This document shows, piece after piece, positions 1-64,000 of a DNA stretch of 64,000 bases. Below the pieces are notes generated by a model. The model did not search any database, had not been told where the DNA came from, and worked only from the letters and a program-made list of their open reading frames with translations. This DNA comes from Candidatus Anderseniibacteriota bacterium (lineage in GTDB: Bacteria; Patescibacteriota; Andersenbacteria; UBA10190): positions 195,370 to 259,369 of the forward strand of contig JAIOOW010000003.1 of assembly GCA_021414205.1 (NCBI GenBank), written 5' to 3'. The translations under genes and the position numbers were made by a program. How positions within the stretch are numbered: the stretch's first letter is position 1; the number at the start of each line of letters is the position of its first letter.

Positions 1-1
1 G

Positions 2-523
2 GAGGCATCTTCAAATTTGGCGCGATACGATGGGTTGCGATACGAGGTCGGAGAAGAGCGGATTGAAGCATTGCTCGATCACTATAAAAGAATTCGCGGC
101 GAAGGGTTCGGGCCAGAAGTAAAGCGTGCAATTTTAATGGGAACATATGCGTTATCGAGCGGATATGTTGAGGAGTGGTATGGGAAAGCATCGAAAGTGC
201 GAACATTGATTAGAAGGGAGTATGAACAAGCATTTCAAGAGGTCGACGTTATTGTAGGGCCCGTATCTCCGGAACCAGCATTCTTGCTCGGAAGCAAATC
301 TTCTGATCCACTCGCGATGTATTTAGCTGATGCGTATACGGTGCCAGTCAGTGTTGCCGGATTGCCTGCAATGTCAGTTCCGTGCGGAATGACGAAAAAT
401 AATTTACCTGTTGGTTTGCAAATTATCGCATCGCATTTTCAAGAAGAAACAATGTTTCAAGTTGCATCCGCATTCGAGGACGCGCACGAATATAAAAATC
501 TTTCTCCAAAGTTACCTCAGTGA
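2..523 (+). CDS. gatA: Glu-tRNA(Gln) amidotransferase subunit A, C-terminal fragment (5' end lies upstream of window)
   Basis: ORF 17..523 is open to the window edge; amidase-family GatA C-terminus (GLPAMSVPCGMT, LPVGLQIIASHFQEE). Confidence 0.8.
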   Translation, partial: EASSNLARYDGLRYEVGEERIEALLDHYKRIRGEGFGPEVKRAILMGTYALSSGYVEEWYGKASKVRTLIRREYEQAFQEVDVIVGPVSPEPAFLLGSKSSDPLAMYLADAYTVPVSVAGLPAMSVPCGMTKNNLPVGLQIIASHFQEETMFQVASAFEDAHEYKNLSPKLPQ

Positions 524-2107
524 CGGCAGGAGCGATACGCCTGTCATTTGTGCCGGTTTTTCTATGGAAAGAATATCTAAAATAGTTGGCGCAACGTCAG
601 ATAATACGCCGATCGGTTTCGATATAATTTGATGCATTTCAGTTTCGCTTTTTGGTGCAGATCGTTTGAATTGCTGTGCTACTACGTGAACGATGACCGG
701 GTTCGTTGTGTGATCGGTTTCAATCGCATGAGTTGTGGGGTTGATCATTTCTTCTGCGTTCCCATGATCTGCCGTTATCAGCATTGCGCCATTATGCGAG
801 AATACCGATTCTTGAATTCGTGCAATGCACGTATCCACGAAGCTGCACGAAGTAACTGCTGCATCGAAATTTCCCGTATGCCCGACCATATCCGCGTTTG
901 CGAAATTAATAAAATAAATATCGTAATTGTTTTTATTAATTTCTTCTATTGCTTTGTCTGTTATTTTTTCCGCTTGCATTAGAGGCTCTTCGGAGAAATC
1001 GGAAACGCTTGAAGAGGGGATCATGACTCGGTCTTCGTTCGGATATGGCTGTTCGTTTCCGACATTTAAGTAATACGTTACATGCGCGTATTTTTCTGTT
1101 TCTGCGATATGGAATTGTTTTAAATGTGCATCCGCAAGCACTTTAGCTAGTGGATTACTCGCGATATCTTCGATGTATGCAGAGGGGCAATCGAATGTAT
1201 CGTCGTATTTTGCCATTGTGGCAAAGTAGAGATTTTGTAATGGTGTTATCGGAAAGCCTGCTTTGCTTGGTTCTATGAATGCTTGGGTAAGTTGGCGAGC
1301 GCGGTCTGGTCGAAAATTAAAGAATATAACAGCGTCGTTATCTTTAATATGCGTTACTGGTTCGCCTCCGCGCGTAAGGGTGGTTGGCGCTATCTTCTCA
1401 TCAAAAATACCGTTTTTATACGAACGGGCGATTGCGCTTGAGGCGGAAGCAGCCCCTTCTCCGCGAGATTTTCCGGTCAGCATGTTATAGGTGCTTTCCG
1501 TTCGATCCCAATTATTATTTCTGTCCATCGCATAAAATCTTCCTGTTACGGATGCGATCTTTCCAACGGCGAACTTGCCAATCGCATCTTCTAGTCGGTT
1601 GATAAAAATAGGAGAGCGTTGTTTTCCGGTATCTCGCCCATCGGTGAACATGTGGATATACACGCGCTCATGCATGCCTTGCTGTGCACATGTTTCTAGA
1701 AGGGCTATAAGGTGCCTCAAGTGCGAATGAACGCCGCCATCGGAAACCATTCCCATAAGATGAAGGTTTGAATGATTTTTTTGGACGTGTTCTATCGCAT
1801 TTAAGAAGACGGGGTTGGTATAAAACGTTTTATCCTGGATTGCTTTATCTATTTTAGGGAGTACTTGATACATGACCCTGCCCGCGCCGATATTGCGGTG
1901 TCCGGTTTCAGAATTCCCAACTTCGCCCCAGGGCAATCCTACTTCTACTCCGGAAGCAGATATTGCCGCGCTCGGATAATTTTTTATATACTCGTCCATC
2001 GTCGGCGTGTGTGCAGTTGCGATTGCGTTTCCTTCTTTTGCAAGACTAATACCCCAGCCGTCCAGAATAATTACGACTAACGGTTTTGGAGGAGCTTGAA
2101 ATCGCAT
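512..2107 (-). CDS. gpmI: 2,3-bisphosphoglycerate-independent phosphoglycerate mutase
   Basis: 531-aa ORF; iPGM hallmarks (N-terminal VVIILDGWGI, SDGGVHSH, ITADHGNAE metal site). Confidence 0.9.
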   Translation of the reverse strand: MRFQAPPKPLVVIILDGWGISLAKEGNAIATAHTPTMDEYIKNYPSAAISASGVEVGLPWGEVGNSETGHRNIGAGRVMYQVLPKIDKAIQDKTFYTNPVFLNAIEHVQKNHSNLHLMGMVSDGGVHSHLRHLIALLETCAQQGMHERVYIHMFTDGRDTGKQRSPIFINRLEDAIGKFAVGKIASVTGRFYAMDRNNNWDRTESTYNMLTGKSRGEGAASASSAIARSYKNGIFDEKIAPTTLTRGGEPVTHIKDNDAVIFFNFRPDRARQLTQAFIEPSKAGFPITPLQNLYFATMAKYDDTFDCPSAYIEDIASNPLAKVLADAHLKQFHIAETEKYAHVTYYLNVGNEQPYPNEDRVMIPSSSVSDFSEEPLMQAEKITDKAIEEINKNNYDIYFINFANADMVGHTGNFDAAVTSCSFVDTCIARIQESVFSHNGAMLITADHGNAEEMINPTTHAIETDHTTNPVIVHVVAQQFKRSAPKSETEMHQIISKPIGVLSDVAPTILDILSIEKPAQMTGVSLLPSLR

Positions 2108-2487
2108 GAATTGTATTATAGCACGCGCGCCTTTTAGCTTTGATGTAGCGGGAGCTGGGATTGCACCAGCGATCTCCTGGTTATGAGCCAGGCGAGATAC
2201 TACTTCTCCATCCCGCGATAAACACTGTGCAGGGACTATACCAGAAAATTATTTTTTTTGCCAGTGTGTTGTCAATAAACTGTAACAATTTACTTTTCTA
2301 AACTATTGCGGCAAGAGCTTGTCAGGGCAATAGTGGAACTACGGCCACAGGGGAGTTTTCAGCAGATATGATGCACACAAAATCATATAGCTCGTAAACG
2401 TACTTTTTGTGAGTCCTAAGAAGCATCCGGCCTCTTCGCCACTTGGCGAATAGAGAAACCGGCTTAACAACCCGCCAATTCGGCGGG

Positions 2488-2515
2488 TTGTCCTATTATA
2501 AATACTCTGTATAAT
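2488..2515 (+). promoter_or_regulatory. putative sigma70 promoter for tRNA (TTGTCC-16nt-TATAAT)
   Basis: -35 TTGTCC 2488-2493, -10 TATAAT 2510-2515, about 10 nt upstream of tRNA 5' end. Confidence 0.4.
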
Positions 2516-2525
2516 GGCCTGTATT

Positions 2526-2599
2526 GGTGACGTAGCTCAGTCGGTTAGAGCGTGGGACTCATAAGCCCGAGGTCGGAGGTTCGATTCCTCCCGTCACCA
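2526..2599 (+). tRNA. tRNA with CAU anticodon (elongator tRNA-Met or tRNA-Ile2/lysidine; G1-C72 so not initiator)
   Basis: Manual cloverleaf: acceptor GGTGACG/CGTCACC, D GCTC/GAGC, anticodon loop CTCATAA, T arm GGAGG-TTCGATT-CCTCC, discriminator A; CCA not encoded. Confidence 0.75.
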
Positions 2600-2648
2600 C
2601 AATAAAAAGGCTATATAGCAAAAAATATCCAATCAATCATACAAATAC

Positions 2649-2677
2649 TTGACTTTTTATAAAAAAAAGAGTATTAT
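2649..2677 (+). promoter_or_regulatory. putative sigma70 promoter (TTGACT-17nt-TATTAT)
   Basis: -35 TTGACT 2649-2654, 17-nt A/T spacer, -10 TATTAT 2672-2677; followed by ~150-nt hairpin-rich leader. Confidence 0.4.
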
Positions 2678-2828
2678 ATCATTGTTTCGTGAGGACTGAG
2701 AGGTCTTTTACAACATGGTGCGAAGCAGGTGAGCCCGCTATTGGCGGTGTCAGTGATCTTTTTCGCTGGTCGCCAGTACCGGGCTTACCAAAGTGGTAAG
2801 TCTTTGAAGTAAAAAACGGAGGTGTGGC

Positions 2829-3026
2829 ATGTTTGTTGTTATTCAGTTTGTTCATCCATCGTTGAGAAGCGCCGTCATAGTACCGGTTCAAAAAGGGCGA
2901 CTCCCTGAGTCGGTATGGGCTGCTCCGCGCATCAACTTCGACATTCTGGGTTTGTTTTCTCAATGGTATGACGCAGCATCCGCTGCTGTCACAGCTCGTC
3001 TTGTGTATCGCACAGTAGCCGAGTAA
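2829..3026 (+). CDS. hypothetical small protein (65 aa)
   Basis: ORF with strong SD (ACGGAGGTG, 4-5 nt before ATG); the overlapping 153-aa minus-strand ORF looks random. Confidence 0.3.
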   Translation: MFVVIQFVHPSLRSAVIVPVQKGRLPESVWAAPRINFDILGLFSQWYDAASAAVTARLVYRTVAE

Positions 3027-3150
3027 ATTCTGTGTTTTGCTGAACATTAAAATCGAGCGGTCTTTATCATTTTGATACTGACCGCTTTTCTCTTGGATTC
3101 GCAACAACGCGTTGTGGATCAAAGTGGAAAAATAATACAAAGGGTTTGCG

Positions 3151-3528
3151 ATGTCGTTTCATTGTTTGCTTGATAACGTTCAGGCGGGCGAGATGCTGCG
3201 AGACGTTTCTCAGTGGGAAACGTCAGTCGTGTGTCTATCTTTTGCACTCGAGTTTTGGGCTATGGGCACAAAACACGGAGTAGGCACTACAGAGAAAGCA
3301 CAAGAAAAGCTTCAGAAAGTGTTTGTGCTGATGGAGCTTTCCAGCCGACTGGATCTGATGGCGAGAAACCATTTTGGCTTTTTGCCAACTAAGAATCGAG
3401 TTTGGCGGGGCAAGGAGGCGCGCCACGGTAATTTCGTCGGAGCTCTGGCGACGGTTCTTTGTCAGAAGTTTCAGCTTGGTACATTTGAAGAGTTGTTTCG
3501 AGCTCATCTGAAAATTGTCGGGCTTTGA
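3151..3528 (+). CDS. hypothetical protein (125 aa)
   Basis: ORF with AAAGGG-6nt-ATG; no recognisable domain. Confidence 0.3.
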   Translation: MSFHCLLDNVQAGEMLRDVSQWETSVVCLSFALEFWAMGTKHGVGTTEKAQEKLQKVFVLMELSSRLDLMARNHFGFLPTKNRVWRGKEARHGNFVGALATVLCQKFQLGTFEELFRAHLKIVGL

Positions 3529-3627
3529 GGAGGTTCTTTGATCATTGTAAGCAGTCGGCGCCCTTGGGTGTCGACTGTTTTTCTTTACTTTTACCCTATA
3601 GTTTTGTATTGTAGGAAAACATATATT

Positions 3628-3701
3628 GGGCCTGAAGTGTAACGGTTTTGCATGTCTCCCTGTCACGGAGAAGGCAGCGGGTTCGACTCCCGTCAGGCCC
3701 G
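3628..3701 (+). tRNA. tRNA-Asp (GUC)
   Basis: Manual cloverleaf: acceptor GGGCCTG/CAGGCCC, anticodon arm TCTCC-CTGTCAC-GGAGA, T arm GCGGG-TTCGACT-CCCGT, discriminator G. Confidence 0.75.
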
Positions 3702-3718
3702 CCTGTATAATAGATAGT

Positions 3719-4132
3719 ATGACAGTTCGTTTATTCGGCATTGGCACTTTTGCCACATTCTTGTTCTCAACTGGTATTTTAGCGCTCATAATAAGCTGGG
3801 TTGACCCAACCAGTAATGCCAGCGCGCTTGCGATTATATTGTTTTTTCTCGCATTGTTTTTGTCGATCGCGTCATTGTTTTCATTGTTGGGGTACGGAGC
3901 TAGAGCGCTTGTTATTCAGGGTCAGCATCCGGCGCACCGTGTTCGGCCATCGCTTCGCCAAGGGTTATTTTTTGGCATATTTGTGGATATTCTCCTATTC
4001 TTACAACTAGAGAGAATTCTGGCATGGTGGGTGGCAGGGATTATTATTCTTTTATTTGCAGTAGTTGAAATGGTATTTATTTCATATGACAAACATGGAG
4101 CAACAACTCGAGGAACTATCGAAGAAAGCTAA
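3719..4132 (+). CDS. hypothetical small membrane protein (3-4 predicted TM helices)
   Basis: ORF 3626..4132 trimmed to first ATG after the tRNA (MTVRLFGIGTFATFLFSTGILALIISW...); strongly hydrophobic. Confidence 0.5.
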   Translation: MTVRLFGIGTFATFLFSTGILALIISWVDPTSNASALAIILFFLALFLSIASLFSLLGYGARALVIQGQHPAHRVRPSLRQGLFFGIFVDILLFLQLERILAWWVAGIIILLFAVVEMVFISYDKHGATTRGTIEES

Positions 4133-5126
4133 TGGCGAACTCTCAAGTTGCGAAGATGCACAGGCTCTTGAGGCGTGGCGTGTTGCGTATATTGGAAGAA
4201 GCGGGGCCGTATCGGAATTATTGCGAGGAATAAAGGATTTATCTGACGAAGATAAAAGAGTAATAGGGAAGAATGGAAATGCATTGCGACGAGAACTGGA
4301 AGAAAGGTATCAAGAAAAATTACATGTGTTAGAAAAAGCGTCGTCGGGCCGAGGCGTACAAGCTACAAGCTATGATCTAGAGGCTGGGGTAGGCCACCTG
4401 CATCCTCTTACGCTGACAATGAGCCGCGTGCACGAAATTTTCGCATCGTTAGGATTTATAATTGCAGATGGTCCGGAAGTTGAAGAAGCAAAGTTTAATT
4501 TTGATTTATTAAATATTCCAGCAGAGCATCCTGCTCGCGGAGAAGGGGATACGTTCATGGTCGATCCGCTTTCCGTGAACGGTGCTGAGGGTTTGGTGTT
4601 GCGCACGCAGACATCGCCTATGCAAATTCGCAGCGTTGAGGCAATGCGCTTGCATCCGCCGTTTTCCGTCATTGCGCCTGGGCGGGTATTTCGAAAAGAA
4701 AAAGTGGATGCGACACATGAATCCACGTTCTATCAGTTCGAAGGATTGTCAGTGAGTGAAACGACAAGTATCGCGGATTTTAAATTCATTATAGAAACGT
4801 TTTTTTCTACATTTTTTAATGCGGAAGTTACTATTCGACTTCGTCCGTCATATTTCCCATTCGTAGAACCGGGGTTTGAAGTAGATATGAGCTGCCCGTT
4901 CTGTAAAACGGGATGCAAGGTTTGCAAGTATTCAAAATGGATTGAAGTCATGGGCGCCGGCATGGTGCATCCGAATGTGCTCAAGAATATGAATATCGAT
5001 CCGGAAAAGTATCAGGGGTTTGCATTCGGCGGGGCTATTGATCGCCTTGCGATGATCCAATACGGCATCAATGATATTCGCTTATTCTGGAGCGGGGATG
5101 TTCGGTTTTTAAGGCAATTTTCTTAA
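4086..5126 (+). CDS. pheS: phenylalanine--tRNA ligase alpha subunit
   Basis: Class II aaRS motifs (FRxE-like PGRVFRKE, GAGMVHPNVL, GFAFGGAIDRLAM); start taken at MTNMEQQ (alternatives 4065 or 4095). Confidence 0.9.
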   Translation: MTNMEQQLEELSKKANGELSSCEDAQALEAWRVAYIGRSGAVSELLRGIKDLSDEDKRVIGKNGNALRRELEERYQEKLHVLEKASSGRGVQATSYDLEAGVGHLHPLTLTMSRVHEIFASLGFIIADGPEVEEAKFNFDLLNIPAEHPARGEGDTFMVDPLSVNGAEGLVLRTQTSPMQIRSVEAMRLHPPFSVIAPGRVFRKEKVDATHESTFYQFEGLSVSETTSIADFKFIIETFFSTFFNAEVTIRLRPSYFPFVEPGFEVDMSCPFCKTGCKVCKYSKWIEVMGAGMVHPNVLKNMNIDPEKYQGFAFGGAIDRLAMIQYGINDIRLFWSGDVRFLRQFS

Positions 5127-5127
5127 T

Positions 5128-7545
5128 ATGAAACTTTCTACCAATTGGATTAAAGAATTAGTGCCCGGTTTGCAATTGTCTGGGTTAGAAATTGCGGAGC
5201 TTTTGACGAACCATAGTTTTGAAACTGTTGTTGAGCATCAGTATGTAATTGATCCAGCTATTACTGTTGCGCAGATTCTGAAACTAGAACAGCATCCGAA
5301 TGCAGATCGATTGCGGCTTGCCACAATTACCGATGGGGAGAATGAAATTCGCGTGGTGTGCGGCGCTCCGAATATTTCAGAAGGGGATGTTGTTCCGTAT
5401 TCTCCGCCTGGCACCAAAGTATATGACGAAGATGGAAAACTGTTTGAATTATCTGTTGCGAAAATTCGAGGCGTCGAAAGTCCGGGGATGTTGAATTCTG
5501 CGCGAGAGCTTGGGTTGTCGAACGACCATGGCGGTATTTTCTTGCTTCCTAAAGATACTCCGCTCGGAACAAAATTATCTGAATATATTGCAGGCGATAC
5601 GCTGCTTGAAGCAGATATTTTGCCTGATCGTGCGCATGACTGTTTGTCCCATATCGGAGTTGCAAGAGAGGTTGCCGCTCTTACAAAGCTTTCTGTTCAA
5701 GAGCCAGAAACGATGGAACTCCCCGAAGCGTCTGAGCAGGTTGATGGCTGGAATGTGCGGATAGAAAATCCGGCAAGCGCATCCCGTGTTATGGGGATTG
5801 TATTCGAGGGTGCACAAGAAGGTGCGGAAACGCCGATTGTTATGCAAGCACGGTTACTTTCTCTTGGCGCTCGGCCCATTAACCCGATAGTCGATTGTAC
5901 GAACTATGTCATGTTTGAATATGGCCAACCATCGCACGCATACGATCAGGCAAAATTGCAGGGTAAGAACATTGCGGTAACAGAAACGAAAAGCGAAGTA
6001 TTATTCTCGGCACTTAACGGAAAACTATATCAGCCGGCACATGGCGACCTGCTTATTGAGTGCGAAGGCGAAACTATCGGCCTTGCAGGTATTGTCGGGG
6101 GGACGAGTTCGCAGGTTGATAACGCCACCAACAATATATTTTTAGAAGTTGCTACGTTTAATGCGTTCGCAATTCAGCAGGCAAGCGCGCATATCGGCCT
6201 TCGAACAGAAGCTGCAAGCAGATTCTCAAAAGGCATTAGCCCTGTTGTTGCCGGTGTTGCTTCGTCTCGATTAGCGCAGCTTATAATATCGCTTACGGGC
6301 GCGCAGATGCGCGGCGTAATCGATACAAATCCTGAGATGCAAACGCCGAAACCCATTATGTTCCGCCCGGCACGCGTGTCTGCATATGCTGGAACTGAAA
6401 TTTCCGCGGACATTTCAGAAGATATTTTAATGCGGTTAGGATTTTCAATTGAAAAAGCCTCTGAAGATCAGTGGGAGATTATTGCTCCTGCGCAGCGCCT
6501 TGATATTCTAGGCGAACATGATCTTATAGATGAAGTAGTTCGCGTGCACGGCTTGTCTGTAATTGCAGAATCAGACATCGCAATGCAAGCGCCTGCTGTC
6601 GCCGTGTCTGACGAAGTTTACTGGATGCATCAGGTTCGAGAAAAGCTTGTGGAGCTTGGGTTTACGGAAACATACAGCTATTCATTTGAAGATGAAGTAT
6701 TTGCAACGTTGGTGAATTCGGAAATTCATCCTCATGTGGAGCTACTTAATCCAATGGCTCCGGAGTTGAAAAAGCTTCGCTACTCTATGCTTCCGGGATT
6801 GCTATCTGCCATGATTACAAGTCGAGATGAAATGCATCGAGATAAAAATGGAGTTGAGCGCGCACTGTTTGAAATCGGGCGCGTATACCATGTCGGAGAT
6901 ACTGGGGTGGTGCCAGGCGTTATCGAGCGAAAAGTCATTGCTGGTATTTCTGTTGGCAGCGAAGATAGGTTGCAAGAAGTAATGGATGCATTTGTTGCTC
7001 AATATAATCTCGCGCCGCTTGATGTTCGTGAAGTTGAAAAGCCGTTCGGGAAGTGCCTGCAATATTCGTACGCAGGAGAATTTTTCGGAATCGGATACGT
7101 GTTTAGTGCCGAGCTGCTTAAGAAAATGAAATATCGCATGCCCGTTGTTGCGTTCGAAGTAAGCGTTGCTGCGCTTATGAAGCACGCACCAGATGTCGAA
7201 ATTCCTGTCCGTTCGTTGCAAGAAGTACGTGATAATTTCAAAATGCCGAATCAATTTATGGAACTTCCAAAATTTCCATCTGTATTTCGAGATATTTCTA
7301 TTCTTGTACCGAGTGATACGGGAGTAGATGCCGTTGAATCTGCAATTGATCAAGTTGGCGGGGAGTTGGTTGTTGATGTGGATGTATTCGATGAATTTTC
7401 TCAGGATGGGGACGATACGAAAAGCTTGGCGTTTCATGTCGAGTATCGATCGCCAGATAGAACGCTCACCGATAAGGAGATTTCCGAAATCCACAAAAAG
7501 ATAGAACATGCGCTAAAGCATCAGTTTTCTGCGGAAATTCGCTAA
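5128..7545 (+). CDS. pheT: phenylalanine--tRNA ligase beta subunit
   Basis: 805-aa ORF 2 nt after pheS; tRNA-binding N-domain, B3/4 and B5 regions, C-terminal FDVF...HxxR motif. Confidence 0.9.
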   Translation: MKLSTNWIKELVPGLQLSGLEIAELLTNHSFETVVEHQYVIDPAITVAQILKLEQHPNADRLRLATITDGENEIRVVCGAPNISEGDVVPYSPPGTKVYDEDGKLFELSVAKIRGVESPGMLNSARELGLSNDHGGIFLLPKDTPLGTKLSEYIAGDTLLEADILPDRAHDCLSHIGVAREVAALTKLSVQEPETMELPEASEQVDGWNVRIENPASASRVMGIVFEGAQEGAETPIVMQARLLSLGARPINPIVDCTNYVMFEYGQPSHAYDQAKLQGKNIAVTETKSEVLFSALNGKLYQPAHGDLLIECEGETIGLAGIVGGTSSQVDNATNNIFLEVATFNAFAIQQASAHIGLRTEAASRFSKGISPVVAGVASSRLAQLIISLTGAQMRGVIDTNPEMQTPKPIMFRPARVSAYAGTEISADISEDILMRLGFSIEKASEDQWEIIAPAQRLDILGEHDLIDEVVRVHGLSVIAESDIAMQAPAVAVSDEVYWMHQVREKLVELGFTETYSYSFEDEVFATLVNSEIHPHVELLNPMAPELKKLRYSMLPGLLSAMITSRDEMHRDKNGVERALFEIGRVYHVGDTGVVPGVIERKVIAGISVGSEDRLQEVMDAFVAQYNLAPLDVREVEKPFGKCLQYSYAGEFFGIGYVFSAELLKKMKYRMPVVAFEVSVAALMKHAPDVEIPVRSLQEVRDNFKMPNQFMELPKFPSVFRDISILVPSDTGVDAVESAIDQVGGELVVDVDVFDEFSQDGDDTKSLAFHVEYRSPDRTLTDKEISEIHKKIEHALKHQFSAEIR

Positions 7546-7590
7546 AAATACCCCCTGGCGCCCATCCTCCTTTTCTGCTACTGTTCTTAA

Positions 7591-9537
<1,947 letters not shown>

Positions 9538-9628
9538 ATTTGCGTTTTTCGCTTTTCTGTTGCATACAGAGGAGTGCTGTTGTGCTGTTTTGATTGATCG
9601 GAGTGTACGTTTTCAAGGAGAGAGGGTT

Positions 9629-10675
9629 ATGTTCGCTGCAGATTATTACGGTGCTCCGCATCAGAATGTGCTGAACGCAATCGGCAGTCTTGCGAGCAAT
9701 TGGGGACGAGGTGCCTACGGGGGCGATGAGCTGACTCGCGTTGCGCAACATGCGGTGCGGGAAAGGTTTGGACTTTGCGACGATGCAGGAGTCTTCTTTG
9801 TTCCGACTGGAACAGCGGGAAACTTGCTTGCAACCGCCACGCTCGTTCCGCATCCGTGGCAAGCTCTTATGTGTGTAGAAAATGCGCACATGACGAAGTA
9901 TGAAGCAGGCGGTCCGGAAAGCCGAGGGCACAAGATTATTCCATTGCCCCATAAGCATGGAAAAATTGATATTCTTCGCGCGCGAGGGATCGTGCATGCA
10001 ATGCGGCAAGATACGCACCAAGTGAATCCCGGAATGCTTGCAGTCGCAAATGCTACAGAGCTCGGGACTGCATATAAACAGAAAGAGTTGTACGCATTCG
10101 GGCAGTTCGCAACGGATTGCAATATTCGACTCCACATGGATGGGTCTCGGCTTGGGTACGCCATGATGGCGACTGAGTTGCCTGAAATATTCAGGAGCTA
10201 TGGATTCGACACCCTGATGCTCGGGCTTACCAAAGTCGGGGCGCTGGATGTGGACGTTCTGATCGTGGCGGACCCGGTACTTGCTCGAACGGTTGCGGTG
10301 TACTATCACAAGCAATGTGGATACACGCGAGCCCGGATGCAGGGGGCCGCGGTTCAGGTGAGCGCAATGCTGCAAGATGATCTGTGGTTGAAGAATGCCT
10401 CTCGTGCGAACCAAATGGCCGTATATCTACGGGATACGCTCTGGAAGAGGCTGCGCGTGGATGCAGCATACCCGGTAGAAACAAATGCATTGTTTGTCAA
10501 AGTTCCGCCCAAGGTTGCGCAGGCGCTTAAAGAAGGCGGCTGGGCATATATCTGGACAGATCCGTGGGAAAACGACGACGGGTGTGTGGTTCGGTTTATG
10601 ACATCGTGGGCGACGACAGACGAGCATGTCGATGAGCTGCGTGCGTTTCTCGAGCAAGAGATGTTTCATAAGTAG
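9629..10675 (+). CDS. low-specificity threonine aldolase family (beta-eliminating lyase, PLP-dependent)
   Basis: Aligns to LtaE pattern: FVPTGTAGNL, LHMDGSRL, PLP-Lys region LGLTKVGA; start at ATG 9629 preceded by GGAGAGAGGG. Confidence 0.8.
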   Translation: MFAADYYGAPHQNVLNAIGSLASNWGRGAYGGDELTRVAQHAVRERFGLCDDAGVFFVPTGTAGNLLATATLVPHPWQALMCVENAHMTKYEAGGPESRGHKIIPLPHKHGKIDILRARGIVHAMRQDTHQVNPGMLAVANATELGTAYKQKELYAFGQFATDCNIRLHMDGSRLGYAMMATELPEIFRSYGFDTLMLGLTKVGALDVDVLIVADPVLARTVAVYYHKQCGYTRARMQGAAVQVSAMLQDDLWLKNASRANQMAVYLRDTLWKRLRVDAAYPVETNALFVKVPPKVAQALKEGGWAYIWTDPWENDDGCVVRFMTSWATTDEHVDELRAFLEQEMFHK

Positions 10676-10689
10676 TAGTTTTTTGGTCG

Positions 10690-10726
10690 AACCGCCGGCA
10701 TACGGATGCATGGCGGTTTTTTCTTT
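10690..10726 (+). terminator. rho-independent terminator
   Basis: AACCGCC(10690-96)...GGCGGTT(10712-18) stem followed by TTTTTTCTTT. Confidence 0.5.
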
Positions 10727-10772
10727 AAAAAATCGTATGGTATTTGTTCTGCGCACCTGCTAGGGTGTAAGT

Positions 10773-13700
10773 ATGTACTCATCTTATTTACGTTTCAAAA
10801 AGTTTATTTCCGCGTTGACAATCGCATTATTTGCTGTTGTTAATCCATTACTTTCGTTTGTTCCTGCAGCGCATGCAAGCGAAGGTGACGTAACAGATTC
10901 TATAGTATCTACTCCTGTTGATGCTCCAGTAGATCAGCCGAGCGATATCGCGACGCCTTCTGACGCACCTGCACCGAGCGATACTCCTGCTCCGTCCGAT
11001 ACTCCAACTCCTACGGATACGCCCGTAGCTTCAGATACGAGTGCGCCGGTAGATCCAACTCCTGTTCCGGAAACAACGCCAGCACCAACAACTTCTTCTG
11101 ATCCCGTGAATACAGATGATGGTGTATGGCAGATGCTCGCGAACGGCAAAGCATTAACGCGAGATGCGGTAAATATGAGTACTACATATGTTGCTCCGCA
11201 AAATTCGAAAGTTACGGTTCATTTTACTCAGCTTCCAGAAACACCAGGAAATCTTACAATTCAAGAAATTAAATTATCTGCTGATCAGCAGAAGCAATTA
11301 GGTGCGCTCTCTGATACCGCATACGACATTTCTTCCAACATGGAAAATGGAACTTTTAAATATGACTTAACACTTCCGAATCCGACTGGAAACAAAGATG
11401 CAACGGTAAAGTACTCAGAAACAGTTAGCGATTTACCAAGTGCGCAAAACGTTACGCAGAAAACATCCGTAGATACAGATGAAAATACTATTACCATTAC
11501 GGGATTGAACCATTTTACGATTTTTACTCTTGTTGGTCATTATGCGCTCGATGGATCTGGTACTGATACCGGAACAGCTGCAAATGATGGAACGGTAAAT
11601 GGAACAACGGACAATGGTTCGGGTGCTACGCTTCAATTCTCGAATACCGACAGCAAGCATTTTAATGGAACAAGTGACTATATTCGAGTAGAGCGAACTG
11701 GCCATCCAGAGTTGGACCCAAGCGAAGTAACACTGTCTCTTTGGGCAAAGCTTGACGCTCTGAATGAAAACTATTCAAAGACAATTGCAGGTCGTGCAGG
11801 CGGAAGTAACGGATTAACCTATGGATTGAAGTTTTTGGATGGGTCTTCGAATAACGCGATTCAGGCGCAAGTACGGACACAATCATCGGGAAGTATTACT
11901 CTTACCTATGAAATTTCTCCACTAGATCTCGCATGGCATCAATATGCTGTTTCTTACGGAATATCAGATGGTGGAAATGTGAAGTTGTATGTAGATGGTG
12001 TTGTTAAAGCGTCTCAAAATAATATTGGAGCTGTGTTGGATTACAGAACAGCATTTTCTGATGATGACCTCTTTATTGGTAGAGATGGTCTTGGTAATTA
12101 TTATAAGGGCTCGGTAGATGATGTTCGAATGTATAATGGTCAGCTTGCTGATTCGCAAGTGGCAGTTCTTGCCGCAGGCTATGAAGACATAACTGCTCCA
12201 GACGTTCCCACTCTCGATTCGCCTGCGAGCCCCTCAATTATTCAGCCTTCTGCAGCGACGCTAAAGTGGAACACGGTGACAGACCCAAGTTCTCCGGTTA
12301 CATATAAATACGAATCTTCGTATTCAAGTACAGTTGGTGCAAACAATGCATTTACTTCGCCTATATATGGACCGGTAGTTAAAACGACGAATGAGATTGA
12401 CGCAACGCATTCACCTGACCACTTATACTATTGGCAAGTGCAAGCTTGTGATGCTAGAGGAAACTGCAGCGATTGGTCTGGCCCATGGCAGGTAACGATT
12501 GATGGTACAAAGCCTGTAATTGCTTCTCATTCCGATATTACAACAGAAGCAACGTCGGCTCTTGGCGCATCTGCAACGTTCACTTTGCCTACTGCAACAG
12601 ACGCTGTTGATGGAACGGATACGGTAACATGTGATAAAAATTCTGGGGATACTTTTCCAATTGGAACAACGCAAGTTAATTGCGATGCAACTGATACTGC
12701 TGGCAATCATGCATTGCAAACGCACTTTAATATAGTCGTTCAGGACACAATTTCACCAACAACTCCGACTACGCCAACAGTTGCAACTTCTCCAACGAAT
12801 AACAACAAACCAACATGGAGTTGGTCACCTGCGCCAACTGACGCAGTAGGGGTAGATCATTACGTTTTGTACTGGGGAACAGCGGCAGGATCTGAAACGT
12901 ATTCTCAAGCAGTTTCAGGCACCAGTTATACGCTCACTGCGCCACAAGCTCTTGCGGACGGGACGTGGTATGCAAAAGTGAAGGCATTTGACGCTGCGGG
13001 CAACTTTAGTACAAGCGGTAACGGATCAGTAGTGATTGATACTATTGCTCCAACTGCACCAAATCCGATTTCTCCTGCTGACGGATTTGCGGCAAAGCCG
13101 GTAGCAATTAGTCAGACATGGGATCACATTTCAGACGCAGTTCAGTATCAGTACCAGAGCTGTTACTCCGATCCCGGCACAGGTGTTGTATGCTCTGGAG
13201 CAAATTTAAAATCCCAATCGTATTACACTGGAACTACGAAGAATATTGGAAGCGGACAACCGGATAGTCATTTCTGGTGGCATGTCCGAGCAAAAGATGC
13301 TGCGGGGAATTGGAGTCCGTATGGGCAGGCGTTTGAGCTATATATTGACGGAACAGCACCAGTAACCACCGATTCTGGAACGGATACTGATTGGCACAAG
13401 GATAACGTAACAGTAACTCTCGCATGTGCGGATAGTTTAAGTGGTTGCGCTACGACGTACTGGAGTATCGATAGCACTCCGACAATCGCTACTCATGACG
13501 GCACAGGTAGCTCAGTAGTGGTATCGACAACAGGTATTCACACGATTCAATACTTCTCTGTTGATCATGCTGACAATGCAGAAGCTGTGAAGACTGCTGC
13601 AAATCAGGTACAGATTGATAAGGTAACGCCAGCAATGCCGTCATTCATCGGATCTATTGTTTCCCCAACTAATAATCCTGTAGTTTCTTGGACATGGGGC

Positions 13701-14918
13701 GCTATTACTGACGCAGATTCTGGACTTCAGCATTATCAGTATATGTTGCGAGATGCAGCTTCGACTATAATCGATTCTGGATTCACAACTCTTACGACAT
13801 ATTCGCACACGTTTTCAGTGAATGGAGTGTATACGTTCTTCCTACGAGCGATTGATAATGCGGGGAATAAAGGAGCGGGCGCAACATCCTCAGTGACGTT
13901 AGACGTAAGCGCTCCTGATAATCCGTCTGCAGATAATGCGGGAGGAAACTACGCATCCCCAGTAACTGTTGCGCTAACGAGTAACGATCCAACAGTGAAT
14001 GGAGTAAGTTCAAATCCGACAACTATCCGTTACACGACCGACGGCACAAATCCTGATGCAAGCAGTACGCTGTATGCTGGATCAATTACAATCAATCAAG
14101 ATACTACGCTAAAAGCAATTGCGTATGATGCGGTCGGAAATGCTTCAGGAGTTATGACAGAAGTGTATTATGTTGCTCCAGTAATCACTGATGTAACTTC
14201 TTCTGCGAATAGCAACCCAGCATCAGAGCGCGTTATTCATTGGGCAACAAATATCAACTCAGATTCACGCGTCGTATTTGGAACAACCTCAGTTTCAGAC
14301 ACTGACGCAACAACAGCAGGGTCTCCAAGCTATGGATATGGCCAGTCATCTGATCACCTGGACATTAGTCCAAATGGCGTAGTGACGCACACGGTAACAA
14401 TTACAGGATTGAATTCATTCACGACGTACTTTTACCGCGTAATTTCTGCAGAAACGTTAGCAACACTGAGTGCTGAATACTCATTCGGAACAGAGGCTAC
14501 CGATGGCAACCCAGGACCAAATGGCGATTCTGGAAGCTCTTCCGGATCATCTGATAATTCTGGGTCTTCAACAGGTAAAGTATTAGGCGCTACTACAAAG
14601 GCATCGCCTACACCAACTCCTGCTGTAATCTCTGGTACATCGGTAGATCTTGAATCTACGAATCCAGCAGCTAGTAAAGGTTCAAATGGGTCAGGATCTG
14701 GTACAGGTTCTCCTGAAGCGTCAGCATCCCCAAGCCCTTCTGTGAGCCCGTCTCCTGAAGCGTCACCGGAAATAAGTCCTACGCCAAGCCCGACTCCGCA
14801 AAGCGAGAATGGTAAGGCATTCCAGTGGTCGTGGTGGTGGCTAGTATTGCTTGCAATCATCGCAGGAGGAATCTGGTACTGGAGAAGAAACAACACGAAC
14901 AACGACGTTACTCCGTAA
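10773..14918 (+). CDS. giant cell-surface protein (1381 aa): signal peptide, Pro/Asp/Thr repeats, LamG/ConA-like, HYR-like, Fn3-like repeats, chitobiase-C-like module, Ser/Gly/Pro stalk, C-terminal TM anchor
   Basis: N-terminal hydrophobic signal; PSDxPAP repeats; LSLWAKLD...KLYVDGV (LamG); VTCDKNSG...CDATDTAGN (HYR); TTIRYTTDGTNPD...TLKAIAYD; C-terminal WWWLVLLAIIAGGIWYWRRN. Confidence 0.8.
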   Translation: MYSSYLRFKKFISALTIALFAVVNPLLSFVPAAHASEGDVTDSIVSTPVDAPVDQPSDIATPSDAPAPSDTPAPSDTPTPTDTPVASDTSAPVDPTPVPETTPAPTTSSDPVNTDDGVWQMLANGKALTRDAVNMSTTYVAPQNSKVTVHFTQLPETPGNLTIQEIKLSADQQKQLGALSDTAYDISSNMENGTFKYDLTLPNPTGNKDATVKYSETVSDLPSAQNVTQKTSVDTDENTITITGLNHFTIFTLVGHYALDGSGTDTGTAANDGTVNGTTDNGSGATLQFSNTDSKHFNGTSDYIRVERTGHPELDPSEVTLSLWAKLDALNENYSKTIAGRAGGSNGLTYGLKFLDGSSNNAIQAQVRTQSSGSITLTYEISPLDLAWHQYAVSYGISDGGNVKLYVDGVVKASQNNIGAVLDYRTAFSDDDLFIGRDGLGNYYKGSVDDVRMYNGQLADSQVAVLAAGYEDITAPDVPTLDSPASPSIIQPSAATLKWNTVTDPSSPVTYKYESSYSSTVGANNAFTSPIYGPVVKTTNEIDATHSPDHLYYWQVQACDARGNCSDWSGPWQVTIDGTKPVIASHSDITTEATSALGASATFTLPTATDAVDGTDTVTCDKNSGDTFPIGTTQVNCDATDTAGNHALQTHFNIVVQDTISPTTPTTPTVATSPTNNNKPTWSWSPAPTDAVGVDHYVLYWGTAAGSETYSQAVSGTSYTLTAPQALADGTWYAKVKAFDAAGNFSTSGNGSVVIDTIAPTAPNPISPADGFAAKPVAISQTWDHISDAVQYQYQSCYSDPGTGVVCSGANLKSQSYYTGTTKNIGSGQPDSHFWWHVRAKDAAGNWSPYGQAFELYIDGTAPVTTDSGTDTDWHKDNVTVTLACADSLSGCATTYWSIDSTPTIATHDGTGSSVVVSTTGIHTIQYFSVDHADNAEAVKTAANQVQIDKVTPAMPSFIGSIVSPTNNPVVSWTWGAITDADSGLQHYQYMLRDAASTIIDSGFTTLTTYSHTFSVNGVYTFFLRAIDNAGNKGAGATSSVTLDVSAPDNPSADNAGGNYASPVTVALTSNDPTVNGVSSNPTTIRYTTDGTNPDASSTLYAGSITINQDTTLKAIAYDAVGNASGVMTEVYYVAPVITDVTSSANSNPASERVIHWATNINSDSRVVFGTTSVSDTDATTAGSPSYGYGQSSDHLDISPNGVVTHTVTITGLNSFTTYFYRVISAETLATLSAEYSFGTEATDGNPGPNGDSGSSSGSSDNSGSSTGKVLGATTKASPTPTPAVISGTSVDLESTNPAASKGSNGSGSGTGSPEASASPSPSVSPSPEASPEISPTPSPTPQSENGKAFQWSWWWLVLLAIIAGGIWYWRRNNTNNDVTP

Positions 14919-14996
14919 AGATACTAAATACATATCGCTCCATTTCCCGCCTATTGGCGGGAAAGTGCTATATAAAGGCTCTTTTATTATTAAATA

Positions 14997-15025
14997 TTGA
15001 CAAAATAGTAATATAAGAGTATAAT
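14997..15025 (+). promoter_or_regulatory. consensus sigma70 promoter (TTGACA-17nt-TATAAT)
   Basis: -35 TTGACA 14997-15002, 17-nt spacer, -10 TATAAT 15020-15025; perfect consensus hexamers. Confidence 0.5.
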
Positions 15026-15125
15026 GGCACTATTCAGTGATTCTAGTTCTTTTGAAGAATCAATAGAGCAGTCGACATTCGTTTGTTGACTACGCGTGAT
15101 AAGGATCTTTTGGAGGGATGATTGT

Positions 15126-15296
15126 TATGGAGCCTCTTTTGGTCGCGTTTTTAGTTGTGGTGATCTTGGCGATTGGTCTCGTCTTCCTGATGGGGAACGA
15201 GGTTCCGATCCGGCAAAACTGGGTGGGATGTACTAATAACACCTCAGAGACCCACGACTTTAGTCGGCCCCGCTTGCGCATCAGGGACCTGCTTTA
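15126..15296 (+). CDS. hypothetical 56-aa single-TM peptide (not in ORF track, <60 aa)
   Basis: GGAGGG SD upstream; reads MEPLLVAFLVVVILAIGLVFLMGNEVPIRQNWVGC... with one TM helix; sits between consensus promoter and terminator. Confidence 0.3.
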
Positions 15297-15317
15297 GGCG
15301 AGTCCGCAGACTTCATT

Positions 15318-15358
15318 GCTCGGTGCTGTTTTTACACAGTGCCGGGCGATTTTTATTT
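15318..15358 (+). terminator. rho-independent terminator
   Basis: 11-bp stem gctcggtgctg/cagtgccgggc (with G-U pairs) followed by GATTTTTATTT. Confidence 0.4.
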
Positions 15359-15479
15359 ACCTGTGCAAAAGCGGATCGACGGGGCATACGAGGTGGATTC
15401 CGGTTTGCACTTTTTCCCTCTATCCTATACAGTATTGACAACGGCCCAGATAGGGCTGTTTTAAGAACAGCAAAGTTTC

Positions 15480-15671
15480 ATGGCTAAAATAGACCCAGTT
15501 TCATTTATTAAAGAGGCTCGCGAGGAACTGCTTAAAGTTACCTGGCCGTCTCGAGAAACGACTATTCGATACACTGTCGTAGTTATCATCGGATGTATTG
15601 CAATCGGAGCAATGGTGGGTGCTATGGACTTTATCTTAACTCGGGCATTACAAGCAGTTATTATTAAATAA
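15480..15671 (+). CDS. secE: preprotein translocase subunit SecE
   Basis: 63 aa, single C-terminal TM, conserved position upstream of nusG-rplK-rplA. Confidence 0.85.
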   Translation: MAKIDPVSFIKEAREELLKVTWPSRETTIRYTVVVIIGCIAIGAMVGAMDFILTRALQAVIIK

Positions 15672-15682
15672 TTTTATTACTC

Positions 15683-16237
15683 ATGGACCAAGAAGGGGAG
15701 CAAAAAACAGACGGGCGATCATGGTACGTACTTCATACCTACTCTGGGTACGAGGATAACGTGGCTCGCAACTTGCGCCAGCGCATCGAATCGATGGGCA
15801 TGGACGACAAGATTTTCCAAGTTATTGTCCCTCGCGAGAAAAAGATCCGCGTGCGAAACGGAAAGCGCAAAACGATTGATGAGCGCCTATTCCCAGGCTA
15901 TGTAATGGTTGAAATGATCGTTACAGAAGATTCTTGGTACGTTGTGCGCAACACGCCAAACGTAACAGGATTCGTAGGTTCTGGAGTTACTCCAACGCCT
16001 GTGGCGAAAGAGGAAATCGACCGATTGCTCTCTCGTATGGGCGATGATGAGCCGAAGTACAAGATCGACGTGGTTGAAGGGGACTCTGTACGCATTATGG
16101 ATGGTCCGTTCAAGGAGTTCGAAGGCAAGATTTCTGACGTAAACGATTCTAAGGGTACGGTTAAGGTATTAGTGAACGTATTCGGTCGAGAAACGCCAGT
16201 AGAGCTTGACTTTTTACAGATTAAGAAGGAAGGTTAA
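15683..16237 (+). CDS. nusG: transcription termination/antitermination factor NusG
   Basis: NGN domain (WYVLHTYSGYE) and KOW domain (GDSVRIMDGPFKEFEGKI). Confidence 0.9.
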   Translation: MDQEGEQKTDGRSWYVLHTYSGYEDNVARNLRQRIESMGMDDKIFQVIVPREKKIRVRNGKRKTIDERLFPGYVMVEMIVTEDSWYVVRNTPNVTGFVGSGVTPTPVAKEEIDRLLSRMGDDEPKYKIDVVEGDSVRIMDGPFKEFEGKISDVNDSKGTVKVLVNVFGRETPVELDFLQIKKEG

Positions 16238-16249
16238 TTATCACATCAT

Positions 16250-16669
16250 ATGAAAGAAATTCTCACAGTATTTAAATTGCAAGGCCCAGGAGGAAAAATT
16301 ACTCCTGCTCCACCCGTTGGACCAGCATTGGGCCAGCACGGATTGAACATCCAAGATTTCGTTACTCGATTTAACGACATGACAAAAGAGATGATGGGCG
16401 ATGTTATTCCGGTTGAAATTACCGTATATGCTGATCGCACGTTTGATTTGAAGTTGAAGACTCCGCCAGCATCAGAACTTATTAAAAAGGCCGCAAAGAT
16501 TACGAGCGGATCCTCTACGCCAAATACGGCAAAGGTTGGAAAGATTACAAAAGCACAGGTTCGAGAAATTGCAGAAAAGAAGATGGAAGATTTATCAGCG
16601 CGCGATGTTGAATCCGCAATGACCATGATCGAAGGCACTGCCCGATCAATGGGAGTAACCGTTGAATAA
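16250..16669 (+). CDS. rplK: 50S ribosomal protein L11
   Basis: [20 protein letters not shown] signature. Confidence 0.95.
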
Positions 16670-16672
16670 CCT

Positions 16673-17350
16673 ATGAGAAGCAAAGCCTACAAAGCAGTAA
16701 AGGAAAAAACGTCTGAAACACCAATTGATATTGTTTCTGCGCTTGCGTTCCTAAAAGAGCACACGAGGAAGTCATTCGATGAAACGATTGAAATCCACAT
16801 GGCGCTCGGCGTTGATGCAAGCAAGCAAGAGCAAGCCGTTCGCGGGAGCGTAGTGCTGCCAAGCGGAACTCCAAAGCAAAAGCGAGTGATGGTTGTGTCT
16901 GCTGATGCAAAGAAGCAAGAAGATGCAAAGAAGGCAGGAGCAGCTGTAGTTGGCGGAGAAGAACTAATCGCAAGCATGGAAAAGAATGGTATTGCAGATA
17001 TTGACGTTGTAATCGCAACTCCTGACATGATGGTAAAGCTTGCGAAGATTGCGCGAGTGCTTGGTCCGAAAGGTCTTATGCCGAATCCAAAGACTGGAAC
17101 AGTTACGGCAGATGTTGTTGGGGCAGTAAAAGAGCTTGCAGCTGGAAAAGTTGTGTTTAAGATGGATCAGCAGGGCAATATGCACGGAGCAATCGGCAAG
17201 GCGAGCTGGGATGCGGATAAGACGGCGGCAAACGTTGTTGCATTTATCGAAGCGGTGAAGGCAATGCGCCCGGCAACGCAGCGCGGAGAATTCCTTCGCA
17301 AGATTGTGCTCAAGACGAGCATGAGCCCAGCAGTTCGAGTATCTCTCTAA
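16673..17350 (+). CDS. rplA: 50S ribosomal protein L1
   Basis: 225 aa L1 family (TRKSFDETIEIHMALGVD, VLGPKGLMPNPKTGTVT). Confidence 0.95.
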   Translation: MRSKAYKAVKEKTSETPIDIVSALAFLKEHTRKSFDETIEIHMALGVDASKQEQAVRGSVVLPSGTPKQKRVMVVSADAKKQEDAKKAGAAVVGGEELIASMEKNGIADIDVVIATPDMMVKLAKIARVLGPKGLMPNPKTGTVTADVVGAVKELAAGKVVFKMDQQGNMHGAIGKASWDADKTAANVVAFIEAVKAMRPATQRGEFLRKIVLKTSMSPAVRVSL

Positions 17351-17366
17351 GCTACATATACGGAAC

Positions 17367-18059
17367 ATGGCCGGTATCTTGATCAGTTTTGATGGCCTAG
17401 ATTCATCGGGAAAAGCCACCCAGGCGGGTGTGCTTTTTTCGCATTTGGAGCACCGAGGTGCGCTTGTGAAGCGATTTGAATCCCCGGATTACACAACACC
17501 ATCTGGAAAAGAATTAAAATTGCGCTTGCAGGGTAAACTTGGCGATTGGGCGCATACGCCATGGCAAGAAAAGATGGGATACTTTGCTCAAAACAGAACA
17601 GAGCACAAGCAGGAAGTGCAAGATATTTTAAACCAAAACGGTATTATTATTTACGACCGTTATGTGCCGAGTAGTATCGCGTTTATGGTTGAAGAGGCTC
17701 ATGCTGCAGGTGAGGATAGGATTGCGATCCATAAGGCAGTACGTGAGCTTGAGTGCGACGTAAACGGTATGCCAAGAGAGCACATGTCGCTCTTTTTCGA
17801 TATTCCTCCAAAAGTGGCAATTGAAATGCTGGAAGGAAGAAAGGCGAACGCGGGTGATGAAAACGAAGTGACGGATCATATTTCTGTGCAAGAGGCCCTG
17901 CACGCAGAATATGTGCAGATGTGCAAAGAGTATCCTGAAACGATGATGCATGTGGTATGCATGAGCGGGGATGCGCTACGAAGCATTGATGACATAGCTC
18001 GAGAGGTGAGGACTCGACTTGCACAAACATTTCCCGAACACGTACAATTCTTTGCATGA
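17367..18059 (+). CDS. tmk: thymidylate kinase family protein (P-loop GLDSSGKAT, DRY motif)
   Basis: ISFDGLDSSGKATQ Walker A-like, YDRY lid motif; 230 aa. Confidence 0.7.
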   Translation: MAGILISFDGLDSSGKATQAGVLFSHLEHRGALVKRFESPDYTTPSGKELKLRLQGKLGDWAHTPWQEKMGYFAQNRTEHKQEVQDILNQNGIIIYDRYVPSSIAFMVEEAHAAGEDRIAIHKAVRELECDVNGMPREHMSLFFDIPPKVAIEMLEGRKANAGDENEVTDHISVQEALHAEYVQMCKEYPETMMHVVCMSGDALRSIDDIAREVRTRLAQTFPEHVQFFA

Positions 18060-18709
18060 ATCCATTTATTGTCCTAGAAGCATTAGACGCAGGAGGGAGT
18101 CAGACGCAGACAGATTTGCTATCTGCTCGATTAAAAAAAGAGGGGTACGTTCCGCATCAATATCATTTTCCGCAAGAAGATAGGGCCACTGGGAGAATGA
18201 TTTATGATAAGTTTTTGTTGTTCAAAAATAAATATCCATTTTCTCGCCGAGAACAAGCGTTGCTCTATATTCAAGATTTCTTTTCAAAACAAGAAGAATT
18301 TTTAGAAGTTATTTCAAGTACAAAAGAAAAGGCGATATTGGTTTCCGATCGCTATGCCACGAGCACGATGGCATACCAGACGATAGGATTACCAGGAGCA
18401 AAGCGCAAAGAAATGATGAATTGGGTTACGTGGCTGTGCTACAAAAATACGCCAGCATTACCGAAGCCAGATATTGTATTGTTTTTAGATACACCGGTTG
18501 AAGTTTCTTTGCAGCGTTTGGCAAAGAAAAAGAAAGACTTTTTTGAAACAAAAGAAAAGCTTACTGCAATCCGAAATAGCTATTTGAAGATTGCTAAAGA
18601 GCAGAAGTGGGTTGTGTTTAATAGTGTTGATGAGAATGGTGAACAAAAAACTCGCGAAGCATTGCACGAAGAGATTTGGACAGCGGTACAAAAGCGGTTG
18701 ACGAAATAG
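18056..18709 (+). CDS. thymidylate-kinase-like paralog with degenerate P-loop (ALDAGGSQT, no Walker-A lysine)
   Basis: FIVLEALDAGGSQTQ aligns to Tmk P-loop but K replaced by Q; DRY retained (SDRYATS); ATGA overlap with upstream tmk. Confidence 0.6.
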   Translation: MNPFIVLEALDAGGSQTQTDLLSARLKKEGYVPHQYHFPQEDRATGRMIYDKFLLFKNKYPFSRREQALLYIQDFFSKQEEFLEVISSTKEKAILVSDRYATSTMAYQTIGLPGAKRKEMMNWVTWLCYKNTPALPKPDIVLFLDTPVEVSLQRLAKKKKDFFETKEKLTAIRNSYLKIAKEQKWVVFNSVDENGEQKTREALHEEIWTAVQKRLTK

Positions 18710-19077
18710 CCAGTTTACGCAAAAATCAAGGCTGGTCTTTCTAATTGAAAGGGGGTGCCATGAAGCAACCTGAAAAGAATAACGGATCTTTTACGGATTT
18801 CGAGAGTGGGTTGATGATAGGCTTTTGCTTGCTGTGCCTTCTTTCCCTGGAGATTGCCATTTCGATTGTTGAGCAGGTGGGGCGATATTTTTGTGGGGGG
18901 TAGTCAGTATGGAGGATGACAAGGATGATTGGATCTGCGCGTTATTTGCGAACGTCAGCCAAGAGAGCCTGGAATTCTGGGGCTTTGGTGGAAATTTCGT
19001 TATTTGTTTTGCCGTCGTTGTTCGGGTTGGATACGTGTCTGTGACCGGATGCTGTCCGTGGTTATTTTAACGAGAAG

Positions 19078-19127
19078 CAAAAACTCGCACGAGGTCCAAG
19101 TGGATCTTCTGCGAGTTATTTTTTTAC
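19078..19127. terminator. bidirectional hairpin terminator (serves dut on minus strand)
   Basis: ACTCGCA(19083-89)...TGCGAGT(19110-16) flanked by A-run upstream and T-run downstream. Confidence 0.45.
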
Positions 19128-19130
19128 TTA

Positions 19131-19553
19131 TTATCGTCCGCTGCTGCCGAAACCTTTTGCTCCGCGTTCGGATTCCTCCAAATTCTCAACTTCTGTAATC
19201 TCTGTAGGTTCAAATTTTTGTACTACGGCTTGGATAATTTTATCGCCTGATTTTATTTCAAATGGTTCGTTCGTAGAATTCCATAAAATTACTTTCCACT
19301 CTCCGCGGTATCCAGAATCGATGACGCCTGCGAATCGATGGATACCTTTCGACCCTAATCCGGAACGGTCCCAAAGCAATGCCACATATCCTGTTGGGAT
19401 TGCGCATGCAATACCTGTGGTGAACATGTGGCGTTCGTCAGGTTGTAGTGTGTATGTTTCGTTCGTAAAAATATCTATCCCCGCATCTTCAGCATTGCCT
19501 TTAGCAGGAAGCGTCGCGTCCGGAGATAATTTTTGTACGTGAAATGGGATCAT
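19131..19553 (-). CDS. dut: dUTP diphosphatase
   Basis: KLSPDATLPAKGNAEDAGIDI and GVIDSGYRGEW dUTPase motifs; start ATG overlaps dcd stop (ATGA). Confidence 0.85.
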   Translation of the reverse strand: MIPFHVQKLSPDATLPAKGNAEDAGIDIFTNETYTLQPDERHMFTTGIACAIPTGYVALLWDRSGLGSKGIHRFAGVIDSGYRGEWKVILWNSTNEPFEIKSGDKIIQAVVQKFEPTEITEVENLEESERGAKGFGSSGR

Positions 19554-20122
19554 AACGATTCTTTGGAAATAGCAGAATCTGTTGTTCCTGTCTTGCTGTG
19601 GTACTTTGCGGTCGGCTTCGATGTGTACGGCTGTTCTGCTGGGGAAGAAAGCGGCTCGAAAATAAGCTGGCAGATGCGCATTTTGGGATAGAGCAAAATA
19701 GGTGCCATTCCGATATTGCGAAGCTCGAGCGTAATTGTTCCGCGCCACCCTGCATCAATATGGCCTGCGGTGGAGTGGATAACGAGCCCGAGTCGTCCGA
19801 GGCTGCTTCTGCCTTCTACGCGAGCTGCTAGAGCATCGCCCCATTCTACCCATTCTAATGTGGAGGCTAATACGAATTCGTTCGGGTGAATAACATATGG
19901 CTCTTTTTTGCTAATCGTAATTTCTTCTGTCATGCCCTCTGTGGTTTTGCTATCGAACGGGTCGACAAACGCCTGTTTTCGGTGTTTAAAAAATCGGAAT
20001 GTATAGCCAAGGCGCAGGTCGAGGCTGGATGATCCTAATTGTTCTTTTAAATTTGGTTTTGGGTTGACGATTATTTCTTTTTTCTTCAATGCTTGTTTGA
20101 TGTCTCGGTCTGATAAAATCAT
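19550..20122 (-). CDS. dcd: dCTP deaminase
   Basis: MILSDRDIKQAL...IIVNP N-terminus typical of Dcd; 190 aa. Confidence 0.85.
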   Translation of the reverse strand: MILSDRDIKQALKKKEIIVNPKPNLKEQLGSSSLDLRLGYTFRFFKHRKQAFVDPFDSKTTEGMTEEITISKKEPYVIHPNEFVLASTLEWVEWGDALAARVEGRSSLGRLGLVIHSTAGHIDAGWRGTITLELRNIGMAPILLYPKMRICQLIFEPLSSPAEQPYTSKPTAKYHSKTGTTDSAISKESL

Positions 20123-20149
20123 AGTACTTAAAACGGTATCCGATAGGCT

Positions 20150-21394
20150 TTACGGTGTAAAGCACGAGTTTCCCGCAATAAAGCCGGTCGTCCAGCACAG
20201 CTGAAGGCTATATCCTCCCGATGGGCGGTTGATGTTTAGGACATCACCGACGATGTAGAGGTTCGGAAATAATTTTGATTGCATTGTTTTAAAATTCACT
20301 TCATCTAATGTAACTCCGCCGCTCGTGATGACTGCTTTATTGAGGCCCAGCAAATGCGATACGTGCATTGGCAATGCTTTTATGAGTTGTACTAATGCTT
20401 TGCGTTGTTCTTTAGAAACGTCATTACAATTTTTTTCAATATCGATACCTGCAAGTTTGTGTGCGGCACGTAGTACTGAAGCGGGGAGTAGAGTAGTCGT
20501 GATATTTTTTACTCGTTTTTTTGCTTGTTCTAAATAGATAGCTTGCAGCGCCTCATCGATTTCTTTGTGATTCATTGCGGGAAGAAGATCGAGCAGCAGC
20601 ATTACTTCTCCGTATTGCAACAATTCTCGCACTGAATTGCTTAAGTTCAATACTAATGGCCCTGTGACCCCAAAATGGGTGAATAGCATATTACCCGTTC
20701 TTGTTTCTCTCTTCGTATCATTCTGCAAAACTGATAGCTTTACATTTTGCAGGCTCACGCCTTGCAACTTCTTCGCCCAATTATCTGAAAGGGCTATTGG
20801 TACGAGTGACGGTGCAGTGCTGATTACCTTGTGCCCGATTTCAGAAAGCCATGTAAATCCGTCGCCCGTTGATCCTGTTTCCGGGTGCGATTTTCCGCCG
20901 GTAGCTAAAATATATGAAGCCGCAGACAGCACCGTGCCGTTTTGTAATTTCACCCCAGAAATATGTTTTTCAGCATCTAGAGCGAATCCTGTAACAGGAG
21001 AGTTTGCTTGAATAGTCACGTTATATTTTTTCATTTCCGCAACCAATACGTCCCATACAGATTGTGCGCTATTGCTGACAGGGAATTCTCGTCGTTCGTT
21101 CTCTGTTTTTGTTTCCATGCCTCGGTCATGAAAAAAGGCGAGAGAGCTCGTTACATTCCATTGTGTGAACGAGGTAAATAAATACTTCATACTTTCAGGG
21201 AGCTTTTTGAGGAAAAGCTTATTATCCGGCTGGTTATTGGTTACGTTGCATCGTCCGCCTCCGGTAATAAGCAGCTTTTTGCCCAAGCTGTCATTTTTTT
21301 CAAGTAGCAGCACGCGTGCTCCTTTTGAAGCAGCTTTCCCTGCAGCCATCATGCCTGCAGGCCCTCCTCCTATTACGATAACGTCGTATTCCAT
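20150..21394 (-). CDS. HI0933-like NAD(P)/FAD-dependent flavoprotein (BaiN/aminoacetone oxidase family)
   Basis: Rossmann GXGXXG (YDVIVIGGGPAGMMAA) and ITGGGRCNVTN signature. Confidence 0.8.
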   Translation of the reverse strand: MEYDVIVIGGGPAGMMAAGKAASKGARVLLLEKNDSLGKKLLITGGGRCNVTNNQPDNKLFLKKLPESMKYLFTSFTQWNVTSSLAFFHDRGMETKTENERREFPVSNSAQSVWDVLVAEMKKYNVTIQANSPVTGFALDAEKHISGVKLQNGTVLSAASYILATGGKSHPETGSTGDGFTWLSEIGHKVISTAPSLVPIALSDNWAKKLQGVSLQNVKLSVLQNDTKRETRTGNMLFTHFGVTGPLVLNLSNSVRELLQYGEVMLLLDLLPAMNHKEIDEALQAIYLEQAKKRVKNITTTLLPASVLRAAHKLAGIDIEKNCNDVSKEQRKALVQLIKALPMHVSHLLGLNKAVITSGGVTLDEVNFKTMQSKLFPNLYIVGDVLNINRPSGGYSLQLCWTTGFIAGNSCFTP

Positions 21395-21445
21395 AGATAA
21401 CAGGCTATCCTAGCACTATACCCGATTTTGAGCCATACTAATGCT

Positions 21446-22921
21446 ATGAAATTAGAAGCAGTTATCGGCCTTGAAATTCACGTACAGCTCAAAACGAAAA
21501 GCAAGATGTTTTGCTCCTGTGCGAACGTATTAGGGGATGCTGAGCCAAATACATCTATTTGCCCGATTTGTATGGGCTACCCGGGCACGTTGCCGGTGCC
21601 AAATGCCCAGGCAATACAGTGGATTCAAAAAGCGGGGGTAGCGCTCGGGTGTGAGCTTGCACAAGATAGTAAGTTTGATCGCAAGAGCTACTTCTACCCG
21701 GATTTGCCAAAAGGATACCAGATTAGCCAGTTCGATAAGCCGTTTTGTGGCAAGGGTTCTTTTCCTCTTATGGTGAATGGAGAAGAGAGGGTAATCGGCA
21801 TTACAAGGATCCACTTAGAGGAAGATGCTGCAAAGAATACGCATTCAAAAAACGGCAAAAGTACATTGGTCGATTATAATCGAGGAGGCACTCCATTGAT
21901 GGAAATTGTAACGGAGCCGGATTTTCAATCTCCTGAAGAAGCAAAAATTTTCTTGCAAGAATTACAGCGCGCAATGCGAGCGCTTGGCATATCGGACGCA
22001 GATATGGAAAAAGGGCAGATGCGTTGCGATGCCAACATATCGATGAGGATTGTTGGAGAAACAAAACTTTCTCCGAAGACAGAAATTAAAAACGTGAATT
22101 CATTCAAGTTTGTTGAAAAGGCATTGTTGTATGAGATTGATCGTCAGGCGAAATTATGGGAAGCAGGCGAGGTGCCAGGTCATGCAACGCGCGGGTGGAA
22201 TAGTGAAACAGGAAAGACAGAAGCTCAGCGGACGAAGGAAGAAGCCGCAGATTACCGGTATTTCCCAGAGCCGGATATTCCGCCATTTCATTTTACTATT
22301 GAGCAATTAGGAGAAATTAAGGCAAGCATTCCAGAGATGCCGTGGCAGGGTCGTGCGCGCTTCATGCGCGAATACGGAACAAGCGAGGCGAATGCAAATC
22401 TGCTCCTAGGTGATGAAGAGCTTGCGCATCTGTATGAAGATACGGCATCTGAAATTGCACAGGCAGATTTGGATAGAACGGATATTATTGCCGAAGAACA
22501 AGACGATTTAATGAAGCTTGCTGCGAATATTATATTAAACGACGTGCGTGCGGTACGCATGGAAACAAAAAACGAGCCATTGCGCATTACGGCAGAGAAT
22601 TTATCTGAATTAGTTGTGCTGATTCATCAAGGAAAAATCGGAAGCAATGCCGTTCGGCCGGTGCTTATTGAAATGCAAAAAACGGGCGGCGACCCTGATC
22701 CGATTATTGAAAAGTTAGGCGTAGCTCAAATGAGCGATACGAATCAATTAGATGAAGTGATTGCTCATGTTATTTCTGAAAATCCGGATGTAGTGGAAAA
22801 AATTAAAGCAGGGAAGGAAGCCGGTCTGCAATACCTGATGGGGCAAGTAATGGCGAAAACGAAAGGTTCTGCAAACCCAGGGGTAGTAATTGGGTTATTG
22901 AAAAAGGCTATATCTTCGTAA
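21446..22921 (+). CDS. gatB: Asp/Glu-tRNA amidotransferase subunit B
   Basis: MKLEAVIGLEIHVQL GatB N-terminus, C-terminal GatB/YqeY domain; ORF track starts 18 nt earlier (21428). Confidence 0.9.
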   Translation: MKLEAVIGLEIHVQLKTKSKMFCSCANVLGDAEPNTSICPICMGYPGTLPVPNAQAIQWIQKAGVALGCELAQDSKFDRKSYFYPDLPKGYQISQFDKPFCGKGSFPLMVNGEERVIGITRIHLEEDAAKNTHSKNGKSTLVDYNRGGTPLMEIVTEPDFQSPEEAKIFLQELQRAMRALGISDADMEKGQMRCDANISMRIVGETKLSPKTEIKNVNSFKFVEKALLYEIDRQAKLWEAGEVPGHATRGWNSETGKTEAQRTKEEAADYRYFPEPDIPPFHFTIEQLGEIKASIPEMPWQGRARFMREYGTSEANANLLLGDEELAHLYEDTASEIAQADLDRTDIIAEEQDDLMKLAANIILNDVRAVRMETKNEPLRITAENLSELVVLIHQGKIGSNAVRPVLIEMQKTGGDPDPIIEKLGVAQMSDTNQLDEVIAHVISENPDVVEKIKAGKEAGLQYLMGQVMAKTKGSANPGVVIGLLKKAISS

Positions 22922-22925
22922 TAGG

Positions 22926-22954
22926 TTGACAAAATACGTATTTTGCACTATGAT
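22926..22954 (+). promoter_or_regulatory. putative sigma70 promoter (TTGACA-17nt-TATGAT)
   Basis: -35 22926-22931, -10 22949-22954, upstream of 23030 ORF. Confidence 0.4.
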
Positions 22955-23029
22955 GGGCTGTTCTTTTGTTGTGTCAAAATACGGCAAAAGAAAGTAATTT
23001 CTGCACTTTAGGCAACAAGGGAGAAGATA

Positions 23030-23443
23030 ATGTCCGCATTTACTCGCAGTCCGTTTCAGGAGTTTCTTTCAGGCTTCCACCCAGGCGATAAAGAGGTGCG
23101 AATTCATGTGAAAAGGAACACATGGTCTAAGCTGTGGCACGATGGAACAGAGACTGAGGAGGTGCCAAATTCGGTGCCCTTCGGACCTAGCGGGCTCAAC
23201 CCTCATGGCGGCATCGATGTCCCCGGTATGCATGTATGGATTATGGACGTGTTCAACCCATTGTTCGAGGCAGGCTCTCGGCTGTTCCTGTGTCTGCGCG
23301 AGCTTCGCATCGAAGGCACTGATACGGTTATCCCAATTGATCAGGATCTGGATGAGCACAGTACTTGGCATGATCTCGTGTCTCAATGCTCTCGGCATCC
23401 GAACGATGGGTATGTCATGATCTACGACGTTTGTGATACGTAG
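23030..23443 (+). CDS. hypothetical protein (137 aa)
   Basis: ORF with GGGAGAAG SD; followed by two terminators. Confidence 0.5.
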   Translation: MSAFTRSPFQEFLSGFHPGDKEVRIHVKRNTWSKLWHDGTETEEVPNSVPFGPSGLNPHGGIDVPGMHVWIMDVFNPLFEAGSRLFLCLRELRIEGTDTVIPIDQDLDEHSTWHDLVSQCSRHPNDGYVMIYDVCDT

Positions 23444-23470
23444 GCCTTGTCGGCGTTTCTGTCAGCTTAA

Positions 23471-23506
23471 TCCCCAAAAGCAATGATGCTTACGGGGATT
23501 TTTTTA
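23471..23506 (+). terminator. rho-independent terminator
   Basis: CCCC..AAGCA-ATGA-TGCTT..GGGG stem then TTTTTTT. Confidence 0.5.
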
Positions 23507-23514
23507 TATATATG

Positions 23515-23565
23515 TAATAAAAAAACCGGCTTTGCGTAAAGCCGGCTGGATTGTTGGGATTTTTT
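23515..23565. terminator. bidirectional terminator between convergent genes
   Basis: A-run, perfect CCGGCTTT-GCGT-AAAGCCGG hairpin (23526-23545), T-run. Confidence 0.5.
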
Positions 23566-23569
23566 GAGT

Positions 23570-24004
23570 TTATTGTTCAAGCTCCCAGGCAATTCGGACT
23601 TCTGATGGTTGCAAGTGGTTAATAACAGTAATTAGCGATATCGGCTTGTGTCCTGTGCACCCAGAAAAAAATTTACAGGTATGCGCGATGAGCGGATATG
23701 CGATTGTTGTATAGCCGCAGTTAGATAGCGCGCTACCAGGTAGTGCTCGTTCGTAGCGGATGCCTATGACGACGCGAGTATCTTTTAGAGTAATTCGTAC
23801 TGCCTGATCGTAAGGAAGCTTTGATAACGATAAAACTTTTGCATGAACCGCATCCGCAACTTCTCGGAGGACGTGTTCGTGAATGATGCCGAGCATGGCG
23901 CCGCTCCTTTGAAAGTGCAATTGTTCAACCCTGTAAGGAGTATGGGGTATTCTTTCATGTTCGTAAACCGTACGCTTGTACGGTAAAATAATCAGATGAC
24001 ACAA
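23570..24004 (-). CDS. hypothetical protein (likely starts at internal Met, ~108 aa)
   Basis: ORF only; no confident domain call. Confidence 0.4.
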   Translation of the reverse strand: MCHLIILPYKRTVYEHERIPHTPYRVEQLHFQRSGAMLGIIHEHVLREVADAVHAKVLSLSKLPYDQAVRITLKDTRVVIGIRYERALPGSALSNCGYTTIAYPLIAHTCKFFSGCTGHKPISLITVINHLQPSEVRIAWELEQ

Positions 24005-25318
24005 CAGGAGGCTTTGGTAATCTTGAAAACAGGCGCGAATGTATTCTTAACAGGAGAGCCGGGCGCCGGAAAGACGCATACTATCAATGAATATGTTTCG
24101 TATTTGAAAAAGAGCGGTGTCGATGTCGCCATCACTGCGTCTACGGGCATCGCTGCCACGCATATCGGGGGAATGACGATTCACTCATGGAGCGGAATAG
24201 GCATTAAAAGTAGTTTGAGTAAGTATGATATTGACGCTATTGCTTCGCGCGAATATATCGTAAAGCGCATGAATCGATCTCGTGTGCTTATTATTGACGA
24301 GGTTTCTATGCTTTCCGCGGGCATGATTACTATGGTCGATGCGGTGTGCAAGGCAGTGAAAAACTCCGAAGAACCATTTGGTGGGTTGCAGATTATTTTT
24401 GTTGGAGATTTTTTTCAATTGCCGCCCGTCAGCCGTTCTGCGCAGGCAAGTCAGTTTGCCTACGATTCGCTTGCTTGGCAGCAGGCCAATCCTATCATCT
24501 GCTACCTTGCGGAACAGCATCGGCAAGATGATGCGCCGTTTTTGGAATTGTTATCTGCTATTCGCAGCAATACGTTTGATGAATTTCATGTTGAGCGCTT
24601 AGAAGCAAGGAGGGTAGAAGCGCACGCAGCTCCTGAGAACATTCCAAAATTATTTTCTCACAATGCAGATGTCGACAAGGTGAATGCGGATATTCTTGCA
24701 AGCATTCCCGGGCAGGCAAAAGATTTTCATATGTATGCAAAAGGCGCAAAAAATGTAGTCGAAAGCTTGAAGAAGGGGTGCTTATCTCCGGAAGTATTAT
24801 CACTGAAAGTCGGCGCAACGGTTATGTTTACAAAAAATAATCCGAAAGAACATTTCGTAAACGGAACGCTCGGCGTGGTTAAAGAATTCAGCAAGACAGA
24901 TGGCCATCCTGTAGTAGTTACGAAAGAAGGGAAGAAAGTTGATGTTGAAAGCATGGACTGGAGCGTCGAAGAGAACGGTCGAGTAGTAGCGAGCGTCACG
25001 CAATTGCCGCTTCGACTAGCGTGGGCGATTACGGTCCACAAAAGCCAGGGTATCAGCCTCGATTCCGCAGTGGTCGACTTGCGCCAGGTGTTCGAATTCG
25101 GCCAAGGGTATGTGGCGCTTTCACGGGTAAAGCGATTATCCGGATTGCACCTGCTCGGGTGGAATCAGAGGGCGTTTGAAGTGCACCCCAGTGTGCTTGA
25201 AAAAGATGCTGAATTTCGCGATAGCTCTCAAATTGCTGAAAATATGTTTAACGAAATGGATAGGGAAGAATTGCGCACCATGCACGACAACTTTATAAAA
25301 GTTATGGGAGGAGTATAG
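23996..25318 (+). CDS. PIF1-family 5'-3' DNA helicase (RecD-like SF1)
   Basis: Walker A GEPGAGKTH, LIIDEVSM, FGGLQIIFVGDFFQLPPV, C-terminal ITVHKSQG...ALSRV. Confidence 0.85.
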   Translation: MTQQEALVILKTGANVFLTGEPGAGKTHTINEYVSYLKKSGVDVAITASTGIAATHIGGMTIHSWSGIGIKSSLSKYDIDAIASREYIVKRMNRSRVLIIDEVSMLSAGMITMVDAVCKAVKNSEEPFGGLQIIFVGDFFQLPPVSRSAQASQFAYDSLAWQQANPIICYLAEQHRQDDAPFLELLSAIRSNTFDEFHVERLEARRVEAHAAPENIPKLFSHNADVDKVNADILASIPGQAKDFHMYAKGAKNVVESLKKGCLSPEVLSLKVGATVMFTKNNPKEHFVNGTLGVVKEFSKTDGHPVVVTKEGKKVDVESMDWSVEENGRVVASVTQLPLRLAWAITVHKSQGISLDSAVVDLRQVFEFGQGYVALSRVKRLSGLHLLGWNQRAFEVHPSVLEKDAEFRDSSQIAENMFNEMDREELRTMHDNFIKVMGGV

Positions 25319-25319
25319 T

Positions 25320-25568
25320 ATGCAGCAATGTTTTGTATATATTTTGCGATGTTCGGATAATACGCTGTATACCGGATGGACGACGGATATTGGAAAGCGT
25401 GTAGAGGCTCACAATGCAGGCAAGGGTGCAAGATATACACGAGCCCGGCTGCCCGTAACGCTGGTGCATTCCGAAAGTTTTACAACGAAAGAATTAGCGA
25501 TGAAGCGAGAGTATGAGATTAAGCAGTTGAGCAGGCTCGAAAAAGCACGATTGATAACGAAGAAATAA
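25320..25568 (+). CDS. GIY-YIG nuclease domain protein (UPF0213-like, 82 aa)
   Basis: FVYILRCSDNTLYTGWTTDIGKRVEAHN = GIY-YIG core; starts 2 nt after helicase stop. Confidence 0.8.
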   Translation: MQQCFVYILRCSDNTLYTGWTTDIGKRVEAHNAGKGARYTRARLPVTLVHSESFTTKELAMKREYEIKQLSRLEKARLITKK

Positions 25569-25618
25569 AAATCCTCGCGTGGTTTCCGCGAGGATGTTGA
25601 AGGTTTGCTTGTTGGTTG

Positions 25619-26395
25619 TTACGGCTGGGCGATTCCCGCCGGATGTATTCGCAGTTGTTCAACGAATCGATTCACGCGTTCTTGAAAATTTTCCCATGGA
25701 CATCGTGTAAATTCTTTATTGAATAACGTGTCGAACATCCGCCTCACTTTCTCCGGTTTCATCATTGCGCAGTAGCGAACCCAAAGACGAAATCGAAGCG
25801 AGCGATTTGTTGCAGCGCATAGTGCTATATCGGCATATCGATGCAGGGATTCGCGATCGATGCCGCTTTCATGTTCTGCGCTCGTGATCGTCTGGTCGAA
25901 TTTTTCGAGAATGATTTTCGCGCACGCATCGAGCCATTTTTTTGCGACGTTTTCTGAAGCGCATGTGGCGAACATTTGAACGCCTTGATCTTTGACTGTG
26001 ACCCACGCGCATGGCCAGTCTTCGCTATGTTCTGGCAAGCCTTGTTCGGCCAAGTCGATAAACGCCTTGTTTGCAAACACGACCCGCGGCCGTTCTGCTG
26101 AAGTCGGGAATGGAATGGTGGCGTTGAACATCGTGATGCTTTTGTTTTGCACGAAGCCGGCAAGTTCGTCTGGGTGGTGATGTATTGGCAACCCTTTGAT
26201 TACCGGGACATGGAAGAACCCGTCTTCTGTGTACTTGAGCACGGGCAGTGAAGTTCCGCACTCAACAAGTGGTTCGCCGTTTAAGCCAATGATTTCCATA
26301 GCATTCTGACGTGATTCGGTATGAACCCTTTGATCGATGCCGAGGACTGGGTTCGTCATTTGTGTCATACGCAAGTCTCCGTTGTAAAGAACCAA
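25619..26395 (-). CDS. hypothetical protein (258 aa)
   Basis: ORF only; slightly GC-richer than neighbours. Confidence 0.5.
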   Translation of the reverse strand: MVLYNGDLRMTQMTNPVLGIDQRVHTESRQNAMEIIGLNGEPLVECGTSLPVLKYTEDGFFHVPVIKGLPIHHHPDELAGFVQNKSITMFNATIPFPTSAERPRVVFANKAFIDLAEQGLPEHSEDWPCAWVTVKDQGVQMFATCASENVAKKWLDACAKIILEKFDQTITSAEHESGIDRESLHRYADIALCAATNRSLRFRLWVRYCAMMKPEKVRRMFDTLFNKEFTRCPWENFQERVNRFVEQLRIHPAGIAQP

Positions 26396-26463
26396 AAACT
26401 GTTCCGCGAATGCCTATTCGCAGAACTAGTAATATCATAATATGCCTAAAAAAGCAAGGGTCG

Positions 26464-27339
26464 TTATATGCAAATCCAGCCGATATCTTTTCTGCGATTC
26501 CACCACGACATTTGCCGATGCGCATAGCGAAGAGTTGCCTGGGACATGAGTGCGATTACCTCTTCTTCTGGAAGTTCGCCATCTGCGAGCATGAGTGCTT
26601 GCTTGTAGTTTATTGTTTTCAGGAGCGGAGAGGTCGGATACTTTTTGCGTAACGTTACGGCTTCATCGGCAAGGCCTTGAGAAATCATGTCGCGTGAACG
26701 GCGCTCGATGTTTTTTTGCATACTATCCCAATCTGGAAAAATGCCGATGCGCGTTGAATCGTATTGCGATTGCGCTTTGCGCAAATCTGAAAACTTTTCT
26801 CCAGTTGCTCGGATCACTTCCAGTGCGCGAATTATTCGGCGCGTATTGTGCGGTTCTATAAAATTGCACGATGCCGGATCTTGCTCTTGTAATTGCTTAT
26901 ACAACACTTCGGGAGATTCTTGTTCCAGCTTTTCTCGGTATTCTTGGTCCGGTTGTATATTAGGAATATCGTATCCGTCTAAAAGAGCATCGATGTAGAG
27001 CATTGTTCCTCCGGCGATAATTGGAGTCTGATTGTTGCATGCAATAATTTCTAACACTTGCTGCGCGTCTTTTAGCCAATCTGAAAGCGTATACGCCGCA
27101 TCTATGCGGGTAATATTCAATAAATAATGCGGAACGGAATCTATGATGTCTGGTGTTACGGCGCTATGAGGCGTATCTAGGAATGCATCGATAGGCTTTG
27201 CAGTGCCGATATTCATGCCAGCATAGGCTTGCCTCGAATCTGCTGAAATAATGGCTCCATTAAGTTGTTTTGCAAGGTTGATAGCATAGGCAGTTTTACC
27301 AGAAGCAGTTGGGCCGACAATGGTATATACGTGGTTCAT
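26464..27339 (-). CDS. miaA: tRNA dimethylallyltransferase
   Basis: VYTIVGPTASGKTAYAINLA P-loop and ADSRQAYAGMNIGTAKP MiaA signature; start trimmed to MNHVYTIVGPT. Confidence 0.85.
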   Translation of the reverse strand: MNHVYTIVGPTASGKTAYAINLAKQLNGAIISADSRQAYAGMNIGTAKPIDAFLDTPHSAVTPDIIDSVPHYLLNITRIDAAYTLSDWLKDAQQVLEIIACNNQTPIIAGGTMLYIDALLDGYDIPNIQPDQEYREKLEQESPEVLYKQLQEQDPASCNFIEPHNTRRIIRALEVIRATGEKFSDLRKAQSQYDSTRIGIFPDWDSMQKNIERRSRDMISQGLADEAVTLRKKYPTSPLLKTINYKQALMLADGELPEEEVIALMSQATLRYAHRQMSWWNRRKDIGWICI

Positions 27340-27355
27340 CTTATATACTATAAGG

Positions 27356-27859
27356 ATGATAAAGGGGATTGTATACTTGGCAGTTGCGTTGAGCGCCATT
27401 GGAATATATATGGGCGCTCTCCAGGTTACGTTTCATCCGGAAAAATTAGGAAATATCTCAGCGATTACGCAGGGAGTGGGGAGTTGGCAAGATGCTGTTG
27501 CAAAACTTCAATATTATGGAATTCTTGGAAAGAGAAGCGTTGAGAGATCTTTCGCAAGTTCCGTAGATGCGAAATTCAGTTTGGACATTACATACCTTAA
27601 AGCAGATGCGAGCAGCTTAGGTAAAGCATTGGATGCAAACGCGGGTGTGAACATTATCGTAGTAAAAGCGAAATTGTTATCAGATACGCTGAATCGAACA
27701 AAAGATGAAATGAAGGACGTATCAAAAGATGGTATTGCAAAAAATCGAGACGATGCATTGAGGGCGTTTGCGGATGCGCAGATACAGCTCGACCGATTAA
27801 AAGCAGTTGCGAATACGTATAAACAGGCGCAAGACCAGCTGGAACAATTGGCAAAATAG
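27356..27859 (+). CDS. hypothetical N-terminally anchored coiled-coil protein
   Basis: TM helix (IVYLAVALSAIGIYMGAL) then charged helical region; divergent from miaA. Confidence 0.5.
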   Translation: MIKGIVYLAVALSAIGIYMGALQVTFHPEKLGNISAITQGVGSWQDAVAKLQYYGILGKRSVERSFASSVDAKFSLDITYLKADASSLGKALDANAGVNIIVVKAKLLSDTLNRTKDEMKDVSKDGIAKNRDDALRAFADAQIQLDRLKAVANTYKQAQDQLEQLAK

Positions 27860-27912
27860 GGATATAACGAAAGAAGGGTCGTATTCTTACGTTAGCTGGA
27901 GAGGGAATCGCC

Positions 27913-28140
27913 ATGCAATTATCTCTTGATGCGAGGATAACACAGCGCCCTAGTCTTGCTCTTTCGATACAGCGATTTATGGGTATTATGAATGTCGGCC
28001 AAAGTGCGGGCCACCCCACGAAGCGCGCATGCAATTGCGGAGGAAATATCGTTGAGTTTAAACCTCGGTTACGCCTATCGTCATCGGTGGTCTATAAGTG
28101 CGACAATCCCGCTTGCGACTTCTGTGTTGGCATGATGTGA
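27913..28140 (+). CDS. hypothetical small zinc-ribbon protein (75 aa)
   Basis: CNCG...CDNPACDFC Cys pairs; GGAGAGGG SD; terminator downstream. Confidence 0.4.
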   Translation: MQLSLDARITQRPSLALSIQRFMGIMNVGQSAGHPTKRACNCGGNIVEFKPRLRLSSSVVYKCDNPACDFCVGMM

Positions 28141-28159
28141 GTTATAAAAAGCGTTGCAG

Positions 28160-28188
28160 CCGCCCGGCAGGGAAGCCGGGTTTTTTTA
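28160..28188 (+). terminator. rho-independent terminator
   Basis: CCCGGC-AGGGAA-GCCGGG hairpin then TTTTTTT. Confidence 0.5.
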
Positions 28189-28203
28189 TGCTATACTTTT
28201 ACT

Positions 28204-28953
28204 ATGAAGAAATTGCAGGGAATCGTCATAAGCGCAGTTGGGGCTGTTCTCGTTGTGGCCGTTATTATGTATGCAATTATTGCTCCAAAGGCAGTTGTGC
28301 ATGCTCCGAGCGTCGATAATCGAGAAACGGCGCTGCCGGGCAATACGGAACAAATTCTGCCGGTAGGGGCTACTGATGATTCTGTTGCCATTAAAAGTAC
28401 GCCTGTAATATCTACAGCCCCTTCCATGCAGTTTGTCGGGCCTCGGGACAATATTCCGAAAGATGCTCCGGGCGCATATGGATTTTGGTCATTTGCAATT
28501 CCTGTGAGCAATGTTATTTCTCGTTCAGGTCAGCCACTGCTATCTGAGTTCAAGTGGCTCAAAGATAATGGTTGGAAGGGCGATGTGGATTTGCGTCATG
28601 ATGGGGAATATAACGATCCCTCCGCAGATGATTCAAAGTTGCCCGGTTTTAACGAGCTTGGCTTTAACTATTTGCATCTAGATATTTTAGACGGCCATGC
28701 CCCGACAGATGACCAGGCTCAACAGTTTTTAGCGTTCGTGACAAATCCTGTAAATCAGCCGGTGCACGTACATTGCAGGGGCGGATATGGCCGAGCAGGC
28801 ACGATGACCGTATTGTATCGCTACGCAGTGCAAGGATGGCCGTTAGATAAGGCAGTTGCGGAATCGCGGTTATTCCACGGAGGAATTGCCGATGCACAAT
28901 TAAAATGGCTCACGAGTTACGCCGAAACGCACCCGGCAGGAAGCTACAAGTAA
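28204..28953 (+). CDS. N-terminally anchored protein-tyrosine/dual-specificity phosphatase-like protein (CX5R)
   Basis: N-terminal TM; VHVHCRGGYGRAGT = HCX5R(S/T) phosphatase P-loop. Confidence 0.65.
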   Translation: MKKLQGIVISAVGAVLVVAVIMYAIIAPKAVVHAPSVDNRETALPGNTEQILPVGATDDSVAIKSTPVISTAPSMQFVGPRDNIPKDAPGAYGFWSFAIPVSNVISRSGQPLLSEFKWLKDNGWKGDVDLRHDGEYNDPSADDSKLPGFNELGFNYLHLDILDGHAPTDDQAQQFLAFVTNPVNQPVHVHCRGGYGRAGTMTVLYRYAVQGWPLDKAVAESRLFHGGIADAQLKWLTSYAETHPAGSYK

Positions 28954-28954
28954 A

Positions 28955-30181
28955 TTATACGTTCGGATTTAGCAGGGTTTGTATCTTCTCAACTGCATCT
29001 GCAACTGATGTAGTTTCTTCAGTAATCGATTCGGACTTTAGTGAAACTGTTTTATCTGCCATTTCTTTTTTACCAAGAATGATTGCAATCGGAATTCGCT
29101 GTTCTTTTGATGCATGAATTTTCTTTCCGATTCGTTCGTCTCGAACGTCTACGAATACGCGGGCACCTGCTTGCTTGAGCGCTTGAGCAACTTCTTGTGC
29201 GTAGTCGTTCACGTCTTCAGTAATCGGCAGCACAGCAACTTGCACTGGTGCAAGCCATACCGGCAAGTGGCCGTTAGTATGTTCGAGTAATACTCCAATA
29301 AACCGTTCATATGAACCGAGAATAGCGCGATGAATCATGACTGGTCGCTGTTTTGAGCCGTCTTCCGCGGTGTATTCCAATTCGAATCGGTTAGGCACGT
29401 TAAAATCAAGCTGAGCTGTTGCGAGCTGCCATGAACGTCCAAGACTATCTGTTGCAGTGAAATCAATCTTAGGGCCATAGAATGCAGCTTCACCCTCAGC
29501 TTTTTCGGGAGAAGGAAGGCCGTTTGCAATTACTGCTTCCTCAAGTATTTTTTCAGCAGCATTCCAAACATCATCAGATCCAAGATATTTTTCCGGAGTT
29601 TTTGGATCACGAAGGGAAAGTCGGGCAGTAAGCGTGAAATCAAACGCGGAATAAAATGTGGCAATACTTTTTAGAATACGGGAAAGTTCCTCTGAAACTT
29701 GATCTGGTCGGCAAAAAATATGACCATCATCTTGAGTGATTGCTCGTACGCGAGATAAACCTAATAGCTCACCAGCTTGTTCGTCTCGGTATACAGTCGT
29801 ATTTTCAGAGTACCGCATCGGCAAATCGCGATAGCTTCGCAAGCGACTTGCATAAATCTGTGTGTGATGTGGGCAATTCATCGGCTTCATAACGAATTCG
29901 GTATCAGCATGGCCTGTAACATAAAAAAGATCGTCTTTGAATTTATCCCAATGGCCGGACGTCTTATATAGCCCCGGTTTCGTGATATGCGGAATCCATA
30001 CTTGTTCGTACCCTAGTGGCTCTAAAATAGACCATAAAAAGTTCTCCAATTGCTTTCGGATAACAGTGCCTTTTGGAGTAAATAGGGGAAGGCCGGATCC
30101 TACGTGCTCGGAAAACGTAAATAAATCCATTTCCTGACCGATTTTTCGATGATCGGGAATGTTTTGTTCTGGTTCGTTCAT
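28955..30181 (-). CDS. thrS: threonine--tRNA ligase, catalytic + anticodon-binding domains only (no N-terminal TGS/editing domains)
   Basis: Starts at DHRKIGQEMDLF (equivalent to E. coli ThrRS ~residue 243); class II motifs KPMNCPHH, TQDDGHIFC; 408 aa. Confidence 0.85.
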   Translation of the reverse strand: MNEPEQNIPDHRKIGQEMDLFTFSEHVGSGLPLFTPKGTVIRKQLENFLWSILEPLGYEQVWIPHITKPGLYKTSGHWDKFKDDLFYVTGHADTEFVMKPMNCPHHTQIYASRLRSYRDLPMRYSENTTVYRDEQAGELLGLSRVRAITQDDGHIFCRPDQVSEELSRILKSIATFYSAFDFTLTARLSLRDPKTPEKYLGSDDVWNAAEKILEEAVIANGLPSPEKAEGEAAFYGPKIDFTATDSLGRSWQLATAQLDFNVPNRFELEYTAEDGSKQRPVMIHRAILGSYERFIGVLLEHTNGHLPVWLAPVQVAVLPITEDVNDYAQEVAQALKQAGARVFVDVRDERIGKKIHASKEQRIPIAIILGKKEMADKTVSLKSESITEETTSVADAVEKIQTLLNPNV

Positions 30182-30206
30182 AGCCTTATTTGTACTATAT
30201 GTTGGT

Positions 30207-31340
30207 TTAATGCGCCACTTCTACGTTAATTTGGCTGAGATTCGATGGGGTAGAGGAGACCCAGAACGGCCAGAATTTGATATCGACGCTCCCGATGCTC
30301 GGAAACGATGTGAAGTGGTCGTTGAGCTCTTGTTTTGATAATCCTGCCAAATTATTCTCAGATAATTCTGTTGAACCGATTTTTTTCGCGTATGTTCCGG
30401 TAAGAGTTGCGGATACTTTTGCCTGGCCCGTTGCCCAATCGGTTTGAGAGATTTTTAGGGAAAACGATGCCGGGTCGTACGAGAGAAATTCCTCATCTGG
30501 CGCAACGTCTGCCCTCAGCGCCAGCGTCATAAGGCTCACAATATCGTGAGAATCTACGATAAATTCTTTTGCTTGCACTGTTGCGCTTGCAGTGTAGCTA
30601 ACGGCGTGGCTACCAGCTTGCACAGACGCATCGTTGCTTTCCGTGTTTACGGATAATAAATCTTGGCGAATTTCAGCGCCGCCCGCTTGTTGTTTTATTT
30701 TGTCGAGTGCTTGCGCTGTCGCATCATCTAATGCCGACTTTTTAGCATTATCGATGTCTTGCTGAGAGATGGTCTGTGCGCCTACTTGGCCTCCAGAAAA
30801 TTGAGACGTGCTTACCGCATATACCACTTTTTGAAGTCCGGGAGAAAATTTATCTATTAAAAATTTCCCCGGAGCTACGTCGCCTGATGATCCTGTCTGT
30901 TCCGCAGTTATGGATGCATCGACGGTCCCTTGAGGAGGAATGATGACGGGGTTATCGGTAAGAAACATTGTTCCGTTTGGTTCGTATCGCAAGTGCGTAT
31001 GAGGCAGTAGCCGCTGTTCTGTGTCCTGATTATTCGTAAACGTCACCGTTCCTTTCGAATTGCCTTGCGTAATATCTCCCCCTGATTGTTGGACTGTTTT
31101 TTGCGCAGTTCCTTCTTGCGTTATTATTTTTGCAGGAAGCGCATAGTGAATATAGTCAGGGGTAGTACTTTTTGAAGACAGAAGGATATCTTTTGAAACG
31201 TTTCGCTGAGTGATTTTTGGATGAACGGTAATTGTTGCATGAGGAAGCGTCGTACCAAGTACGATAACAATTCCCCCAAGCACGCACAGCGTTATGAGTG
31301 CAAAGACACTTCGTTTCGGTAAAAAAACTTGAATAGCCAT
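30207..31340 (-). CDS. hypothetical N-terminally anchored extracytoplasmic protein
   Basis: ORF trimmed to Met after dnaE stop; TM helix ALITLCVLGGIVIVLG then Thr/Ser/Gln-rich domain. Confidence 0.55.
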   Translation of the reverse strand: MAIQVFLPKRSVFALITLCVLGGIVIVLGTTLPHATITVHPKITQRNVSKDILLSSKSTTPDYIHYALPAKIITQEGTAQKTVQQSGGDITQGNSKGTVTFTNNQDTEQRLLPHTHLRYEPNGTMFLTDNPVIIPPQGTVDASITAEQTGSSGDVAPGKFLIDKFSPGLQKVVYAVSTSQFSGGQVGAQTISQQDIDNAKKSALDDATAQALDKIKQQAGGAEIRQDLLSVNTESNDASVQAGSHAVSYTASATVQAKEFIVDSHDIVSLMTLALRADVAPDEEFLSYDPASFSLKISQTDWATGQAKVSATLTGTYAKKIGSTELSENNLAGLSKQELNDHFTSFPSIGSVDIKFWPFWVSSTPSNLSQINVEVAH

Positions 31341-31344
31341 AGTG

Positions 31345-34300
31345 TTACGTTGGAATGCGAATTGATTGCCTGCCAATAATGTCGGCAATTGCTGAAACCG
31401 TATCATCGCTAAGGGTAATGCGATAGGGGGTAGAGATGGTGGCCACGGAGCCCCCGCGAGGAATGTGCAGTGTGACGGGAATGCCGTTCGCGTCAACCTG
31501 CTTTTCTGAAAGTACGACGCGCAATTTTTCTAAGTCATCTCGTGACACTGAAGAGGAAAGAGAAAGTGTTACGGTCGGTCGTCGTTTTTCGCTTTGAGGG
31601 ATTGCGGGCTCCGCTGCTGCAGATTCTTTCGTAAGCGGGCGCACTTTATTCGCCAGCACTTTCGCTTCACCATCCTTATCTGAGAGCGTTCCATCGACGA
31701 TAATTTTTGCGCCATCTATCCAGAGAGACCCAGTTTCTTCGAGCAGTTTAGGAAATACTAATATTTCCGCCGCGTGCGATAAGTCTTCTATCGTAACGAA
31801 CAGCATGGGCTTCCCACTCTTGGTAATAATCTTTTTCATGCGAGAAATGATCCCTGCAATCCTAATGGTTGCGCCGTCTCGCCCGGTCGTAACGGATGCG
31901 ACAGGAGATGCGATTCGATCCATGATAGATACGTATTCTCGCAACGGGTGTTCGGAAATATATAACCCAAGCAATTCTTTTTCCCAGCCTAAGCGCTCAT
32001 CTTGCGTGCTTGGTGTTGCTTGCTGTAGCGTAATCTTTGGTTCTGGAAGAGGCTTGCTCGATGTTCCAAATAAATTCTTTTGTCCGGCGTCTGTTTTTCT
32101 GTGCAGTGCGCGATTAAAATCAAGTAGCGCGTCTGCATTTGCAAGCACTTCATTGCGATCGGTGAATAAGTCGAATCCGCCTGCTTTCGCCAAGCTTTCA
32201 ACTGTTTTTTTATTGAAATCTTTCGCATTTATTCTTCTAAATACGTCGAATAAATCCTTGAATGGTCCGCGGGCAGTTCGCTCCTCAATGAGCGCCGTCA
32301 TTGCGTGGGTTCCTACGTTTTTTACGGCAGATAATCCGAATCTGATTGCCTGCGCATCGTCTTTTATTTTTACAACGGAGAAGTCCACTTCGCTTTCATT
32401 CACGTCAGGAGGGAGGACGGGAATGTTGAGCGTGATTGCGTCGGCTACTTCAATTGCTTGCCGGTCGGTATTTCCTTGATCGGATGTTAGTAGTGCGGCC
32501 ATAAATTCTGCAGGGTAGTGCGCTTTAAGGTACGCCGTGTGATATGCAATCATGGCGTAGCATGCGGCATGCGCGCGGTTAAATCCATATCGGGCGAAGG
32601 GTTCAATGAAATCCCATACAGCCTGGGCTGTTTTTTGATCAACGCCCTGGGTTTTAATTGCTCCTGCAATAAATTTCTCTCGTTGTTCGTCCAGTAATTC
32701 TTTAATCTTTTTACCTACTGCTTTGCGCAAGATGTCCGCTTCAGCATAGGAGAAGCCAGAGAATTGTCGGGCAATCATGAGCACCTGGTCCTGCGTTACG
32801 ATAACGCCGTACGTTTTTTCCAGAATTGGTCTCAGCGTAGGGTGCAGGTATGTAATTTTTTTTCGTCCGTGTTTCGCGGCGATGAAATCAGGAATAGAAT
32901 CCATCGGTCCTGGGCGATAGAGAGCAACCATAGAGATAATATCCTCGAATTCAGAAGGTTTTAATTCTTTTAAGTAGCGTCTCATGCCAGAGGATTCTAA
33001 CTGGAACACTCCGATCGTTTTTGCTTGTTGGAGAAGTTCGTACGTTGCGGTGTCTTTTACGGAAAGAGTATCCAAGTTAATTTCTACGCCGTGCAGTTTT
33101 TTAATAATTTCTAATGCTTTTTGCAAAATTGTTAAGTTCTTGAGGCCCAAGAAGTCCATTTTCAAAAGCCCCAGTGCTTCCACTGCTCCCATCGCATATT
33201 GCGTCACGGTGTCTTTTGAGCCGTCTGATGTGCTCGATAGCTGCAAGGGGACATATTCCGTTAATGGCTTGTCGGTAATTACCACGGCAGCAGCGTGGGT
33301 GCTGGCGTGCCTACATACGCCCTCAAGTTTTTTTGCCATGTCGATTAATTTTTTCGCTTGCGGATCTTTGGTATACAAATCTTTTAATTCGCCGTCTTGC
33401 GACAATGCTTCTTCGAAGTTTGTAAATTGAGGAATAGCTTTTGCAACCTGGTCGCAGAATGAATACGGCATTGCCATTGCGCGGCCAGCATCGCGTACCG
33501 CAGCGCGTGCGGCCATTGTTCCGAATGTAATAATCTGTGATACGTGCTCTGCCCCATATTTTTCTCGCACATAATCAATGACCTCGCCACGGCGATCGTC
33601 CGCAAAGTCCAAGTCGATGTCGGGCATGCTTACGCGTTCCGGGTTCAAGAATCGCTCGAACAATAATTCGTATTGAATTGGGTCGACGTTGGTAATATTG
33701 GTAAGGTAGGCAACGAAGCTTCCTGCAGCGCTTCCTCTTCCTGGGCCAACGAAAATACCTCTGCTTTTTGCTTCCATCACAAAATCGGAAACGATCAAGA
33801 AGTACGCAGAGAACCCTGTCTGGGAAATAACCCCTAATTCATAATCGAGGCGTTCAAGAGCGCCTTCTGGAATTTTTTTGTCATATCTTGTCTTGAGTCC
33901 TTTTTCACATAATTCGCGCAGTGCTTGATCGGGTGTTTTTTCTTTTGGAAGAGGGAAGCGAGGGAGCTGATTTTTGTAGAATTCGAATGTTACATCACAC
34001 ATGTCTGCAATTTTCTGCGTATTATCCACCGCTTCAGGATGTTCTTTCCATGCCTCCTTTAATTCTTCGGGGCTTTTGAGCGAGTAGTCTTCGTCCGTCA
34101 TACTCATTCTATCTGTTTCGTCTACTGTTCTGCCTGTCTGTACGCAAATAAGCACGTCTTGTGCGGCAGCGTCTTCGGGGTGAATGTAGTGCGAGTCGGA
34201 TGTTGCAACTAATCCCACGTTATATTTTTTTGCGAGCTTGATTAATTCCGCATTTAACTTGAGCTGATCTGGAATATTCGGATGGTCTTGCACTTCCAAA

Positions 34301-34824
34301 TAAAAATGTTCTTTGCCAAATAATTCCAAGTGCCACTTAATTAAATTCTCCGCATCTTCCATGCGATTACCCATGATTGCTCGGGAGATATCGCCGTTCA
34401 AGCATCCGGATAATACGACCAAGCCCTCATGATGTTGTTCTAGTAATTCGTAATCAATCCTCGGTTTGTAGTAGTAGCCTTCGAGGAACGCTTTTGTTGA
34501 AAGCTGTATCAAGTTTTTATAGCCAGTATTGTTTGAGGCGATGAGGGATATGTGCCTTGGGTTGGCATCCATTTTTCCGCGCTTGTTGTGCCTGCCGTTC
34601 GGCGCTAAGTATCCTTCCATGCCGATAATTGGTTTAACTCCAGTGCCTTGCGCTGCCTGCACAAATTCTATAGCAGAATACATGGAGCCATGGTCCGTAA
34701 TAGCAAGGCTATTCATGCCTAATTCTTTTGTGCGAGCAACTAATGCATTAACTTTACCCAATCCGTCAAGCAACGAGTAGTGAGAGTGGACGTGCAAGTG
34801 AGTAAAGTCGTTCATGGCCTTCAA
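31345..34824 (-). CDS. dnaE: DNA polymerase III alpha subunit
   Basis: 1159 aa; N-terminal PHP domain (HLHVHSHYSLLDG), polymerase core, OB-fold. Confidence 0.95.
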   Translation of the reverse strand: MKAMNDFTHLHVHSHYSLLDGLGKVNALVARTKELGMNSLAITDHGSMYSAIEFVQAAQGTGVKPIIGMEGYLAPNGRHNKRGKMDANPRHISLIASNNTGYKNLIQLSTKAFLEGYYYKPRIDYELLEQHHEGLVVLSGCLNGDISRAIMGNRMEDAENLIKWHLELFGKEHFYLEVQDHPNIPDQLKLNAELIKLAKKYNVGLVATSDSHYIHPEDAAAQDVLICVQTGRTVDETDRMSMTDEDYSLKSPEELKEAWKEHPEAVDNTQKIADMCDVTFEFYKNQLPRFPLPKEKTPDQALRELCEKGLKTRYDKKIPEGALERLDYELGVISQTGFSAYFLIVSDFVMEAKSRGIFVGPGRGSAAGSFVAYLTNITNVDPIQYELLFERFLNPERVSMPDIDLDFADDRRGEVIDYVREKYGAEHVSQIITFGTMAARAAVRDAGRAMAMPYSFCDQVAKAIPQFTNFEEALSQDGELKDLYTKDPQAKKLIDMAKKLEGVCRHASTHAAAVVITDKPLTEYVPLQLSSTSDGSKDTVTQYAMGAVEALGLLKMDFLGLKNLTILQKALEIIKKLHGVEINLDTLSVKDTATYELLQQAKTIGVFQLESSGMRRYLKELKPSEFEDIISMVALYRPGPMDSIPDFIAAKHGRKKITYLHPTLRPILEKTYGVIVTQDQVLMIARQFSGFSYAEADILRKAVGKKIKELLDEQREKFIAGAIKTQGVDQKTAQAVWDFIEPFARYGFNRAHAACYAMIAYHTAYLKAHYPAEFMAALLTSDQGNTDRQAIEVADAITLNIPVLPPDVNESEVDFSVVKIKDDAQAIRFGLSAVKNVGTHAMTALIEERTARGPFKDLFDVFRRINAKDFNKKTVESLAKAGGFDLFTDRNEVLANADALLDFNRALHRKTDAGQKNLFGTSSKPLPEPKITLQQATPSTQDERLGWEKELLGLYISEHPLREYVSIMDRIASPVASVTTGRDGATIRIAGIISRMKKIITKSGKPMLFVTIEDLSHAAEILVFPKLLEETGSLWIDGAKIIVDGTLSDKDGEAKVLANKVRPLTKESAAAEPAIPQSEKRRPTVTLSLSSSVSRDDLEKLRVVLSEKQVDANGIPVTLHIPRGGSVATISTPYRITLSDDTVSAIADIIGRQSIRIPT

Positions 34825-34923
34825 GTATACCGCGCAGGAGGTAAAAGAATAAAGATGATTTTAAAAGAAAAGGCACGCTTCGAATTGCTTCGATGCGTGC
34901 CACTAAGCGTGCGCTTGTTGTAA

Positions 34924-35223
34924 CTAGGCGGGTACCACGTCGATCGCCTCGTATTGCGGAATGTGTATAATTGCAAACTCGCGAATAACGTCTCCAAGTG
35001 TTTTGAACCAGGCTTCCCGTACCTGCTGATCGCAATCAGCAGGGGATTCCACCTTTGCGGTAATTTCTGATCCCCTGGCGGAGTCTCTGGGAATTTCAAC
35101 AGTAATGTCATCCAAGGTAAGTCCGATTTTTGGGTGGATTTGGACAGTTCCACACAGTTCCTCCGCAAGGCGATCGAGGGGGATACCCTGGGGAATCCCC
35201 GTAACAGTTATCTTCATTTCCAC
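34924..35223 (-). CDS. hypothetical protein (99 aa)
   Basis: ORF only; plausible composition; overlapping alternative frames look random. Confidence 0.35.
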   Translation of the reverse strand: MEMKITVTGIPQGIPLDRLAEELCGTVQIHPKIGLTLDDITVEIPRDSARGSEITAKVESPADCDQQVREAWFKTLGDVIREFAIIHIPQYEAIDVVPA

Positions 35224-35326
35224 AGTCTGGTACTCCTGAAAAGGGCGGGTGGTTCAACTAAAACAGCAGCTCAATCAACGAAGAATTATTATATATAAAT
35301 CAGGAAAAAACAAGAAGGCATATGGT

Positions 35327-36133
35327 ATGATGTGGTATATGAGCATGCATCGGGTCGTAAAAAAGACGCTATATGCTGGAGGGTTCGGACTTTTTGTATG
35401 CTTGATATTGTTTTTGATTATTTCTCCGTTTTTACCGAAAAAACAAAACACTGGCCCGGTTGTGACTCCGGAGCCGCTGCAGGCAATTGCTGTTGAAAAC
35501 ATCGTTGCAATTCCGCATATTGATGAGCCGGGCCCAACTGGAAAAACAGTCGACGTGGTTGCACGGCTTCGCAATAATAATCCGCGCGCAGGGACGGGCG
35601 ATTACCCGGTGACGTTTCAACTAAAAGATTCTTCGGGCTCCGTCATTCAATCAGTGACGCAGCATGAGTATGTGCTGCCAGGGGCGATCGGATATGTTGC
35701 CGCGCTTGATATACAGGTTCCGCCAGGCACGACGTATGATCACGCCGAAGTGGTGACGCCGAAAGACGTGCAGCTTATGACGATTCCCGACTCAGCGCCC
35801 ACACCTCAATTCAGCGTGTTTCTGCAGGATAGAACATTGATAGCTTCCGGCAATTTTCCATACGAACAGCAGACGGGAATTGTGACGAATACGTCGTCGT
35901 TTGATTGGCATGTCGTAGACGTCGTAGCAGTTGCGCTTGATGATAATGGGGCAATTATAGGGGTTGGTAAAAGTACAGTAGGCAAATTGCTGGTCGGCGA
36001 GCAGCGTCAGTTTACGCTGCAATGGCCTCGTCCGAATGCAAAAACAAACAGGGTGATTGCCATCGCCACTACGAACATGTTTAATGATTCCAATTTTGTA
36101 AATATCATTGGCGATCCGAACGCATTGCGGTAA
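35327..36133 (+). CDS. hypothetical N-terminally anchored protein
   Basis: Start at ATG 35327 after AAGAAGGCA SD; TM helix then soluble domain. Confidence 0.55.
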   Translation: MMWYMSMHRVVKKTLYAGGFGLFVCLILFLIISPFLPKKQNTGPVVTPEPLQAIAVENIVAIPHIDEPGPTGKTVDVVARLRNNNPRAGTGDYPVTFQLKDSSGSVIQSVTQHEYVLPGAIGYVAALDIQVPPGTTYDHAEVVTPKDVQLMTIPDSAPTPQFSVFLQDRTLIASGNFPYEQQTGIVTNTSSFDWHVVDVVAVALDDNGAIIGVGKSTVGKLLVGEQRQFTLQWPRPNAKTNRVIAIATTNMFNDSNFVNIIGDPNALR

Positions 36134-36142
36134 AACAAATAC

Positions 36143-37264
36143 ATGAGGTTTTCTGACGTATTGCGTTCAGCTGATTGGGTTATTGTAGGGTGCGTAGCAC
36201 TGCTCGCCAGCATCGGGCTTGCCATGCTTGCTTCTGCCACGGATTCTGGGCAAGCGCTATCGCCGTTATTGTATCGTCAGGCAATTGCTCTTGCCCTTGG
36301 CTTTCTTGTGCTGATAGTAACAATGAGGATCCCGTATCATACGTGGAAGCGTTTTGCTCCGCTGTTATTCGGAGTCGGGGTCGTAAGCCAGATCGGGTTG
36401 GCGATTGCCGGGCGAGCTATTCGAGGAACTGTGAGTCGAGTGGATATTTTGGGATTCCAGATTCAGCCATCCGAATTCGTAAAAGTTGCGCTAGTACTCG
36501 TGCTCGCGCTAGTACTTTCTAAGTATGGAAGGCTCGGGTGGAGGCAAATCGGGATTACGTTCGGCATTATTGCCATACCTGTTTTCTTGGTATTGCGAGA
36601 GCCGGACTTGGGGATGGCAGCCGTTATGATGAGCGCCTGGATTGGAATGCTGATCGTATTCGGGCTGCCGTTTCGCACCTTTGTGGCTATTTGTTTAATA
36701 GGGAGTTTAGCATTTGCCGGGGCGTGGAATGGGCTATTGTTTGATTATCAGAAAAAAAGAATTTTAACGTTTCTGCATCCGACTGCTGACCCGCTTTCAA
36801 CGGGCTATAACGTAACGCAATCTATCATTGCATTAGGTTCCGGGCAATTATTTGGCAGAGGATTAGGGCATGGTCCGCAATCGCAGCTAAAGTTTCTTCC
36901 CGAACAGCATACTGATTTTATTTTAGCCAGCGTAGGGGAGGAGTTAGGCTTTGTCGGGATCGCATTAATATGTGCGCTCTACGGCATATTGCTATGGCGA
37001 GTGATTATTATCATTCGAAGCGTAGACGATCCATTTGCCCAATTAGTGGGAACCGGGGCGTTTTTCCTTTTAATAACGGGTTTTACCGTAAATGCAGGAA
37101 TGAATATGGGATTACTGCCCGTAACCGGAATTCCGTTGCCGTTTATCAGTTATGGAGGGTCTAACTTATTAACATCCTGTTTTTTACTGGGACTAGTCGA
37201 GTCGTTAAAGATTCATAGTAGATTTACCCAGCAAGCTCCTCGAGAATTGAGCTCATTTATTTAA
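36143..37264 (+). CDS. SEDS-family peptidoglycan polymerase (FtsW/RodA)
   Basis: 10-TM protein with GIPLPFISYGGSNLL signature. Confidence 0.85.
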   Translation: MRFSDVLRSADWVIVGCVALLASIGLAMLASATDSGQALSPLLYRQAIALALGFLVLIVTMRIPYHTWKRFAPLLFGVGVVSQIGLAIAGRAIRGTVSRVDILGFQIQPSEFVKVALVLVLALVLSKYGRLGWRQIGITFGIIAIPVFLVLREPDLGMAAVMMSAWIGMLIVFGLPFRTFVAICLIGSLAFAGAWNGLLFDYQKKRILTFLHPTADPLSTGYNVTQSIIALGSGQLFGRGLGHGPQSQLKFLPEQHTDFILASVGEELGFVGIALICALYGILLWRVIIIIRSVDDPFAQLVGTGAFFLLITGFTVNAGMNMGLLPVTGIPLPFISYGGSNLLTSCFLLGLVESLKIHSRFTQQAPRELSSFI

Positions 37265-37354
37265 AATCGAACACCATTTGTGTTCGGAAAACGTACGAAA
37301 TCGGATTGACATGAAGCGTTTTTTGGACTATGATAAAGAACATACAAGCACCCT

Positions 37355-37678
37355 ATGGAACTCGACGAAAACGTACATTTTATATCTCGATGCCCCTTTT
37401 GTAGCGCAGAATACGATCTGGATGGCGCGCGGGTAATCGGAGAAGAGGAGGACGCTACGGTAGTGTATGTTACCTGCTCAAAATGCGAGAGTTCTATCGT
37501 TGCAATGGTTGCCATGACTGGCCTTGGAATTGTGAGCTTAGGGCTAGTTACAGACATGACAGCAGAGGATACTAAGAAGTTTTTCGGGGCTAAAGAGGTT
37601 TCTGGCGACGAGCTTCTTTCTATGTACGAAATCTTAAAAGAAGATCAAAACGCCCTACGGGCATTGACGAAAAAATAA
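37355..37678 (+). CDS. hypothetical zinc-ribbon protein (107 aa)
   Basis: CPFC...CSKC Cys pairs; ORF only. Confidence 0.45.
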   Translation: MELDENVHFISRCPFCSAEYDLDGARVIGEEEDATVVYVTCSKCESSIVAMVAMTGLGIVSLGLVTDMTAEDTKKFFGAKEVSGDELLSMYEILKEDQNALRALTKK

Positions 37679-37702
37679 GGGTAGGCTACGCTGATAACTC
37701 AT

Positions 37703-38386
37703 ATGGCTGACAAGTTTACTATTGCTGCCCAATCACGAGATTCCCACATCGGGGAGCTTCGTCGTGCTGGCAACGTTCCTGCAGTGCTATACGGCCACGG
37801 GATCGAAGCGCAGAGCATTTCTATTGAAATGCGGGAATTTATGAAACTTTTGCCAAAAGCAGGGTACACGACGATTATCAACTTGAAATTAGACGATAAG
37901 AAAGAGCATCCGGTATTTATCCGAGACGTTCAATTCCATCCAGTCAAGAGCACTGTGATGCATGTTGATTTTTACCAAGTACGAATGGATGAAAAGGTTA
38001 CTGCAAAGGTCCCTCTTAAATTCGTTGGAGAAGCTCCTGCTGTGAAAGATATGGCTGGTACGCTTGTACGAAGCATGGACGAACTTGAAGTGGAAGCGCT
38101 TCCAATCGACTTGCCTCACGAACTTGAAGTTGATATTTCTACGATTAAAGACTTCGATACGCAATTACATGTTTCAAATATCATATTGCCAAAGGGTGTA
38201 GTTGCTCTTGCAGAAGCAGACGAAGTAATTGCGCTTGTGCAGCCACCACGATCTGAAGCTGAAATGGATTCTCTGTCTGAGGAAGTGAAGGAAGACGTAG
38301 AAGCAGTTGAGGGCGTGAAGAAGGAAGAGCCTGTTGAAGGTGAGGCTGCTGAAGGAGCAGAAGCAAAGCCGGAAGAAAAGAAATAA
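37703..38386 (+). CDS. rplY: 50S ribosomal protein L25/general stress protein Ctc, with acidic/Lys-rich C-terminal tail
   Basis: RAGNVPAVLYGHG...HPVKSTVMHVDF L25/Ctc signature. Confidence 0.85.
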   Translation: MADKFTIAAQSRDSHIGELRRAGNVPAVLYGHGIEAQSISIEMREFMKLLPKAGYTTIINLKLDDKKEHPVFIRDVQFHPVKSTVMHVDFYQVRMDEKVTAKVPLKFVGEAPAVKDMAGTLVRSMDELEVEALPIDLPHELEVDISTIKDFDTQLHVSNIILPKGVVALAEADEVIALVQPPRSEAEMDSLSEEVKEDVEAVEGVKKEEPVEGEAAEGAEAKPEEKK

Positions 38387-38420
38387 TAAAAAAGGAGAGT
38401 AATTACTCTCCTTTTTTATT
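38387..38420. terminator. bidirectional terminator (perfect 18-nt palindrome)
   Basis: AAAAAA-GGAGAGTAATTACTCTCC-TTTTTT between convergent rplY and prmC. Confidence 0.55.
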
Positions 38421-39188
38421 TGCTGTGATAATCTCTCCGCCAACTGTTTCTATGATTGCGGGGACGTTGTTTTCTTGGGAGTATCTGAGTATTTGATTTA
38501 CAAACTGAAGTCCGTCTTCGCCACCATCTAATGCAATGCGAGGCTCAAATAAAAGCCCTCGAGTATCTTGGGTAGAATCTCCAGCTGCCAGTTCTTCAGT
38601 GGGGATATAAGGCGGATTACTGACGATCAAGTCTACGTTTCTATTCAAAATAGGGGAGAGCATGTCGCCCTGCAAAAATTCTATTCTGTCTGCAACGCCA
38701 TGCTTTTCTGCATTTTGCTGTGCGATTTTTAAGGCGGCGGGGGATATATCCGTAGCGATGATATGAATATTTGGAAGCTCTAGCGCGAGTGTTGTTGCGA
38801 TAATTCCAGACCCAGTGCATATATCGGCAATAAGAATTTCTTGGGTAATATCAAAATTATTTTTTATATAATCCAATGCCGTATCTATCGAAGCTTCTGT
38901 GTCCGGGCGGGGGACGAGGACATTAGGGGTAACGATAAACGTCCGTCCGTAAAAATCAGCATGACCTAAAATATATGCCAACGGCATGCCTGTTTTGCGC
39001 TTTTCCGCCATTTCTAGAATGGTTTGGAGATTTTGCTCAGTAATAACATCTTCGCCGTGGGCGAGTAGGTAACTGGCGTCGTCTTTTGTAAGGATATGCA
39101 AAAGAATACGCTGCGCATCCAGTTCGGGCGCATCGGAAATAGTTCGCAGGGATGCTGCGACGTTCTGTTGTGCTTCGTGAATGGTCAT
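38403..39188 (-). CDS. prmC: release factor glutamine methyltransferase
   Basis: NPPY motif (IVSNPPYIP), SAM-binding fold. Confidence 0.85.
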   Translation of the reverse strand: MTIHEAQQNVAASLRTISDAPELDAQRILLHILTKDDASYLLAHGEDVITEQNLQTILEMAEKRKTGMPLAYILGHADFYGRTFIVTPNVLVPRPDTEASIDTALDYIKNNFDITQEILIADICTGSGIIATTLALELPNIHIIATDISPAALKIAQQNAEKHGVADRIEFLQGDMLSPILNRNVDLIVSNPPYIPTEELAAGDSTQDTRGLLFEPRIALDGGEDGLQFVNQILRYSQENNVPAIIETVGGEIITANKKGE

Positions 39189-40270
39189 CCTACCGCGGCT
39201 AATCGTAATTCTCGATCGGCGTTGCGGATATCGGTGAAAATTGGATCCAGCGCCCCTTCCATAATAAGTTCGATACCGCTCCAGGATTGTTTAATTCTGT
39301 GGTCCGTAATTCGGTCTTGCGGGAAGTTGTATGTGCGGATTTTTTCAGAACGATCTGCCGTTCCAATTTGCGCCTTGCGGGCAGATGCTTCTTTAGCATG
39401 GATTTCCTCTTCTCGTTTTGCCATAAGGCGAGCGCGCAAAAGGCTCATCGCCATTTCGCGATTTTTATGCTGACTTCGTTCATCTTGGCACGCCACTACC
39501 GTATTGGTCGGGATGTGGGTAATGCGGATTGCGGAGCTCGTTTTATTAACGTGCTGGCCTCCGGCACCACTCGCTCGATAGGTGTCGATACGCAAATCTT
39601 CAGGTTTAATTTCCATATCCACTTCTTCTGCTCTTGGCAGAATGGCCACGGTAATGGTTGATGTATGTACACGACCCATCTTTTCTGTAGTCGGGATTCG
39701 CTGTACGCGGTGTACGCCGCTTTCAAATTTTAAGTGGCCATAGACCTCGTCTCCTGAAATTTCGACAATTGCTTCTTTGATTCCGCCGTGCTCTCCTTCG
39801 GATTTGCTAATAGTGGATACTTTCCACCCCTTCACTTCTGCATAGCGAATATATGCGCGAAGGAGCTCCCCGGCAAAGAGACCCGCCTCATCTCCGCCTG
39901 CACCAGCTCTAATTTCCATGATAACGTCGCGGCTGTTTCGCGGATCTTCCGGAATGAGTAATTCTTCTAATTTTTTTTCTAATTCAGCTTTTTTAGTAGT
40001 TAACGTATTCACGTCGTCTTGGGCGAGCGCTTTCATTTCTTCGTCTGCATCAGGGGAATTCGCCAATTCAGTGCTTGCTTGCAGTTCGTCCGTAACATTT
40101 TTCAATTCTTGTCCAGCCTCAAGGACCTCTCGCGTATGGCGAAGTTTATGAGAAAGCTCTTTTATGATGCTGGACTGCTTCATGACAGCCGGGTCGCTCA
40201 TCTTTTGGGTAAGAGAGTCGATTTCGTCTTGCAATGCCTTTTCCGATGGAATATTCATAGGCGCCCGCAT
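39185..40270 (-). CDS. prfA: peptide chain release factor 1
   Basis: GGQ motif (SGAGGQHVNKT), PTT tripeptide anticodon motif (RF1-type). Confidence 0.9.
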   Translation of the reverse strand: MRAPMNIPSEKALQDEIDSLTQKMSDPAVMKQSSIIKELSHKLRHTREVLEAGQELKNVTDELQASTELANSPDADEEMKALAQDDVNTLTTKKAELEKKLEELLIPEDPRNSRDVIMEIRAGAGGDEAGLFAGELLRAYIRYAEVKGWKVSTISKSEGEHGGIKEAIVEISGDEVYGHLKFESGVHRVQRIPTTEKMGRVHTSTITVAILPRAEEVDMEIKPEDLRIDTYRASGAGGQHVNKTSSAIRITHIPTNTVVACQDERSQHKNREMAMSLLRARLMAKREEEIHAKEASARKAQIGTADRSEKIRTYNFPQDRITDHRIKQSWSGIELIMEGALDPIFTDIRNADRELRLAAVG

Positions 40271-40282
40271 GCGGGCCGAGAT

Positions 40283-40576
40283 CTACTTAGAAAGCTTTAC
40301 TTCAGCGTCTTTCTTGGTAGTCTTTTTCGGAGCTTTCTTTGCTTTTGCCTCTTTTTTCTGTGCTTTGAGGGTATCGGTTTCTTCCAGTCGCTTCTTGAAC
40401 TTATCAACACGGCCGGCAACGTCTACGAGCTTCTGCTTGCCTGTGTAGAATGGGTGGCAGTTAGAGCATACTTCAACGGAAATAGCTTCTTGAGTTGAGC
40501 CAGTTACAAAAGTGTTGCCACATGCGCAGGTGACAGTTACATCGGTAAAATAGGTTGGGTGGATATCGGTTTTCAT
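40283..40576 (-). CDS. rpmE: 50S ribosomal protein L31 with Lys-rich C-terminal extension
   Basis: MKTDIHPTY...CxC...[13 protein letters not shown] signature. Confidence 0.9.
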
Positions 40577-40639
40577 AGGATTTCATGAGTATAGGGTTTT
40601 CACTTGATTTTTGCAAGCATTTCTTCTATCATGTACTTT

Positions 40640-41362
40640 ATGTCTACTAAATTACAAGATTCACCAGTTCAATCACTCGTTCCTGACGTTGTTGCAATGT
40701 TGGAAGCCGGCGTGCATTTTGGGCACGAAAAGAGCAAGAGAAACCCTCGAATGGAGAAGTTTATCTATATGCACCGCAATAAGGTGGCGATTATCGACCT
40801 AAACTTCACTCGCGATGGATTGCAAAAAGCTGTTGCTTTTGTGAATGAAATCATGAAAAAGCCGAATGCGGAGATCCTGTTTGTAGGAACAAAGCGCCAA
40901 GCTCGGTCAATCGTGAAGAAGTATGCCGAAGAGGCCGGGATGCCGTATGTAACGCGCAGATGGCTTGGAGGAACACTTACGAACTTTACTACAATTCTAA
41001 AGAGCATCGAAAAGCTTCAGGAATTAAAGCGAACAGGCGAAGATAAGTCTCTAATCCGTCTTACGAAGAAAGAACGGGCAGTTCGACAAAAAGAGATTGA
41101 ACGACTGGAAAGCGTGCTTGAAGGCATGAAGAACGTACGATCTCTCCCAGCTGCGATTTTCGTAGCAGGGGCTCACGACGAACGCATTGCTGTTGCAGAA
41201 GCGCTTCGAGTAGGAATTCCTGTTATCGGTATTACAGATACGAACGCTGATCCAGCAACAGTAACAGTACCAATCCCAGCAAACGATGACGCAATTCGAT
41301 CATTAGAATTAATCACAAGCGTGATTTCTAAAGCGATTGTATCTGCGAGAGCATCAAAATAA
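40640..41362 (+). CDS. rpsB: 30S ribosomal protein S2
   Basis: MLEAGVHFGHEKSKRNPRM S2 signature; ORF track begins at TTG 40604, trimmed to ATG 40640. Confidence 0.9.
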   Translation: MSTKLQDSPVQSLVPDVVAMLEAGVHFGHEKSKRNPRMEKFIYMHRNKVAIIDLNFTRDGLQKAVAFVNEIMKKPNAEILFVGTKRQARSIVKKYAEEAGMPYVTRRWLGGTLTNFTTILKSIEKLQELKRTGEDKSLIRLTKKERAVRQKEIERLESVLEGMKNVRSLPAAIFVAGAHDERIAVAEALRVGIPVIGITDTNADPATVTVPIPANDDAIRSLELITSVISKAIVSARASK

Positions 41363-41397
41363 TTTAAGTAGTTTAGTTTTAGAAAGGAACAAAAAAT

Positions 41398-41985
41398 ATG
41401 GCAATTACAATGGAACAAATAAAAGATTTACGTACTCGAACGGGTGCGGGTGTTGTTGATGCAAAAGAGGCTCTTACTTCGAGCAACGGCGACATGGAAA
41501 AGGCAATTTTGTGGCTTCGCGAAAAAGGCAAAGCTACTGTTGCAAAGAAGTCTGCTCGAGAAACTCACGAAGGGGTAGTAGCTACTTATGTACACGGCAA
41601 CAAGAAAATGGCAGTACTCTTGGCGTTGCTCTGCGAGACTGACTTTGTGGCTCGAAATGAAAAATTCCAAGAATTAGCACAGAATATCGCAATGCATGTG
41701 GCAGCTTCTGATCCGCTTGTTGTAAAGCCAGAAGAGGTTTCTGACGCAGATGTGGAAGCAGAAAAAGTATTTGCTCAAGCTCAGCTAGAAAAAGAGGGCA
41801 AGCCTGCAGAAATGATCGAGAAGATCCTTGCTGGAAAAATGAAGAAATTTCGCGAAGAGCGAGCGCTTCTTACACAGGCATATGTGAAGGATCCGAAAAT
41901 GACGATTGAGCAGCTTCTTGCAGGGGCTGTTGCCGAAATGGGGGAAAATATCTCTATTCAAGAGTTCAAAAAGATCTCCATATAA
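41398..41985 (+). CDS. tsf: elongation factor Ts (short form)
   Basis: MAITMEQIKDLRTRTGAGVVDAKEAL UBA-like N-terminus; 195 aa. Confidence 0.9.
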   Translation: MAITMEQIKDLRTRTGAGVVDAKEALTSSNGDMEKAILWLREKGKATVAKKSARETHEGVVATYVHGNKKMAVLLALLCETDFVARNEKFQELAQNIAMHVAASDPLVVKPEEVSDADVEAEKVFAQAQLEKEGKPAEMIEKILAGKMKKFREERALLTQAYVKDPKMTIEQLLAGAVAEMGENISIQEFKKISI

Positions 41986-42010
41986 TAAAATCGTACAAAA
42001 ATAGCATGAA

Positions 42011-42035
42011 GGCCCCTTGGCGAGGGGCTTTTTGC
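42011..42035 (+). terminator. rho-independent terminator
   Basis: GCCCC-TTGGCGA-GGGGC then TTTTT. Confidence 0.5.
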
Positions 42036-42059
42036 TTGGTAGGATAAGCAGTAACTTCC

Positions 42060-43157
42060 ATGCTTTACGATATCTTACCGCCATTATTACTGTTGTTCTC
42101 GTTCGGGGGTATTATTGTCCTTATTGCGCGGGCTATGATGAAAGTGCGAGCGCGAGAGGTTCATGAAGAAATTCAGGCACATGTTGAATCCGATGCCCCT
42201 GTCCATGCGGAAACTGTGATTGGTCCGAATAAGGGTAATGTCCATGTTGCAAAGAATCGATTATTGCATGTTGGCGCTCTGCTTGGAGCTGGTATTGCAA
42301 AAATCGGCCCTGCCACAAAATCATTTATTGCATCATATAAAGCATCTGCGTTGGCGAAAAAAGAGCAGAAAGCTATTGCGAAAAAACCTCAAAAATTTGC
42401 AGCTCCTGTGCCAGCCAAGCAGACGGTTAATGACGTGAAGGAAAAAATAGCATCGGGTATGAAGGGGATTCAAATTCCGGAGGTAAGTATCCATGAAAAA
42501 ATTGAACAGTTTAGCGAAAAGGGGAAACAGGGATTCTCTTTTCTTCGCAACACTGTTGCGTCAAGAATTCCTCATGTAAAAAAGGGTATGCAAGCAGTTC
42601 GGGATCAGGTTGTTTCAAGTATGCCGGTCAGAAAACAAGCTGTTGCGACTGGCGCTGTGCCAACGCCTATTATTCGCCTTGTCCATCAAGAGTCTGTAAG
42701 CGAACCAAAGCGTGGAATTATGTCGCAAATGATGCAGCGCCCGAAAGAGGAGACCGTGCTTGAGAAGGCAGAGCGGATGATTAGCGAAAATAATTTTGAT
42801 TCTGCAGAAGACTTGCTTGTTCCGTATATTATGAAGCATGCAACAGACACAAAGGCATATATGCTATTAGGGCGCTCAGCAATGGGAAAGGGTTCTTGGG
42901 ATGAAGCCGTTGAAATATTCCAACAGGTATTGAAGATGAGTAACGAAGAGGTGGAGGCTCAGGCATTGCTTGGGCACTGCGCGCTGCAGGCCGGGAAATT
43001 TACGATGGCAATGCAAGCACTGCAGAGAGCGCGAGATAATGATCCGGAAAACATCAGCATTCGAGAAGATTTGTTATTTATTGCGCGAAGAATGGATAAT
43101 AAGGTTGTAGTACGAGGGGTTTTGGAAGAATTGGAAGCGTTGAAACAGAAAAGCTAA
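42060..43157 (+). CDS. hypothetical N-terminally anchored TPR-repeat protein
   Basis: N-terminal TM; C-terminal TPR-like helical repeats. Confidence 0.6.
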   Translation: MLYDILPPLLLLFSFGGIIVLIARAMMKVRAREVHEEIQAHVESDAPVHAETVIGPNKGNVHVAKNRLLHVGALLGAGIAKIGPATKSFIASYKASALAKKEQKAIAKKPQKFAAPVPAKQTVNDVKEKIASGMKGIQIPEVSIHEKIEQFSEKGKQGFSFLRNTVASRIPHVKKGMQAVRDQVVSSMPVRKQAVATGAVPTPIIRLVHQESVSEPKRGIMSQMMQRPKEETVLEKAERMISENNFDSAEDLLVPYIMKHATDTKAYMLLGRSAMGKGSWDEAVEIFQQVLKMSNEEVEAQALLGHCALQAGKFTMAMQALQRARDNDPENISIREDLLFIARRMDNKVVVRGVLEELEALKQKS

Positions 43158-43177
43158 AGATTTGTTCCGGGGCGGAT

Positions 43178-44128
43178 ATGGGGAATGTTCCAGAAGAGCA
43201 ATCGGTAGTGCTGAGTATATGCATACCTACATACAATAGGCCAAATCAATTGCGAAGGCTTTTGCAAAGCATTCGCGCTCAATACGATAATAGAATAGAA
43301 GTTGTGATTGGTGACGATGGCAATGCCGAGGATACGAAGAAAGTATTGCAGGAATTTTCCGACATCCGCATCGTATATTTTATTAATGAGCCGAGGAAAG
43401 GCTTTGCGCAAAACCTTCTTGCAGTTTCTTGGAAGGCAGTGGGGGAATATATATGGTGGATAAGCGATGATGACCAGGTAGCTGAAGGAGCGCTAGGCAG
43501 AGTATTTGAACATCTTAAGATGCACCCGCCGATTCTTTGGGTGAATGCGGAATCGGGAATTAATCCAGGTGGTGAGTTTAAAAAAAATGCGACTGATGGA
43601 TATCTGCCCTCGAAGGACGCCGGATTGGAGGAAATTGGTACGCTTCTTACGTTCATATCTTCCATCATATTTCAGAAAGAGAAATTACTTGCGCTCAATC
43701 AGGATGAGCTTCGGCAATTTGAACATTCTTCATTTGTGAACTTTGCTATAGTGGCAATGATTATGCTGACATGCGGACCCATATATTGTATTGCGAAGCC
43801 GTGCGTAATTGCGCATTGGGATTTCGCCAGCGACCCTTGGAAGAATAAGTTCCGAACGTTTGGAATCGATTTTCTAGACGTGATGAATCACTTTAAGGAT
43901 AGATTCTCTTCGCGTGCATATCGAGCGATTGTCGGTTCCATGTTCTCGTTTTCTTGGAGGGTTGCGCTTGGGGAAAGGTTTCGCAGTGGAAATTCTTTGC
44001 ATCAGTTTATGATGCCGATGATACGGCGCTATTGGTCCTACCCTGAAATACTATTGGCCGTACCTTTGTTTCTTATGCCTCGGTTCGGTATTGTTTTGTT
44101 ATATCGTTTATATGGCCGGCTACAGTAA
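43178..44128 (+). CDS. family 2 glycosyltransferase
   Basis: LSICIPTYNRPNQL...EVVIGDDGNAED (GT-A, DxD). Confidence 0.8.
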   Translation: MGNVPEEQSVVLSICIPTYNRPNQLRRLLQSIRAQYDNRIEVVIGDDGNAEDTKKVLQEFSDIRIVYFINEPRKGFAQNLLAVSWKAVGEYIWWISDDDQVAEGALGRVFEHLKMHPPILWVNAESGINPGGEFKKNATDGYLPSKDAGLEEIGTLLTFISSIIFQKEKLLALNQDELRQFEHSSFVNFAIVAMIMLTCGPIYCIAKPCVIAHWDFASDPWKNKFRTFGIDFLDVMNHFKDRFSSRAYRAIVGSMFSFSWRVALGERFRSGNSLHQFMMPMIRRYWSYPEILLAVPLFLMPRFGIVLLYRLYGRLQ

Positions 44129-46361
44129 GCATATTCGCATATACGGGGTCTGGGGAATTTTGGTAGTGGTATTTGTCGCTGCATTCTTTCCGATAAGCGT
44201 GCTACGCGTTCAGGACGCTCCAAAAGAAGACGAAAAGTATGTTCGTCGTATATATGATAATCACACAGTCGGACAAGTCTTTCGTCATGACTATTACAGC
44301 ATCAGCAAGCTTGCCGTATTGGTTCGAGCAGATGCTCCTCATAGTGCGACGCTGATTGCACGAAATGGTGAGGGGAAAGAGGTGGGAAGGGAGAATATAG
44401 ACCTCACTACCGAGGATCAATGGGTTGAATTTACGTTTAAAAAATCTTTGAAGAAAGGTACGGATACCATATTCTTTTCGACGATATCCGGAACGCGCAT
44501 GAGGCAGTCAATTCTTATGCGATACCAGATAGACTCTGACTTATACTCCGAGGGCAACATGGTTGTTGATGGCAAAGATTCCTATGGGGATATAGCATTT
44601 CAAGTTACTGAAACATCGCCAGCATGGAGGGCTCTGCTTGTATGGGGGCAAGTGAATGGAACCAGTGCACAGCGCGCCGCACTATTTTTAGTGGAAGGAG
44701 CGATATGTGCCGCAGCGGTATTTGGATTATTGCAGATACGCTTTAGGGCGCATAGGCAATTTCGCAGATATATTCCAAGCGTTGCACTATTCGTATGCAC
44801 AGTGTTTATGTGCGCACCCTATGCGCACCTACTGAATGGTGTGTTCGGAGGAGACGCGTTTAATTATATGGATAAAGCGTTTGCACTGATACACGGCCAG
44901 GATCCGTTTGCGGCAGATGCGAGGAAGGGTCCATTTTTCTCGCTTCTCCTTATTCCCGGACTCTTTTTACCAGACCCTCTTGTTTGGTCGCGGTGGGTCG
45001 GCATTGTTGCGGCGGGGCTCGTTGCCGGCTTGGTTCCGCTCGTTGCGCGCAGAATGGGTATTGGGTGGCCTGTTGCCACCATGGCTGGCGTTTTTGTTGC
45101 GGAAAATAGTTTTTTACTATTCGAAGCTCCGGACGCGCTGGCAATGACCACGTTTACGTTCTTGATTCTGCTGTGCGTGTACTCCTTCTTGAGTATAAAG
45201 AAAAATGGCAAATTTCTTTGGGTATTGGCTATTGCGTCTGGTTTAACTATGCTGACGCGGTTTGAGGGCGCATTAGTGGGGGCGATATTATTGCCCGCGG
45301 CGTGGATTCGGTATCGAATTTCTTGGAGAAATATATTATGGCCGATTGTAGTTGCCATACTCATTATGGCATTGCCGTTATCGTCGTATATTATTTCCGG
45401 CAAATCCGGCATTCGAACGGCTCAGGATATTCAAAACGATGACGGCTTATTTTTGGTTCACTCGATTCATGACAAGCAGCTCGAGTTGAATATTCAGCGA
45501 TCGTACGAATTTTTTACAAACGTATTTATTGAAAAGGGGACGAATATGAATATTGCGTTGTATTTGGTAGCAGGGGTATTGATCGGCATTCTTCTTGTGC
45601 TTACTCGACGCTATATGCCGCGTATTTCTTCTCAAGTACTGGGCGCTATCGGAATATGCTCTGCGGTAGTATTCTTGTTTGCCCTTGCAATGAATAATGA
45701 AGTGAATAAGTACATGCTCGTTGCGCTGCTGTACATGCTGACGGGCATCGGAATTGCATTCTTTGTACAAAAAAAACCGATAGAAGGCATCGCTATTCTG
45801 TTTGCAATTGCGTCGCAAGTTGCAGTAATTATTTGGATTTTACCGAAGACGAGATATTTCTTGCCAACAATACCGTTTTTATATCTATTTCTTGCGTATG
45901 GAATTTATTCGCTTGCAAGAAGTAAGAAGAGGATAGTTCAGTTTGTAGTTCTCGTTATATTAAGTACTGCAGGCATATATTTCTACCAAGACGAGCAGAA
46001 ATATTTGGAAAAAGATGTTGAAGCATATAATAACAAAGCATTTGAAACGGACGTATTGGTAAAGGCTTTGATCGATTTACGATCAAGTAAGCAATCAGTT
46101 GCTGTAGAAAGTTTGGACGATTTGGCAGTTCGTATGTATGTGGCACCCGAAAAATTATTTTATATTCAGTTGAATCAAACTTCGGATATCGCGCAGCAGG
46201 AGTTGCAGTTTATCCAAGGTAATCACATCCACTTTTTATTGAAGCGTGAAGATTCTGACGACTGGCAAATAGCGCAGAAAAATCCGGAACTATTTAGTGA
46301 TCCAAAAATCTACACGACGAAAAACGGTGATGCAAAAGTCTTAGTATATACAGTAAAATAG
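44112..46361 (+). CDS. large polytopic membrane protein, GT-C-like (ArnT/PMT-type glycosyltransferase fold, inferred)
   Basis: >12 predicted TM helices; first loop DAFNYMDKA (DE/DxD-like motif of GT-C enzymes); overlaps GT2 stop. Confidence 0.55.
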   Translation: MAGYSKHIRIYGVWGILVVVFVAAFFPISVLRVQDAPKEDEKYVRRIYDNHTVGQVFRHDYYSISKLAVLVRADAPHSATLIARNGEGKEVGRENIDLTTEDQWVEFTFKKSLKKGTDTIFFSTISGTRMRQSILMRYQIDSDLYSEGNMVVDGKDSYGDIAFQVTETSPAWRALLVWGQVNGTSAQRAALFLVEGAICAAAVFGLLQIRFRAHRQFRRYIPSVALFVCTVFMCAPYAHLLNGVFGGDAFNYMDKAFALIHGQDPFAADARKGPFFSLLLIPGLFLPDPLVWSRWVGIVAAGLVAGLVPLVARRMGIGWPVATMAGVFVAENSFLLFEAPDALAMTTFTFLILLCVYSFLSIKKNGKFLWVLAIASGLTMLTRFEGALVGAILLPAAWIRYRISWRNILWPIVVAILIMALPLSSYIISGKSGIRTAQDIQNDDGLFLVHSIHDKQLELNIQRSYEFFTNVFIEKGTNMNIALYLVAGVLIGILLVLTRRYMPRISSQVLGAIGICSAVVFLFALAMNNEVNKYMLVALLYMLTGIGIAFFVQKKPIEGIAILFAIASQVAVIIWILPKTRYFLPTIPFLYLFLAYGIYSLARSKKRIVQFVVLVILSTAGIYFYQDEQKYLEKDVEAYNNKAFETDVLVKALIDLRSSKQSVAVESLDDLAVRMYVAPEKLFYIQLNQTSDIAQQELQFIQGNHIHFLLKREDSDDWQIAQKNPELFSDPKIYTTKNGDAKVLVYTVK

Positions 46362-46443
46362 GTTTGCAAAAAGGAAGTGTTCGTTGTATATAACAAGTGG
46401 TTGTTATGGTGCACATTTAAGTAGATTTCAGGAGGGCATTCTC

Positions 46444-47217
46444 ATGTATGAACGATTCACTGATCGCGCGCTCAAGGTGATGCAGTTGGCCAATGAAGAA
46501 GCTCAGCGGTTCAATCACGAGTATATTGGTACTGAGCACATTCTCCTCGGTATTATACGGGAGGGAGGCGGTATCGCTTTTGTGATTCTCGGCGGGTTTG
46601 GGGTTGATTTGCAAAAGGTTCGGCTCGAAGTTGAAAAACTTGTTCAGTCGGCATCAGAAGATATGGCTACGATTGGAAGGCTTCCCCAAACTCCGCGTGC
46701 AAAGAGGGTTATTGAGTTTGCGATGGAAGAGGCTAGGGGATTTGATCACAAGCACATTGGCACTGAGCATTTACTGCTTGGGCTCATTCGCGAAGCAGAG
46801 GGTGTGGGAGGGCAAGCGTTGCTTAACCTTGGTCTGGAGCTCGACGTGGTTCGGCAATGTGTTCTTCAAGCAATTGCTTATGGTGAGCATGGTACTGTAT
46901 CGTCTCCGATACCATTTAGCGCTCGCATTATGTGTTGCAAGATATTGTTCGAGTTTGACGAATTGATAAGTGAGCTCGACACAGAGGTGTTTCGTTCTGC
47001 TAGGCGTGAATGGATCACTGACAACGATGTTCAGTTACGTTGGGCGAAACACGAGGATTTTCAGCCGGCCGTTAAAGTTCATCGCGACACTCTTTTGAGG
47101 CTGAGGAATGATACGGCAAAGGCTATTGGTTTTGGTCCGCGAGAGGCGCACAGTTTCTTTCCTCGGGACTATGCGGTAACGCCAATGGGGTATCTATTGC
47201 CTCTGAAACCCATGTGA
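46444..47217 (+). CDS. standalone Clp N-terminal (Clp_N/R) repeat domain protein with unknown C-terminal domain
   Basis: MYERFTDRALKV...YIGTEHILLGIIRE and second repeat HIGTEHLLLGLIRE; no AAA+ module; AGGAGGG SD. Confidence 0.75.
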   Translation: MYERFTDRALKVMQLANEEAQRFNHEYIGTEHILLGIIREGGGIAFVILGGFGVDLQKVRLEVEKLVQSASEDMATIGRLPQTPRAKRVIEFAMEEARGFDHKHIGTEHLLLGLIREAEGVGGQALLNLGLELDVVRQCVLQAIAYGEHGTVSSPIPFSARIMCCKILFEFDELISELDTEVFRSARREWITDNDVQLRWAKHEDFQPAVKVHRDTLLRLRNDTAKAIGFGPREAHSFFPRDYAVTPMGYLLPLKPM

Positions 47218-47288
47218 AATTTGAAGGTTGCTTGGTGATCCAGGCAACCTTTTTAATATCGCTATAAAATAGCTGATATACTTACAAG

Positions 47289-49346
47289 GTGATTCTTCAT
47301 CTTAGGAATATTTGGCTTTGGATAGCAGGGGTTATTATTGCGGTCGCGGGCATTATATTATTTTTATTCTATGCGCCGTATTTAGGGGCTGTTTCGTATT
47401 TGCACCAGGGATTTTATATAGCATCACCGGATGTTCTGGTGGCAGGAGTCGTTAACACCATCACCTGGTCGGTAAGTGATACGAATGCGACAAAGTACCC
47501 TACGGAAAAAGTAGAGGTTTGCCGCGGAGCTCTGCCCGATCAGGGCTGTGTTTTAATTGCGGATGTTGTAAAAAATAATCGCAGTGCCCAAGCAATGGTT
47601 CCAATCACGATTCCTCGAGGGGTGGCATACTTGCGCATGACGGCGCGCGACGCTGCTGGGCAGCTCGTTTTAGGCGCTTCTTCTGCAAAAATGATTACTG
47701 TTGTGTCGTCGACTACAGTAGGGGCTGGCGATACGGTGCAGGCACTTTGGAAAAGAGATACAAGATATTCCGCGGTAAAAATAGAATTTTGTATTGCATC
47801 TAGTCCGACTGCAAAATGTATTACTCTTGCGTCGAAGATTGCAAATTCAGGAAGTGCAAAAATTACCGTACCGAAGGGTATCGTAAAGTCTGATGGATAC
47901 ATTGTGGTGCATAATCGTACGCTTGGTGGACTTCTCGTTTCTGGAAGTTCCCAATATGGATCAGCAAAAATTCTGCAAACGGCAAAACCAATCGCTGCTA
48001 CTGCAAGTTCTAGCGACGGAGGTTCTGGTGGTGGAGGAGGGTCTAACGATGGCGGCGGATCGAATGATCAAGGGCCTATAGATACTCCCGTAGTGACTGC
48101 GGAACCAACTCCAACGCCTGGGCCAACAGATAGCCCCGTACCTACGGACACGCCGAACCCTACAGAAACACCAACTCCTACCCCGAGCCAGACAGTCGAG
48201 CCGACCGTAACGCCAGAGATGAGCCCAACGCCAACAGCGGAACCGACATCTACGCCTACGCCGACCGTATCTCCAACAACAACGCCCACTAGTACTCCGA
48301 CAATGAGCCCGAGCCCTACGCCGAGCCCAACGCCATTTATAAGTTCGATTGCATGTAACGGCATAAACGTAAAAGATTACGGAGTGCTTGGTGACGGAAA
48401 GGCAGATGATACGGAAGCGATTAAAAAATCATTAAATGCTCCGGGCACCACTCTTTGTTTTCCTGCTGGGATTTACAGGATATCTGCTGAACTGAATTTG
48501 AGCGCACATCCAACTGTTATTAGTGACGCTGGCGCAATTATTGAGCAAACGTGTTCTACGTGCATTAGCTTCACGTTTTCGGGTCCATATGAAGTATTTA
48601 TACGCGGTATGAAATTCTTAGGCGGAAGGAATCAGATTGCATTTACGAATGACGGAAGTAAAAATTCTTCGTTACATATTATAGACTCTGAATTTCAGGC
48701 TTCGACTGGATATGCGGTTGCTGGCACTTCGGGGAATGTATTACCCGGAACTTTAAAGATTGAGCGTTCAAAGTTTGTGAATGGTAGAAAGGTTCTGCGT
48801 AATTCGTTTGCGTCTGCAACGGTGCAGGACACCTGGGTATCAGTAGGAAACAAGAATTTTGATACAGATTCTGCAGCATTTTGGAATATATCCGGAGCAT
48901 CGCTTGTATTTGATAATATGATGGGCACGCCGGCAATGGGCGAATCAACGGATCGCTTAAGTGCTGTTCGATGGGTGGATAATTATGGAATATTTCAGGC
49001 TCTACAAAGTAGGTTTGGAGGGGAAGCAGGGGGTATGCCGATTGTGTATCAGTATGCTGGGGGAAGCACAGGGGTTACGATTCGGGATTCTCAAATATCT
49101 TCTGGTCCGGGATTACAGAAAGATTCCGCGGTAATTGTGACAAAAAGCGCAGTGCCGGATACCGTAGCTATCTCGGGAGCGAATTTCTTAATTGAAGCTC
49201 CATATATTCTTGCTCAGGCTTTTGACATTGCAAAGTATGTGGTAGGACATTCTGGGCTGCATATTAACCTTGATGCAAACATGGCGTATCCGAGTTCCCC
49301 AGATATTCCGTCTGTGCTTGAGAAGTTTACTATAAGAAAGAAATAG
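47289..49346 (+). CDS. secreted right-handed beta-helix (pectate-lyase-fold, Pectate_lyase_3-like) protein with PT-rich linker
   Basis: N-terminal TM/signal; PTPTP linker; NVKDYGVLGDGKADDTEAI beta-helix signature. Confidence 0.65.
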   Translation: MILHLRNIWLWIAGVIIAVAGIILFLFYAPYLGAVSYLHQGFYIASPDVLVAGVVNTITWSVSDTNATKYPTEKVEVCRGALPDQGCVLIADVVKNNRSAQAMVPITIPRGVAYLRMTARDAAGQLVLGASSAKMITVVSSTTVGAGDTVQALWKRDTRYSAVKIEFCIASSPTAKCITLASKIANSGSAKITVPKGIVKSDGYIVVHNRTLGGLLVSGSSQYGSAKILQTAKPIAATASSSDGGSGGGGGSNDGGGSNDQGPIDTPVVTAEPTPTPGPTDSPVPTDTPNPTETPTPTPSQTVEPTVTPEMSPTPTAEPTSTPTPTVSPTTTPTSTPTMSPSPTPSPTPFISSIACNGINVKDYGVLGDGKADDTEAIKKSLNAPGTTLCFPAGIYRISAELNLSAHPTVISDAGAIIEQTCSTCISFTFSGPYEVFIRGMKFLGGRNQIAFTNDGSKNSSLHIIDSEFQASTGYAVAGTSGNVLPGTLKIERSKFVNGRKVLRNSFASATVQDTWVSVGNKNFDTDSAAFWNISGASLVFDNMMGTPAMGESTDRLSAVRWVDNYGIFQALQSRFGGEAGGMPIVYQYAGGSTGVTIRDSQISSGPGLQKDSAVIVTKSAVPDTVAISGANFLIEAPYILAQAFDIAKYVVGHSGLHINLDANMAYPSSPDIPSVLEKFTIRKK

Positions 49347-49351
49347 AAAAT

Positions 49352-50536
49352 ATGACTACTAAATACATTGCAATATACGCAGGGCTCGCAGTAATAATCG
49401 TAGCAAGTGTTAGTTTGTTATTTAGCCCATTTCGGCACTATCTCGGACTCACAACGTTTACTGCAAAGGATAAAAGTGGCCCATGTCAAAATGCTATTAA
49501 CGTGAAAGATTACGGTGCAAAGGGTGACGGCTCCGCGGATGATACAAAGGCTATTGCTGATGCATCTACGGCAAGCAAGACGTCCGTGCGAGCATCTGGA
49601 GCTATTAATGCATATATTGGTTCTTCTGACCCAATATGCTTTCCAGCAGGAGATTATAAAATTTCAAACGAGCTTGCATTGAAGGCGTATGCAAATATTT
49701 ATGGCGAAGGAGACGTAAGGATTACTCAGTCATGCGCTTCCTGTAATATTTTTGTATTCCGTGGCGGGTATACGATTACGCTTCGTAATATACATTTCAT
49801 TGGTGGAAAAAATCAGATATTTTTTGAAAATAACAATACCGATACTACTACGGTAGCAATTGAGAATAGCCAGTTTGAGTCAGCGAATGATTATGCCATC
49901 TATACAAATGGAACATCGGATGGGCATTTGTCCGCAGAAATTTCAATCTATGCTTCAAAATTTATTAATTCCAGAAAAGTAATGAGGAACGTAGCGGATC
50001 ACGTTATCATGCGCGACAGTTCGATTGTAGTAAGTAAAAATAATTTTGATGCAAATTCCGGCGCAATTTGGAACCGAGAATCAAGCTCGATATTTTTCAA
50101 TAATGTTACGGCAACCGCAAACTTGAACGGAGTGTCTCAGGTAAGATGGGTAGATAATAACGGAAACTTTTTCGTGGACAAGAGCATCTTTGCAGGAGAG
50201 AATGGCGGGATTCCAATTGTGTATCAATTTGGCGCGCCGATAACGGCATATCCGTTTATGGGAAAATCCGTTGTTATTCGAAACTCTAAAATTTCCGCAG
50301 GTTCAGATACGGTTATCGTGTTAAAAGAAGCAGTGCCGCAATTAGTACTCATGCAGGGGAATACCTATTCCGCAACGCATCATGTATTTTCAGATGCGGC
50401 TAGCCTGGCAGGGTATATAGATGCTGTAAATAAAGTGATGCCGTTATCGTTAAAGACTCAAGCATTTAATATTCAAGTTGAAGATGTGTCGCAAGCAAAT
50501 GTGCCTGCCGCTCTGCAAAGTTTTGTAAGGAAATAA
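49352..50536 (+). CDS. secreted beta-helix (pectate-lyase-fold) protein, paralog of upstream gene
   Basis: NVKDYGAKGDGSADDTKAI; ICFPAGDYKIS; collinear similarity with C-terminal half of 47289..49346. Confidence 0.65.
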   Translation: MTTKYIAIYAGLAVIIVASVSLLFSPFRHYLGLTTFTAKDKSGPCQNAINVKDYGAKGDGSADDTKAIADASTASKTSVRASGAINAYIGSSDPICFPAGDYKISNELALKAYANIYGEGDVRITQSCASCNIFVFRGGYTITLRNIHFIGGKNQIFFENNNTDTTTVAIENSQFESANDYAIYTNGTSDGHLSAEISIYASKFINSRKVMRNVADHVIMRDSSIVVSKNNFDANSGAIWNRESSSIFFNNVTATANLNGVSQVRWVDNNGNFFVDKSIFAGENGGIPIVYQFGAPITAYPFMGKSVVIRNSKISAGSDTVIVLKEAVPQLVLMQGNTYSATHHVFSDAASLAGYIDAVNKVMPLSLKTQAFNIQVEDVSQANVPAALQSFVRK

Positions 50537-50540
50537 AAAA

Positions 50541-50755
50541 CCTAGTGATTGTTCTATAATTAACGCCCCGCAACGGAAACCAATTACAGAGGCCAATCAC
50601 TAGGCCGTATGCTTTCCCGACACTCTTGCGACTTTCGGACGAGCCCGTAGGTGATGGAGAGCCGATCACCAGCCAGTAGGGGGAATTCAATCTGACTGTG
50701 TGGGCCTATGCATTTTCTGGGAAATGCACCTGTATACGTCTGCTTCGCAAGAGTG
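50541..50755. ncRNA. structured RNA-like element of unknown class (nested long-range helices and hairpins)
   Basis: Perfect 11-bp inverted repeats CCTAGTGATTG/CAATCACTAGG (50541-51/50594-604) and CACTCTTGCGA/TCGCAAGAGTG (50621-31/50745-55) plus internal hairpins. Confidence 0.3.
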
Positions 50756-50898
50756 CCGGGGTAAGTTTCAAAGAACAAATCTGATATCTCTTATTTTATG
50801 CTTCATATGGGAAAGTACAATATTTGATAAAAATAGAGAAATATCGTATATAGGATGAGGAATTAGCACAGCACATTTCACGTTTGAAAGGCAATATA

Positions 50899-51357
50899 AT
50901 GTATGAACGCTTCACTGATCGCGCTAGAAAAGTGATGAAGCTTGCTGAAGAAGAGGCTCGTCGGATGCGGCATGATGCTGTTTGCCCGGAGCACGTTCTG
51001 ATTGGGATTATTAAAGAGCGGCACGGACATGCTGGCAATGTGTTGCGCGATCTGGGGGTTACGTTGGAAGATCTCCAGGCTGATGTTGAAAGAGTGCTGC
51101 CTGCTTCTGGTGACCACGAGATAACAGAGATAATACCCTTGACGCCAATTGTAGAGCAACTCATTGCATATGCATGGGAAGAAGCAGAGCTTCTTGCTCA
51201 TACGTATATCGGGACTGAGCACTTGCTATTGGGGCTGATTCGTGGACATCATGGTGCATCGTATGTATTGCGTGAGCGTGACTTGCCGGAAGAAAAGATT
51301 CGCGCACAAGTGAGAATTGCTCTCGGGTGCGACGAGGCCCCTGCTTCTTCCGAATGA
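50899..51357 (+). CDS. standalone Clp N-terminal repeat domain protein (152 aa)
   Basis: MYERFTDRARKVMKLAEEEA...YIGTEHLLLGLIRG; two Clp_N repeats only. Confidence 0.75.
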   Translation: MYERFTDRARKVMKLAEEEARRMRHDAVCPEHVLIGIIKERHGHAGNVLRDLGVTLEDLQADVERVLPASGDHEITEIIPLTPIVEQLIAYAWEEAELLAHTYIGTEHLLLGLIRGHHGASYVLRERDLPEEKIRAQVRIALGCDEAPASSE

Positions 51358-51372
51358 TATTAAATGATGTAT

Positions 51373-51406
51373 CCGCTCGAACGATGTTTCGAGCGGTTTT
51401 TATTTT
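51373..51406 (+). terminator. rho-independent terminator
   Basis: CCGCTCGAA-CGATG-TTTCGAGCGG then TTTTTATTTT. Confidence 0.55.
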
Positions 51407-51663
51407 GTGTCCAAAAGGTGAGAATTAATTGGAACCGAATAGTAGAAGAAATATCACGGTTTGCAGGCATTTACCTGCGTTCTACACTTAGGGCGCAGAA
51501 TATATAAGGAATTTTAAGCGTGGGCTGGAAAAATTTGGAACCATTCACTAACTCCTCATTTAGCCTCACGAATATGAATTTCTGTTGTTGGCACTAGGGG
51601 AGGACATTAACGAGTAACTTCGATATAGACAGGCCCAACATACAAGCATAGGCTGATATTGAT

Positions 51664-53052
51664 ATGCACAAGCTAATTATCTACCTGGATCAAAATTTCA
51701 TTAGCGATATTGCTAAGCAGTCTTTAGAAGACAAAAAAGATAAAGTAAAACCTCTTTTAAAGGACTTCTTTGAAGTCATAAAAAGTGGCGTAGATAACGA
51801 ACAATTTGTATCTCCTGACAGCTGGATTCACAAAATAGAAACAGCAGCAGAGAATGATCCAGAATTGCAGGAAGCGATACATAGCTATCAAGGCTATTTA
51901 GGGCAAATATCTTTTACGTTACCCCAGGAAATTCAAAAGACTCAATTCGAGAAAGCAGTCCTGAGCTATTTTAATATTCAGCCTGTCGACAAGGAAGATT
52001 GGAAAGAAGCTTTTAGGGAAAACCCTGATAAGCGGATGGAAAACTATAAGATCGATATACTCATGGATATTGGCAATTCCCTTGCCGTAAGCGCAGCAAC
52101 TATACAGAATTTACAAAAAATTCGTGAAAGTGGAGTAAGTGAGAAGGTCCAATACAAAGCGGAAATTGAAGCTAGTAGAAAACACTATAAAGAGTTAATA
52201 CGCAGGGATTTCTTGCCCATACTCGAACAGTACAGTATTAGTATCGAACAAGCAGAGGAATTTATTGATTCTAATGAATTCACTCAGATACCTAATATTG
52301 ATATCTTCTGTCACCTTTGGAGTAGATGCCTTGCCGATAAAGGTCGCAAGACGGGGGTAGAAGGTGATTACAATGATATCCAGTTACTCTCGACATATCT
52401 TCCCTATTGCGATCTCCTTGCCACAGACAACTACATGAAGACGATGGTTAAGGAATTTAAAATAGATCAGCAATATAGCTGCCAAGTTATATCAATGAAA
52501 GAAGGTGAATTAAATGAAGCTATTGATTTTCTAGAGCAGGAACAAATAGAAAGACCCCCAGCTAACCAGAGTTTATTTTCTGTTTTATGCACCAAGGCTA
52601 ATGAAATACAGGCTTACTCTGTAGAATTCTTACGAAAGCTCAGTTTAGCATCAAACAAATTTCACAGAACGGGAAAGTACTGGAATAAAGAAGTGTATAC
52701 TGAGGTTTTTCTCGAGTTCTCAGGCAAAGAGAATATTGATCGAGCAGACCCAAAAACTGTTTTAGAAGCAGGGCCAGCTGTTATTAGTCCTAGCCAGTGG
52801 ACAGAGCTGCAAATTTTTAATTCTGGTTTTAAGAGTATTGAAAACACTACGGACAAAACTCCTTCAGAACTCATAGAAACTATACCCACACACCTCCTTG
52901 GACCAGCTACTGCGATTTTACCCGAGGGTTCGGTCTTTGACGAAGACTTGCGTGAGCACGACAGTGATCTTTTTTATGATATTGAGGACGCTGTAGAAAA
53001 TAAACGAAGTAAAACAAAAAAGTATTCTATCGATATTATTCACAATGATTAG
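51664..53052 (+). CDS. hypothetical protein, AT-rich island gene A (462 aa, no recognisable domain)
   Basis: Long ORF with clearly lower GC than flanks; no SD; overlaps gene B by 8 nt. Confidence 0.7.
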   Translation: MHKLIIYLDQNFISDIAKQSLEDKKDKVKPLLKDFFEVIKSGVDNEQFVSPDSWIHKIETAAENDPELQEAIHSYQGYLGQISFTLPQEIQKTQFEKAVLSYFNIQPVDKEDWKEAFRENPDKRMENYKIDILMDIGNSLAVSAATIQNLQKIRESGVSEKVQYKAEIEASRKHYKELIRRDFLPILEQYSISIEQAEEFIDSNEFTQIPNIDIFCHLWSRCLADKGRKTGVEGDYNDIQLLSTYLPYCDLLATDNYMKTMVKEFKIDQQYSCQVISMKEGELNEAIDFLEQEQIERPPANQSLFSVLCTKANEIQAYSVEFLRKLSLASNKFHRTGKYWNKEVYTEVFLEFSGKENIDRADPKTVLEAGPAVISPSQWTELQIFNSGFKSIENTTDKTPSELIETIPTHLLGPATAILPEGSVFDEDLREHDSDLFYDIEDAVENKRSKTKKYSIDIIHND

Positions 53053-54850
53053 AACTGAGTTACAAAATTATCTTGAAGGATTAGAAACAAGCAAGGACAT
53101 GCTTGACGAGGTTGAAATTGGCCAAGAAATTAGTAAAATCCTTAAACCAAAAAATGAAAAACTTACAAACGAAGAAGAAATTGCAGAGTATATAGCATTT
53201 CACTTCCTACCAAAATATCCCGATACTCAAACTAGCTGGGGTACTTATTATGGGCCGTTATACATATTGCCAAACGAGAAGGGTCAATACTCTGAGTTTC
53301 CTAGTATACAGGGTGTGAATACAAAGACTCTTGAGTATTGGGAAAATAGAGCAAATCAATCTCAGAATCCATTATTGGTAGGCCGGTACGCAGACCTTGT
53401 TTTTGATTTGAGCGCCAAGATAAACAGTAGCGAAAATATTAAGTATCAAATGGCACGGAAAGTTATTGATTCCACAATTACCATTTGCGAACAAGGGTTA
53501 GCCGATAGCTTAGATTCCAAACAAAAGCTTGAGCGTGCTCTTTCTTTATCGAAACAGATCAATGATAAAGATAGAATTAATAAGATTAAAGAAACAATTA
53601 TTAATACTGAAAGAAGACTTGCAGAAGATACCAAACCAGGAACTTGGGGCTATTCGTTTGAATGGTTAGTACTTCACCGTGACCCCAAAGTAGTCCTGAG
53701 CGAGGAGGAGGAAAAAATGATAATCAGCAGCCTAGCGGAGAGACTAGAAAGGCTAACCAACACAGAAAGCTCTGATCCCTGGAAAGTAGAATGTGCGGTA
53801 AACCTTCTTGCAGACTTTTATGCCTTAAAAAAAGATGAAGCCTCTTTAAATGACGCTTTGAGCAAATTAGAACAATCTTTTAGATCTAATAGTCGTGCAA
53901 ACTCAGATGGTCTGTTGCTAGTTAATTACCTGGAAAGACTAAGAGAAGTGTATTCTCGATATTTACAATTTCAGTTCGCGAAAGATGCAATGGACAGAAT
54001 AACTGCTGAATTGAGTAATGTAGGCAGTAAGGCAAACTTTGACATGAAGGAAATCTCGGCCGAAGTGAAAGTAAAACAAGAGGACATAGACAGATTTCTG
54101 TTCTCAATTTTTGGAGATGATAAAGATAACAAAAAAGAAATTGAAGAAGTTGTCAGCAGATTAGTAGTCAGTTTTGTTCCAAAAAAAGATGAATTAGAGA
54201 AGCAATTTAACGACCCGAATAAACAATTTATCTTTCGACAACTAGGATCAAATATGATCGTTTCCGATAAAGATGGTTTCCCTATAGCGAAGTTTGGCCC
54301 CGTGAGTGAAGATTATGATAGCCATTTAGGACAGTATTTTTCTGAAAACCTACATTTTCAATCAGTCTTTTTGAATTTGTCCTTTGTTGAGCTTAGGAAA
54401 AAGTATACTCCTGAATCTTTATATGAGTTCATGGGATCCTCAGCACTCTTCCTGCCAGAGGACAAGGATTACATATTAAAAATATTAAACGCGTTCTGGA
54501 ATAAAGATTTTCTATATAGCGGTGCTTTAATGGTACCCCTAATCGAAGACACAGTTAGAAACGTCTTTAGGATAAATAAATTGTCATTTATAAAACCTAA
54601 CAGTAATGCTGGCTATGATGTTCTTCCCTTATATGACCTATTAAACCATGGTGTCATTAAAGCAATATTTGGAAGTCTCGGTGAAAACATTGAGTACTAC
54701 TTTAAATCCCTGCTGACTTCAAGAATAGGTTGGAACTTGAGAAATAATTTTGCGCATGGGATAAACAAGAACTATTTCGCTAGTCCGAACGTATCGAATA
54801 GGCTCTTGCACGTATTGCTTTGTCTTTCTCTCATTAGAAAAAATAAATGA
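53045..54850 (+). CDS. hypothetical protein, island gene B (601 aa) with C-terminal HEPN-like Rx4H motif
   Basis: C-terminal ...RIGWNLRNNFAHGINKNYF (R-x4-H, Abi_2/Swt1-type HEPN signature) after ~500-aa helical region; AT-rich. Confidence 0.7.
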   Translation: MIRTELQNYLEGLETSKDMLDEVEIGQEISKILKPKNEKLTNEEEIAEYIAFHFLPKYPDTQTSWGTYYGPLYILPNEKGQYSEFPSIQGVNTKTLEYWENRANQSQNPLLVGRYADLVFDLSAKINSSENIKYQMARKVIDSTITICEQGLADSLDSKQKLERALSLSKQINDKDRINKIKETIINTERRLAEDTKPGTWGYSFEWLVLHRDPKVVLSEEEEKMIISSLAERLERLTNTESSDPWKVECAVNLLADFYALKKDEASLNDALSKLEQSFRSNSRANSDGLLLVNYLERLREVYSRYLQFQFAKDAMDRITAELSNVGSKANFDMKEISAEVKVKQEDIDRFLFSIFGDDKDNKKEIEEVVSRLVVSFVPKKDELEKQFNDPNKQFIFRQLGSNMIVSDKDGFPIAKFGPVSEDYDSHLGQYFSENLHFQSVFLNLSFVELRKKYTPESLYEFMGSSALFLPEDKDYILKILNAFWNKDFLYSGALMVPLIEDTVRNVFRINKLSFIKPNSNAGYDVLPLYDLLNHGVIKAIFGSLGENIEYYFKSLLTSRIGWNLRNNFAHGINKNYFASPNVSNRLLHVLLCLSLIRKNK

Positions 54851-54869
54851 CGAGGACTTTATAAGCCAG

Positions 54870-55142
54870 ATGACCGAAGTAAAAGGTAAGATCAAGGCAT
54901 TGGAATTATTACAATCGGAATATTAGTCAGAACAGGATGATTTTGAAGAACTTATCACAATTGCTTTTGATGCACTTAAAAATCCGCTCAAGAGTTGGAA
55001 TGATCTAAAAGATACAAGAAAAAAAGTGCGGTTCGAACACTTTGTGTATCCTGGTGGCTTAGAATATGATGGAAAATCCTTGTCGAATCACGGAATTTCG
55101 CTTCTTGTGTGTTTATTTGCTACTGTTTCCGCTCAAAGGTAA
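54870..55142 (+). pseudogene. gene remnant interrupted by in-frame TAG (codon 19)
   Basis: Single frame reads MTEVKGKIKALELLQSEY*SEQDDFEELITIAFDALKNPLKSWNDLKDTRKKVRFEHFVYPGGLEYDGKS... with one internal stop at 54924-26. Confidence 0.35.
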
Positions 55143-55168
55143 AAAGTCGAACAAGCAATTATAGGAAA

Positions 55169-55240
55169 GTCCGGGGAATAGGAGTTGAACCTATCTAGAG
55201 GGATTTACAGTCCCTTGCATAGCCGATCTGCCATCCCCGG
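55169..55240 (-). tRNA. tRNA-Tyr (GUA), class I / archaeal-eukaryal type (5-nt variable loop, C1-G72)
   Basis: Manual fold: acceptor CCGGGGA/TCCCCGG, anticodon arm AGGGA-CTGTAAA-TCCCC, variable TCTAG, T arm ATAGG-TTCAACT-CCTAT, discriminator A; D stem only 3 bp. Confidence 0.7.
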
Positions 55241-55315
55241 TGGAGCCAGCTGTCGGAATCGAACCGACGATCTTCTGTTTACAAAACAGTTGCTCTACCA
55301 CTGAGCTAAGCTGGC
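55241..55315 (-). tRNA. tRNA-Thr (UGU)
   Basis: Acceptor GCCAGCT/AGCTGGC, anticodon loop TTTGTAA, T arm GTCGG-TTCGATT-CCGAC, encoded CCA. Confidence 0.85.
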
Positions 55316-55362
55316 ATATATACAAAACTGGCATCTGCCAGCGTTTCGTATACTATGAATAT

Positions 55363-56442
55363 ATGACAGAAAAACAAGAAATAATCAACCGTTTGCAGCA
55401 CAATTTGGCTGAAATCATCACACCGGAGGAATTTGAGGGGCTTATTACTAGAATTGAATCTGGCGAAAAAGTGACCCATTATATTGGGTTTGAAATCTCC
55501 GGATATGTCCATATCGGGCAGGGGATTATGTCTGCGCTGGTGATAAAAGACCTCCAAGCGCTTGGGGTGCAGTGCACTATTTGGTTGGCAGATTGGCATA
55601 CGGCCATTAATCATAAGTTAGATGGCTCAAAAGAAACGGCCGCGAAGATTGGTACAGGATATTTTACGGAAGCGATAAAAGCGTGCCTGATGGCCGTTGG
55701 CGCTGATATGGAAAAAGTAGAATTTCGATTGGCTAGTGAGTGGTATGCAAAAGATGCTATGGGATACTGGAATACCGTCATGAGCGTAGCGCAGAACACG
55801 ACACTGGCGCGCATTCAGCGAAGCATCAGTATTATGGGGAAAGAGGCAGGCGAAGATGTGGAAATGGCAACGCTGTTTTATCCTGTAATGCAGGTGGCAG
55901 ATATTTTTTATCAAGACATTGCAATTGCGCATTCCAGTATGGATCAGCGCAAGGCGCACGTAGTGATGCGAGATACGGCAAGTAAGGTAATGCCGAATAA
56001 GCCGAAGCCTGTAGCGCTGCATCATGCATTAATAGATAGTCTGACGGGCGATAATAAAATGAGCAAATCAAAACCGGATTCTGCTGTATTTGTTCATGAT
56101 GATGCTGAAAGTATTTCTGTAAAAATTAAAAAAGCATTCTGCGAAGAAAGAAATATTGAAAAGAATCCGATTTTAAACTGGACGAAGAATATTTTATTCT
56201 GGTCCCGCACGGCGCCATTTACTATTGAGCGAGAAGAAAAATTTGGTGGAAATGTTTCGCTTGCTTCGTATGAAGAACTAGAAAAAGCATTTGCAGCAGG
56301 TGGTGTGCATCCAATGGATTTGAAAGCTGCCGTTGCTAAAGAAATTATCGCGCTTCTGAAGCCGGCTCGCGATCATTTTGCGAAACCGGAAATTGCCGAG
56401 ATGAAAAAAGAATTAGACGATGTCATCACTAAGCGAGGATAA
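55363..56442 (+). CDS. tyrS: tyrosine--tRNA ligase, archaeal/eukaryotic type
   Basis: HIGH-like YIGFEISGYVHIGQ, YPVMQVADI, KMSKS, EKFGGNVSLASYEELE, HPMDLKAAVA; collinear with M. jannaschii TyrRS; ORF trimmed to ATG 55363 (track ORF runs over the tRNAs). Confidence 0.85.
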   Translation: MTEKQEIINRLQHNLAEIITPEEFEGLITRIESGEKVTHYIGFEISGYVHIGQGIMSALVIKDLQALGVQCTIWLADWHTAINHKLDGSKETAAKIGTGYFTEAIKACLMAVGADMEKVEFRLASEWYAKDAMGYWNTVMSVAQNTTLARIQRSISIMGKEAGEDVEMATLFYPVMQVADIFYQDIAIAHSSMDQRKAHVVMRDTASKVMPNKPKPVALHHALIDSLTGDNKMSKSKPDSAVFVHDDAESISVKIKKAFCEERNIEKNPILNWTKNILFWSRTAPFTIEREEKFGGNVSLASYEELEKAFAAGGVHPMDLKAAVAKEIIALLKPARDHFAKPEIAEMKKELDDVITKRG

Positions 56443-56686
56443 TAAAAAGGATATTGCGCAAGCGGAGCTAGAAAAACTCTCTGTAAAAATTGGCCAACGC
56501 TATACTCACTATAAAGGCGGGGAATATGAAGTGATTGCGCTGGCACTCAAAGAAGATACGTTAGAGCCGCTAGTTATTTACCAGGCACTTGGCCATGGCG
56601 GAACGGTGTGGGCGCGGACGTGGGGTGATTGGAATGCGGATGTGCAGTGGGAGGGGAAAGCGGTGAAACGGTTTGCATTGCTATAA
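56420..56686 (+). CDS. DUF1653-like small protein
   Basis: RYTHYKGGEYEVIALA...EPLVIYQ pattern typical of DUF1653. Confidence 0.55.
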   Translation: MSSLSEDNKKDIAQAELEKLSVKIGQRYTHYKGGEYEVIALALKEDTLEPLVIYQALGHGGTVWARTWGDWNADVQWEGKAVKRFALL

Positions 56687-56796
56687 ATTTTCCATAACCG
56701 AATCTCGACATATTTAATGGAAAGCGGTACTGTAAACGGTCCGCGCACAATTTCGTGACGCGGTGTTCATTTGATCTGTAAGAAGAAGGGCTCGAC

Positions 56797-58101
56797 ATGT
56801 TTCAGTCTTATGAAGACGTTCCGTCGTTGCGGCAGAGGATTTGTGATGGTAACTTTTTGGCGCCTGATTACAAGGGGCACTGCATTACCAGGATTCCGGA
56901 GCTCGTTTCCATTCTCTTCGGCTTGGAGAGCAGAAGTCATCAGGACTTGTTCATGAGGGATGATGTGATCTTGAAGCTGAATGGCAATCCGCAAAATATC
57001 GTGCTGTTGACTATCGATGCCATCGGATACGATGCATGGAATCGATGTCGTAGGGATGTGGGGTTTATGAGGCGCGTTGTTGAGTGCGGCAATGTGATAC
57101 CGCTTACGTCGGTATTTCCTTCTGAGACCGCGGCGGCGCTCACGACGATTAACACAGGGCTCACCCCTCGAGAGCATGGGCTATTGAGTATGTTGATGTA
57201 TTCAGACGAGCTTGCTCGGCCGATTCAGACGCTTCGATTCTGTCCCAGTGAAGGGTATGGGGCTGATCAGCCTGACTATTTTGCGAACCAGAGCGTTGAT
57301 CCGAGCGTGCTTTTTTCTAAGCGTTCGGTGTGGGACGATTGGAAGAGCAAGGGCATCGATACCTACCGAGTTGTGCCTACTGGATTTGTGAATAGTTCAT
57401 ATACGTGCCTGACACAGCCTAGTAGTTCGCCGGTTTCGTACGATTCATATGCAGAGCTTGCGGTGAATTTGGCGAGGGTGGTGAACGATTCGACAAGGCG
57501 AACGTTCGTGCATGCATATGTTCCCAATTTGGATATGTGCGCACATAGGTATGGTCCATATAGCGATCAGTGGGATATCGAGCTGAGAATGCTCATGCTC
57601 GCGCTGGAGCGATGTGTTGAGATGATTGATCGAGAGCAGGCCAAGAACACAGTGTTTTTGGTTGCGGGAGATCACGGACATGTAAATCTTGATCCTCTGG
57701 GGTGCGTGATGATTAACGACTTCGTGAATGTTGACGAAGTATGTGCGACAACGCAAACCGGGAGCGTGATTTATCCTTGGGGGAGTCCTCGTTGCATGTT
57801 TATGAGAATCCGTAACGAATGTTTCGAGAGCGTTTTTAATGCTCTGAGTGCCGCATTGCAAGGCGTTGCGATGGTGGAATTTTCTCGTCAAGGTTCTTAC
57901 CTGTTGGGGCCATGGGGCGATCATCCCAAGCTGGAGAATCGTTTCGGTGATATCTTTATTGTTCCTTTTAATGACCGGACAGTCTGGTACAGGAGAAAGG
58001 ATAAAGCTTTTGTCCAGAAGTTTGGCGGACACGGAGGCTTAACTCCAGGAGAAATGCTAACGGTGCTCGGATTCGCAAACATGTCGGATTTGAAAGTGTG
58101 A
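56797..58101 (+). CDS. alkaline-phosphatase-superfamily protein (type I phosphodiesterase/nucleotide pyrophosphatase-like)
   Basis: LLTIDAIGYD, SVFPSETAAALTTINTGLTPREHG (nucleophile region), LVAGDHGH. Confidence 0.65.
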   Translation: MFQSYEDVPSLRQRICDGNFLAPDYKGHCITRIPELVSILFGLESRSHQDLFMRDDVILKLNGNPQNIVLLTIDAIGYDAWNRCRRDVGFMRRVVECGNVIPLTSVFPSETAAALTTINTGLTPREHGLLSMLMYSDELARPIQTLRFCPSEGYGADQPDYFANQSVDPSVLFSKRSVWDDWKSKGIDTYRVVPTGFVNSSYTCLTQPSSSPVSYDSYAELAVNLARVVNDSTRRTFVHAYVPNLDMCAHRYGPYSDQWDIELRMLMLALERCVEMIDREQAKNTVFLVAGDHGHVNLDPLGCVMINDFVNVDEVCATTQTGSVIYPWGSPRCMFMRIRNECFESVFNALSAALQGVAMVEFSRQGSYLLGPWGDHPKLENRFGDIFIVPFNDRTVWYRRKDKAFVQKFGGHGGLTPGEMLTVLGFANMSDLKV

Positions 58102-58119
58102 ACTGAGAAAGTGGCAAGT

Positions 58120-58158
58120 GGCTGCGTGGATTTTCTGCGCAGCCCTTTTTTATTTTTG
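58120..58158 (+). terminator. rho-independent terminator
   Basis: GGCTGCG...CGCAGCC stem then CTTTTTTATTTTT. Confidence 0.55.
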
Positions 58159-58167
58159 CTAGAAGTG

Positions 58168-58239
58168 AGCCAGCAGTGGGAATCGGACCCACGGTCTCGT
58201 CATTACCAATGACGTGCTTTACCACTAAGCTATGCTGGC
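58168..58239 (-). tRNA. tRNA-Thr (GGU)
   Basis: Acceptor GCCAGCA/TGCTGGC, D GCTT/AAGC, anticodon arm CGTCA-TTGGTAA-TGACG, T arm GTGGG-TCCGATT-CCCAC. Confidence 0.85.
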
Positions 58240-58269
58240 GATGGATGAAGTGTATGGTAGGCTGATTGT

Positions 58270-59763
58270 ATGTTCAAGTTTCTTGTACGGCTGTTTATTG
58301 TACTTATAGTTATTGGGGTAATTATCGGTGGTATTTTCTACGGGGTGCGCAGTATTAATGGAAAACATTCTGCGAAAACGCCGGAAGTATTGGGGGCAAG
58401 TCAGGTGGTCCCGGCGTTGCAAGCACTGCTTGTGCAAAGCGACGAAAAGAGCGGGCAAAAGCGAGTGCTTTCGTGCACGGAAAAGGGGTGCTCGGTGATT
58501 TCTGCGCCATCGTCATCTGATGAAAATGCATTGTCTGATGGGAGTTCGTGGTATCGATATTCTGAAAGCAAAGATAAGAATAGCGATTCAATTACGACGT
58601 TGGAAAAAGTGAGCAAAGACGGAACTGTTGAAAAAATATCTGAGCAAAATGCGCTGGTGAAACCGCGCGGGCTTACGATGAGCCAGGACGGTGCGAAGGT
58701 GGCATATTTTTTGGACAATGTTCACGACAATCAAGGACTTACGGAATTATGGGTATATGACAATACTCAAGGCGGAGCAAAGGTGGTTGCGGAGAATCTT
58801 GTACAAAAACAAATCGCATCTCGTGTGCGCTGGAATGCATCCTCGCGCGTCGCATGGTTTTTGCAAGATGGAGCAACGCGCCAATTTATTGCAGTGCCGG
58901 TGCAAGATAAAGCAGCGCCATCAGCGCGCTTTGCAAACGTGGATTGGAATACGTATTCGCAAAATGCGGATACCGGAGTAATGGATGTAAACGACAAAGC
59001 GAATCTCGTGGCGTTTACGGAGCCAACATTTTTTGGATTCTCCCAGCTCACTATCGCGCAAGATAGCGGAGGAATAACGAAGCATTCCATAAAAGGGAAT
59101 GTGGCGTTTGTTCGATGGATGGAAAACGATGCATTGTTATATGCGGTGCAGGATGGGCAAAATCTTGCGTTCTGGATTGCTAATAGCACAGGCGAGCGCC
59201 CTGTTGCGCGCATGCTCGGGCAATTTCGATCAGCGCATTCCTCCGGGTCTTCAGACTTGGCTGCGTTCGTAGCAGATCCGCATCCGGGAGAAAGTCATGT
59301 GTATGTGCTTCAAATCTCTACCGGTTTTGTGAGAGACGAAACGATCATCCCGAATTTTTCAGGAAATACGTATGTAGTGCAGGCAAATGAGGCGCAAGCT
59401 GAGCAAGATAAGGCGGTAGCGGGAATTTCCGGGCAATTACGCGACGAGGAGCTGCTCGCCTTTGTGAATGATCATCTCAAAGACATGACGGGCGATTCCC
59501 AGGCAAAGGCAGAGCGGATGCTGACTACGGATAGCAAGAATACGATCTATGTAGACTACACAAGCGGAAATACGACAGAGAGGAGAATCTTGGTAGTTAT
59601 CCAAGACGCAGTTCACCCCCAGTGGACCGTGCTCGCTCGCTATATCCCGATAGCGGGGCAATGGAAGCGGGATCAGGAGGCTCAGAATGCAGATCCTACC
59701 CCTAAGAGGCTGTATGAATACGAGACATCTGTTTCAGAGTGGATTTTAAAGGAAACCTACTAG
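58270..59763 (+). CDS. hypothetical N-terminally anchored extracytoplasmic protein (497 aa)
   Basis: TM helix LFIVLIVIGVIIGGIFYGV then soluble domain; no domain call. Confidence 0.6.
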   Translation: MFKFLVRLFIVLIVIGVIIGGIFYGVRSINGKHSAKTPEVLGASQVVPALQALLVQSDEKSGQKRVLSCTEKGCSVISAPSSSDENALSDGSSWYRYSESKDKNSDSITTLEKVSKDGTVEKISEQNALVKPRGLTMSQDGAKVAYFLDNVHDNQGLTELWVYDNTQGGAKVVAENLVQKQIASRVRWNASSRVAWFLQDGATRQFIAVPVQDKAAPSARFANVDWNTYSQNADTGVMDVNDKANLVAFTEPTFFGFSQLTIAQDSGGITKHSIKGNVAFVRWMENDALLYAVQDGQNLAFWIANSTGERPVARMLGQFRSAHSSGSSDLAAFVADPHPGESHVYVLQISTGFVRDETIIPNFSGNTYVVQANEAQAEQDKAVAGISGQLRDEELLAFVNDHLKDMTGDSQAKAERMLTTDSKNTIYVDYTSGNTTERRILVVIQDAVHPQWTVLARYIPIAGQWKRDQEAQNADPTPKRLYEYETSVSEWILKETY

Positions 59764-59804
59764 CAACTCTTGCAAAAAATAGGCTTTCTGGTATCATATC
59801 GACT

Positions 59805-59969
59805 ATGTCACAAGATTTCTTAATCCGCCTCCAATGCGTCGACTGTAAGTCGTTTAATTATCATACCCGCCGAAATTTGAAACGGCAGGATTCTATTAAG
59901 CTAGAACGCCTTAAGCACTGCAAAAAGTGCCGAAAACACACTCTTCACAAAGAGAAGCCGAAGAAATAA
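59805..59969 (+). CDS. rpmG: 50S ribosomal protein L33
   Basis: MSQDFLIRLQCVDCKSFNYHTRRN...HCKKCRKHTLHKE (CxxC...CxxC, HKE); trimmed from ORF 59739. Confidence 0.85.
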   Translation: MSQDFLIRLQCVDCKSFNYHTRRNLKRQDSIKLERLKHCKKCRKHTLHKEKPKK

Positions 59970-59996
59970 AAAACCGCCCGTAGGGGCGGTTTTTAT
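59970..59996. terminator. terminator hairpin shared by rpmG and convergent tRNA-Trp
   Basis: ACCGCCC-GTAG-GGGCGGT then TTTTAT. Confidence 0.5.
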
Positions 59997-59999
59997 ATG

Positions 60000-60070
60000 C
60001 AGGGGTGGAAGGAATCGAACCCTCGTTGGTCGCTTTGGAGGCGAATGTCTTACCACTAGACGACACCCCT
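60000..60070 (-). tRNA. tRNA-Trp (CCA)
   Basis: Acceptor AGGGGTG/CACCCCT, D GTCT/AGAC, anticodon loop CTCCAAA, T arm GAGGG-TTCGATT-CCTTC. Confidence 0.8.
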
Positions 60071-60117
60071 ATGGATGTTCATTGTACTGATATCCTGCTT
60101 GCTGTATAGTCTTCGCC

Positions 60118-60813
60118 TTACACTCTCGGATTTATCTGCGTAATGCTAATGAGGTCGGCGTGCACTAAAATACGGTGGCTGATAGACCACAATGGCCAAC
60201 ATGCCATAATCGACATGGTCGGGTACAGATGGTCGGATGGCACGGTGTAGCCGTTTGTCGGCACGATAGTTTCTGATTTGTATACCCTGTACGTGTATCG
60301 AGTACCTTTCCAATCTATGAGCATAGTATCTCCAGGCTTGATTTCATTGATACGGGTAAATGCGAATCTGTATTTGCCTTGCCATGGATATCCGGAGCTA
60401 TGAGCTGCCACGAAGACATTACCCAGTGCACCCGGTTCAACACCATTAGGATAGAGCGATGCTCCATTTTGGAGTGATGCAATCACGTCGGCGTCAGATA
60501 GCGATTTACTTTCAACGAGCGGAACGCTTACATCGATCGATGGAATGCGAATAAAATTTTGCCCTGCTTCAGCAGGATTGAAAGGGGGATTAAGAGGGAG
60601 CTTTGGGTATGGATGAAGAACAAGGTTGGGCGCAGAAGTCGGAGTTGGAGCAGGTACAGAGACCGTTTCTTGCGTTTGCTGGGTCGGTTGCTGCTGCGGA
60701 ATAACAAGGTTGCCAAATGCAGGAACGTACGAGATAAGAAGAAGAATAAGGCCGTAGAAAAAAGTCAGCGCAAACACGAATGTAGCAATAAATGTCACAA
60801 CAGGATGTTTCAT
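60118..60813 (-). CDS. sortase-family transpeptidase
   Basis: N-terminal TM; GNVFVAAHSSG (His), LYPTMSIMACWP (Cys), HRILV (Arg) in sortase order; start trimmed to MKHPVV. Confidence 0.7.
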   Translation of the reverse strand: MKHPVVTFIATFVFALTFFYGLILLLISYVPAFGNLVIPQQQPTQQTQETVSVPAPTPTSAPNLVLHPYPKLPLNPPFNPAEAGQNFIRIPSIDVSVPLVESKSLSDADVIASLQNGASLYPNGVEPGALGNVFVAAHSSGYPWQGKYRFAFTRINEIKPGDTMLIDWKGTRYTYRVYKSETIVPTNGYTVPSDHLYPTMSIMACWPLWSISHRILVHADLISITQINPRV

Positions 60814-60841
60814 AATGTTTTTTATTATAGCATAAATATGT

Positions 60842-60882
60842 AAAAAAAGCAAAAACCGCCTTGTTGGGCGGTTTTTGTTTTG
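60842..60882. terminator. bidirectional terminator
   Basis: A-run, AACCGCC-TTGTTG-GGCGGTT, T-run; downstream of the minus-strand histone-fold gene. Confidence 0.5.
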
Positions 60883-60897
60883 TAGGACCAAAAAGAC

Positions 60898-61074
60898 TTA
60901 TATGTCTTGTGGTTTTACAGTTGTTCGCTTGTTTCCTTTGGATCGCATAACAGCATCGTCTAATACCATCATGATTTTCTTATTGATAGCCTCAGGAAGG
61001 TCACCGGACATCTTTGCGTCCTTTTCTTTTAGATATGCTCGCACCTTGCTTGCAACAACGAGTAATTCGCTCAT
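60898..61074 (-). CDS. histone-fold DNA-binding protein (DUF1931 / bacterial HBb-like singlet, 58 aa); not in ORF track
   Basis: AGGAGGTG SD 8 nt upstream of ATG; MSELLVVASKVRAYLKEKDAKMSGDLPEAINKKIMMVLDDAVMRSKGNKRTTVKPQDI with KRTTV...DI histone-fold R-T/D-I clamp. Confidence 0.6.
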   Translation of the reverse strand: MSELLVVASKVRAYLKEKDAKMSGDLPEAINKKIMMVLDDAVMRSKGNKRTTVKPQDI

Positions 61075-61141
61075 AGATACCCACCTCCTTTACCGAAATG
61101 CATAAGATGTAATCTTTTCCACATCCATCAAAGTCTACCAT

Positions 61142-62260
61142 TTATGCAAGAAACAGGGCAAATGCGAGCAAAATGACTAATGATGCATGCCCGATCATGA
61201 TCGGGTGCTGGATCTCTATGCGAACAAAAATCGCAATAAGTAGCAATACGGCAATCGCGATAAAAATTGTGCCGATAAATTCGCGACTGATGCGTGAAAT
61301 AGTTGCGCCAAATACGGTGGCTGCTTGTGATGCCGGGTGAATGGTGAAGAGCGGTATTGCAGATATGACATCGGAATTTGATGCCACTGCAGAGTGCGCC
61401 GAGAATAATTGCCATGATCCGTCTGATGGAATCGCAAATTCTTCTGCATCAAACGAGGGAGATAAGATAATGCCAGAGATTGGGGGGATAGTTGATTGGT
61501 CTGTCGCAGGTTCAACTGAAGGCGTTGGGCTAGGAGTAGGAGATGGTTCGTTCGATGGCGAAGGCGCCGGGGTCGTTGTGGGGGTAAGTTTTGGCGGAAG
61601 TGCCTTTGCTTGCAGAAGTGCCGAAGGCGGAGGAGTGGGTTCTATAGTTGGTGCAGGCGTAGGTGCGGCTGCCGCTGCGAGTGGTTTCCCGAACATGTGC
61701 ACCACGATAATTGATGTGGACCCATTAAAGCTACCAGACTCTACTGCAACTCCCGTTTCGGTATAGTCTGTGCGGAGCATATTTTCTTTGTGCTTTGGAC
61801 TGGCAAGCCACCCAGCAACCACATCTTCTGCTGAGGTGAAATCCATAGCCAGATTTTCACCTGCTATTTCATAGGAATATCCGGATTGTTCCATCCAGTG
61901 CCATGGAGAAACCCCCGTCGGCGAGAAATGCGCAAAGTACTGATATTTAAACATGTCTTGCGCCTTTAACTCTGCTGCATGCGTAAGCGCGCCGTTTACT
62001 GCAAGATCTTTGAGCCCTACTTTTTCTCGTTCCGCATTCGTAAGCTGGATAATTCTATTCGTTGTAATAGTAGAGAGCGTCGCTTCGCTTGGAGTAAGCG
62101 CGATAATACTGATTGCAGCTATTTTTGCAGTAATTAGTAAGAGGGATATTGCTGTAAGAGACTTATGCCGCAAGGCAAGGGGATGGTGATTATTATCCGG
62201 ATGCGGAATAAAACATACCTTAGCGTGGTGAAGGCCACGCGCCAAAGTGGCATTGCTCAT
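61142..62260 (-). CDS. CAP/SCP/PR-1-like domain protein with PT-rich linker and C-terminal TM segment
   Basis: N-terminal anchor; CAP-like core (ALTHAAELKAQDM...HFSPTGV...GENLA...GWLASPKHKENM); PTPxP linker; hydrophobic C-terminus. Confidence 0.65.
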   Translation of the reverse strand: MSNATLARGLHHAKVCFIPHPDNNHHPLALRHKSLTAISLLLITAKIAAISIIALTPSEATLSTITTNRIIQLTNAEREKVGLKDLAVNGALTHAAELKAQDMFKYQYFAHFSPTGVSPWHWMEQSGYSYEIAGENLAMDFTSAEDVVAGWLASPKHKENMLRTDYTETGVAVESGSFNGSTSIIVVHMFGKPLAAAAAPTPAPTIEPTPPPSALLQAKALPPKLTPTTTPAPSPSNEPSPTPSPTPSVEPATDQSTIPPISGIILSPSFDAEEFAIPSDGSWQLFSAHSAVASNSDVISAIPLFTIHPASQAATVFGATISRISREFIGTIFIAIAVLLLIAIFVRIEIQHPIMIGHASLVILLAFALFLA

Positions 62261-62289
62261 ATGAGGTAGTGTATCGTATAAATAATCCT

Positions 62290-63357
62290 ATGAATATCGT
62301 TATCGTGGCAGGGGGCGGGGGAACAAGGCTTTGGCCTCTCTCTAAGAAGGCGTTGCCGAAGCAATTCCTAGATTTGGGAACGGGGAAAACTCTTATAGAG
62401 CATACGTTCGATAGAGCATTGCAATTAACTGATGCAAGTAATATTTACGTTGCTACTACCGAAGAACATGTGGCTAAGACAAAAGAGGTATTGCCAATGC
62501 TTTCTCCTAATCACATTTTCACAGAACCGGAGCGCCGAGAAACTGGCCCCGCGCTTGCAGCAACGGCGATCCAGCTGGTTGGATTAGGAAAAGGGGATGA
62601 GCCAGTTTTATTTTTGTGGGCTGATCATGTATTTACAGATGAGGCGTCTTTAGTAAGAGATTTGAATATCATGGGCGAGCTTGTTGCGAAAGATTCAAAC
62701 AGAATCGTTATTATGGGTCATGTGCCAGTGAGTCCGGAAACAGGATACGGTTATATGAAGATGGGCGAAAAAGTAGAAGGATATGACCATGTGCACAAGA
62801 TAGATGAATTCAAGGAAAAGCCCGACTTGGAAACGGCGGAGGGTTATGTTGCGGCTCAAACATATTTCTGGAATATGGGATACATATGCGTGACGCCGAA
62901 TTTCTTTTTGCAAGAACTTGCCGTGCATACGCCGGAGCTTGTGAGCGGAGTGAGAAAATTTGCAGAGGCGCTTGCAGGTCATGATGAGCAGCAAGCAAAA
63001 AATGCCTATCATGAACTCCCAAAAATCGCGATCGACTATGCGCTCAATGAAAAAACAAAGCATATTATTGCAGTAACAGGCGATTACGGATGGAGCGACG
63101 TAGGAAGTTGGGCAGTGGTGAAGGAATTATTTGGCGTGGATGGCGACCATGTGCCAAAAGGGCATCATGTGCATGTGGATAGCGATAATAATTATATTTA
63201 TAATGCTACAGACAAAGCTGTATCGCTCATTGGTATTCATAATACGGTAGTAGTGGTGACGGATAATGCGATTTTAATTTCGGATACTGCAAGTTCTCAG
63301 AAAGTAAAAGATGTAGTGAAGAAAATTGAAGAGAATGGGAAGGATGAATATTTATGA
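62290..63357 (+). CDS. mannose-1-phosphate guanylyltransferase-like nucleotidyltransferase
   Basis: IVAGGGGTRLWPLS...PKQF signature of NTP_transferase (GDP-mannose pyrophosphorylase family). Confidence 0.8.
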   Translation: MNIVIVAGGGGTRLWPLSKKALPKQFLDLGTGKTLIEHTFDRALQLTDASNIYVATTEEHVAKTKEVLPMLSPNHIFTEPERRETGPALAATAIQLVGLGKGDEPVLFLWADHVFTDEASLVRDLNIMGELVAKDSNRIVIMGHVPVSPETGYGYMKMGEKVEGYDHVHKIDEFKEKPDLETAEGYVAAQTYFWNMGYICVTPNFFLQELAVHTPELVSGVRKFAEALAGHDEQQAKNAYHELPKIAIDYALNEKTKHIIAVTGDYGWSDVGSWAVVKELFGVDGDHVPKGHHVHVDSDNNYIYNATDKAVSLIGIHNTVVVVTDNAILISDTASSQKVKDVVKKIEENGKDEYL

Positions 63358-64000
63358 TTAGTATCACTAACCCGAAGAAGTTCAGTATTATCGTATTTCT
63401 TGTAGTTATTATTTTGGGCGCAATTGCATTTAGATACGTGTGGGGTGCGGGAGTGATGTTGAAAACGGGCGATATAGAAATTCGACAAGGAGAACCTGCT
63501 TCTCAAATATGGCGCGACCTGGTGAATGACGGATACTCTGACCGCACGATTCCGTGGAAGTGGTACGGCCGTTCCGGAAGCGCGGAGAAGATTCAGGCAG
63601 GCATATACCATGTAGAAAAAGGCGAAAAAATAAAACCGGTTATTACCAGATTCATCACCGGCGATGTATCGGATAGTGAAGTGTCTATTACATTCCCAGA
63701 AGGATTTACGCTGCAGCAGATTGGGCAGCGTCTTGAGCAGCACGGAATTGGTACAGCGAAAGATTTTGAGAAAGAAGCTATTGTAAAAAACTATTCGGAC
63801 AAGTTCTCGTTTTTATCTCCACTTTCCCCGAATCGATCATTAGAGGGTTACCTATTCCCAGATACGTATCGAATTGCAAAAAGCGATACTGCGCATGATG
63901 TGATTATGAAAATGTTGGGCAATTTTGATGTAAAAGTTACGCAGGATATGCGTGATAGCGCAAAGTCACAGGGTAGAACGCTCGACCAAGTAGTTATTGT
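63354..64000 (+). CDS. mltG: endolytic murein transglycosylase MltG/YceG-like, 5' part (continues beyond window)
   Basis: ATG overlaps upstream stop (ATGA); N-terminal TM; LEGYLFPDTY YceG signature; open to window end. Confidence 0.8.
   Translation, partial: MISITNPKKFSIIVFLVVIILGAIAFRYVWGAGVMLKTGDIEIRQGEPASQIWRDLVNDGYSDRTIPWKWYGRSGSAEKIQAGIYHVEKGEKIKPVITRFITGDVSDSEVSITFPEGFTLQQIGQRLEQHGIGTAKDFEKEAIVKNYSDKFSFLSPLSPNRSLEGYLFPDTYRIAKSDTAHDVIMKMLGNFDVKVTQDMRDSAKSQGRTLDQVVI

Follow-up and report, generated by a model that had tools for sequence, protein, structure and literature searches.

The window analysed here is a stretch of 64 kb from an Andersenbacteria-like genome of the CPR/Patescibacteria, with a GC content of 45%. 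All the genes called between 44091 and 58101 are on the + strand, and the gene order is as follows: a gene encoding a 749/756-aa membrane protein, a first Clp_N gene (Clp-N#1, 257 aa), two paralogous genes encoding pectate-lyase-like beta-helix proteins of 685 and 394 aa, the element that is the subject of this work, a second Clp_N gene (Clp-N#2, 152 aa, ATG at 50899; hereafter Clp-N), a low-GC island with two genes encoding proteins of 462 and 601 aa, tRNA-Tyr and tRNA-Thr, both on the minus strand, and a gene encoding a TyrRS. The 394-aa protein shows 100% identity to an NCBI entry under the name Candidatus Andersenbacteria bacterium, and one of the related contigs carries the label Saccharibacteria. 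The element shows a single copy within the 64 kb, and its GC content is 51-56%, versus 30-31% in the spacer on the Clp-N side. Shine-Dalgarno motifs are scarce in the whole window: AGGA or GGAG is found upstream of five of the 44 predicted starts and GGAGG upstream of none of the 44, which suggests that initiation is largely SD-independent in this CPR genome.

In the region 55169-56442, the 359-aa TyrRS, directly beside the tRNA-Tyr and tRNA-Thr genes, matches PRK08560 (E=9e-110), which we take to be the archaeal-type TyrRS. The mechanically called ORF at 55240-56442 is too long, reaching over the tRNAs; the TyrRS gene itself starts at about 55363. The Andersenbacteria are among the bacterial groups in an analysis of archaeal-identity TyrRS (PMC5370408).

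Repeats, folding and predicted structure

An earlier note on this DNA, made from the sequence alone, had described at 50541-50755 two long-range inverted repeats enclosing smaller hairpins, and held that so many helices would not be expected by chance. All of them are present. The arms 50541-50551 and 50594-50604 are complementary at 11 of 11 positions, and the perfect 11-bp repeat 50621-50631/50745-50755 is the inner part of a 16-nt inverted repeat at 94% (50616-50631/50745-50760). The arms of the GGTGAT/ATCACC hairpin are at 50650-50655 and 50665-50670, and those of the GCATTT../..AAATGC hairpin at 50710-50717 and 50721-50727. The folding strength agrees with the view that these helices exceed chance: the z-score of the minimum free energy (MFE) against dinucleotide shuffles is -3.9 for the + strand and -5.1 to -5.3 for the minus strand, and the minus-strand segment starting at 50521 is the first of 2126 by GC-corrected folding (240-nt segments on both strands of the 64 kb). 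The hairpin-rich element is real, conserved and strongly structured. The span originally given located the repeats rightly but falls short of the functional unit, which is larger and extends from about 50531 as far as 50786, or 50820 if the promoter is included; its left edge is at a U-tract, as set by comparison with a related genome (L007, below), and its right edge just before the -35 box of Clp-N.

The next ranks of the same scan fall in other parts of the window. A strongly folding stretch that starts near 3001 on the + strand has rank 2 and lies in a region of about 1 kb between tRNA-Met and tRNA-Asp (2600-3627), which shows no convincing long ORF and where a permissive Rfam scan gave nothing but the tRNA. 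Ranks 3 and 4 belong to the + strand segments that begin at 14881 and 14941. At 14997-15300, in the 760-nt spacer ahead of secE-nusG, a perfect sigma-70 promoter, TTGACA-17-TATAAT (about 14997-15025), is followed by a structured stretch and by an ORF of 59 aa (15118-15297), which is hydrophobic.

On the minus strand, to which the element is assigned below, the predicted transcript is composed of a 5' leader, a core domain, a linker and a 3' hairpin, with a predicted pairing density of about 80 bp in 255 nt. The leader (AGAUUUGUUCYUUGAAACUUA, 50761-50786, its first position being set by the predicted start site) is mostly unpaired. The core (50616-50760), on which the MFE fold and the alignment consensus agree, is closed by the 16-bp helix P1 (50760-50745 with 50631-50616). 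An internal loop, AGCA on one side and CGAAAG on the other, separates P1 from the 5-bp helix P2 (50742-50737 with 50641-50636), and the joining segment J is UAUACAG. Hairpin A (50729-50722 with 50715-50708) has 8 bp and the loop CCCAGA, and P3 (50706-50702 with 50646-50642) has 5 bp. Hairpin B (50697-50692 with 50676-50671) has 6-7 bp and a loop of 15-17 nt with a run of five to seven C, and hairpin C (50670-50662 with 50657-50650) has 8 bp, one bulge and the loop CUCU. In this predicted fold the core shows two stacked three-way junctions, one formed by P2, hairpin A and P3 and the other by P3, hairpin B and hairpin C. The linker AAAGCAUACGG (50605-50615) joins the core to the terminator hairpin (50541-50604), which has a perfect base stem of 11 bp and an upper stem of about 12-15 bp.

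Conservation and distribution among relatives

The loci of the closest homologues were fetched by means of the flanking proteins, and the window was compared with these related loci. The element is present in three genomes: the one containing the window, L002 (GCA_964450915.1) and L007 (a 541-kb contig from ENA). It occupies the same place relative to Clp-N in all of them, and the Clp-N proteins of L002 and L007 are 83% and 87% identical, respectively, to that of the window. Pairwise identity among the three is 91-94.5% in the core (P1 to P1), 90-93% in the terminator hairpin, 83-87% in the 5' leader and 72-85% in the promoter spacer. The coding sequence of Clp-N shows 84.5-87.6% identity, and 32 to 42 of its 153 third codon positions differ (about 21-27% divergent); the element evolves three to five times slower than the synonymous sites of the adjacent gene. 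More conserved than the Clp-N coding sequence, its third positions and the promoter spacer, the core bears the sequence signature of purifying selection.

Two blocks of the core, of about 35 nt and about 48 nt, are invariant: they span the inner part of P1, J, P2 and hairpin A, and hairpin C, J and the 3' strands of P3, P2 and P1 with the J between the latter two. Variation falls mainly in loop B, in which the C-run is the only conserved portion of an otherwise hypervariable sequence, in the segment between P3 and hairpin B, in the outer portion of P1 and at the upper end of the terminator. Several changes keep the pairing. One pair of P1 is compensatory, the window having G-U, L002 G-C and L007 A-U; hairpin B shows a change of U-G to C-G, and in the terminator (minus strand) GG-UU is replaced by AA-UU and several G-U pairs by A-U or G-C. 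L002 has lost the U of one P1 pair, so that a bulged A remains. Covariation among these three near-identical sequences amounts to the one compensatory pair, with 48 of the 52 core pairs invariant and the observed value reached by 326 of 500 shuffles; with only three such sequences, it is thermodynamics and the conservation pattern that support the helices, and not covariation.

Upstream of the element, the L007 genome differs from the window: its neighbouring gene is that of the 749-aa membrane protein and not, as in the window, that of the 394-aa beta-helix protein. Homology between both sequences starts exactly at GAAATAAAAAACC, which comprises the final codon and the stop of the gene upstream and which, on the other strand, is the U-tract. 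The block 46444-50536, containing Clp-N#1 (257 aa) and the genes of the 685-aa and 394-aa paralogues, is missing in L007, and there the element adjoins the 749-aa gene. The presence or absence of this 4-kb block reflects an insertion or a deletion, with the junction inside the final codon of the gene upstream.

The element was not found upstream of the Clp-N orthologues with 68-69% identity (L008/L009 and L010/L011), nor downstream of the beta-helix orthologues with 57-61% identity (L004-L006), and the syntenic sites of L004, L005, L006, L008 and L009 do not contain it. Searches with blastn, nhmmer and a covariance model of the core (R1) in 135 kb from 11 related loci recovered only the three syntenic copies. 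The pattern TATACAG-N(65-95)-TAC-RY(9)-CGAAAG has 23 matches in the GTDB species genomes, of which only the one in the L002 contig is real; the remaining 22, judged by eye, are irrelevant, and comprise a Clostridia block that resembles a single conserved coding gene, and apparent chance matches. A hairpin-C pattern gave three matches in the JGI metagenomes, all high-GC and unrelated, and three pattern scans of IMG/VR gave none. These patterns tolerate only transitions, and more divergent members of the family may escape them. As far as we can see from the collections searched, the sequence matches confine the element to a shallow clade whose Clp-N proteins are at least 83% identical. Its absence beside the orthologues with 68-69% identity, and the lack of further members in the pattern scans of GTDB and JGI, indicate that the element is very young, fast-evolving or dispensable. 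The earlier note had regarded lack of covariation or conservation in relatives, or absence from them, as evidence against a structured RNA. On these points the picture is divided: the Clp-N orthologues with 68-69% identity have no element before them and the covariation does not reach significance (n=3), yet the element is conserved in three genomes.

Around 15 Clostridia genomes (among L012-L031) match the degenerate pattern with an identical spacing of 101 nt, and these matches by eye are presumably a conserved coding gene read antisense, possibly that of an anaerobic ribonucleotide reductase. Patterns degenerate in R and Y can pick up conserved coding sequence.

Downstream of Clp-N, between this gene and tRNA-Tyr/tRNA-Thr, the two-gene island (51664-54850) has a GC content of 31-39%. 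The 462-aa protein belongs to no family, and the 601-aa DUF4209/DUF7380 protein matches the PADLOC candidate defence family PDC-S39 (E=2e-26). In the relatives the same slot contains a Peptidase_C14 gene and a gene encoding a 584-aa protein (L007), or other small genes (L008 and L010), and it is empty in L002, which lacks the PDC-S39-like island and keeps the RNA element. The slot looks like a tRNA-adjacent variable region or defence-island hot spot.

Predicted transcription signals and the Clp-N promoter

On the minus strand, a U-tract, UUUUUUAUUU (U6AU3, 50531-50540), is located directly 3' of the hairpin; the three genomes show no change in this tract, which overlaps the TAA stop codon (50534-50536) of the convergent gene encoding the 394-aa protein. 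The 64-nt hairpin 50604-50541 closes with two C-G pairs. Only the minus strand has UUUUUUAUUU directly behind this hairpin; the + strand has A6 before it and CCGUAUGC after it. The features that define an intrinsic terminator, a stable hairpin with a U-tract at its 3' end, are found on the minus strand, where hairpin and U-tract together form a predicted intrinsic terminator.

At the opposite end, a -35-like hexamer TTGTAC (50815-50820, minus strand) is identical in the window, L002 and L007, and a -10-like hexamer TAAAAT (50793-50798, minus strand) is also invariant in the three genomes. Both are separated by 16 nt and, in the direction of the minus strand, precede P1 by about 30 nt, constituting the predicted promoter of an sRNA. 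The spacer between them is variable (ATATGAA, GTACGGA and CTACGGA in the three genomes), and the 7-10 nt past the -10 box also vary; the conservation of the transcript begins a few bases downstream of TAAAAT, from AGAUUUGUUC. The conserved hexamers, the variable spacer and the restart of conservation at AGAUUUGUUC place the predicted transcription start site at about 50786 (+/-3). TTGTAC matches the -35 consensus in only three of six positions and an automatic promoter scan called no promoter; for both reasons, the sRNA promoter is given as a prediction.

Energy and pair composition were dropped as evidence for the strand. In the window, the MFE is -94.9 kcal/mol on the minus strand versus -84.6 kcal/mol on the plus strand, and the minus-strand pairs include ten G-U versus one A-C; this difference fails in the relatives, where the MFE of both strands is approximately equal in L002 and slightly better on the + strand in L007, and the overall asymmetry of G-U to A-C is only about 6 to 3-4. 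The assignment to the minus strand is based on the polarity of the terminator, on the signature of a promoter and on where the promoter of Clp-N lies. The earlier note had implicitly read the element on the + strand, which is opposite to the strand carrying the U-tract and the conserved -35 and -10 boxes.

Clp-N shows a promoter of its own outside the element, TTGATA (50824-50829)-17-TATATA (50847-50852) on the + strand, which is present in six Clp-N loci. TATATA is followed by a conserved 5'UTR of about 45 nt that leads to the ATG. In all six loci, TTGATA is the exact point where similarity sets in on the side of Clp-N, and the 17-nt spacer is variable. The Clp-N loci of L008, L010 and L011 keep the promoter and the 5'UTR and lack the element. 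The block is read as a sigma-70 promoter with a short leader, a consensus that applies in this genome given the perfect TTGACA-17-TATAAT before secE-nusG. No expression platform was found on the + strand: no helix has a U-tract after it, and the ribosome-binding site is about 130 nt past the element. Since the expression signals of Clp-N are downstream of the element and are kept where the element is absent, the element is not a leader of Clp-N, and it is independent of this gene. The cis-regulatory role first proposed for it finds no support, given the promoter at 50824-50852, which lies between the element and the ATG.

Nature of the element

Comparison of the whole window with Rfam 15 at gathering thresholds, which covers riboswitches, ribozymes, 6S, SRP, RNase P, tmRNA, group I and II introns, OLE, ROOL, GOLLD, raiA and HEARO RNAs, and others, gave no family within the element. 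With E<=10, slices of 701 nt and 266 nt gave only chance-level matches, of which the one inside the element is a CRISPR-DR66 fragment (E=4.9). The Rfam/Infernal scan that the earlier note had proposed has thus been run and names no family for the element at either threshold. ARAGORN found no tRNA or tmRNA at 50531-50790 and seven tRNAs elsewhere in the window; together, both programs bear out the initial impression that the element is not a tRNA and does not match tmRNA, SRP RNA, RNase P RNA or 6S RNA. Inspection by eye, backed by the negative Rfam scans, found no fit to a hammerhead, a k-turn, P4 of RNase P, domain IV of SRP, the tag of tmRNA or 6S. A tRNA with a group I intron, considered in view of PMC13011429, was rejected by the same kind of inspection and scans.

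A coding function was also rejected. The longest ORF through the element encodes 64 aa on the minus strand from a TTG start, is frameshifted to a stop in L002 and has no Pfam match; each of the four substitutions found within its first 30 codons changes the amino acid. A stretch of 48 nt is invariant at all three codon positions, and all the reading frames through the element carry stops.

We consider that the element most probably, at about 60%, is an orphan and free-standing sRNA gene on the minus strand, of about 255 nt, with its own promoter and terminator. This reading is based on the polarity of the terminator, the promoter signature, the self-contained unit, the purifying selection, structure beyond chance, the non-coding character and the absence of a known family. 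It coincides with one of the two possibilities originally raised, an independent sRNA, in that the element is conserved above its neighbours and has promoter-like and terminator-like signals of its own. A weak sigma-70-type promoter, TTGTAC-16-TAAAAT, back-to-back with that of Clp-N, would drive a transcript from about 50786 to about 50531. The transcript would contain, in this order, an unpaired leader of about 25 nt, the 145-nt core closed by the 16-bp P1, the 11-nt linker and the 64-nt hairpin, and this hairpin together with U6AU3 would end transcription. In this scheme, the helices, the conservation, the polarity of the signals and the independence from Clp-N are shown; expression, transcript ends and function are inferred.

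If the element is an sRNA, its mode of action can be proposed only tentatively: it may be a stable RNA acting in trans by means of its folded core, for protein binding, as a scaffold or for sequestration, rather than by way of a long antisense seed. This mode is favoured since the invariant nucleotides belong to the junctions and to hairpins A and C, and the leader and loop B drift, save for the C-run. The genomic context offers few hints as to function: Clp-N is independent of the element, the PDC-S39-like island is missing in L002, and the genomes differ in the gene upstream.

A trans-acting RNA that base-pairs with its targets, of the RsaE/RoxS or RNAIII kind, shares all the evidence for an sRNA gene but is unlikely. 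In this mode, C-rich motifs left unpaired in the fold would bind the ribosome-binding regions of target mRNAs where these are rich in G, and the anti-SD motifs proposed are the hairpin A loop CCCAGA, the run of five to seven C in loop B and CUCUCC in hairpin C. The conservation of the C-run as the sole constant part of loop B, and the C-rich character of loops A and C, agree with this mode; however, two of these three motifs are partly paired in the MFE fold, SD motifs are scarce (AGGA or GGAG at five of the 44 starts), and when the unpaired segments were compared with 42 initiation regions, about 5% of the genome, a fraction of 0.41-0.89 of the shuffles was at least as good.

A further proposal, which we regard as speculative and quite unlikely, is that the unit was recently gained as a self-contained transcription unit of about 290 bp, and that it represents a new, highly structured RNA class of a shallow clade of ultra-small, Andersenbacteria-like CPR bacteria, beyond a further antisense regulator; its invariant core with a double three-way junction would be a ligand-binding, protein-binding or catalytic module.

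The element could instead be a DNA-level feature or relic, such as a mobile-element remnant, a recombination site or a decayed gene fragment, with no RNA function. The relatives differ in what lies between the 749/756-aa gene and Clp-N, the distribution is patchy and shallow, and a 7-nt AT-rich repeat, ATAAAAA, the only flanking repeat, is found at both edges (50532-50538 and 50827-50833). Nevertheless, the element evolves slowly and the changes in its stems keep the pairing, its frames carry stops with no Pfam similarity, blastn found no match in the phage and plasmid collections, and there is no transposase, integrase or reverse transcriptase gene nearby, all of which makes a relic improbable. 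A MITE or IS remnant in particular was rejected: beyond the syntenic site no copy exists in the 64 kb or in the 135 kb of related loci, and the ends are not inverted repeats.

Very improbable is a + strand role as 3'UTR, as transcription stop or insulator of the upstream gene, or as a barrier between convergent and divergent units. The element begins 5 nt past the stop codon of the 394-aa gene, and such genes need termination; however, the + strand helices have no U-tract after them, the same element is found behind different upstream genes (in the window and L002 versus L007), and a multi-junction core of 145 nt conserved above coding sequence far exceeds the needs of a terminator. Least probable of all is a + strand cis-regulatory leader or riboswitch of Clp-N, since, although the element is upstream of Clp-N in its three carrier genomes and folds well on the + strand too (z of -3.9 to -8.2), the promoter block and 5'UTR are downstream of it and conserved in the element-free L008, L010 and L011, no terminator or anti-terminator logic is present on the + strand, no riboswitch or leader family matches, and no + strand promoter is found upstream of an element that abuts the stop codon of the preceding gene.

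As a free-standing minus-strand sRNA gene, the element can be compared with several known systems. OxyS/oxyR and GcvB/gcvA of enterics are lineage-specific sRNA genes with a sigma-70 promoter and an intrinsic terminator, often divergent from their neighbour. The element is like them in its predicted organisation, a free-standing intergenic unit with back-to-back promoters, a 3' terminator domain and a narrow range; it differs in being far more structured, with two three-way junctions and no obvious single-stranded seed, and in its neighbour, Clp-N, which is not a known transcription factor. Its host also differs, being a CPR bacterium, and we know of no sRNA biology described in this host group. 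With RsaE/RoxS and other C-rich sRNAs of Firmicutes the element shares C-rich motifs in or near hairpin loops and the 3' terminator hairpin; unlike RsaE/RoxS, it is more than twice as long, shows no sequence or Rfam match, belongs to a host that barely uses SD sequences and gives no target signal in the 42 regions.

Like 6S RNA, the element measures about 180 nt if the terminator is left out, is closed by a long helix between its 5' and 3' parts and has a very stable fold of the housekeeping type; 6S RNA was nonetheless rejected, since the interior of the predicted fold is multi-branched, with two three-way junctions, and not a rod with a central bubble, and no 6S model matches at E<=10. The omega-RNAs of IscB/TnpB, the bridge RNA of IS110, the msr-msd RNA of retrons and tracrRNA are also multi-helix scaffolds of 150-300 nt with an unpaired 5' segment, located in a variable region of the genome, and were rejected as well: the neighbours of the element encode Clp_N, pectate-lyase-like, DUF4209 and TyrRS proteins, and no gene encoding IscB, TnpB, an IS110 recombinase, a reverse transcriptase or Cas, and no repeat array, is found nearby. 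The element fits no described RNA family and is thus a new candidate family of a familiar kind.

The annotation of the locus is corrected, with Clp-N having a short ordinary promoter and 5'UTR, and no large leader. The very narrow distribution of the element and the absent covariation limit generalisation. CPR genomes have about 1 Mb and little room for non-functional DNA, and, to our knowledge, almost nothing is known about the regulatory and structural non-coding RNAs of the Candidate Phyla Radiation bacteria. A 255-nt RNA unit under stricter conservation than the protein gene beside it would offer a concrete entry point to the RNA biology of this group.

Follow-up and report, generated by a model that had tools for sequence, protein, structure and literature searches.

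Layout and composition of the locus

We found, wedged between housekeeping genes of a Candidatus Andersenbacteria genome, a low-GC segment of ~3.8 kb, which we read with moderate confidence as a probably horizontally acquired islet carrying two evolutionarily independent predicted nucleases, and not as a conserved two-component system. The islet lies in the window, that is, the whole 64,000-nucleotide stretch of DNA that was analysed, and is flanked by the gene of a Clp_N protein on one side and by tRNA-Tyr, tRNA-Thr and TyrRS on the other. Its parts and edges are as follows.

51373-51406, + strand: intrinsic-terminator-like hairpin and T-run (stem 51373-51396, then TTTTTATTTT), left edge of the low-GC insert
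51664-53052, + strand: gene A, 462 aa, predicted PIN-like nuclease core; its family is large and unnamed
53045-54850, + strand: gene B, 601 aa, DUF7380-like, TPR-like helical and DUF4209 (C6orf70-type HEPN) regions; match to the PADLOC candidate PDC-S39
54851-55168, no strand: spacer between B and tRNA-Tyr; a degenerate frame of 96 codons, interrupted by a stop, lies at 54852-55139
55169-55240, - strand: tRNA-Tyr(GTA), right edge of the insert
55241-55315, - strand: tRNA-Thr(TGT), abutting tRNA-Tyr, right edge of the insert

A sequence-only reading of this DNA had described two overlapping ORFs of 462 and 601 aa, devoid of Shine-Dalgarno sequences and foreign in composition, between a terminator and the tRNA-Tyr/tRNA-Thr pair. 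We recovered the same coordinates and the same 8-nt overlap (ATGATTAG), which points to co-transcription and translational coupling of the two genes in this genome, and no AGGAGG-like Shine-Dalgarno sequence is visible upstream of the start of either gene. The window has 48 ORFs of 120 aa or more, and none of the others is as poor in GC as A and B (0.379 and 0.363; mean 0.457, s.d. 0.031); their GC3 is also low (0.356 and 0.341, for a mean of 0.435 over the window ORFs), in line with a foreign composition. The placement of the pair was likewise recovered: the hairpin, with a stem of 9 bp including 6 GC pairs, ends the upstream Clp_N gene on the left, and both tRNA genes lie on the right.

The same reading had called this site an integration hotspot, a claim of which two points were not confirmed. 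tRNA-Tyr and gene B are oriented with their 3' ends towards each other, 318 nt apart, and this position, together with the low GC, fits a tRNA-integrated island. The other two marks of such an island are absent: no integrase ORF lies within 51358-55168, and a search of the far (left) boundary gave no att-type repeat that copies the 3' end of tRNA-Tyr directly. Hence, only position and composition speak for a hotspot. The degenerate frame at 54852-55139 looked like the C-terminus of a recombinase, a likeness that we rejected after BLASTP against the serine recombinase of locus L004 (E 0.45); this frame has no Pfam match, no counterpart in 90 loci and no homologue in a search of 5.8 billion proteins.

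Relatives of A and B do not occur together in 179 loci

The pair had been proposed to form a two-gene module, as a toxin or sensor system. Of the 179 loci that we retrieved, 87 contain an A relative and 92 a B relative and, by tblastn and by profile HMM alike, none contains both. This complete lack of co-occurrence extends to the closest relatives, at 58% identity for A and 53-57% for B, and each family is widespread alone. Since A and B are found together nowhere else in the examined loci, they do not constitute a new two-gene system, and the proposal of a module is not supported on this point.

The non-co-occurrence also bears on the proposed toxin-antitoxin or toxin-sensor pair, in which one of the two proteins would neutralise or license the other. 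The two genes are indeed adjacent and overlapping, and both products bear toxin-type nuclease signatures; however, a cognate antitoxin is expected beside its toxin, which is contradicted by the 0/179 count, and both proteins are large and both retain conserved catalytic-type residues. There is also no small DNA-binding antitoxin gene: unlike in VapBC, A has no adjacent VapB-type antitoxin, and the 306-nt spacer upstream of A contains no ORF. We therefore hold such a pair to be very improbable. At locus L005, the closest A homologue shares its last 8 nt with a 38-aa ORF, which we considered as a remnant of B and discarded; the sequence of this ORF is unrelated to B, and no piece of B was detected at the locus by tblastn.

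Gene B belongs to the DUF4209/PDC-S39 family

Judged by its sequence, B is a full-length and unexceptional representative of the DUF4209 / C6orf70-type HEPN family, that is, of PDC-S39. Three of its regions are referred to below.

53330-53581, + strand: DUF7380-like conserved N-terminal region (PF24098), B residues 96-179, with a RYADLV-DF motif
54545-54820, + strand: DUF4209 domain (predicted HEPN), B residues 501-592, from the Pfam match; HEPN class per PMC3710099
54740-54757, + strand: Rx4H motif RNNFAH, predicted catalytic dyad R566...H571

Firstly, residues 501-592 of B align with positions 2-87 of the 89 positions of Pfam DUF4209 (PF13910) at 41.7 bits, over the gathering cut-off of 22.3. 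Secondly, B matches two PADLOC models of PDC-S39, a single-gene candidate phage-defence system, over nearly its full length (PDLC05012, E 2.1e-26; PDLC05011, E 1.5e-21), residues 89-573 of 601 lying on model positions 91-574 of 615; its identity to the proteobacterial members of PDC-S39 is only ~25-30%. Thirdly, the N-terminal region scores 24.6 bits against Pfam DUF7380 (PF24098), just under the cut-off of 27, many close homologues of B carry a precomputed DUF7380 match, and Y98, W99, Y115, L118 and R164 are invariant in the homologue alignment. The pair had been presented as an undescribed module that matches no well-known HEPN architecture, which the DUF4209 score above gathering and the almost end-to-end PDC-S39 match of B do not support. 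B already bears the NCBI name 'DUF4209 domain-containing protein', and its family was classed as early as 2013 as C6orf70 HEPN, fused to TPR, which 'occurs in R-M related operons' (Anantharaman et al. 2013, PMC3710099). A false lead is thereby removed, as this HEPN protein belongs to a family classed in 2013 that is already a PADLOC candidate; B adds a CPR (Patescibacteria) example to the DUF4209/PDC-S39 family, and the overall importance of the result is limited.

The motif itself, IGWNLRNNFAHGINKNY, has its R566 codon at 54740-54742 and its H571 codon at 54755-54757. All of 53 homologues, at 25-57% identity to B, have R566, N567, H571 and G572 unchanged, and B thus carries the conserved Rx4-6H motif of the HEPN superfamily. 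The earlier statement that B ends with a HEPN Rx4H motif is thus correct for the motif and inexact for its place, 30 residues before the C-terminus. Pfam reveals no ATPase domain in B, in agreement with that reading, which had also set the pair apart from MNT-HEPN, PrrC/RloC and AbiE. Our Pfam and PADLOC searches of A and B concur, yielding no nucleotidyltransferase or ABC-ATPase partner or domain of the MNT-HEPN, AbiE or PrrC/RloC kind. B shares with MNT-HEPN, AbiD/F Abi_2, AbiU2, RloC/PrrC and Swt1-like proteins, none of whose HEPN families it matches in Pfam, the predicted Rx4-6H RNase chemistry and the residence in defence islands, whereas the nucleotidyltransferase partner of MNT-HEPN and the ABC ATPase of PrrC/RloC have no equivalent in A or B. 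With the bacterial branch of the C6orf70/ERMARD-type HEPN proteins (PF13910), B has in common the DUF4209 match, the Rx4H motif and a helical TPR-like region preceding the HEPN domain; unlike eukaryotic C6orf70/ERMARD members, B has no transmembrane segment.

In HEPN enzymes generally, the Rx4H RNase site is composite and arises by dimerisation. The C-terminal HEPN domain of B would dimerise in this manner, while the conserved N-terminal region of B, with DUF7380 and TPR-like helices, may be the sensing or auto-inhibitory part. Upon infection, or upon failure of a neighbouring defence, B would cleave RNA and bring about growth arrest or abortive infection; B is probably an infection-triggered RNase. 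We infer this predicted activity, its trigger and the defence role from the family membership, the conservation of the motif and the genomic contexts that we observed. In the literature we found no paper with experimental phage protection by PDC-S39/DUF4209 proteins, PDC-S39 being merely listed in genome surveys.

Neighbourhoods of B relatives

Relatives of B number 168 among GTDB species representatives and belong to very mixed phyla. They usually lie close behind restriction-modification (R-M) or other defence genes. In their 111 co-directional neighbours, Pfam matches comprise HNH, GmrSD_N, EcoRI methylase, N6_N4_Mtase, type I S, ResIII, MvaI/BcnI, EcoRV, EcoRII-C, integrases and TraG, and PADLOC matches comprise R-M types I, II and III, MADS, NsnA and PD-T4-2; some B relatives adjoin HEPN_Swt1-like or HEPN_AbiU2 genes. 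B relatives are encountered in defence or mobile settings and not in core-genome ones, as expected for the defence association proposed at the outset. The R-M neighbours agree with the table of Anantharaman et al. 2013 (PMC3710099), and the upstream R-M types I-III, MADS, HNH and GmrSD genes support the predicted defence role of PDC-S39/DUF4209; here, by contrast, the gene upstream of B is PIN-like and not an R-M component. Seven distant B relatives lie on plasmids, some of them solo, and only five weak ones on viral contigs; isolated phage genomes contain no relative of B and none of A.

A co-directional gene lies upstream at 60 of the 77 B loci, within 50 nt in 37 of these 60 and overlapping in nine. 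As B-family genes are usually tightly coupled to upstream genes, A could be a local partner of B. B-family HEPN proteins would then be promiscuous accessory effectors behind varied nuclease modules (R-M, HNH, GmrSD), and A and B would cooperate in this lineage as a dual-nuclease defence operon in which the partner is PIN-like. Such cooperation is consistent with the 8-nt overlap and common composition of the two genes and with the diversity of the nucleases and methylases found upstream of B relatives. We nevertheless consider it unlikely, although deserving some weight: A second case of A beside B is seen in none of the 179 loci, A relatives mostly occur singly amid unrelated genes, some plasmid-borne B relatives stand by themselves, and PDC-S39 is, in PADLOC, a candidate system of one gene. 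Two independent predicted nucleases in one islet remain our preferred reading.

Gene A encodes a predicted PIN-like nuclease

A had been said to have no recognisable domain, which is true of sequence libraries. Neither A, nor 74 relatives, nor 10 distant relatives match any Pfam model, PIN models included, and a PDB sequence search with A, including a profile lacking the insertion described below, returned matches at chance level only and no link to PIN. The structure model departs from this statement: with a pLDDT of 90.3, it predicts a PIN-like fold, in which helices flank a parallel sheet and for which the fold match has a moderate Z. The model divides A as follows.

51664-51921, + strand: A residues 1-86, first half of the PIN-like core; strands 4-8, 47-51 and 83-84; YLDQN (D9) and E59
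51922-52356, + strand: A residues 87-231, all-helical insertion in the PIN-like core; helices 87-224; boundaries drawn from the secondary structure of the model
52357-52551, + strand: A residues 232-296, second half of the PIN-like core; D235, D238 and LPYCD-x-x-ATD (D250, D255); strands 251-253 and 274-276
52561-53049, + strand: A residues 300-462, C-terminal alpha/beta domain, from the secondary structure of the model

Conserved residues lie in both halves of the predicted core. Across 74 A-family members, down to 22% identity, Y7, L8, D9, Q10, N11, S14, E59 and G80 do not vary; D235, D238 and Y248 are also invariant in the family, and conservation is 90% or higher for P247, D250 and D255. 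The acidic residues (D9, E59, D235 and D238; D250 and D255) fall at PIN-typical positions in the secondary structure and, as in VapC/PIN endoribonucleases, follow strand 1 and strand 4 (T-D motif) or lie within helix 3. VapC is ~130 aa long, whereas A, at 462 aa, has in addition the 145-residue helical insertion and the C-terminal domain; the latter is present in family members of ~435-490 aa and absent from those of ~300-350 aa, and many A relatives match residues ~4-296 or ~3-330 only. On the strength of the model and of these residues, A is most likely a metal-dependent endonuclease, acting via D9, E59, D235/D238 and D255, and probably an RNase specifically. We infer this activity from the predicted fold, a PIN-like core split by the helical insertion and followed by the C-terminal alpha/beta domain, and from the observed conservation.

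The A family is large (2,539 representatives; at least 2,500 clusters at 50% identity) and has no curated model in Pfam or PADLOC. Its relatives were found on no viral contig and on no plasmid, their neighbours vary with no recurring partner, and in 7 of 82 loci the A-family gene directly follows a co-directional tRNA gene. This last observation, the tRNA genes and TyrRS that flank the islet, and the prediction that eukaryotic C6orf70 (DUF4209) is a cellular RNA-degradation enzyme (PMC3710099) would all accord with A, B or both being housekeeping or stress RNA-processing enzymes, for example on tRNA or rRNA, of odd composition and unrelated to defence. We regard this as improbable, given the patchy, cross-phylum distribution of both families, the absence of conserved synteny in either, the lowest GC of the window in A and B, and the dominance of R-M, defence and mobile genes around B relatives.

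The A family is the fresher lead: large, unnamed, with a confident PIN-like predicted fold and a tendency to follow tRNA genes, it is fit for naming. Its members may conceivably be new, widespread single-gene toxin or defence nucleases, with a PIN-like core and a helical insertion, covered by no Pfam or PADLOC model and preferentially located immediately 3' of tRNA genes, of which the present one would have joined a PDC-S39 HEPN protein in a translationally coupled dual-RNase operon; we find this doubtful as a whole. One A-family cluster bears the JGI name 'ribosome-associated translation inhibitor RaiA', which no domain match backs and which we treated as a misannotation.

Composition and flanks of the gene pair

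We analysed two overlapping open reading frames, A and B, that a sequence-only reading of the window had singled out for their low GC content. ORFs A and B overlap by 8 nt (ATGATTAG) and have the two lowest GC contents (0.379 and 0.363) of the 48 window ORFs of at least 120 aa (mean 0.457, sd 0.031); their GC3 is likewise low. As described earlier, they lie between a terminator and a tRNA pair, beyond which stands a class I Tyr/Trp tRNA synthetase gene:

51373-51396 plus T-run: strong terminator-like hairpin, left of A, after a Clp_N-domain gene
51664-53052, + strand: ORF A, 462 aa
53045-54850, + strand: ORF B, 601 aa
55169-55315, - strand: tRNA-Tyr(GTA) and tRNA-Thr(TGT), right of B past a 318-nt spacer, with no spacer between them (55240/55241)

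The pair had also been placed at a tRNA integration hotspot. Position and composition suggest this, but we saw no integrase at the insert and found no direct repeat of the tRNA 3' end, so that integration here is suggested rather than demonstrated. In addition, the third-lowest ORF in GC (0.390; 18056-18709, + strand) encodes thymidylate kinase; low GC alone is thus no proof of foreign origin in this window.

Between B and tRNA-Tyr, a 96-codon frame with one internal stop (54852-55139, + strand) takes up the greater part of the spacer; it gave no homologue in Pfam, the fetched loci or a large protein search and may be a decayed gene or non-coding. The 400-aa ORF mechanically listed for the tyrosyl-tRNA synthetase (55240-56442, + strand) has a GTG start inside the tRNA genes, and its Pfam tRNA-synt_1b match agrees with an ATG start at 55363. 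Two neighbouring paralogues on the + strand (47289-49346 and 49352-50536) carry domains of pectate-lyase type (Pect-lyase_RHGA_epim), the first together with a long Pro/Thr/Ser-rich linker; GC is rather low (0.406) in the second.

Protein B belongs to the DUF4209/PDC-S39 family

Both proteins are identical to entries of a Candidatus Andersenbacteria (CPR/Patescibacteria) metagenome-assembled genome, whose annotation names B a 'DUF4209 domain-containing protein' and A a 'hypothetical protein'. We showed that residues 501-592 of B match Pfam DUF4209 (PF13910; 1.2e-10, 41.7 bits for a gathering score of 22.3), while residues 96-179 match DUF7380 slightly under threshold. Two PADLOC models of PDC-S39, a single-gene phage-defence candidate, match B at 2.1e-26 and 1.5e-21, with residues 89-573 on positions 91-574 of 615. 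Anantharaman et al. 2013 (PMC3710099) place DUF4209 in the HEPN superfamily as its C6orf70 family; they give its Rx4-6H motif as conserved and describe it as 'fused to TPR', 'Bacteria > Eukaryotes' and a family that 'occurs in R-M related operons'. The HEPN-type Rx4H motif that had been read in B is present (IGWNLRNNFAHGINKNY, R566-x4-H571), so all the features noted in the sequence-only reading are there. When 53 homologues sharing 25-57% identity with B are aligned, R566, N567, H571 and G572 never vary, and neither do many N-terminal residues, Y98, W99, Y115, L118 and R164 among them. By sequence, B is a CPR addition to a known, catalogued candidate family. Two family members, P0007 (locus L001, 8001-10868, 955 aa) and a protein of locus L037 (8001-10898, 965 aa), run on for about 355 residues past the HEPN domain; Pfam gave no match for this C-terminal extension.

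Scanning a single genome for each GTDB species gave 168 relatives of B. The 79 loci fetched cover CPR, Gammaproteobacteria, Bacteroidota, Planctomycetota, Chloroflexota, Elusimicrobia, Atribacterota and one Woesearchaeote; the distribution is patchy and horizontally spread. A co-directional gene lies upstream of the B relative in 60 of 77 loci, at 50 nt or less in 37 and overlapping in 9. These partners are very diverse (clustering left 73 singletons), and many of them have functions in restriction-modification, in other kinds of defence or in mobile elements. Among 111 co-directional neighbours, Pfam identified HNH (5), GmrSD_N (4), EcoRI methylase (3), N6_N4_Mtase (3), type I S subunit (3), ResIII (3), MvaI/BcnI (2), Eco57I (2), EcoRV and EcoRII-C, together with phage integrase (3) and TraG (3); PADLOC identified type I, II and III R-M models, MADS mad2 and mad8, NsnA and PD-T4-2_A. 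Four loci illustrate these arrangements:

L001: methylase, MvaI/BcnI endonuclease, B relative
L004: type III Mod and Res, then the B relative, then serine recombinases
L176: DUF6339, weak HEPN_Swt1 match, B relative
L177: B relative near AAA_21/RloB and HEPN_AbiU2

Distant relatives occur on 7 plasmid records, near integrases and toxin-antitoxin genes, and where annotated are called 'DUF4209 domain-containing protein'. Two checks that the sequence-only reading had invited did not refute it: the homologue contexts are of defence type and not core-genome, and the R and H of the motif are conserved. A housekeeping RNA-processing role for one or both proteins appears improbable. A defence-type reading of B is reasonable, and is already the published reading of the known family; our literature search found no paper testing a defence role of DUF4209/PDC-S39 experimentally. 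Judging from its family, B would work as other HEPN defence RNases do: the N-terminal DUF7380/TPR-like part would act as sensor or restraint, the C-terminal HEPN domain would dimerise to form the Rx4H active site, and the enzyme, once activated in infection, would cut RNA and arrest growth.

A and B families do not co-occur in the fetched loci

We searched all 179 fetched loci with tblastn, and their six-frame ORFs with profile HMMs. An A-family ORF was found in 87 loci and a B-family ORF in 92, and no locus held both; A was likewise absent near B's closest relatives (53-57% identity). Relatives of A, including the closest (58% identity), occur alone among unrelated and variable neighbours. 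Partners in a cognate toxin-antitoxin or sensor-effector pair would be expected to occur together, and these two do not; we regard the toxin-antitoxin reading as highly improbable. The proposal of an undescribed two-gene HEPN system is not supported either, B being in a catalogued family and the combination recurring in 0/179 loci. The main rival holds that B-family proteins act as accessory effectors and couple to any upstream nuclease module, in which case A and B, with their 8-nt overlap, would be a true operon at this locus; in its favour, B-family genes typically follow their upstream neighbour closely, but the lack of a second A-B instance makes it rather unlikely. We favour, with some reserve, a small acquired islet carrying two independent nuclease genes.

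Protein A represents a large unnamed family with a predicted PIN-like core

Protein A had no significant match in Pfam, PADLOC, NCBIfam or PHROGs, and domain searches of 74 relatives and 10 distant relatives gave none either. When 1.84 billion cluster representatives were searched with a profile, 2,539 relatives came up at E<=1e-3, of which 1,285 reach E<=1e-10; many are 300-350 aa long and align only to A residues ~4-296. A metagenome scan gave 208 relatives. Among 74 members, with identities as low as 22%, Y7, L8, D9, Q10, N11, S14, E59, G80, Q94, D235, D238 and Y248 are invariant, and D250 and D255 reach 90% conservation or more. In the predicted structure, D9 stands after strand 1, E59 in the helix following strand 2, D235 and D238 are at the opening of the helix preceding strand 4, and D255 is in an 'ATD' motif past strand 4. 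This pattern fits the catalytic layout of PIN nucleases. We infer a PIN-like core formed by residues 1-86 and 232-296, with a helical segment (87-231) inserted between its two parts; behind the core comes an alpha/beta domain (300-462), which is missing in shorter members. The PIN-like fold of this unnamed family is confidently predicted from the structure model, and A would be a metal-dependent endonuclease. Two members of A-family cluster P0138 (P0242 and P0243) bear the JGI name 'ribosome-associated translation inhibitor RaiA', probably a misannotation, with no domain match behind the label.

A conserved co-directional ORF of 185 aa lies about 40 nt upstream of the closest A homologues (~58% identity; L005 3808-4362, L091 231-785, L092 1406-1960, L102 359-922); it matches no Pfam family and is absent from the window.

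The A family is the most useful lead of this analysis, including its tendency to sit directly after tRNA genes. In 7 of 82 loci (L094, L095, L100, L009, L134, L140 and L151) the A-family gene starts 23-155 nt downstream of a co-directional tRNA gene (Ser, Trp, Leu, Leu, Thr, Glu and Glu), against roughly 0.3 loci expected by chance from the tRNA density of A-family loci. Some of these loci may be close relatives, and at least five cases are probably independent; a tRNA gene lies within 2 kb of the A-family gene in 11 of the 82.

Follow-up and report, generated by a model that had tools for sequence, protein, structure and literature searches.

Archaeal/eukaryal-type tyrosyl-tRNA synthetases (TyrRSs) and C1-G72 tRNA-Tyr have been described in Parcubacteria and other CPR bacteria by Mukai, Reynolds, Crnkovic and Soll (2017, Life 7:8, PMC5370408). 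Andersenbacteria were among the five major bacterial groups in the TyrRS tree of that study, and a DPANN origin was inferred. Because this type of pair was reported with Andersenbacteria named, the core finding at the locus examined here, an archaeal-type Tyr pair in Andersenbacteria, has been known since 2017. The text of PMC5370408 does not discuss the linkage of tyrS and tRNA-Tyr or the locus, and the word operon is confined to its TrpRS-A section. New here are the tRNA-Thr(UGU) gene in the gap between the two genes, the clade-wide divergent linkage, and the position of tyrS inside a bacterial tRNA cluster.

The operons in question are the tRNA-Trp(A73)-ORF1-TrpRS-A operons of Microgenomates (PMC5370408), which resemble the Andersenbacteria locus in that an archaeal-identity tRNA is linked to an archaeal-type class Ic synthetase in CPR bacteria. 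The Microgenomates genes are co-oriented, include the extra ORF1, and occur alongside a bacterial TrpRS, whereas the Andersenbacteria pair is divergent and lies in a housekeeping tRNA cluster. Furthermore, the tRNA-Trp in the window (the whole 64-kb stretch of DNA that was analyzed) is of the ordinary bacterial G73 type, unlike the Microgenomates tRNA-Trp(A73).

The M. jannaschii pair (PDB 1j1u), which serves as the usual orthogonal pair in genetic code expansion, is similar to the window pair in its collinear enzyme and in the residues that recognize C1-G72 and G34. The two tRNAs also share C1-G72, A73, the GUA anticodon, and a short variable region. However, the window enzyme is 359 aa long rather than 306 aa and is nearer to the P. 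horikoshii type (2cyc), and the Andersenbacteria pair, unlike that of M. jannaschii, is native to bacterial translation machinery.

In the case of the tRNA genes, the closest clusters are thrU-tyrU-glyT-thrT-tufB of E. coli and a cluster on a Paceibacterota contig (L115), which share with the Andersenbacteria locus the tRNA set, the polarity from Thr(UGU) to Tyr, and the adjacency of these two genes. An upstream tsf is common to L115 and the Andersenbacteria clade. The E. coli and L115 clusters have a class II G1-C72 tRNA-Tyr and no synthetase gene, whereas in Andersenbacteria the Thr(UGU)-Tyr dyad is inverted and tyrS is placed between it and Thr(GGU).

The locus belongs to a CPR bacterium

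The window carries the bacterial genes for PheRS alpha/beta, GyrB, DnaE, GatB, RF1, MiaA, FtsW, and a sortase, as well as rpsB and tsf, and its initiator tRNA has C1.A72. The host is a CPR bacterium and is neither an archaeon nor a contaminant, because these housekeeping genes share the contig with tyrS, because the window TyrRS shares 100% identity with MCE9643424.1, a protein from a MAG of Candidatus Andersenbacteria (CPR), and because synteny is kept in 25 assemblies.

The tyrS gene encodes an archaeal/eukaryal-type TyrRS

The ATG at 55363 was taken as the true start of tyrS because homologues start with MTEKQEII, and the stop end of the ORF is at 56442. The earlier note had described the product as an archaeal/eukaryal-type TyrRS that lacks the S4-like domain, and the profile searches bore out both points. 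Specifically, NCBIfam model NF006330 (PRK08560) scored 367 bits (cut-off, 220) and covered residues 5-346 of 359, and the bacterial tyrS model TIGR00234 scored 103.6 bits, which is below its cut-off of 113.8. PF00579, at residues 34-333, was the sole Pfam domain; Pfam detected no S4 domain, and the 26-residue C-terminal tail had no Pfam match. The enzyme was collinear with M. jannaschii TyrRS at 42% identity. Its top PDB match was P. horikoshii 2cyc (E=4.5e-90), and further best matches were the 376-aa TyrRS 7fg6 and A. pernix TyrRS. The HIGH motif reads HIGQ (HLGT in P. horikoshii), and KMSKS is present.

An alignment of the M. jannaschii enzyme with nine clade sequences indicated that the tyrosine-pocket residues Y32, Q155, D158, and Q173 (M. 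jannaschii numbering) were invariant, as were R132, R174, K175, and D286, by which C1-G72 and G34 are read. Work by Kobayashi et al. in 2003 is said to have found that D286 of the M. jannaschii enzyme reads G34. Roles in C1-G72 reading have been described for R132, R174, and K175 (PMC1934993).

In a crude neighbor-joining tree without support values, the TyrRSs of the Andersenbacteria clade formed one monophyletic group, which was nested among sequences of DPANN archaea and of other CPR bacteria. The tyrS gene is compositionally ameliorated, with a GC content of 0.432 compared to 0.45-0.48 for housekeeping genes and a GC3 that likewise matches these genes. This composition and the clade-wide presence of the gene argue against a recent foreign insertion, an outcome that the earlier note had kept in view.

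The adjacent tRNA-Tyr is a class I C1-G72 tRNA

A class I C1-G72 tRNA-Tyr(GUA) next to tyrS, as first read from the sequence, was recovered by ARAGORN (55169-55240, minus strand) and by Rfam RF00005 (55170-55240; 55.0 bits with a gathering score of 29; E=4e-9). In the Rfam alignment, the tRNA has C1-G72, C2-G71, and discriminator A73, and the window sequence encodes no CCA at its 3' end. The variable region had been given as 5 nt; the Rfam alignment and a positional parse corrected this length to 4 nt (CUAG). Across the clade the region is 4-5 nt, and a V-arm is absent from all 24 well-formed tRNA-Tyr sequences, whereas many C1-G72 tRNA-Tyr sequences of CPR bacteria retain one (PMC5370408).

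Compensatory changes were found in 9 of the 19 stem pairs among 18 distinct clade orthologues. C1-G72 and C2-G71 never varied in this set, and the GUA anticodon and A73 were also invariant. According to the positional parse, the anticodon loop of the window tRNA is CUGUAAA, and hence position 37 is A, and there is a G13.A22 mismatch. Both features match E. coli tyrU rather than M. jannaschii tRNA-Tyr, which has G37 and C13-G22 and, like the window tRNA, an acceptor start of CCGG... with C1-G72, C2-G71, and A73. A37 need not reflect ancestry and could instead have arisen as an adaptation to MiaA.

Comparisons of the D-arm with class I tRNAs in our panel yielded scores of 6 or less and were not discriminating. 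The best scores against class II tRNA-Tyr from a metagenome scan were 12 and 9, which mildly favor a bacterial tRNA body but are weak evidence because the scan selected on anticodon and T-loop sequence. A blastn search of E. coli genomes with the tRNA-Tyr gene returned no match, the query being too short for the 28-Gb database.

tyrS lies inside a bacterial tRNA cluster

The features of the locus are listed in Table 1. The earlier note had placed the enzyme gene on the plus strand and the tRNA gene on the minus strand about 120 nt apart. The strands and the spacing held, as the 5' end of tRNA-Tyr is 122 nt from the tyrS ATG, but this interval is not empty because an overlooked tRNA-Thr(UGU) gene fills part of it and abuts tRNA-Tyr, and only 47 nt are truly intergenic. 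The encoded CCA of tRNA-Thr(UGU) (55243-55241) is followed directly by C1 of tRNA-Tyr, which makes the two genes a zero-spacer Thr-Tyr dicistron. A Thr(UGU)-Tyr spacing of 0-3 nt was also observed in loci L001, L003, L004, L005, L008, L009, L010, and L013.

Table 1. Positions of tyrS and the neighboring features in the window
Feature	Position	Strand	Basis or remark
tRNA-Tyr(GUA), class I	55170..55240	-	ARAGORN, Rfam alignment, positional parse, covariation across 18 distinct orthologues
tRNA-Thr(UGU), encoded U73-CCA	55241..55315	-	ARAGORN; Rfam 72.4 bits; sequence
Divergent intergenic region, 47 nt	55316..55362	.	Sequence
tyrS	55363..56442	+	359-aa archaeal/eukaryal-type tyrosyl-tRNA synthetase; Pfam, NCBIfam, PDB matches
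tRNA-Thr(GGU)	58167..58239	-	ARAGORN, Rfam; conserved member of the tyrS-flanking tRNA cluster
497-aa ORF	58270..59763	+	No Pfam domain
tRNA-Trp(CCA), A1-U72, G73	59999..60070	-	ARAGORN, Rfam alignment

A scan of the 47-nt region identified a small palindrome/hairpin at 55328-55341 (CTGGCATCTGCCAG). A conserved -10-like TATACT is located at 55349-55354, 8 nt upstream of the tyrS ATG; GTATACTATGAAT[AG]T is kept in the tyrS upstream region of relatives, and nearly all other clade loci examined have a TAnnnT box 6-8 nt upstream of the ATG. The 47-nt region contains no Shine-Dalgarno sequence ahead of tyrS and, in a sigma-70 consensus scan, no full sigma-70 promoter. Given the lack of a Shine-Dalgarno sequence, tyrS is probably leaderless, a reading drawn from the conserved -10-like box.

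On its other side, tyrS is followed by tRNA-Thr(GGU) in most clade loci, and the two are within 90 nt of each other in about half. The gene is embedded in a tRNA cluster of bacterial type, Thr(UGU)-Tyr-Thr(GGU)-Trp. The discriminator of tRNA-Trp is G73 in bacteria and A73 in archaea (PMC5370408). The window tRNA-Trp has the bacterial identity, and therefore archaeal identity at this locus is limited to the Tyr system.

The other flank of the tRNA-Tyr gene is a 3.76-kb low-GC indel (51406-55168), which had no convincing att-like direct repeats around it. This indel ends exactly at the 3' end of tRNA-Tyr, and the tyrS/tRNA-Tyr pair is located outside of it.

Among the loci compared, the divergent linkage is confined to the Andersenbacteria clade

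The divergent linkage of tRNA-Tyr and tyrS was found in 25 of the 28 species-level loci of the Andersenbacteria clade and in none of the 52 loci outside of the clade that encode a related TyrRS (8 from other CPR bacteria and 44 from archaea). This linkage supported the earlier suggestion that the two genes are co-inherited. The C1-G72 and C2-G71 pairs, which stay fixed while other pairs covary, likewise agreed with the first reading. The outside loci were searched for a tRNA-Tyr within about 4 kb of tyrS, intron search included, and no credible candidate was detected. One tRNA-Tyr call by intron-aware ARAGORN, in Micrarchaeota locus L042, was rejected as a false positive; its acceptor stem has 8 bp and carries G1-C72, and its intron would sit at a non-canonical position. 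Within the clade, locus L017 had no tRNA-Tyr in the 4 kb upstream. The archaeal-type tyrS was found in all of the species that were sampled from the clade, among which Thr(UGU) differed in orientation.

The Paceibacterota contig L115 has the order tsf-ORF-Thr(UGU)-Tyr(class II, G1-C72)-Thr(GGU)-Trp with no tyrS, and the same tRNA set was found in L123, L088, L149, and L195. The E. coli cluster thrU-tyrU-glyT-thrT is comparable, with a class II tRNA-Tyr and no tyrS. In addition, tsf and a TPR gene are located upstream in the window and in clade loci L011 and L052. A C1-G72 tRNA-Tyr that still has a V-arm was seen in L109, L152, L172, L188, and L193.

Origin of the tyrosine pair

We consider it very likely that the locus encodes a CPR tyrosine-decoding pair in which a DPANN-like tyrS was inserted in a resident tRNA cluster and then inherited vertically. 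The archaeal-type TyrRS, which has no S4 domain, is predicted to charge the class I tRNA-Tyr(GUA), whose identity would lie in C1-G72, A73, and the anticodon; with no long variable arm on the tRNA, the S4 domain would not be needed. A DPANN-like archaeon would have supplied tyrS ahead of the radiation of the Andersenbacteria clade, with vertical transmission since then. The gene would have entered the resident bacterial cluster Thr(UGU)-Tyr-Thr(GGU)-Trp, which follows rpsB-tsf, and a later inversion of the Thr(UGU)-Tyr dyad would have created the divergent layout with both tRNAs on the strand opposite to tyrS. The ancestral layout is inferred, given that Thr(UGU) has more than one orientation in the clade.

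The linkage could instead be a relic of a single archaeal fragment that carried both tRNA-Tyr and tyrS into an ancestor of Andersenbacteria, as the earlier note had suggested, and we view this as unlikely. The tight linkage conserved across the clade would fit such a transfer, as would a tRNA-Tyr that has no V-arm and whose acceptor start (CCGG..., C1-G72, C2-G71, A73) resembles that of M. jannaschii tRNA-Tyr. It is also known that replacement experiments in E. coli required the enzyme and the tRNA to be transferred together (PMC5370408 introduction). However, the archaeal and other-CPR loci had no credible tRNA-Tyr within about 4 kb of tyrS, and the window tRNA-Tyr follows Thr(UGU) immediately on its 3' side, an arrangement shared with the bacterial Thr-Tyr dyad. 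Its A37, in a genome segment with miaA, is that of E. coli tyrU and not the G37 of M. jannaschii. Moreover, C1-G72 tRNA-Tyr sequences with V-arms are found in other CPR bacteria (PMC5370408 and the five loci noted above), and therefore in-place conversion occurs. The tRNA-Tyr gene is part of a Thr(UGU)-Tyr dyad within a typical bacterial cluster, which points to tyrS landing at a resident tRNA-Tyr locus, and capture of tyrS at this locus fits better than co-transfer of a linked archaeal cassette. The tRNA-Tyr would then be a resident bacterial gene that was remodeled or replaced in place, with the V-arm lost and the 1-72 pair flipped. As a tentative extension of tyrS capture, the locus may be the site of a natural tRNA-identity switch: tyrS captured in the resident Thr(UGU)-Tyr-Thr(GGU)-Trp operon, the class II tRNA-Tyr remodeled (V-arm deleted, G1-C72 to C1-G72) rather than imported, and selection for co-expression or co-evolution of the pair then maintaining the tight divergent linkage, in which tyrS is leaderless and the Thr-Tyr dicistron abuts.

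The archaeal-type pair is presumably the only Tyr system of the genome. It is quite improbable that it is a second pair with a specialized or stress role that coexists with a canonical bacterial TyrRS and tRNA-Tyr elsewhere, in the manner of Beckwithbacteria TrpRS-A. Coexisting Trp pairs are known in CPR bacteria, but PMC5370408 describes coexistence for Trp only, and the 64-kb window contains no further TyrRS or tRNA-Tyr. The Andersenbacteria pair also holds the canonical tRNA-Tyr slot of the housekeeping cluster, where Paceibacterota keep a class II tRNA-Tyr, and its tyrS is ameliorated and present in every clade species sampled. The idea of an archaeal contig that reached a bacterial MAG through mis-assembly or mis-binning, or of a very recent island, can draw on the known cross-contamination of CPR and DPANN MAGs (PMC5370408) and on the low-GC indel that adjoins tRNA-Tyr. 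It is effectively refuted because the synteny is conserved: the layout recurs in 25 independent assemblies. In addition, bacterial genes and bacterial-type tRNAs flank tyrS on both sides on one contig, the GC content of tyrS matches the genome, and the indel excludes the pair, stopping at the tRNA-Tyr 3' end.

Implications of the locus

Archaeal Tyr identity in a bacterium indicates that tRNA identity rules are not tied to domain of life, a point made for Andersenbacteria in 2017. The capture of a synthetase at the resident tRNA-Tyr site, as suggested by the locus evidence, is a concrete and testable route for a non-lethal swap of an essential identity. Andersenbacteria-type pairs are archaeal-type yet already adapted to the EF-Tu, ribosome, RNase P, and MiaA of bacteria, and therefore they could be candidate parts for genetic code expansion.

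The region between tRNA-Thr(GGU) and tRNA-Trp

A tuf gene, expected from E. coli, was not found between tRNA-Thr(GGU) and tRNA-Trp; the clade has a 497/516-aa ORF there. The 497-aa ORF occupies this position in the window and in clade locus L011. Its 44 homologues yielded no outgroup loci, and all of the named taxa among them were Andersenbacteria, Patescibacteria group, or unclassified bacterium.

The TyrRS and its adjoining tRNA genes

The tyrS gene is native to its CPR bacterial host. Its GC content (0.432) and GC3 (0.411) matched those of housekeeping genes, and the window carried bacterial genes for PheRS alpha/beta, GyrB, DnaE, GatB, RF1, MiaA, FtsW, a sortase, and rpsB-tsf. According to Rfam alignments, the initiator tRNA had the bacterial C1.A72 mismatch and tRNA-Trp had the bacterial G73. 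The encoded TyrRS was 100% identical to MCE9643424.1, which is annotated as tyrosine--tRNA ligase in a Candidatus Andersenbacteria MAG and whose contig is 435,833 bp long.

A long ORF starting with GTG at 55240 overlapped the tRNA-Tyr and tRNA-Thr(UGU) genes. Because homologues start at MTEKQEII, we placed the real tyrS start at the ATG at 55363, which gives a 359-aa protein. The protein had a single Pfam domain (PF00579) with no S4 domain among its Pfam matches. Searched with NF006330, the model for archaeal-type TyrRS, it scored 367 bits; with TIGR00234, the model for bacterial tyrS, it missed the cut-off. Its best solved relatives were the P. horikoshii TyrRS (2cyc), a 376-aa TyrRS (7fg6), and the A. 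pernix TyrRS (2cya); the eukaryotic and M. jannaschii enzymes ranked next. These results agreed with the earlier note, which had described an archaeal/eukaryotic-type TyrRS without the S4-like domain.

In an alignment of M. jannaschii TyrRS (reference sequence confirmed identical to 1j1u_A) and nine clade sequences, the tyrosine-pocket residues Y32, D158, Q155, and Q173 (M. jannaschii numbering), the KMSKS core, R132, R174, K175, and D286 of the HPMDLK motif were invariant. In the M. jannaschii enzyme, D286 reads G34. R132, R174, and K175 are the residues that recognize C1-G72 in the M. jannaschii complex (PMC1934993). C1, G72, and A73 are sufficient, when transplanted, to turn foreign tRNA bodies into substrates for the archaeal TyrRS (PMC6337575). 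Therefore, a bacterial tRNA body with those elements would be expected to work.

Features of the window (tRNA calls by ARAGORN; bits are for the Rfam tRNA model, gathering score 29)
Feature	Position	Strand	Remarks
ORF beside dnaE	30207-31496	-	429 aa; weak Baseplate_J-like Pfam match, E=3e-4, below gathering score
Low-GC segment	51406-55168		3.76 kb; GC 0.372 vs 0.453 for the window
ORF in low-GC segment	51664-53052		No family match
ORF in low-GC segment	53045-54850		DUF4209/DUF7380; match (E=2e-26) to PDC-S39, a PADLOC candidate defence system
tRNA-Tyr(GUA)	55169-55240	-	55.0 bits
tRNA-Thr(UGU)	55241-55315	-	72.4 bits; directly abuts tRNA-Tyr
Hairpin	55328-55341		CTGGC-ATCT-GCCAG, perfect 5-bp palindrome
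tyrS	55363-56442	+	359 aa
tRNA-Thr(GGU)	58167-58239		
tRNA-Trp	59999-60070		

Seven tRNAs were found in the window by ARAGORN. For tRNA-Tyr, C1-G72, C2-G71, and discriminator A73 were read from its Rfam alignment and from a parse by position, so that the proposed C1-G72 tRNA-Tyr(GUA) was borne out, but its variable loop had 4 nt (CUAG) rather than the 5 nt first reported. The anticodon loop was CUGUAAA, hence A at position 37. One cloverleaf fit 18 distinct orthologous tRNA-Tyr sequences, with compensatory changes in 9 of 19 pairs; C1-G72 and C2-G71 were invariant, and this combination is the pattern that would be expected of identity elements under selection. CCA was not encoded by the tRNA-Tyr gene. 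That of tRNA-Thr(UGU) was encoded (55243-55241) and was followed with zero spacer by C1 of tRNA-Tyr (55240); a single RNase P cut would generate the 5' end of tRNA-Tyr together with the mature 3' end of tRNA-Thr. Spacers of 0-3 nt were also present in about nine relatives.

One tRNA-Tyr (L022:527-603), on a 2.5-kb Patescibacteria contig, had the usual 5' half and a 3' acceptor strand (CGATAGT) that did not pair with the 5' strand. It lay in a Leu, Pro, Glu, Thr, Ala, Tyr array on a contig with two Thr(UGU) genes and could represent a pseudogene or a chimeric assembly.

Linkage of tRNA-Tyr and tyrS

A comparative scan in which each GTDB species was represented by a single genome yielded 80 TyrRS loci: 28 from the Andersenbacteria clade (52-92% amino-acid identity to the window enzyme), 8 from other CPR bacteria, and 44 from archaea. 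In a neighbor-joining distance tree without support values, the Andersenbacteria enzymes formed one monophyletic group embedded among those of DPANN archaea and other CPR bacteria. Of the 28 clade loci, 25 had a tRNA-Tyr(GUA) upstream of tyrS and on the other strand, at a distance of 106-1664 nt; the exceptions lacked upstream sequence (L007), had only 1 kb of it (L023), or had no tRNA-Tyr within 4 kb (L017). At the 52 remaining loci, no credible tRNA-Tyr was found within about 4 kb of tyrS, even with an intron-aware search, and the sole call outside the clade (L042) was a false positive. Therefore, the linkage is clade-specific and inherited, which fits the co-inheritance suggested in the earlier note, and it is not a feature of the likely donors.

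The core finding is already known from Mukai et al. (Life 2017; Mukai, Reynolds, Crnkovic, and Soll; PMC5370408), who reported that Parcubacteria, Microgenomates, WS6, and WWE3 combine archaea/eukarya-type TyrRS with C1-G72 tRNA-Tyr. They inferred DPANN origins, and their TyrRS tree has five major bacterial groups, of which Andersenbacteria is one. Neither the tyrS locus nor any linkage between tyrS and tRNA-Tyr is covered in the text of that paper, and among the papers searched no other joined Andersenbacteria with tyrosyl-tRNA synthetase. Thus, the clade-wide linkage and its tRNA-cluster context are modest additions.

Origin of the tRNA-Tyr gene

The conserved clade order was tRNA-Tyr (-), Thr(UGU) (- or +), tyrS (+), Thr(GGU), a 497-516-aa ORF, and Trp, with rpsB-tsf and a TPR gene upstream. 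The ORF was seen in the window and at locus L011, and its named homologues were all from Andersenbacteria or unclassified CPR/bacterial MAGs. The Thr(UGU)-then-Tyr adjacency is shared with the E. coli cluster thrU(UGU)-tyrU-glyT-thrT(GGU)-tufB. One metagenome scan for long-arm tRNA-Tyr sharing the clade's anticodon-loop and T-loop sequences returned many phage tRNA arrays; several of the other contigs were bacterial and bore clusters of the form Thr(UGU)-Tyr-(Gly)-Thr(GGU)-(Trp). The most informative contig, L115, encoded an FtsX 87% identical to a protein of Candidatus Paceibacterota, a Parcubacterial CPR group, and carried tsf, an ORF, Thr(UGU), tRNA-Tyr, Thr(GGU), and Trp on one strand. Its tRNA-Tyr was class II with G1-C72 and its cluster lacked tyrS, whereas Andersenbacteria had a class I C1-G72 tRNA-Tyr and tyrS inside the cluster. 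From an L115-like ancestral order, which we infer from a limited set of loci, tyrS would have been inserted after tRNA-Tyr, and inversion of the Thr(UGU)-Tyr dyad would have produced the Andersenbacteria layout. The dyad kept the canonical Thr-then-Tyr polarity. Taken with the L115-derived order, the clade tRNA-Tyr would thus be positionally orthologous to the resident bacterial gene.

This position in the Thr-Tyr cluster speaks against import of a linked archaeal tRNA-Tyr and tyrS cassette, the co-transfer that the earlier note had entertained. The tRNA body agrees with an in-place origin, although its sequence evidence is weak: like E. coli tyrU, the window tRNA-Tyr has A37 and a mismatched G13.A22, and miaA is present in the window. 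Moreover, C1-G72 tRNA-Tyr still bearing long V-arms occurs on other metagenomic contigs and has been described for other CPR bacteria (PMC5370408). Together, these features favor remodelling or replacement of tRNA-Tyr at the resident locus, to which we give roughly an even chance, over cassette import, which we consider unlikely.

The V-armed C1-G72 tRNA-Tyr(GUA) genes (84-92 nt) were on metagenome contigs L109, L152, L172, L188, and L193; they represent the "intermediate" form of tRNA identity known from the work of Mukai et al. on other CPR bacteria. Some were in multi-tRNA arrays and may be phage-borne. The class II tRNA-Tyr of Paceibacterota type (L115:12000-12087; also L123, L141, and L158) had an unusual D-arm, e.g. 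TAGTCCCGTAGGGAGCGGGGA, unlike the GAGCGG-type D-loop that is normally seen. Thr(GGU) and Trp were on the strand opposite to the ORF between them in the window and its closest relatives, and in most other clade members they were co-oriented with it, a difference that implies small inversions of single tRNA genes during the history of the clade.

The intergenic region and tyrS expression

A distance of 122 nt separated the 5' end of tRNA-Tyr from the ATG of tyrS. Given the tyrS start and the position of tRNA-Thr(UGU), this interval is therefore mostly tRNA-Thr, and only 47 nt are truly intergenic. Most clade loci examined had a -10-like TAnnnT box 6-8 nt before the ATG (TATACT within 55349-55362 in the window), and nearly all lacked a Shine-Dalgarno sequence for tyrS, which suggests that the tyrS mRNA is leaderless across the clade. 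At L017, L021, and L022, the box was within a 19-22-nt gap behind a co-oriented tRNA-Thr. The hairpin between tRNA-Thr and tyrS was terminator-like on the minus strand. It was conserved in three relatives (L001, L002, and L010), and relatives further removed did not share it.

Indels near the locus

The low-GC segment ended exactly at the tRNA-Tyr 3' end and was missing from the close relative L001 (92% identical), in which its flanks were contiguous. No integrase or att repeats were found for the segment, which is probably a small defence-type island acquired beside the tRNA gene. L001 had an extra RimK-like ATP-grasp gene (277 aa; L001:5075-5924) directly downstream of tyrS that was absent from the equivalent site in the window (56437-56443), which shows further indel turnover around the tyrS locus.

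What the first reader, a model, noticed from the sequence alone, without database searches (positions are those of the whole stretch)
60898..61074. Unlisted 58-aa histone-fold (DUF1931/HBb-like) gene with a strong RBS
The minus-strand ORF is below the track cut-off. It is preceded by AGGAGGTG at ideal spacing and followed by a terminator. Its sequence MSELLVVASKVRAYLKEKDAKMSGDLPEAINKKIMMVLDDAVMRSKGNKRTTVKPQDI shows the pattern of bacterial singlet histone-fold proteins. These have an N-terminal helix, a short linker, and a long helix ending in a K/R-R/K-T-V...D-I clamp. The pattern is closely reminiscent of Bdellovibrio HBb-type proteins. Bacterial histones are recently recognised and rarely annotated.
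Basis: partly seen in the sequence, partly recalled or inferred. Interest (0 to 1): 0.55.

Follow-up and report, generated by a model that had tools for sequence, protein, structure and literature searches.

The report
Small bacterial histone gene, HLp-type
The 58-codon minus-strand ORF is a real, conserved gene for a bacterial histone in an uncultured Andersenbacteria (CPR) genome; its closest solved relative is the DNA-wrapping tetrameric histone HLp of Leptospira, so it is a correct call on a family already described.

Summary
ORF 60898..61074 (-) has AAGGAGGTG 7 nt before its ATG and an 11-bp terminator hairpin after it.

It is a real gene. Across 31 relatives, variation sits at third codon positions (entropy 1.52 against 0.65 and 0.44) and median dN/dS is about 0.11. 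The rival plus-strand frame has stops in 22 of 30 relatives.

It is a histone-fold protein. AlphaFold2 gives pLDDT 92.8 with α1, α2 and a 3-residue α3. The best structural match is HLp of Leptospira perolatii (TM 0.92-0.95, 48% identity; phmmer E 1.3e-13).

The subtype needs correcting. It is not a DUF1931 pseudodimer, and it is not the HBb "bacterial dimer" type. It carries the invariant face-to-face (FtF) signature R44-N48-R50-T52-D57. It most likely forms tetramers that wrap about 60 bp of DNA, but the tetramer could not be tested here.

The gene sits in conserved CAP-histone-sortase order in about 30 CPR species, so it is inherited vertically.

Novelty is low. Andersenbacteria orthologues are already listed in the supplement of Hocher et al. 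2023. Databases still call it "hypothetical" because no Pfam or NCBIfam model reaches its cut-off.

One unexplained extra is a conserved GATGTGGA(A/T)AA motif at its promoter.

The parts
60898..61074 (-). Coding sequence of the 58-aa α3-truncated (FtF/HLp-type) histone, stop codon included
   Evidence: ORF. Identical to an NCBI 'hypothetical protein' of a Candidatus Andersenbacteria MAG. Median dN/dS about 0.11 and third-position entropy 1.52. AlphaFold2 pLDDT 92.8. HLp is the best PDB hit.
61082..61090 (-). Shine-Dalgarno sequence AAGGAGGTG, 7 nt before the ATG
   Evidence: Sequence. The 8-mer occurs only 3 times in the window. Conserved at the same spacing in most of 31 relatives.
61132..61161 (-). 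Inferred σ70-type promoter: -35 TTGCCC (61161..61156), 18-nt spacer, extended -10 TGG+TAGACT (61140..61132). The -35 lies in the 3' end of the upstream CAP-domain gene.
   Evidence: Inferred from conservation. TGGTA(C/G/A)A(A/C)T is kept in about 25 relatives, and deeper relatives have ATTGAG about 18 nt upstream. Not flagged by the consensus scan because only 8 of 12 hexamer positions match. The transcription start was not mapped.
61115..61125 (-). Conserved motif GATGTGGAAAA at or just after the predicted transcription start; function unknown (candidate operator or 5' UTR element)
   Evidence: Conserved in most CPR loci. The -10 plus TGTGGA pattern occurs once per locus, only at this promoter, in 21 loci. 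This is the only exact ATGTGGAWAA in the 64-kb window.
60840..60877 (-). Intrinsic terminator: 11-bp stem, 6-nt loop and T run
   Evidence: A hairpin plus T run is present after the stop codon in relatives, with different stem sequences.

Best explanation
The ORF encodes a minimal, tail-less bacterial histone of the α3-truncated family, face-to-face (FtF) subtype, orthologous in type to Leptospira HLp. Shown here: it is a real gene under purifying selection, it is transcriptionally self-contained (own conserved promoter-like block, strong ribosome-binding site, own terminator), and it folds as α1 (8-17), L1, α2 (26-47), L2 and a 3-residue α3 (55-57). Inferred by homology to HLp: two chains form the antiparallel histone dimer, and two dimers join face to face through the end of α2, L2 and α3 (R44, N48, R50) into a ring-shaped tetramer. 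DNA is contacted without sequence specificity through the α1 N-terminus (A8 S9 K10 R12 K16) and the paired L1/L2 loops (G24, T51 T52), held by the R50-D57 clamp. About 60 bp would be wrapped around each tetramer, which compacts the chromosome. It would therefore act as a nucleoid-associated chromatin protein of this small CPR genome. Its abundance, and whether it coexists with HU, are unknown.
For: Real gene: pS 0.37 against pN 0.04 to the nearest species; median dN/dS 0.11; entropy by codon position 0.65/0.44/1.52. 60 homologues at 59-100% identity, nearly all 58-62 aa. Histone fold: pLDDT 92.8, helices 8-17, 26-47 and 55-57. Foldseek against the PDB gives HLp TM 0.92/0.95 at rmsd 0.8 Å, then HBb at about 0.90, HTkC at 0.89, then H3/H4. 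Sequence: phmmer to HLp (9qt0) E 1.3e-13 over 55 residues; the family profile gives HLp 76.8 bits, HTkC 36.5 and HBb 35.7. FtF signature: the HMM-logo residues R48, N52, R54, T56 and D61 (PMC11390915) map with exact spacing to R44, N48, R50, T52 and D57, all invariant in 29 homologues. Of the six HLp tetramer H-bond residues, the three described as conserved among tetrameric bacterial FtF histones (R49, N53, R55; PMC12701072) are identical. Seven of nine HLp DNA-contact residues are identical and K17 becomes R12. The protein is basic: pI 9.6, net +4. Vertical inheritance: the NTP-transferase/CAP/histone/sortase order is kept in about 30 CPR species representatives while the neighbours fall to 42-60% identity.
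Against: Three of the six HLp tetramer-interface residues differ (S52 to G47, T61 to Q56, F63 to I58). The HLp DNA contact T27 is M22 here. No expression, abundance or DNA-binding data exist for any CPR member. No curated Pfam or NCBIfam model reaches its cut-off (best E 0.046). Overall similarity alone does not separate FtF from dimer types: HTkC, a proven tetramer, scores the same as HBb, a dimer.
Confidence: 0.72

Rival explanations
1. It is a histone, but it works like Bdellovibrio HBb: a stable dimer that bends or coats DNA and does not form a wrapping tetramer.
For: HBb is a clear relative (TM about 0.90, 34-36% identity; 35.7 bits). Three of the six HLp tetramer contacts are changed. 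The oligomeric state was not testable.
Against: HBb-type 'bacterial dimers' are described as lacking R48 and N52 (PMC11390915). In the alignment HBb has S and D at those positions, whereas this clade has invariant R44 and N48. HLp is much closer in sequence: 76.8 bits against 35.7, and 48% identity against about 35%.
Confidence: 0.2
2. It is a histone-fold protein with a role outside chromatin, for example a specific regulator or a protein-protein adaptor linked to the neighbouring CAP-domain and sortase genes, as proposed for DUF1931 and other divergent histone folds.
For: The position between a CAP-domain gene and a sortase gene is strictly conserved in about 30 species. A promoter-specific conserved motif suggests dedicated regulation. 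The 2024 survey cautions that not all prokaryotic histone folds are genome organisers.
Against: The DNA-contact residues of HLp are kept and invariant. The protein is basic. It has its own terminator and promoter-like block, so it is not an obvious operon partner. Related copies in Planctomycetota, Leptospira and other phyla (L034 onward) gave no CAP or sortase match in the same tblastn, so the neighbours are clade-specific.
Confidence: 0.07
3. The ORF is a chance reading frame, or the overlapping plus-strand ORF 60875..61105 is the real gene.
For: The plus-strand ORF (76 aa, TTG start) is longer, and short ORFs abound in this region.
Against: The plus-strand frame has stops in 22 of 30 relatives. 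Variation is concentrated at third positions of the minus-strand frame, and dN/dS is about 0.11. There is a confident fold and E 1.3e-13 to a solved histone. The ribosome-binding site and terminator are conserved on the minus strand.
Confidence: 0.01

Closest known systems
HLp, face-to-face (FtF) α3 histone of Leptospira perolatii / L. interrogans (PDB 9QT0-9QT2; PMC12701072)
   Same: 48% identity over the whole fold, TM 0.92-0.95, rmsd 0.8 Å. Same truncated α3 and short α2. Same RD clamp (R50-D57). The same three conserved tetramer residues (R44, N48, R50). Seven of nine DNA-contact residues are identical. Basic pI.
   Different: There is no N-terminal tail: the fold starts 7 residues after Met1, whereas Leptospirales FtF histones always have a tail and most bacterial ones do. 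Interface residues S52, T61 and F63 are G47, Q56 and I58. The α1-L1 signature is SKVRxYLKxKxxKMSG rather than SKVKAYIKSKGFMTSG. The host is an uncultured CPR bacterium. No biochemistry exists.
HTkC (Thermococcus kodakarensis, PDB 9F2C) and other archaeal FtF histones
   Same: Same fold and length (TM 0.89). Tail-less, like most archaeal FtF histones. The R at the R44 position and the RxTxxxxD motif are kept.
   Different: Only about 20% identity. HTkC has E where this protein has N48 (alignment). Different domain of life.
HBb / Bd0055 'bacterial dimer' histone of Bdellovibrio bacteriovorus (PDB 8FVX, 8CMP, 9EZZ)
   Same: A singlet α3-truncated bacterial histone of the same size, with a similar N-terminus (MAEVLVVTSKVK), the R-K/T-T-V...D-I clamp, and TM about 0.90.
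   Different: HBb has S and D where this protein has R44 and N48, the tetramer residues. Identity is 34-36% and the profile score is half that of HLp. HBb is a dimer that bends DNA (PMC11390915).
DUF1931 pseudodimeric histone-fold proteins (Aquifex aeolicus Aq_328, 1R4V; Thermus thermophilus, 1WWI)
   Same: Same histone-fold superfamily. Four of 29 family members give sub-threshold PF09123 hits (best E 0.01).
   Different: DUF1931 proteins have two folds in one chain and lack the DNA-binding residues (PMC12701072). This protein is a single fold with those residues. There is no PF09123 hit for it and no profile hit to 1R4V or 1WWI at E up to 10.

Membership tests
Histone-fold superfamily | α1-L1-α2-L2-α3 topology with a long central helix | tested here: met
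   AlphaFold2 pLDDT 92.8; helices 8-17, 26-47 and 55-57. All top Foldseek PDB hits are histones.
Histone-fold superfamily | RxTxxxxD motif / intramolecular R-D clamp that stabilises L2 | tested here: met
   R50, T52 and D57 are invariant in 29 homologues. They correspond to R55 and D62 of HLp.
Histone-fold superfamily | Score above a curated Pfam or NCBIfam cut-off (PF00125, PF00808, NF043032) | tested here: not met
   PF00125 scores 14.4 bits against a cut-off of 26.4. NF043032 scores 14.2 against 50. None of 29 members passes any cut-off. This is a limit of the models rather than of the protein: direct comparison with solved FtF histones is highly significant.
α3-truncated histones (Schwab et al. 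2024) | α3 helix of only 3-4 residues, and α2 4-5 residues shorter than in nucleosomal histones | tested here: met
   α3 is residues 55-57 (3 residues), α2 is 22 residues, and the protein ends at residue 58. Definition.
Face-to-face (FtF) histones | Ring-shaped homotetramer in which both sides of the dimers interact (the defining criterion) | not testable with these tools
   Only single-chain prediction is offered.
Face-to-face (FtF) histones | Conserved R48 and N52 of the FtF HMM logo (dimer-dimer contacts), with R54, T56 and D61 | tested here: met
   R44, N48, R50, T52 and D57 have identical spacing and are invariant across 29 homologues. They are also kept in 68 loci from several phyla.
Face-to-face (FtF) histones | Closest solved relatives are proven FtF tetramers | tested here: met
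   HLp: E 1.3e-13 with one sequence, 1.3e-20 with the profile, TM 0.92-0.95.
Bacterial dimer histones (HBb type) | Lack of the R48 and N52 tetramer residues, and sequence clustering with Bd0055 | tested here: not met
   R44 and N48 are present and invariant. HBb has S and D at those positions. The profile score to HBb is 35.7 bits against 76.8 to HLp.
DUF1931 (PF09123) pseudodimeric histones | Two histone folds in one chain, without the canonical DNA-binding residues | tested here: not met
   A single 58-aa fold with the DNA-contact residues conserved. No PF09123 hit. No hit to 1R4V or 1WWI.

The most novel reading that the evidence does not exclude
In the Andersenbacteria, a whole class-level CPR lineage with genomes well under 1 Mb, this tail-less 58-aa FtF histone may be the principal chromatin protein, possibly in place of or dominant over HU. 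It may also be controlled by a dedicated regulator that recognises the conserved GATGTGGA(A/T)AA element, which sits at the transcription start and, in deeper branches, also upstream of the -35. That would make CPR bacteria a third bacterial lineage, after Bdellovibrio and Leptospira, with histone-based chromatin, and the first with a recognisable cis-regulatory element on a bacterial histone gene.
Probability: 0.3. Interest if true: 0.55.

Novelty: new member of a known kind. Interest (0 to 1): 0.32.

Why it matters
Bacterial histones were recognised only in 2023-2025, and only two have been studied in depth (HBb and HLp). This gene shows that an HLp-type histone is a fixed, syntenic, vertically inherited component of a CPR lineage, in its most minimal tail-less form. 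It also shows that current annotation models miss it entirely: it is 'hypothetical protein' in NCBI, and no Pfam or NCBIfam model reaches its cut-off. In practice this argues for a dedicated FtF/α3 histone profile in annotation pipelines. It also offers a compact candidate for biochemical comparison with HLp. It does not change what is known about the family. Andersenbacteria orthologues are already listed in the supplement of Hocher et al. 2023.

Tried and rejected
2. HU/IHF co-occurrence: tblastn with E. coli HupA and IhfA and B. subtilis HBsu found nothing in the window or in 771 kb of fetched loci. Each genome is sampled only around the histone gene, so this says nothing about absence genome-wide.
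3. RNA alternative: an Rfam scan of 59500..62500 at E up to 1 gave only tRNA-Trp and sub-threshold terminator-like hits around 60800-60940, all far below their gathering scores. Rejected.
4. Plus-strand ORF 60875..61105: rejected on stop codons in relatives and on the codon-position pattern.
5. DUF1931 membership: rejected.
6. Leader hairpin: GATGT...ACATC pairs in the window, L008 and L009 but is not kept in other relatives. Rejected as a conserved structure.
7. The consensus promoter scan did not flag the histone promoter. It was inferred only from cross-species conservation.
8. Literature: no paper in the library holds 'histone', 'Patescibacteria' and 'nucleoid-associated' together. The supplements of the 2024 survey and the 2025 HLp paper do not mention Patescibacteria. 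The Hocher 2023 supplement does list Andersenbacteria sequences.

Full report
**1. What is in the sequence**

AAGGAGGTG lies at 61090..61082, 7 nt before the ATG. Twenty nucleotides after the TAA stop there is a hairpin of 11 pairs (6 of them G-C) with a 6-nt loop and a T run (60877..60850).

The 8-mer AGGAGGTG occurs only three times in the 64-kb window. One of the other two copies is followed by a sequence with no nearby start codon, and the other sits 19 nt from an ATG. This is therefore the only copy in the window at canonical spacing before a start codon.

A 58-codon ORF alone is not remarkable here, since 62 ORFs of at least 30 aa overlap the surrounding 5.5 kb. The case has to rest on conservation.

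**2. Is it a gene, and on which strand**

The protein is identical to a "hypothetical protein" (K8Q97_03935) of a Candidatus Andersenbacteria MAG. It has 60 homologues at 59-100% identity, nearly all 58-62 aa long. It is called as a gene on 17 public contigs.

I extracted the coding DNA from 31 species-level relatives and compared the last 54 codons.

| Measure | Result |
|---|---|
| Column entropy at codon positions 1 / 2 / 3 | 0.65 / 0.44 / 1.52 |
| Third positions that vary | all 54 |
| Nearest species | pS 0.37, pN 0.04 |
| Median dN/dS, pairs with finite dS | 0.11 |
| Relatives with stops in the frame of plus-strand ORF 60875..61105 | 22 of 30 (1-3 stops each) |

The minus-strand ORF is therefore a protein-coding gene under strong purifying selection, and the rival plus-strand ORF is not. 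The AAGGAGGTG-N7-ATG arrangement is kept in most of the 31 relatives. The terminator hairpin is kept with different stem sequences. An Rfam scan found no RNA family over the ORF.

**3. What the protein is**

Curated profile libraries nearly miss it. Pfam Histone and NCBIfam archaea_histone both give E 0.046, far below their cut-offs. None of 29 family members passes any Pfam cut-off, which explains the "hypothetical" label.

Direct comparison with solved structures is unambiguous.
- phmmer gives E 1.3e-13 over 55 residues to 9qt0. It gives about 0.01 to the Bdellovibrio HBb chains and 0.2 to 9f2c.
- With the family profile the scores are 76.8 bits (9qt0), 36.5 (9f2c) and 35.7 (HBb). There is nothing to 1R4V or 1WWI, even at E 10.
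- 9qt0 is HLp of Leptospira perolatii, a face-to-face (FtF) α3 histone that forms stable tetramers and wraps about 60 bp of DNA (PMC12701072).
- 9f2c is the archaeal FtF histone HTkC (PMC11390915).

An AlphaFold2 model built from the 29-sequence alignment has mean pLDDT 92.8. It shows helices at 8-17, 26-47 and a three-residue turn at 55-57. Foldseek places it on HLp at TM 0.92-0.95 and rmsd 0.8 Å with 48% identity. HBb follows at about 0.90, HTkC at 0.89, and then eukaryotic H3/H4. The protein is basic, with pI 9.6 and net charge +4.

**4. Which kind of histone**

The 2024 survey defines α3 histones by an α3 helix of 3-4 residues and a shortened α2, and the model meets both. Within them, FtF histones are defined by a ring tetramer and show conserved logo residues R48, N52, R54, T56 and D61. 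HBb-type "bacterial dimers" lack R48 and N52.

In the window protein these residues map, with identical spacing, to R44, N48, R50, T52 and D57. All are invariant in 29 homologues and are kept in 68 loci across phyla. In the pairwise alignment HBb has S and D at the R44 and N48 positions.

Using the HLp paper's numbering (window residue + 5):
- The three tetramer residues it calls conserved among tetrameric bacterial FtF histones (R49, N53, R55) are identical here.
- The other three H-bond partners differ: S52 is G47, T61 is Q56 and F63 is I58.
- Seven of nine DNA-contact residues are identical (A8, S9, K10, K16, G24, T51, T52). K17 becomes R12 and T27 becomes M22.

The protein therefore fits the FtF type and fails the defining features of both the HBb dimer class and DUF1931, which is a two-fold pseudodimer without DNA-binding residues.

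The tetramer itself could not be tested.

Unlike most bacterial FtF histones, and all Leptospirales ones, this protein has no N-terminal tail. In that respect it resembles the archaeal members.

**5. Surroundings and history**

The gene lies between a CAP-domain protein gene (61142..62260, -) and a sortase gene (60118..60822, -). Ribosomal protein L33 and tRNA-Trp lie beyond them.

The order NTP-transferase / CAP / histone / sortase is kept in about 30 species-representative CPR genomes, while the neighbours diverge to 42-60% identity. The gene is therefore an old, vertically inherited resident of this lineage, not a recent acquisition or a contaminant.

These genomes are Candidatus Anderseniibacteriota, in the Parcubacteria group of the Patescibacteria/CPR. 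Many of them are labelled generically as "uncultured Candidatus Saccharibacteria" in their records.

The CPR copies cluster together and have their own α1-L1 signature. Relatives at 45-61% identity occur in Planctomycetota, Leptospira interrogans (50%) and other groups. A search of 1.84 billion cluster representatives found 1,331 family members at E up to 1e-3.

**6. Expression signals**

Anchoring the upstream regions of the CPR loci at the start codon reveals three conserved features.
- An extended -10, TGGTA(C/G/A)A(A/C)T. In the window this is TGG at 61140..61138 and TAGACT at 61137..61132.
- A -35 about 18 nt upstream. It is ATTGAG in deeper relatives and TTGCCC (61161..61156) in the window, inside the end of the CAP gene.
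- GATGTGGA(A/T)AA (61125..61115), starting 6 nt after the -10 hexamer, at about the expected transcription start.

Several deeper-branching loci have a second TGTGGA(A/T)AG copy upstream of the -35. The -10 plus TGTGGA pattern occurs once per locus, only at this promoter, in 21 loci. The window holds no other exact copy of the motif. I could not explain this element. It may be an operator or a 5' UTR signal.

**7. Mechanism and confidence**

- Shown: this is a conserved, independently signalled gene whose product has an α3-truncated histone fold closest to HLp.
- Inferred: it forms dimers and then face-to-face tetramers, binds DNA without sequence preference through the α1 N-terminus and the L1/L2 loops, wraps about 60 bp, and so acts as a nucleoid protein.
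- Confidence: about 0.95 that it is a DNA-binding histone-fold protein, and about 0.7 that it is a wrapping tetramer rather than an HBb-like bending dimer (about 0.2).
- Unknown: its abundance, and whether it coexists with HU. HU searches of the available DNA were negative but uninformative.

**8. Novelty**

The family and its mechanism are published (PMC10627809, PMC11390915, PMC12701072).

The main texts do not mention Patescibacteria. The supplementary tables of Hocher et al. 2023 do list singlet histones from Candidatus Andersenbacteria. One entry, OGY33174.1, is identical to the protein I extracted from L041, which is 60% identical to the window protein.

This is therefore a new member of a known kind. 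Interest is modest, at 0.32.

Noticed in passing
window 61115..61125 (-) and 61132..61161 (-); same position in L001-L047: A conserved GATGTGGA(A/T)AA motif lies immediately downstream of the histone gene's extended -10 (TGGTAnAnT). Several deeper relatives (L023-L025, L033, L041, L042, L044, L074) have a second TGTGGA(A/T)AG copy upstream of the -35. It occurs only at this promoter in each locus. It may be an operator or a 5' UTR element for an unknown factor.
   Followed up: partly
window 59805..59969 (+): A second small gene below the 60-aa ORF cut-off: ribosomal protein L33 (54 aa, PF00471, E 1.9e-13). It sits next to tRNA-Trp at 59999..60070 (-).
   Followed up: yes
proteins P0061, P0063-P0068, P0070, P0074, not in the window: Natural fused doublets of about 118-141 aa carry two FtF-like histone folds in one chain. 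In the six sequences read (P0061, P0063-P0066, P0068) both halves keep R-x3-N-x-R-x-T-x4-D. They score as the closest relatives of the CPR singlets (E down to 3e-28). In the 2024 survey's main text, 'doublet' and 'fused' occur only in connection with viral histones or added domains. Their source organisms are unknown.
   Followed up: no
window 60118..62260 (-); L008-L047, L074: The histone gene is always sandwiched between a membrane-anchored CAP-domain protein gene with a Pro/Thr/Ser-rich linker and a sortase gene, in about 30 CPR species. The CAP protein and the sortase may be a substrate-enzyme pair. No functional link to the histone is evident.
   Followed up: partly
L037, L046, L050, L058, L071: Five high-GC (63-76%) loci, four labelled Planctomycetota or Brocadiia and one (L046) only 'uncultured bacterium', carry histones that cluster with the low-GC CPR clade (SKVRAY...MMSGELL) rather than with the other Planctomycetota copies. 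This hints at transfer between the phyla.
   Followed up: no
L064 and L066 compared with Hocher 2023 supplement file 3: The same histone core (one residue different) is attributed to an 'archaeon isolate ARS54' (L064), an 'uncultured bacterium' (L066) and a 'Patescibacteria group bacterium UBA6539' in different records. The taxonomic labels of these low-GC (35-36%) MAG contigs conflict.
   Followed up: no
window 58270..59763 (+): A 497-aa protein with an N-terminal membrane helix matches no Pfam family. It is conserved next to this locus on the related contigs.
   Followed up: no
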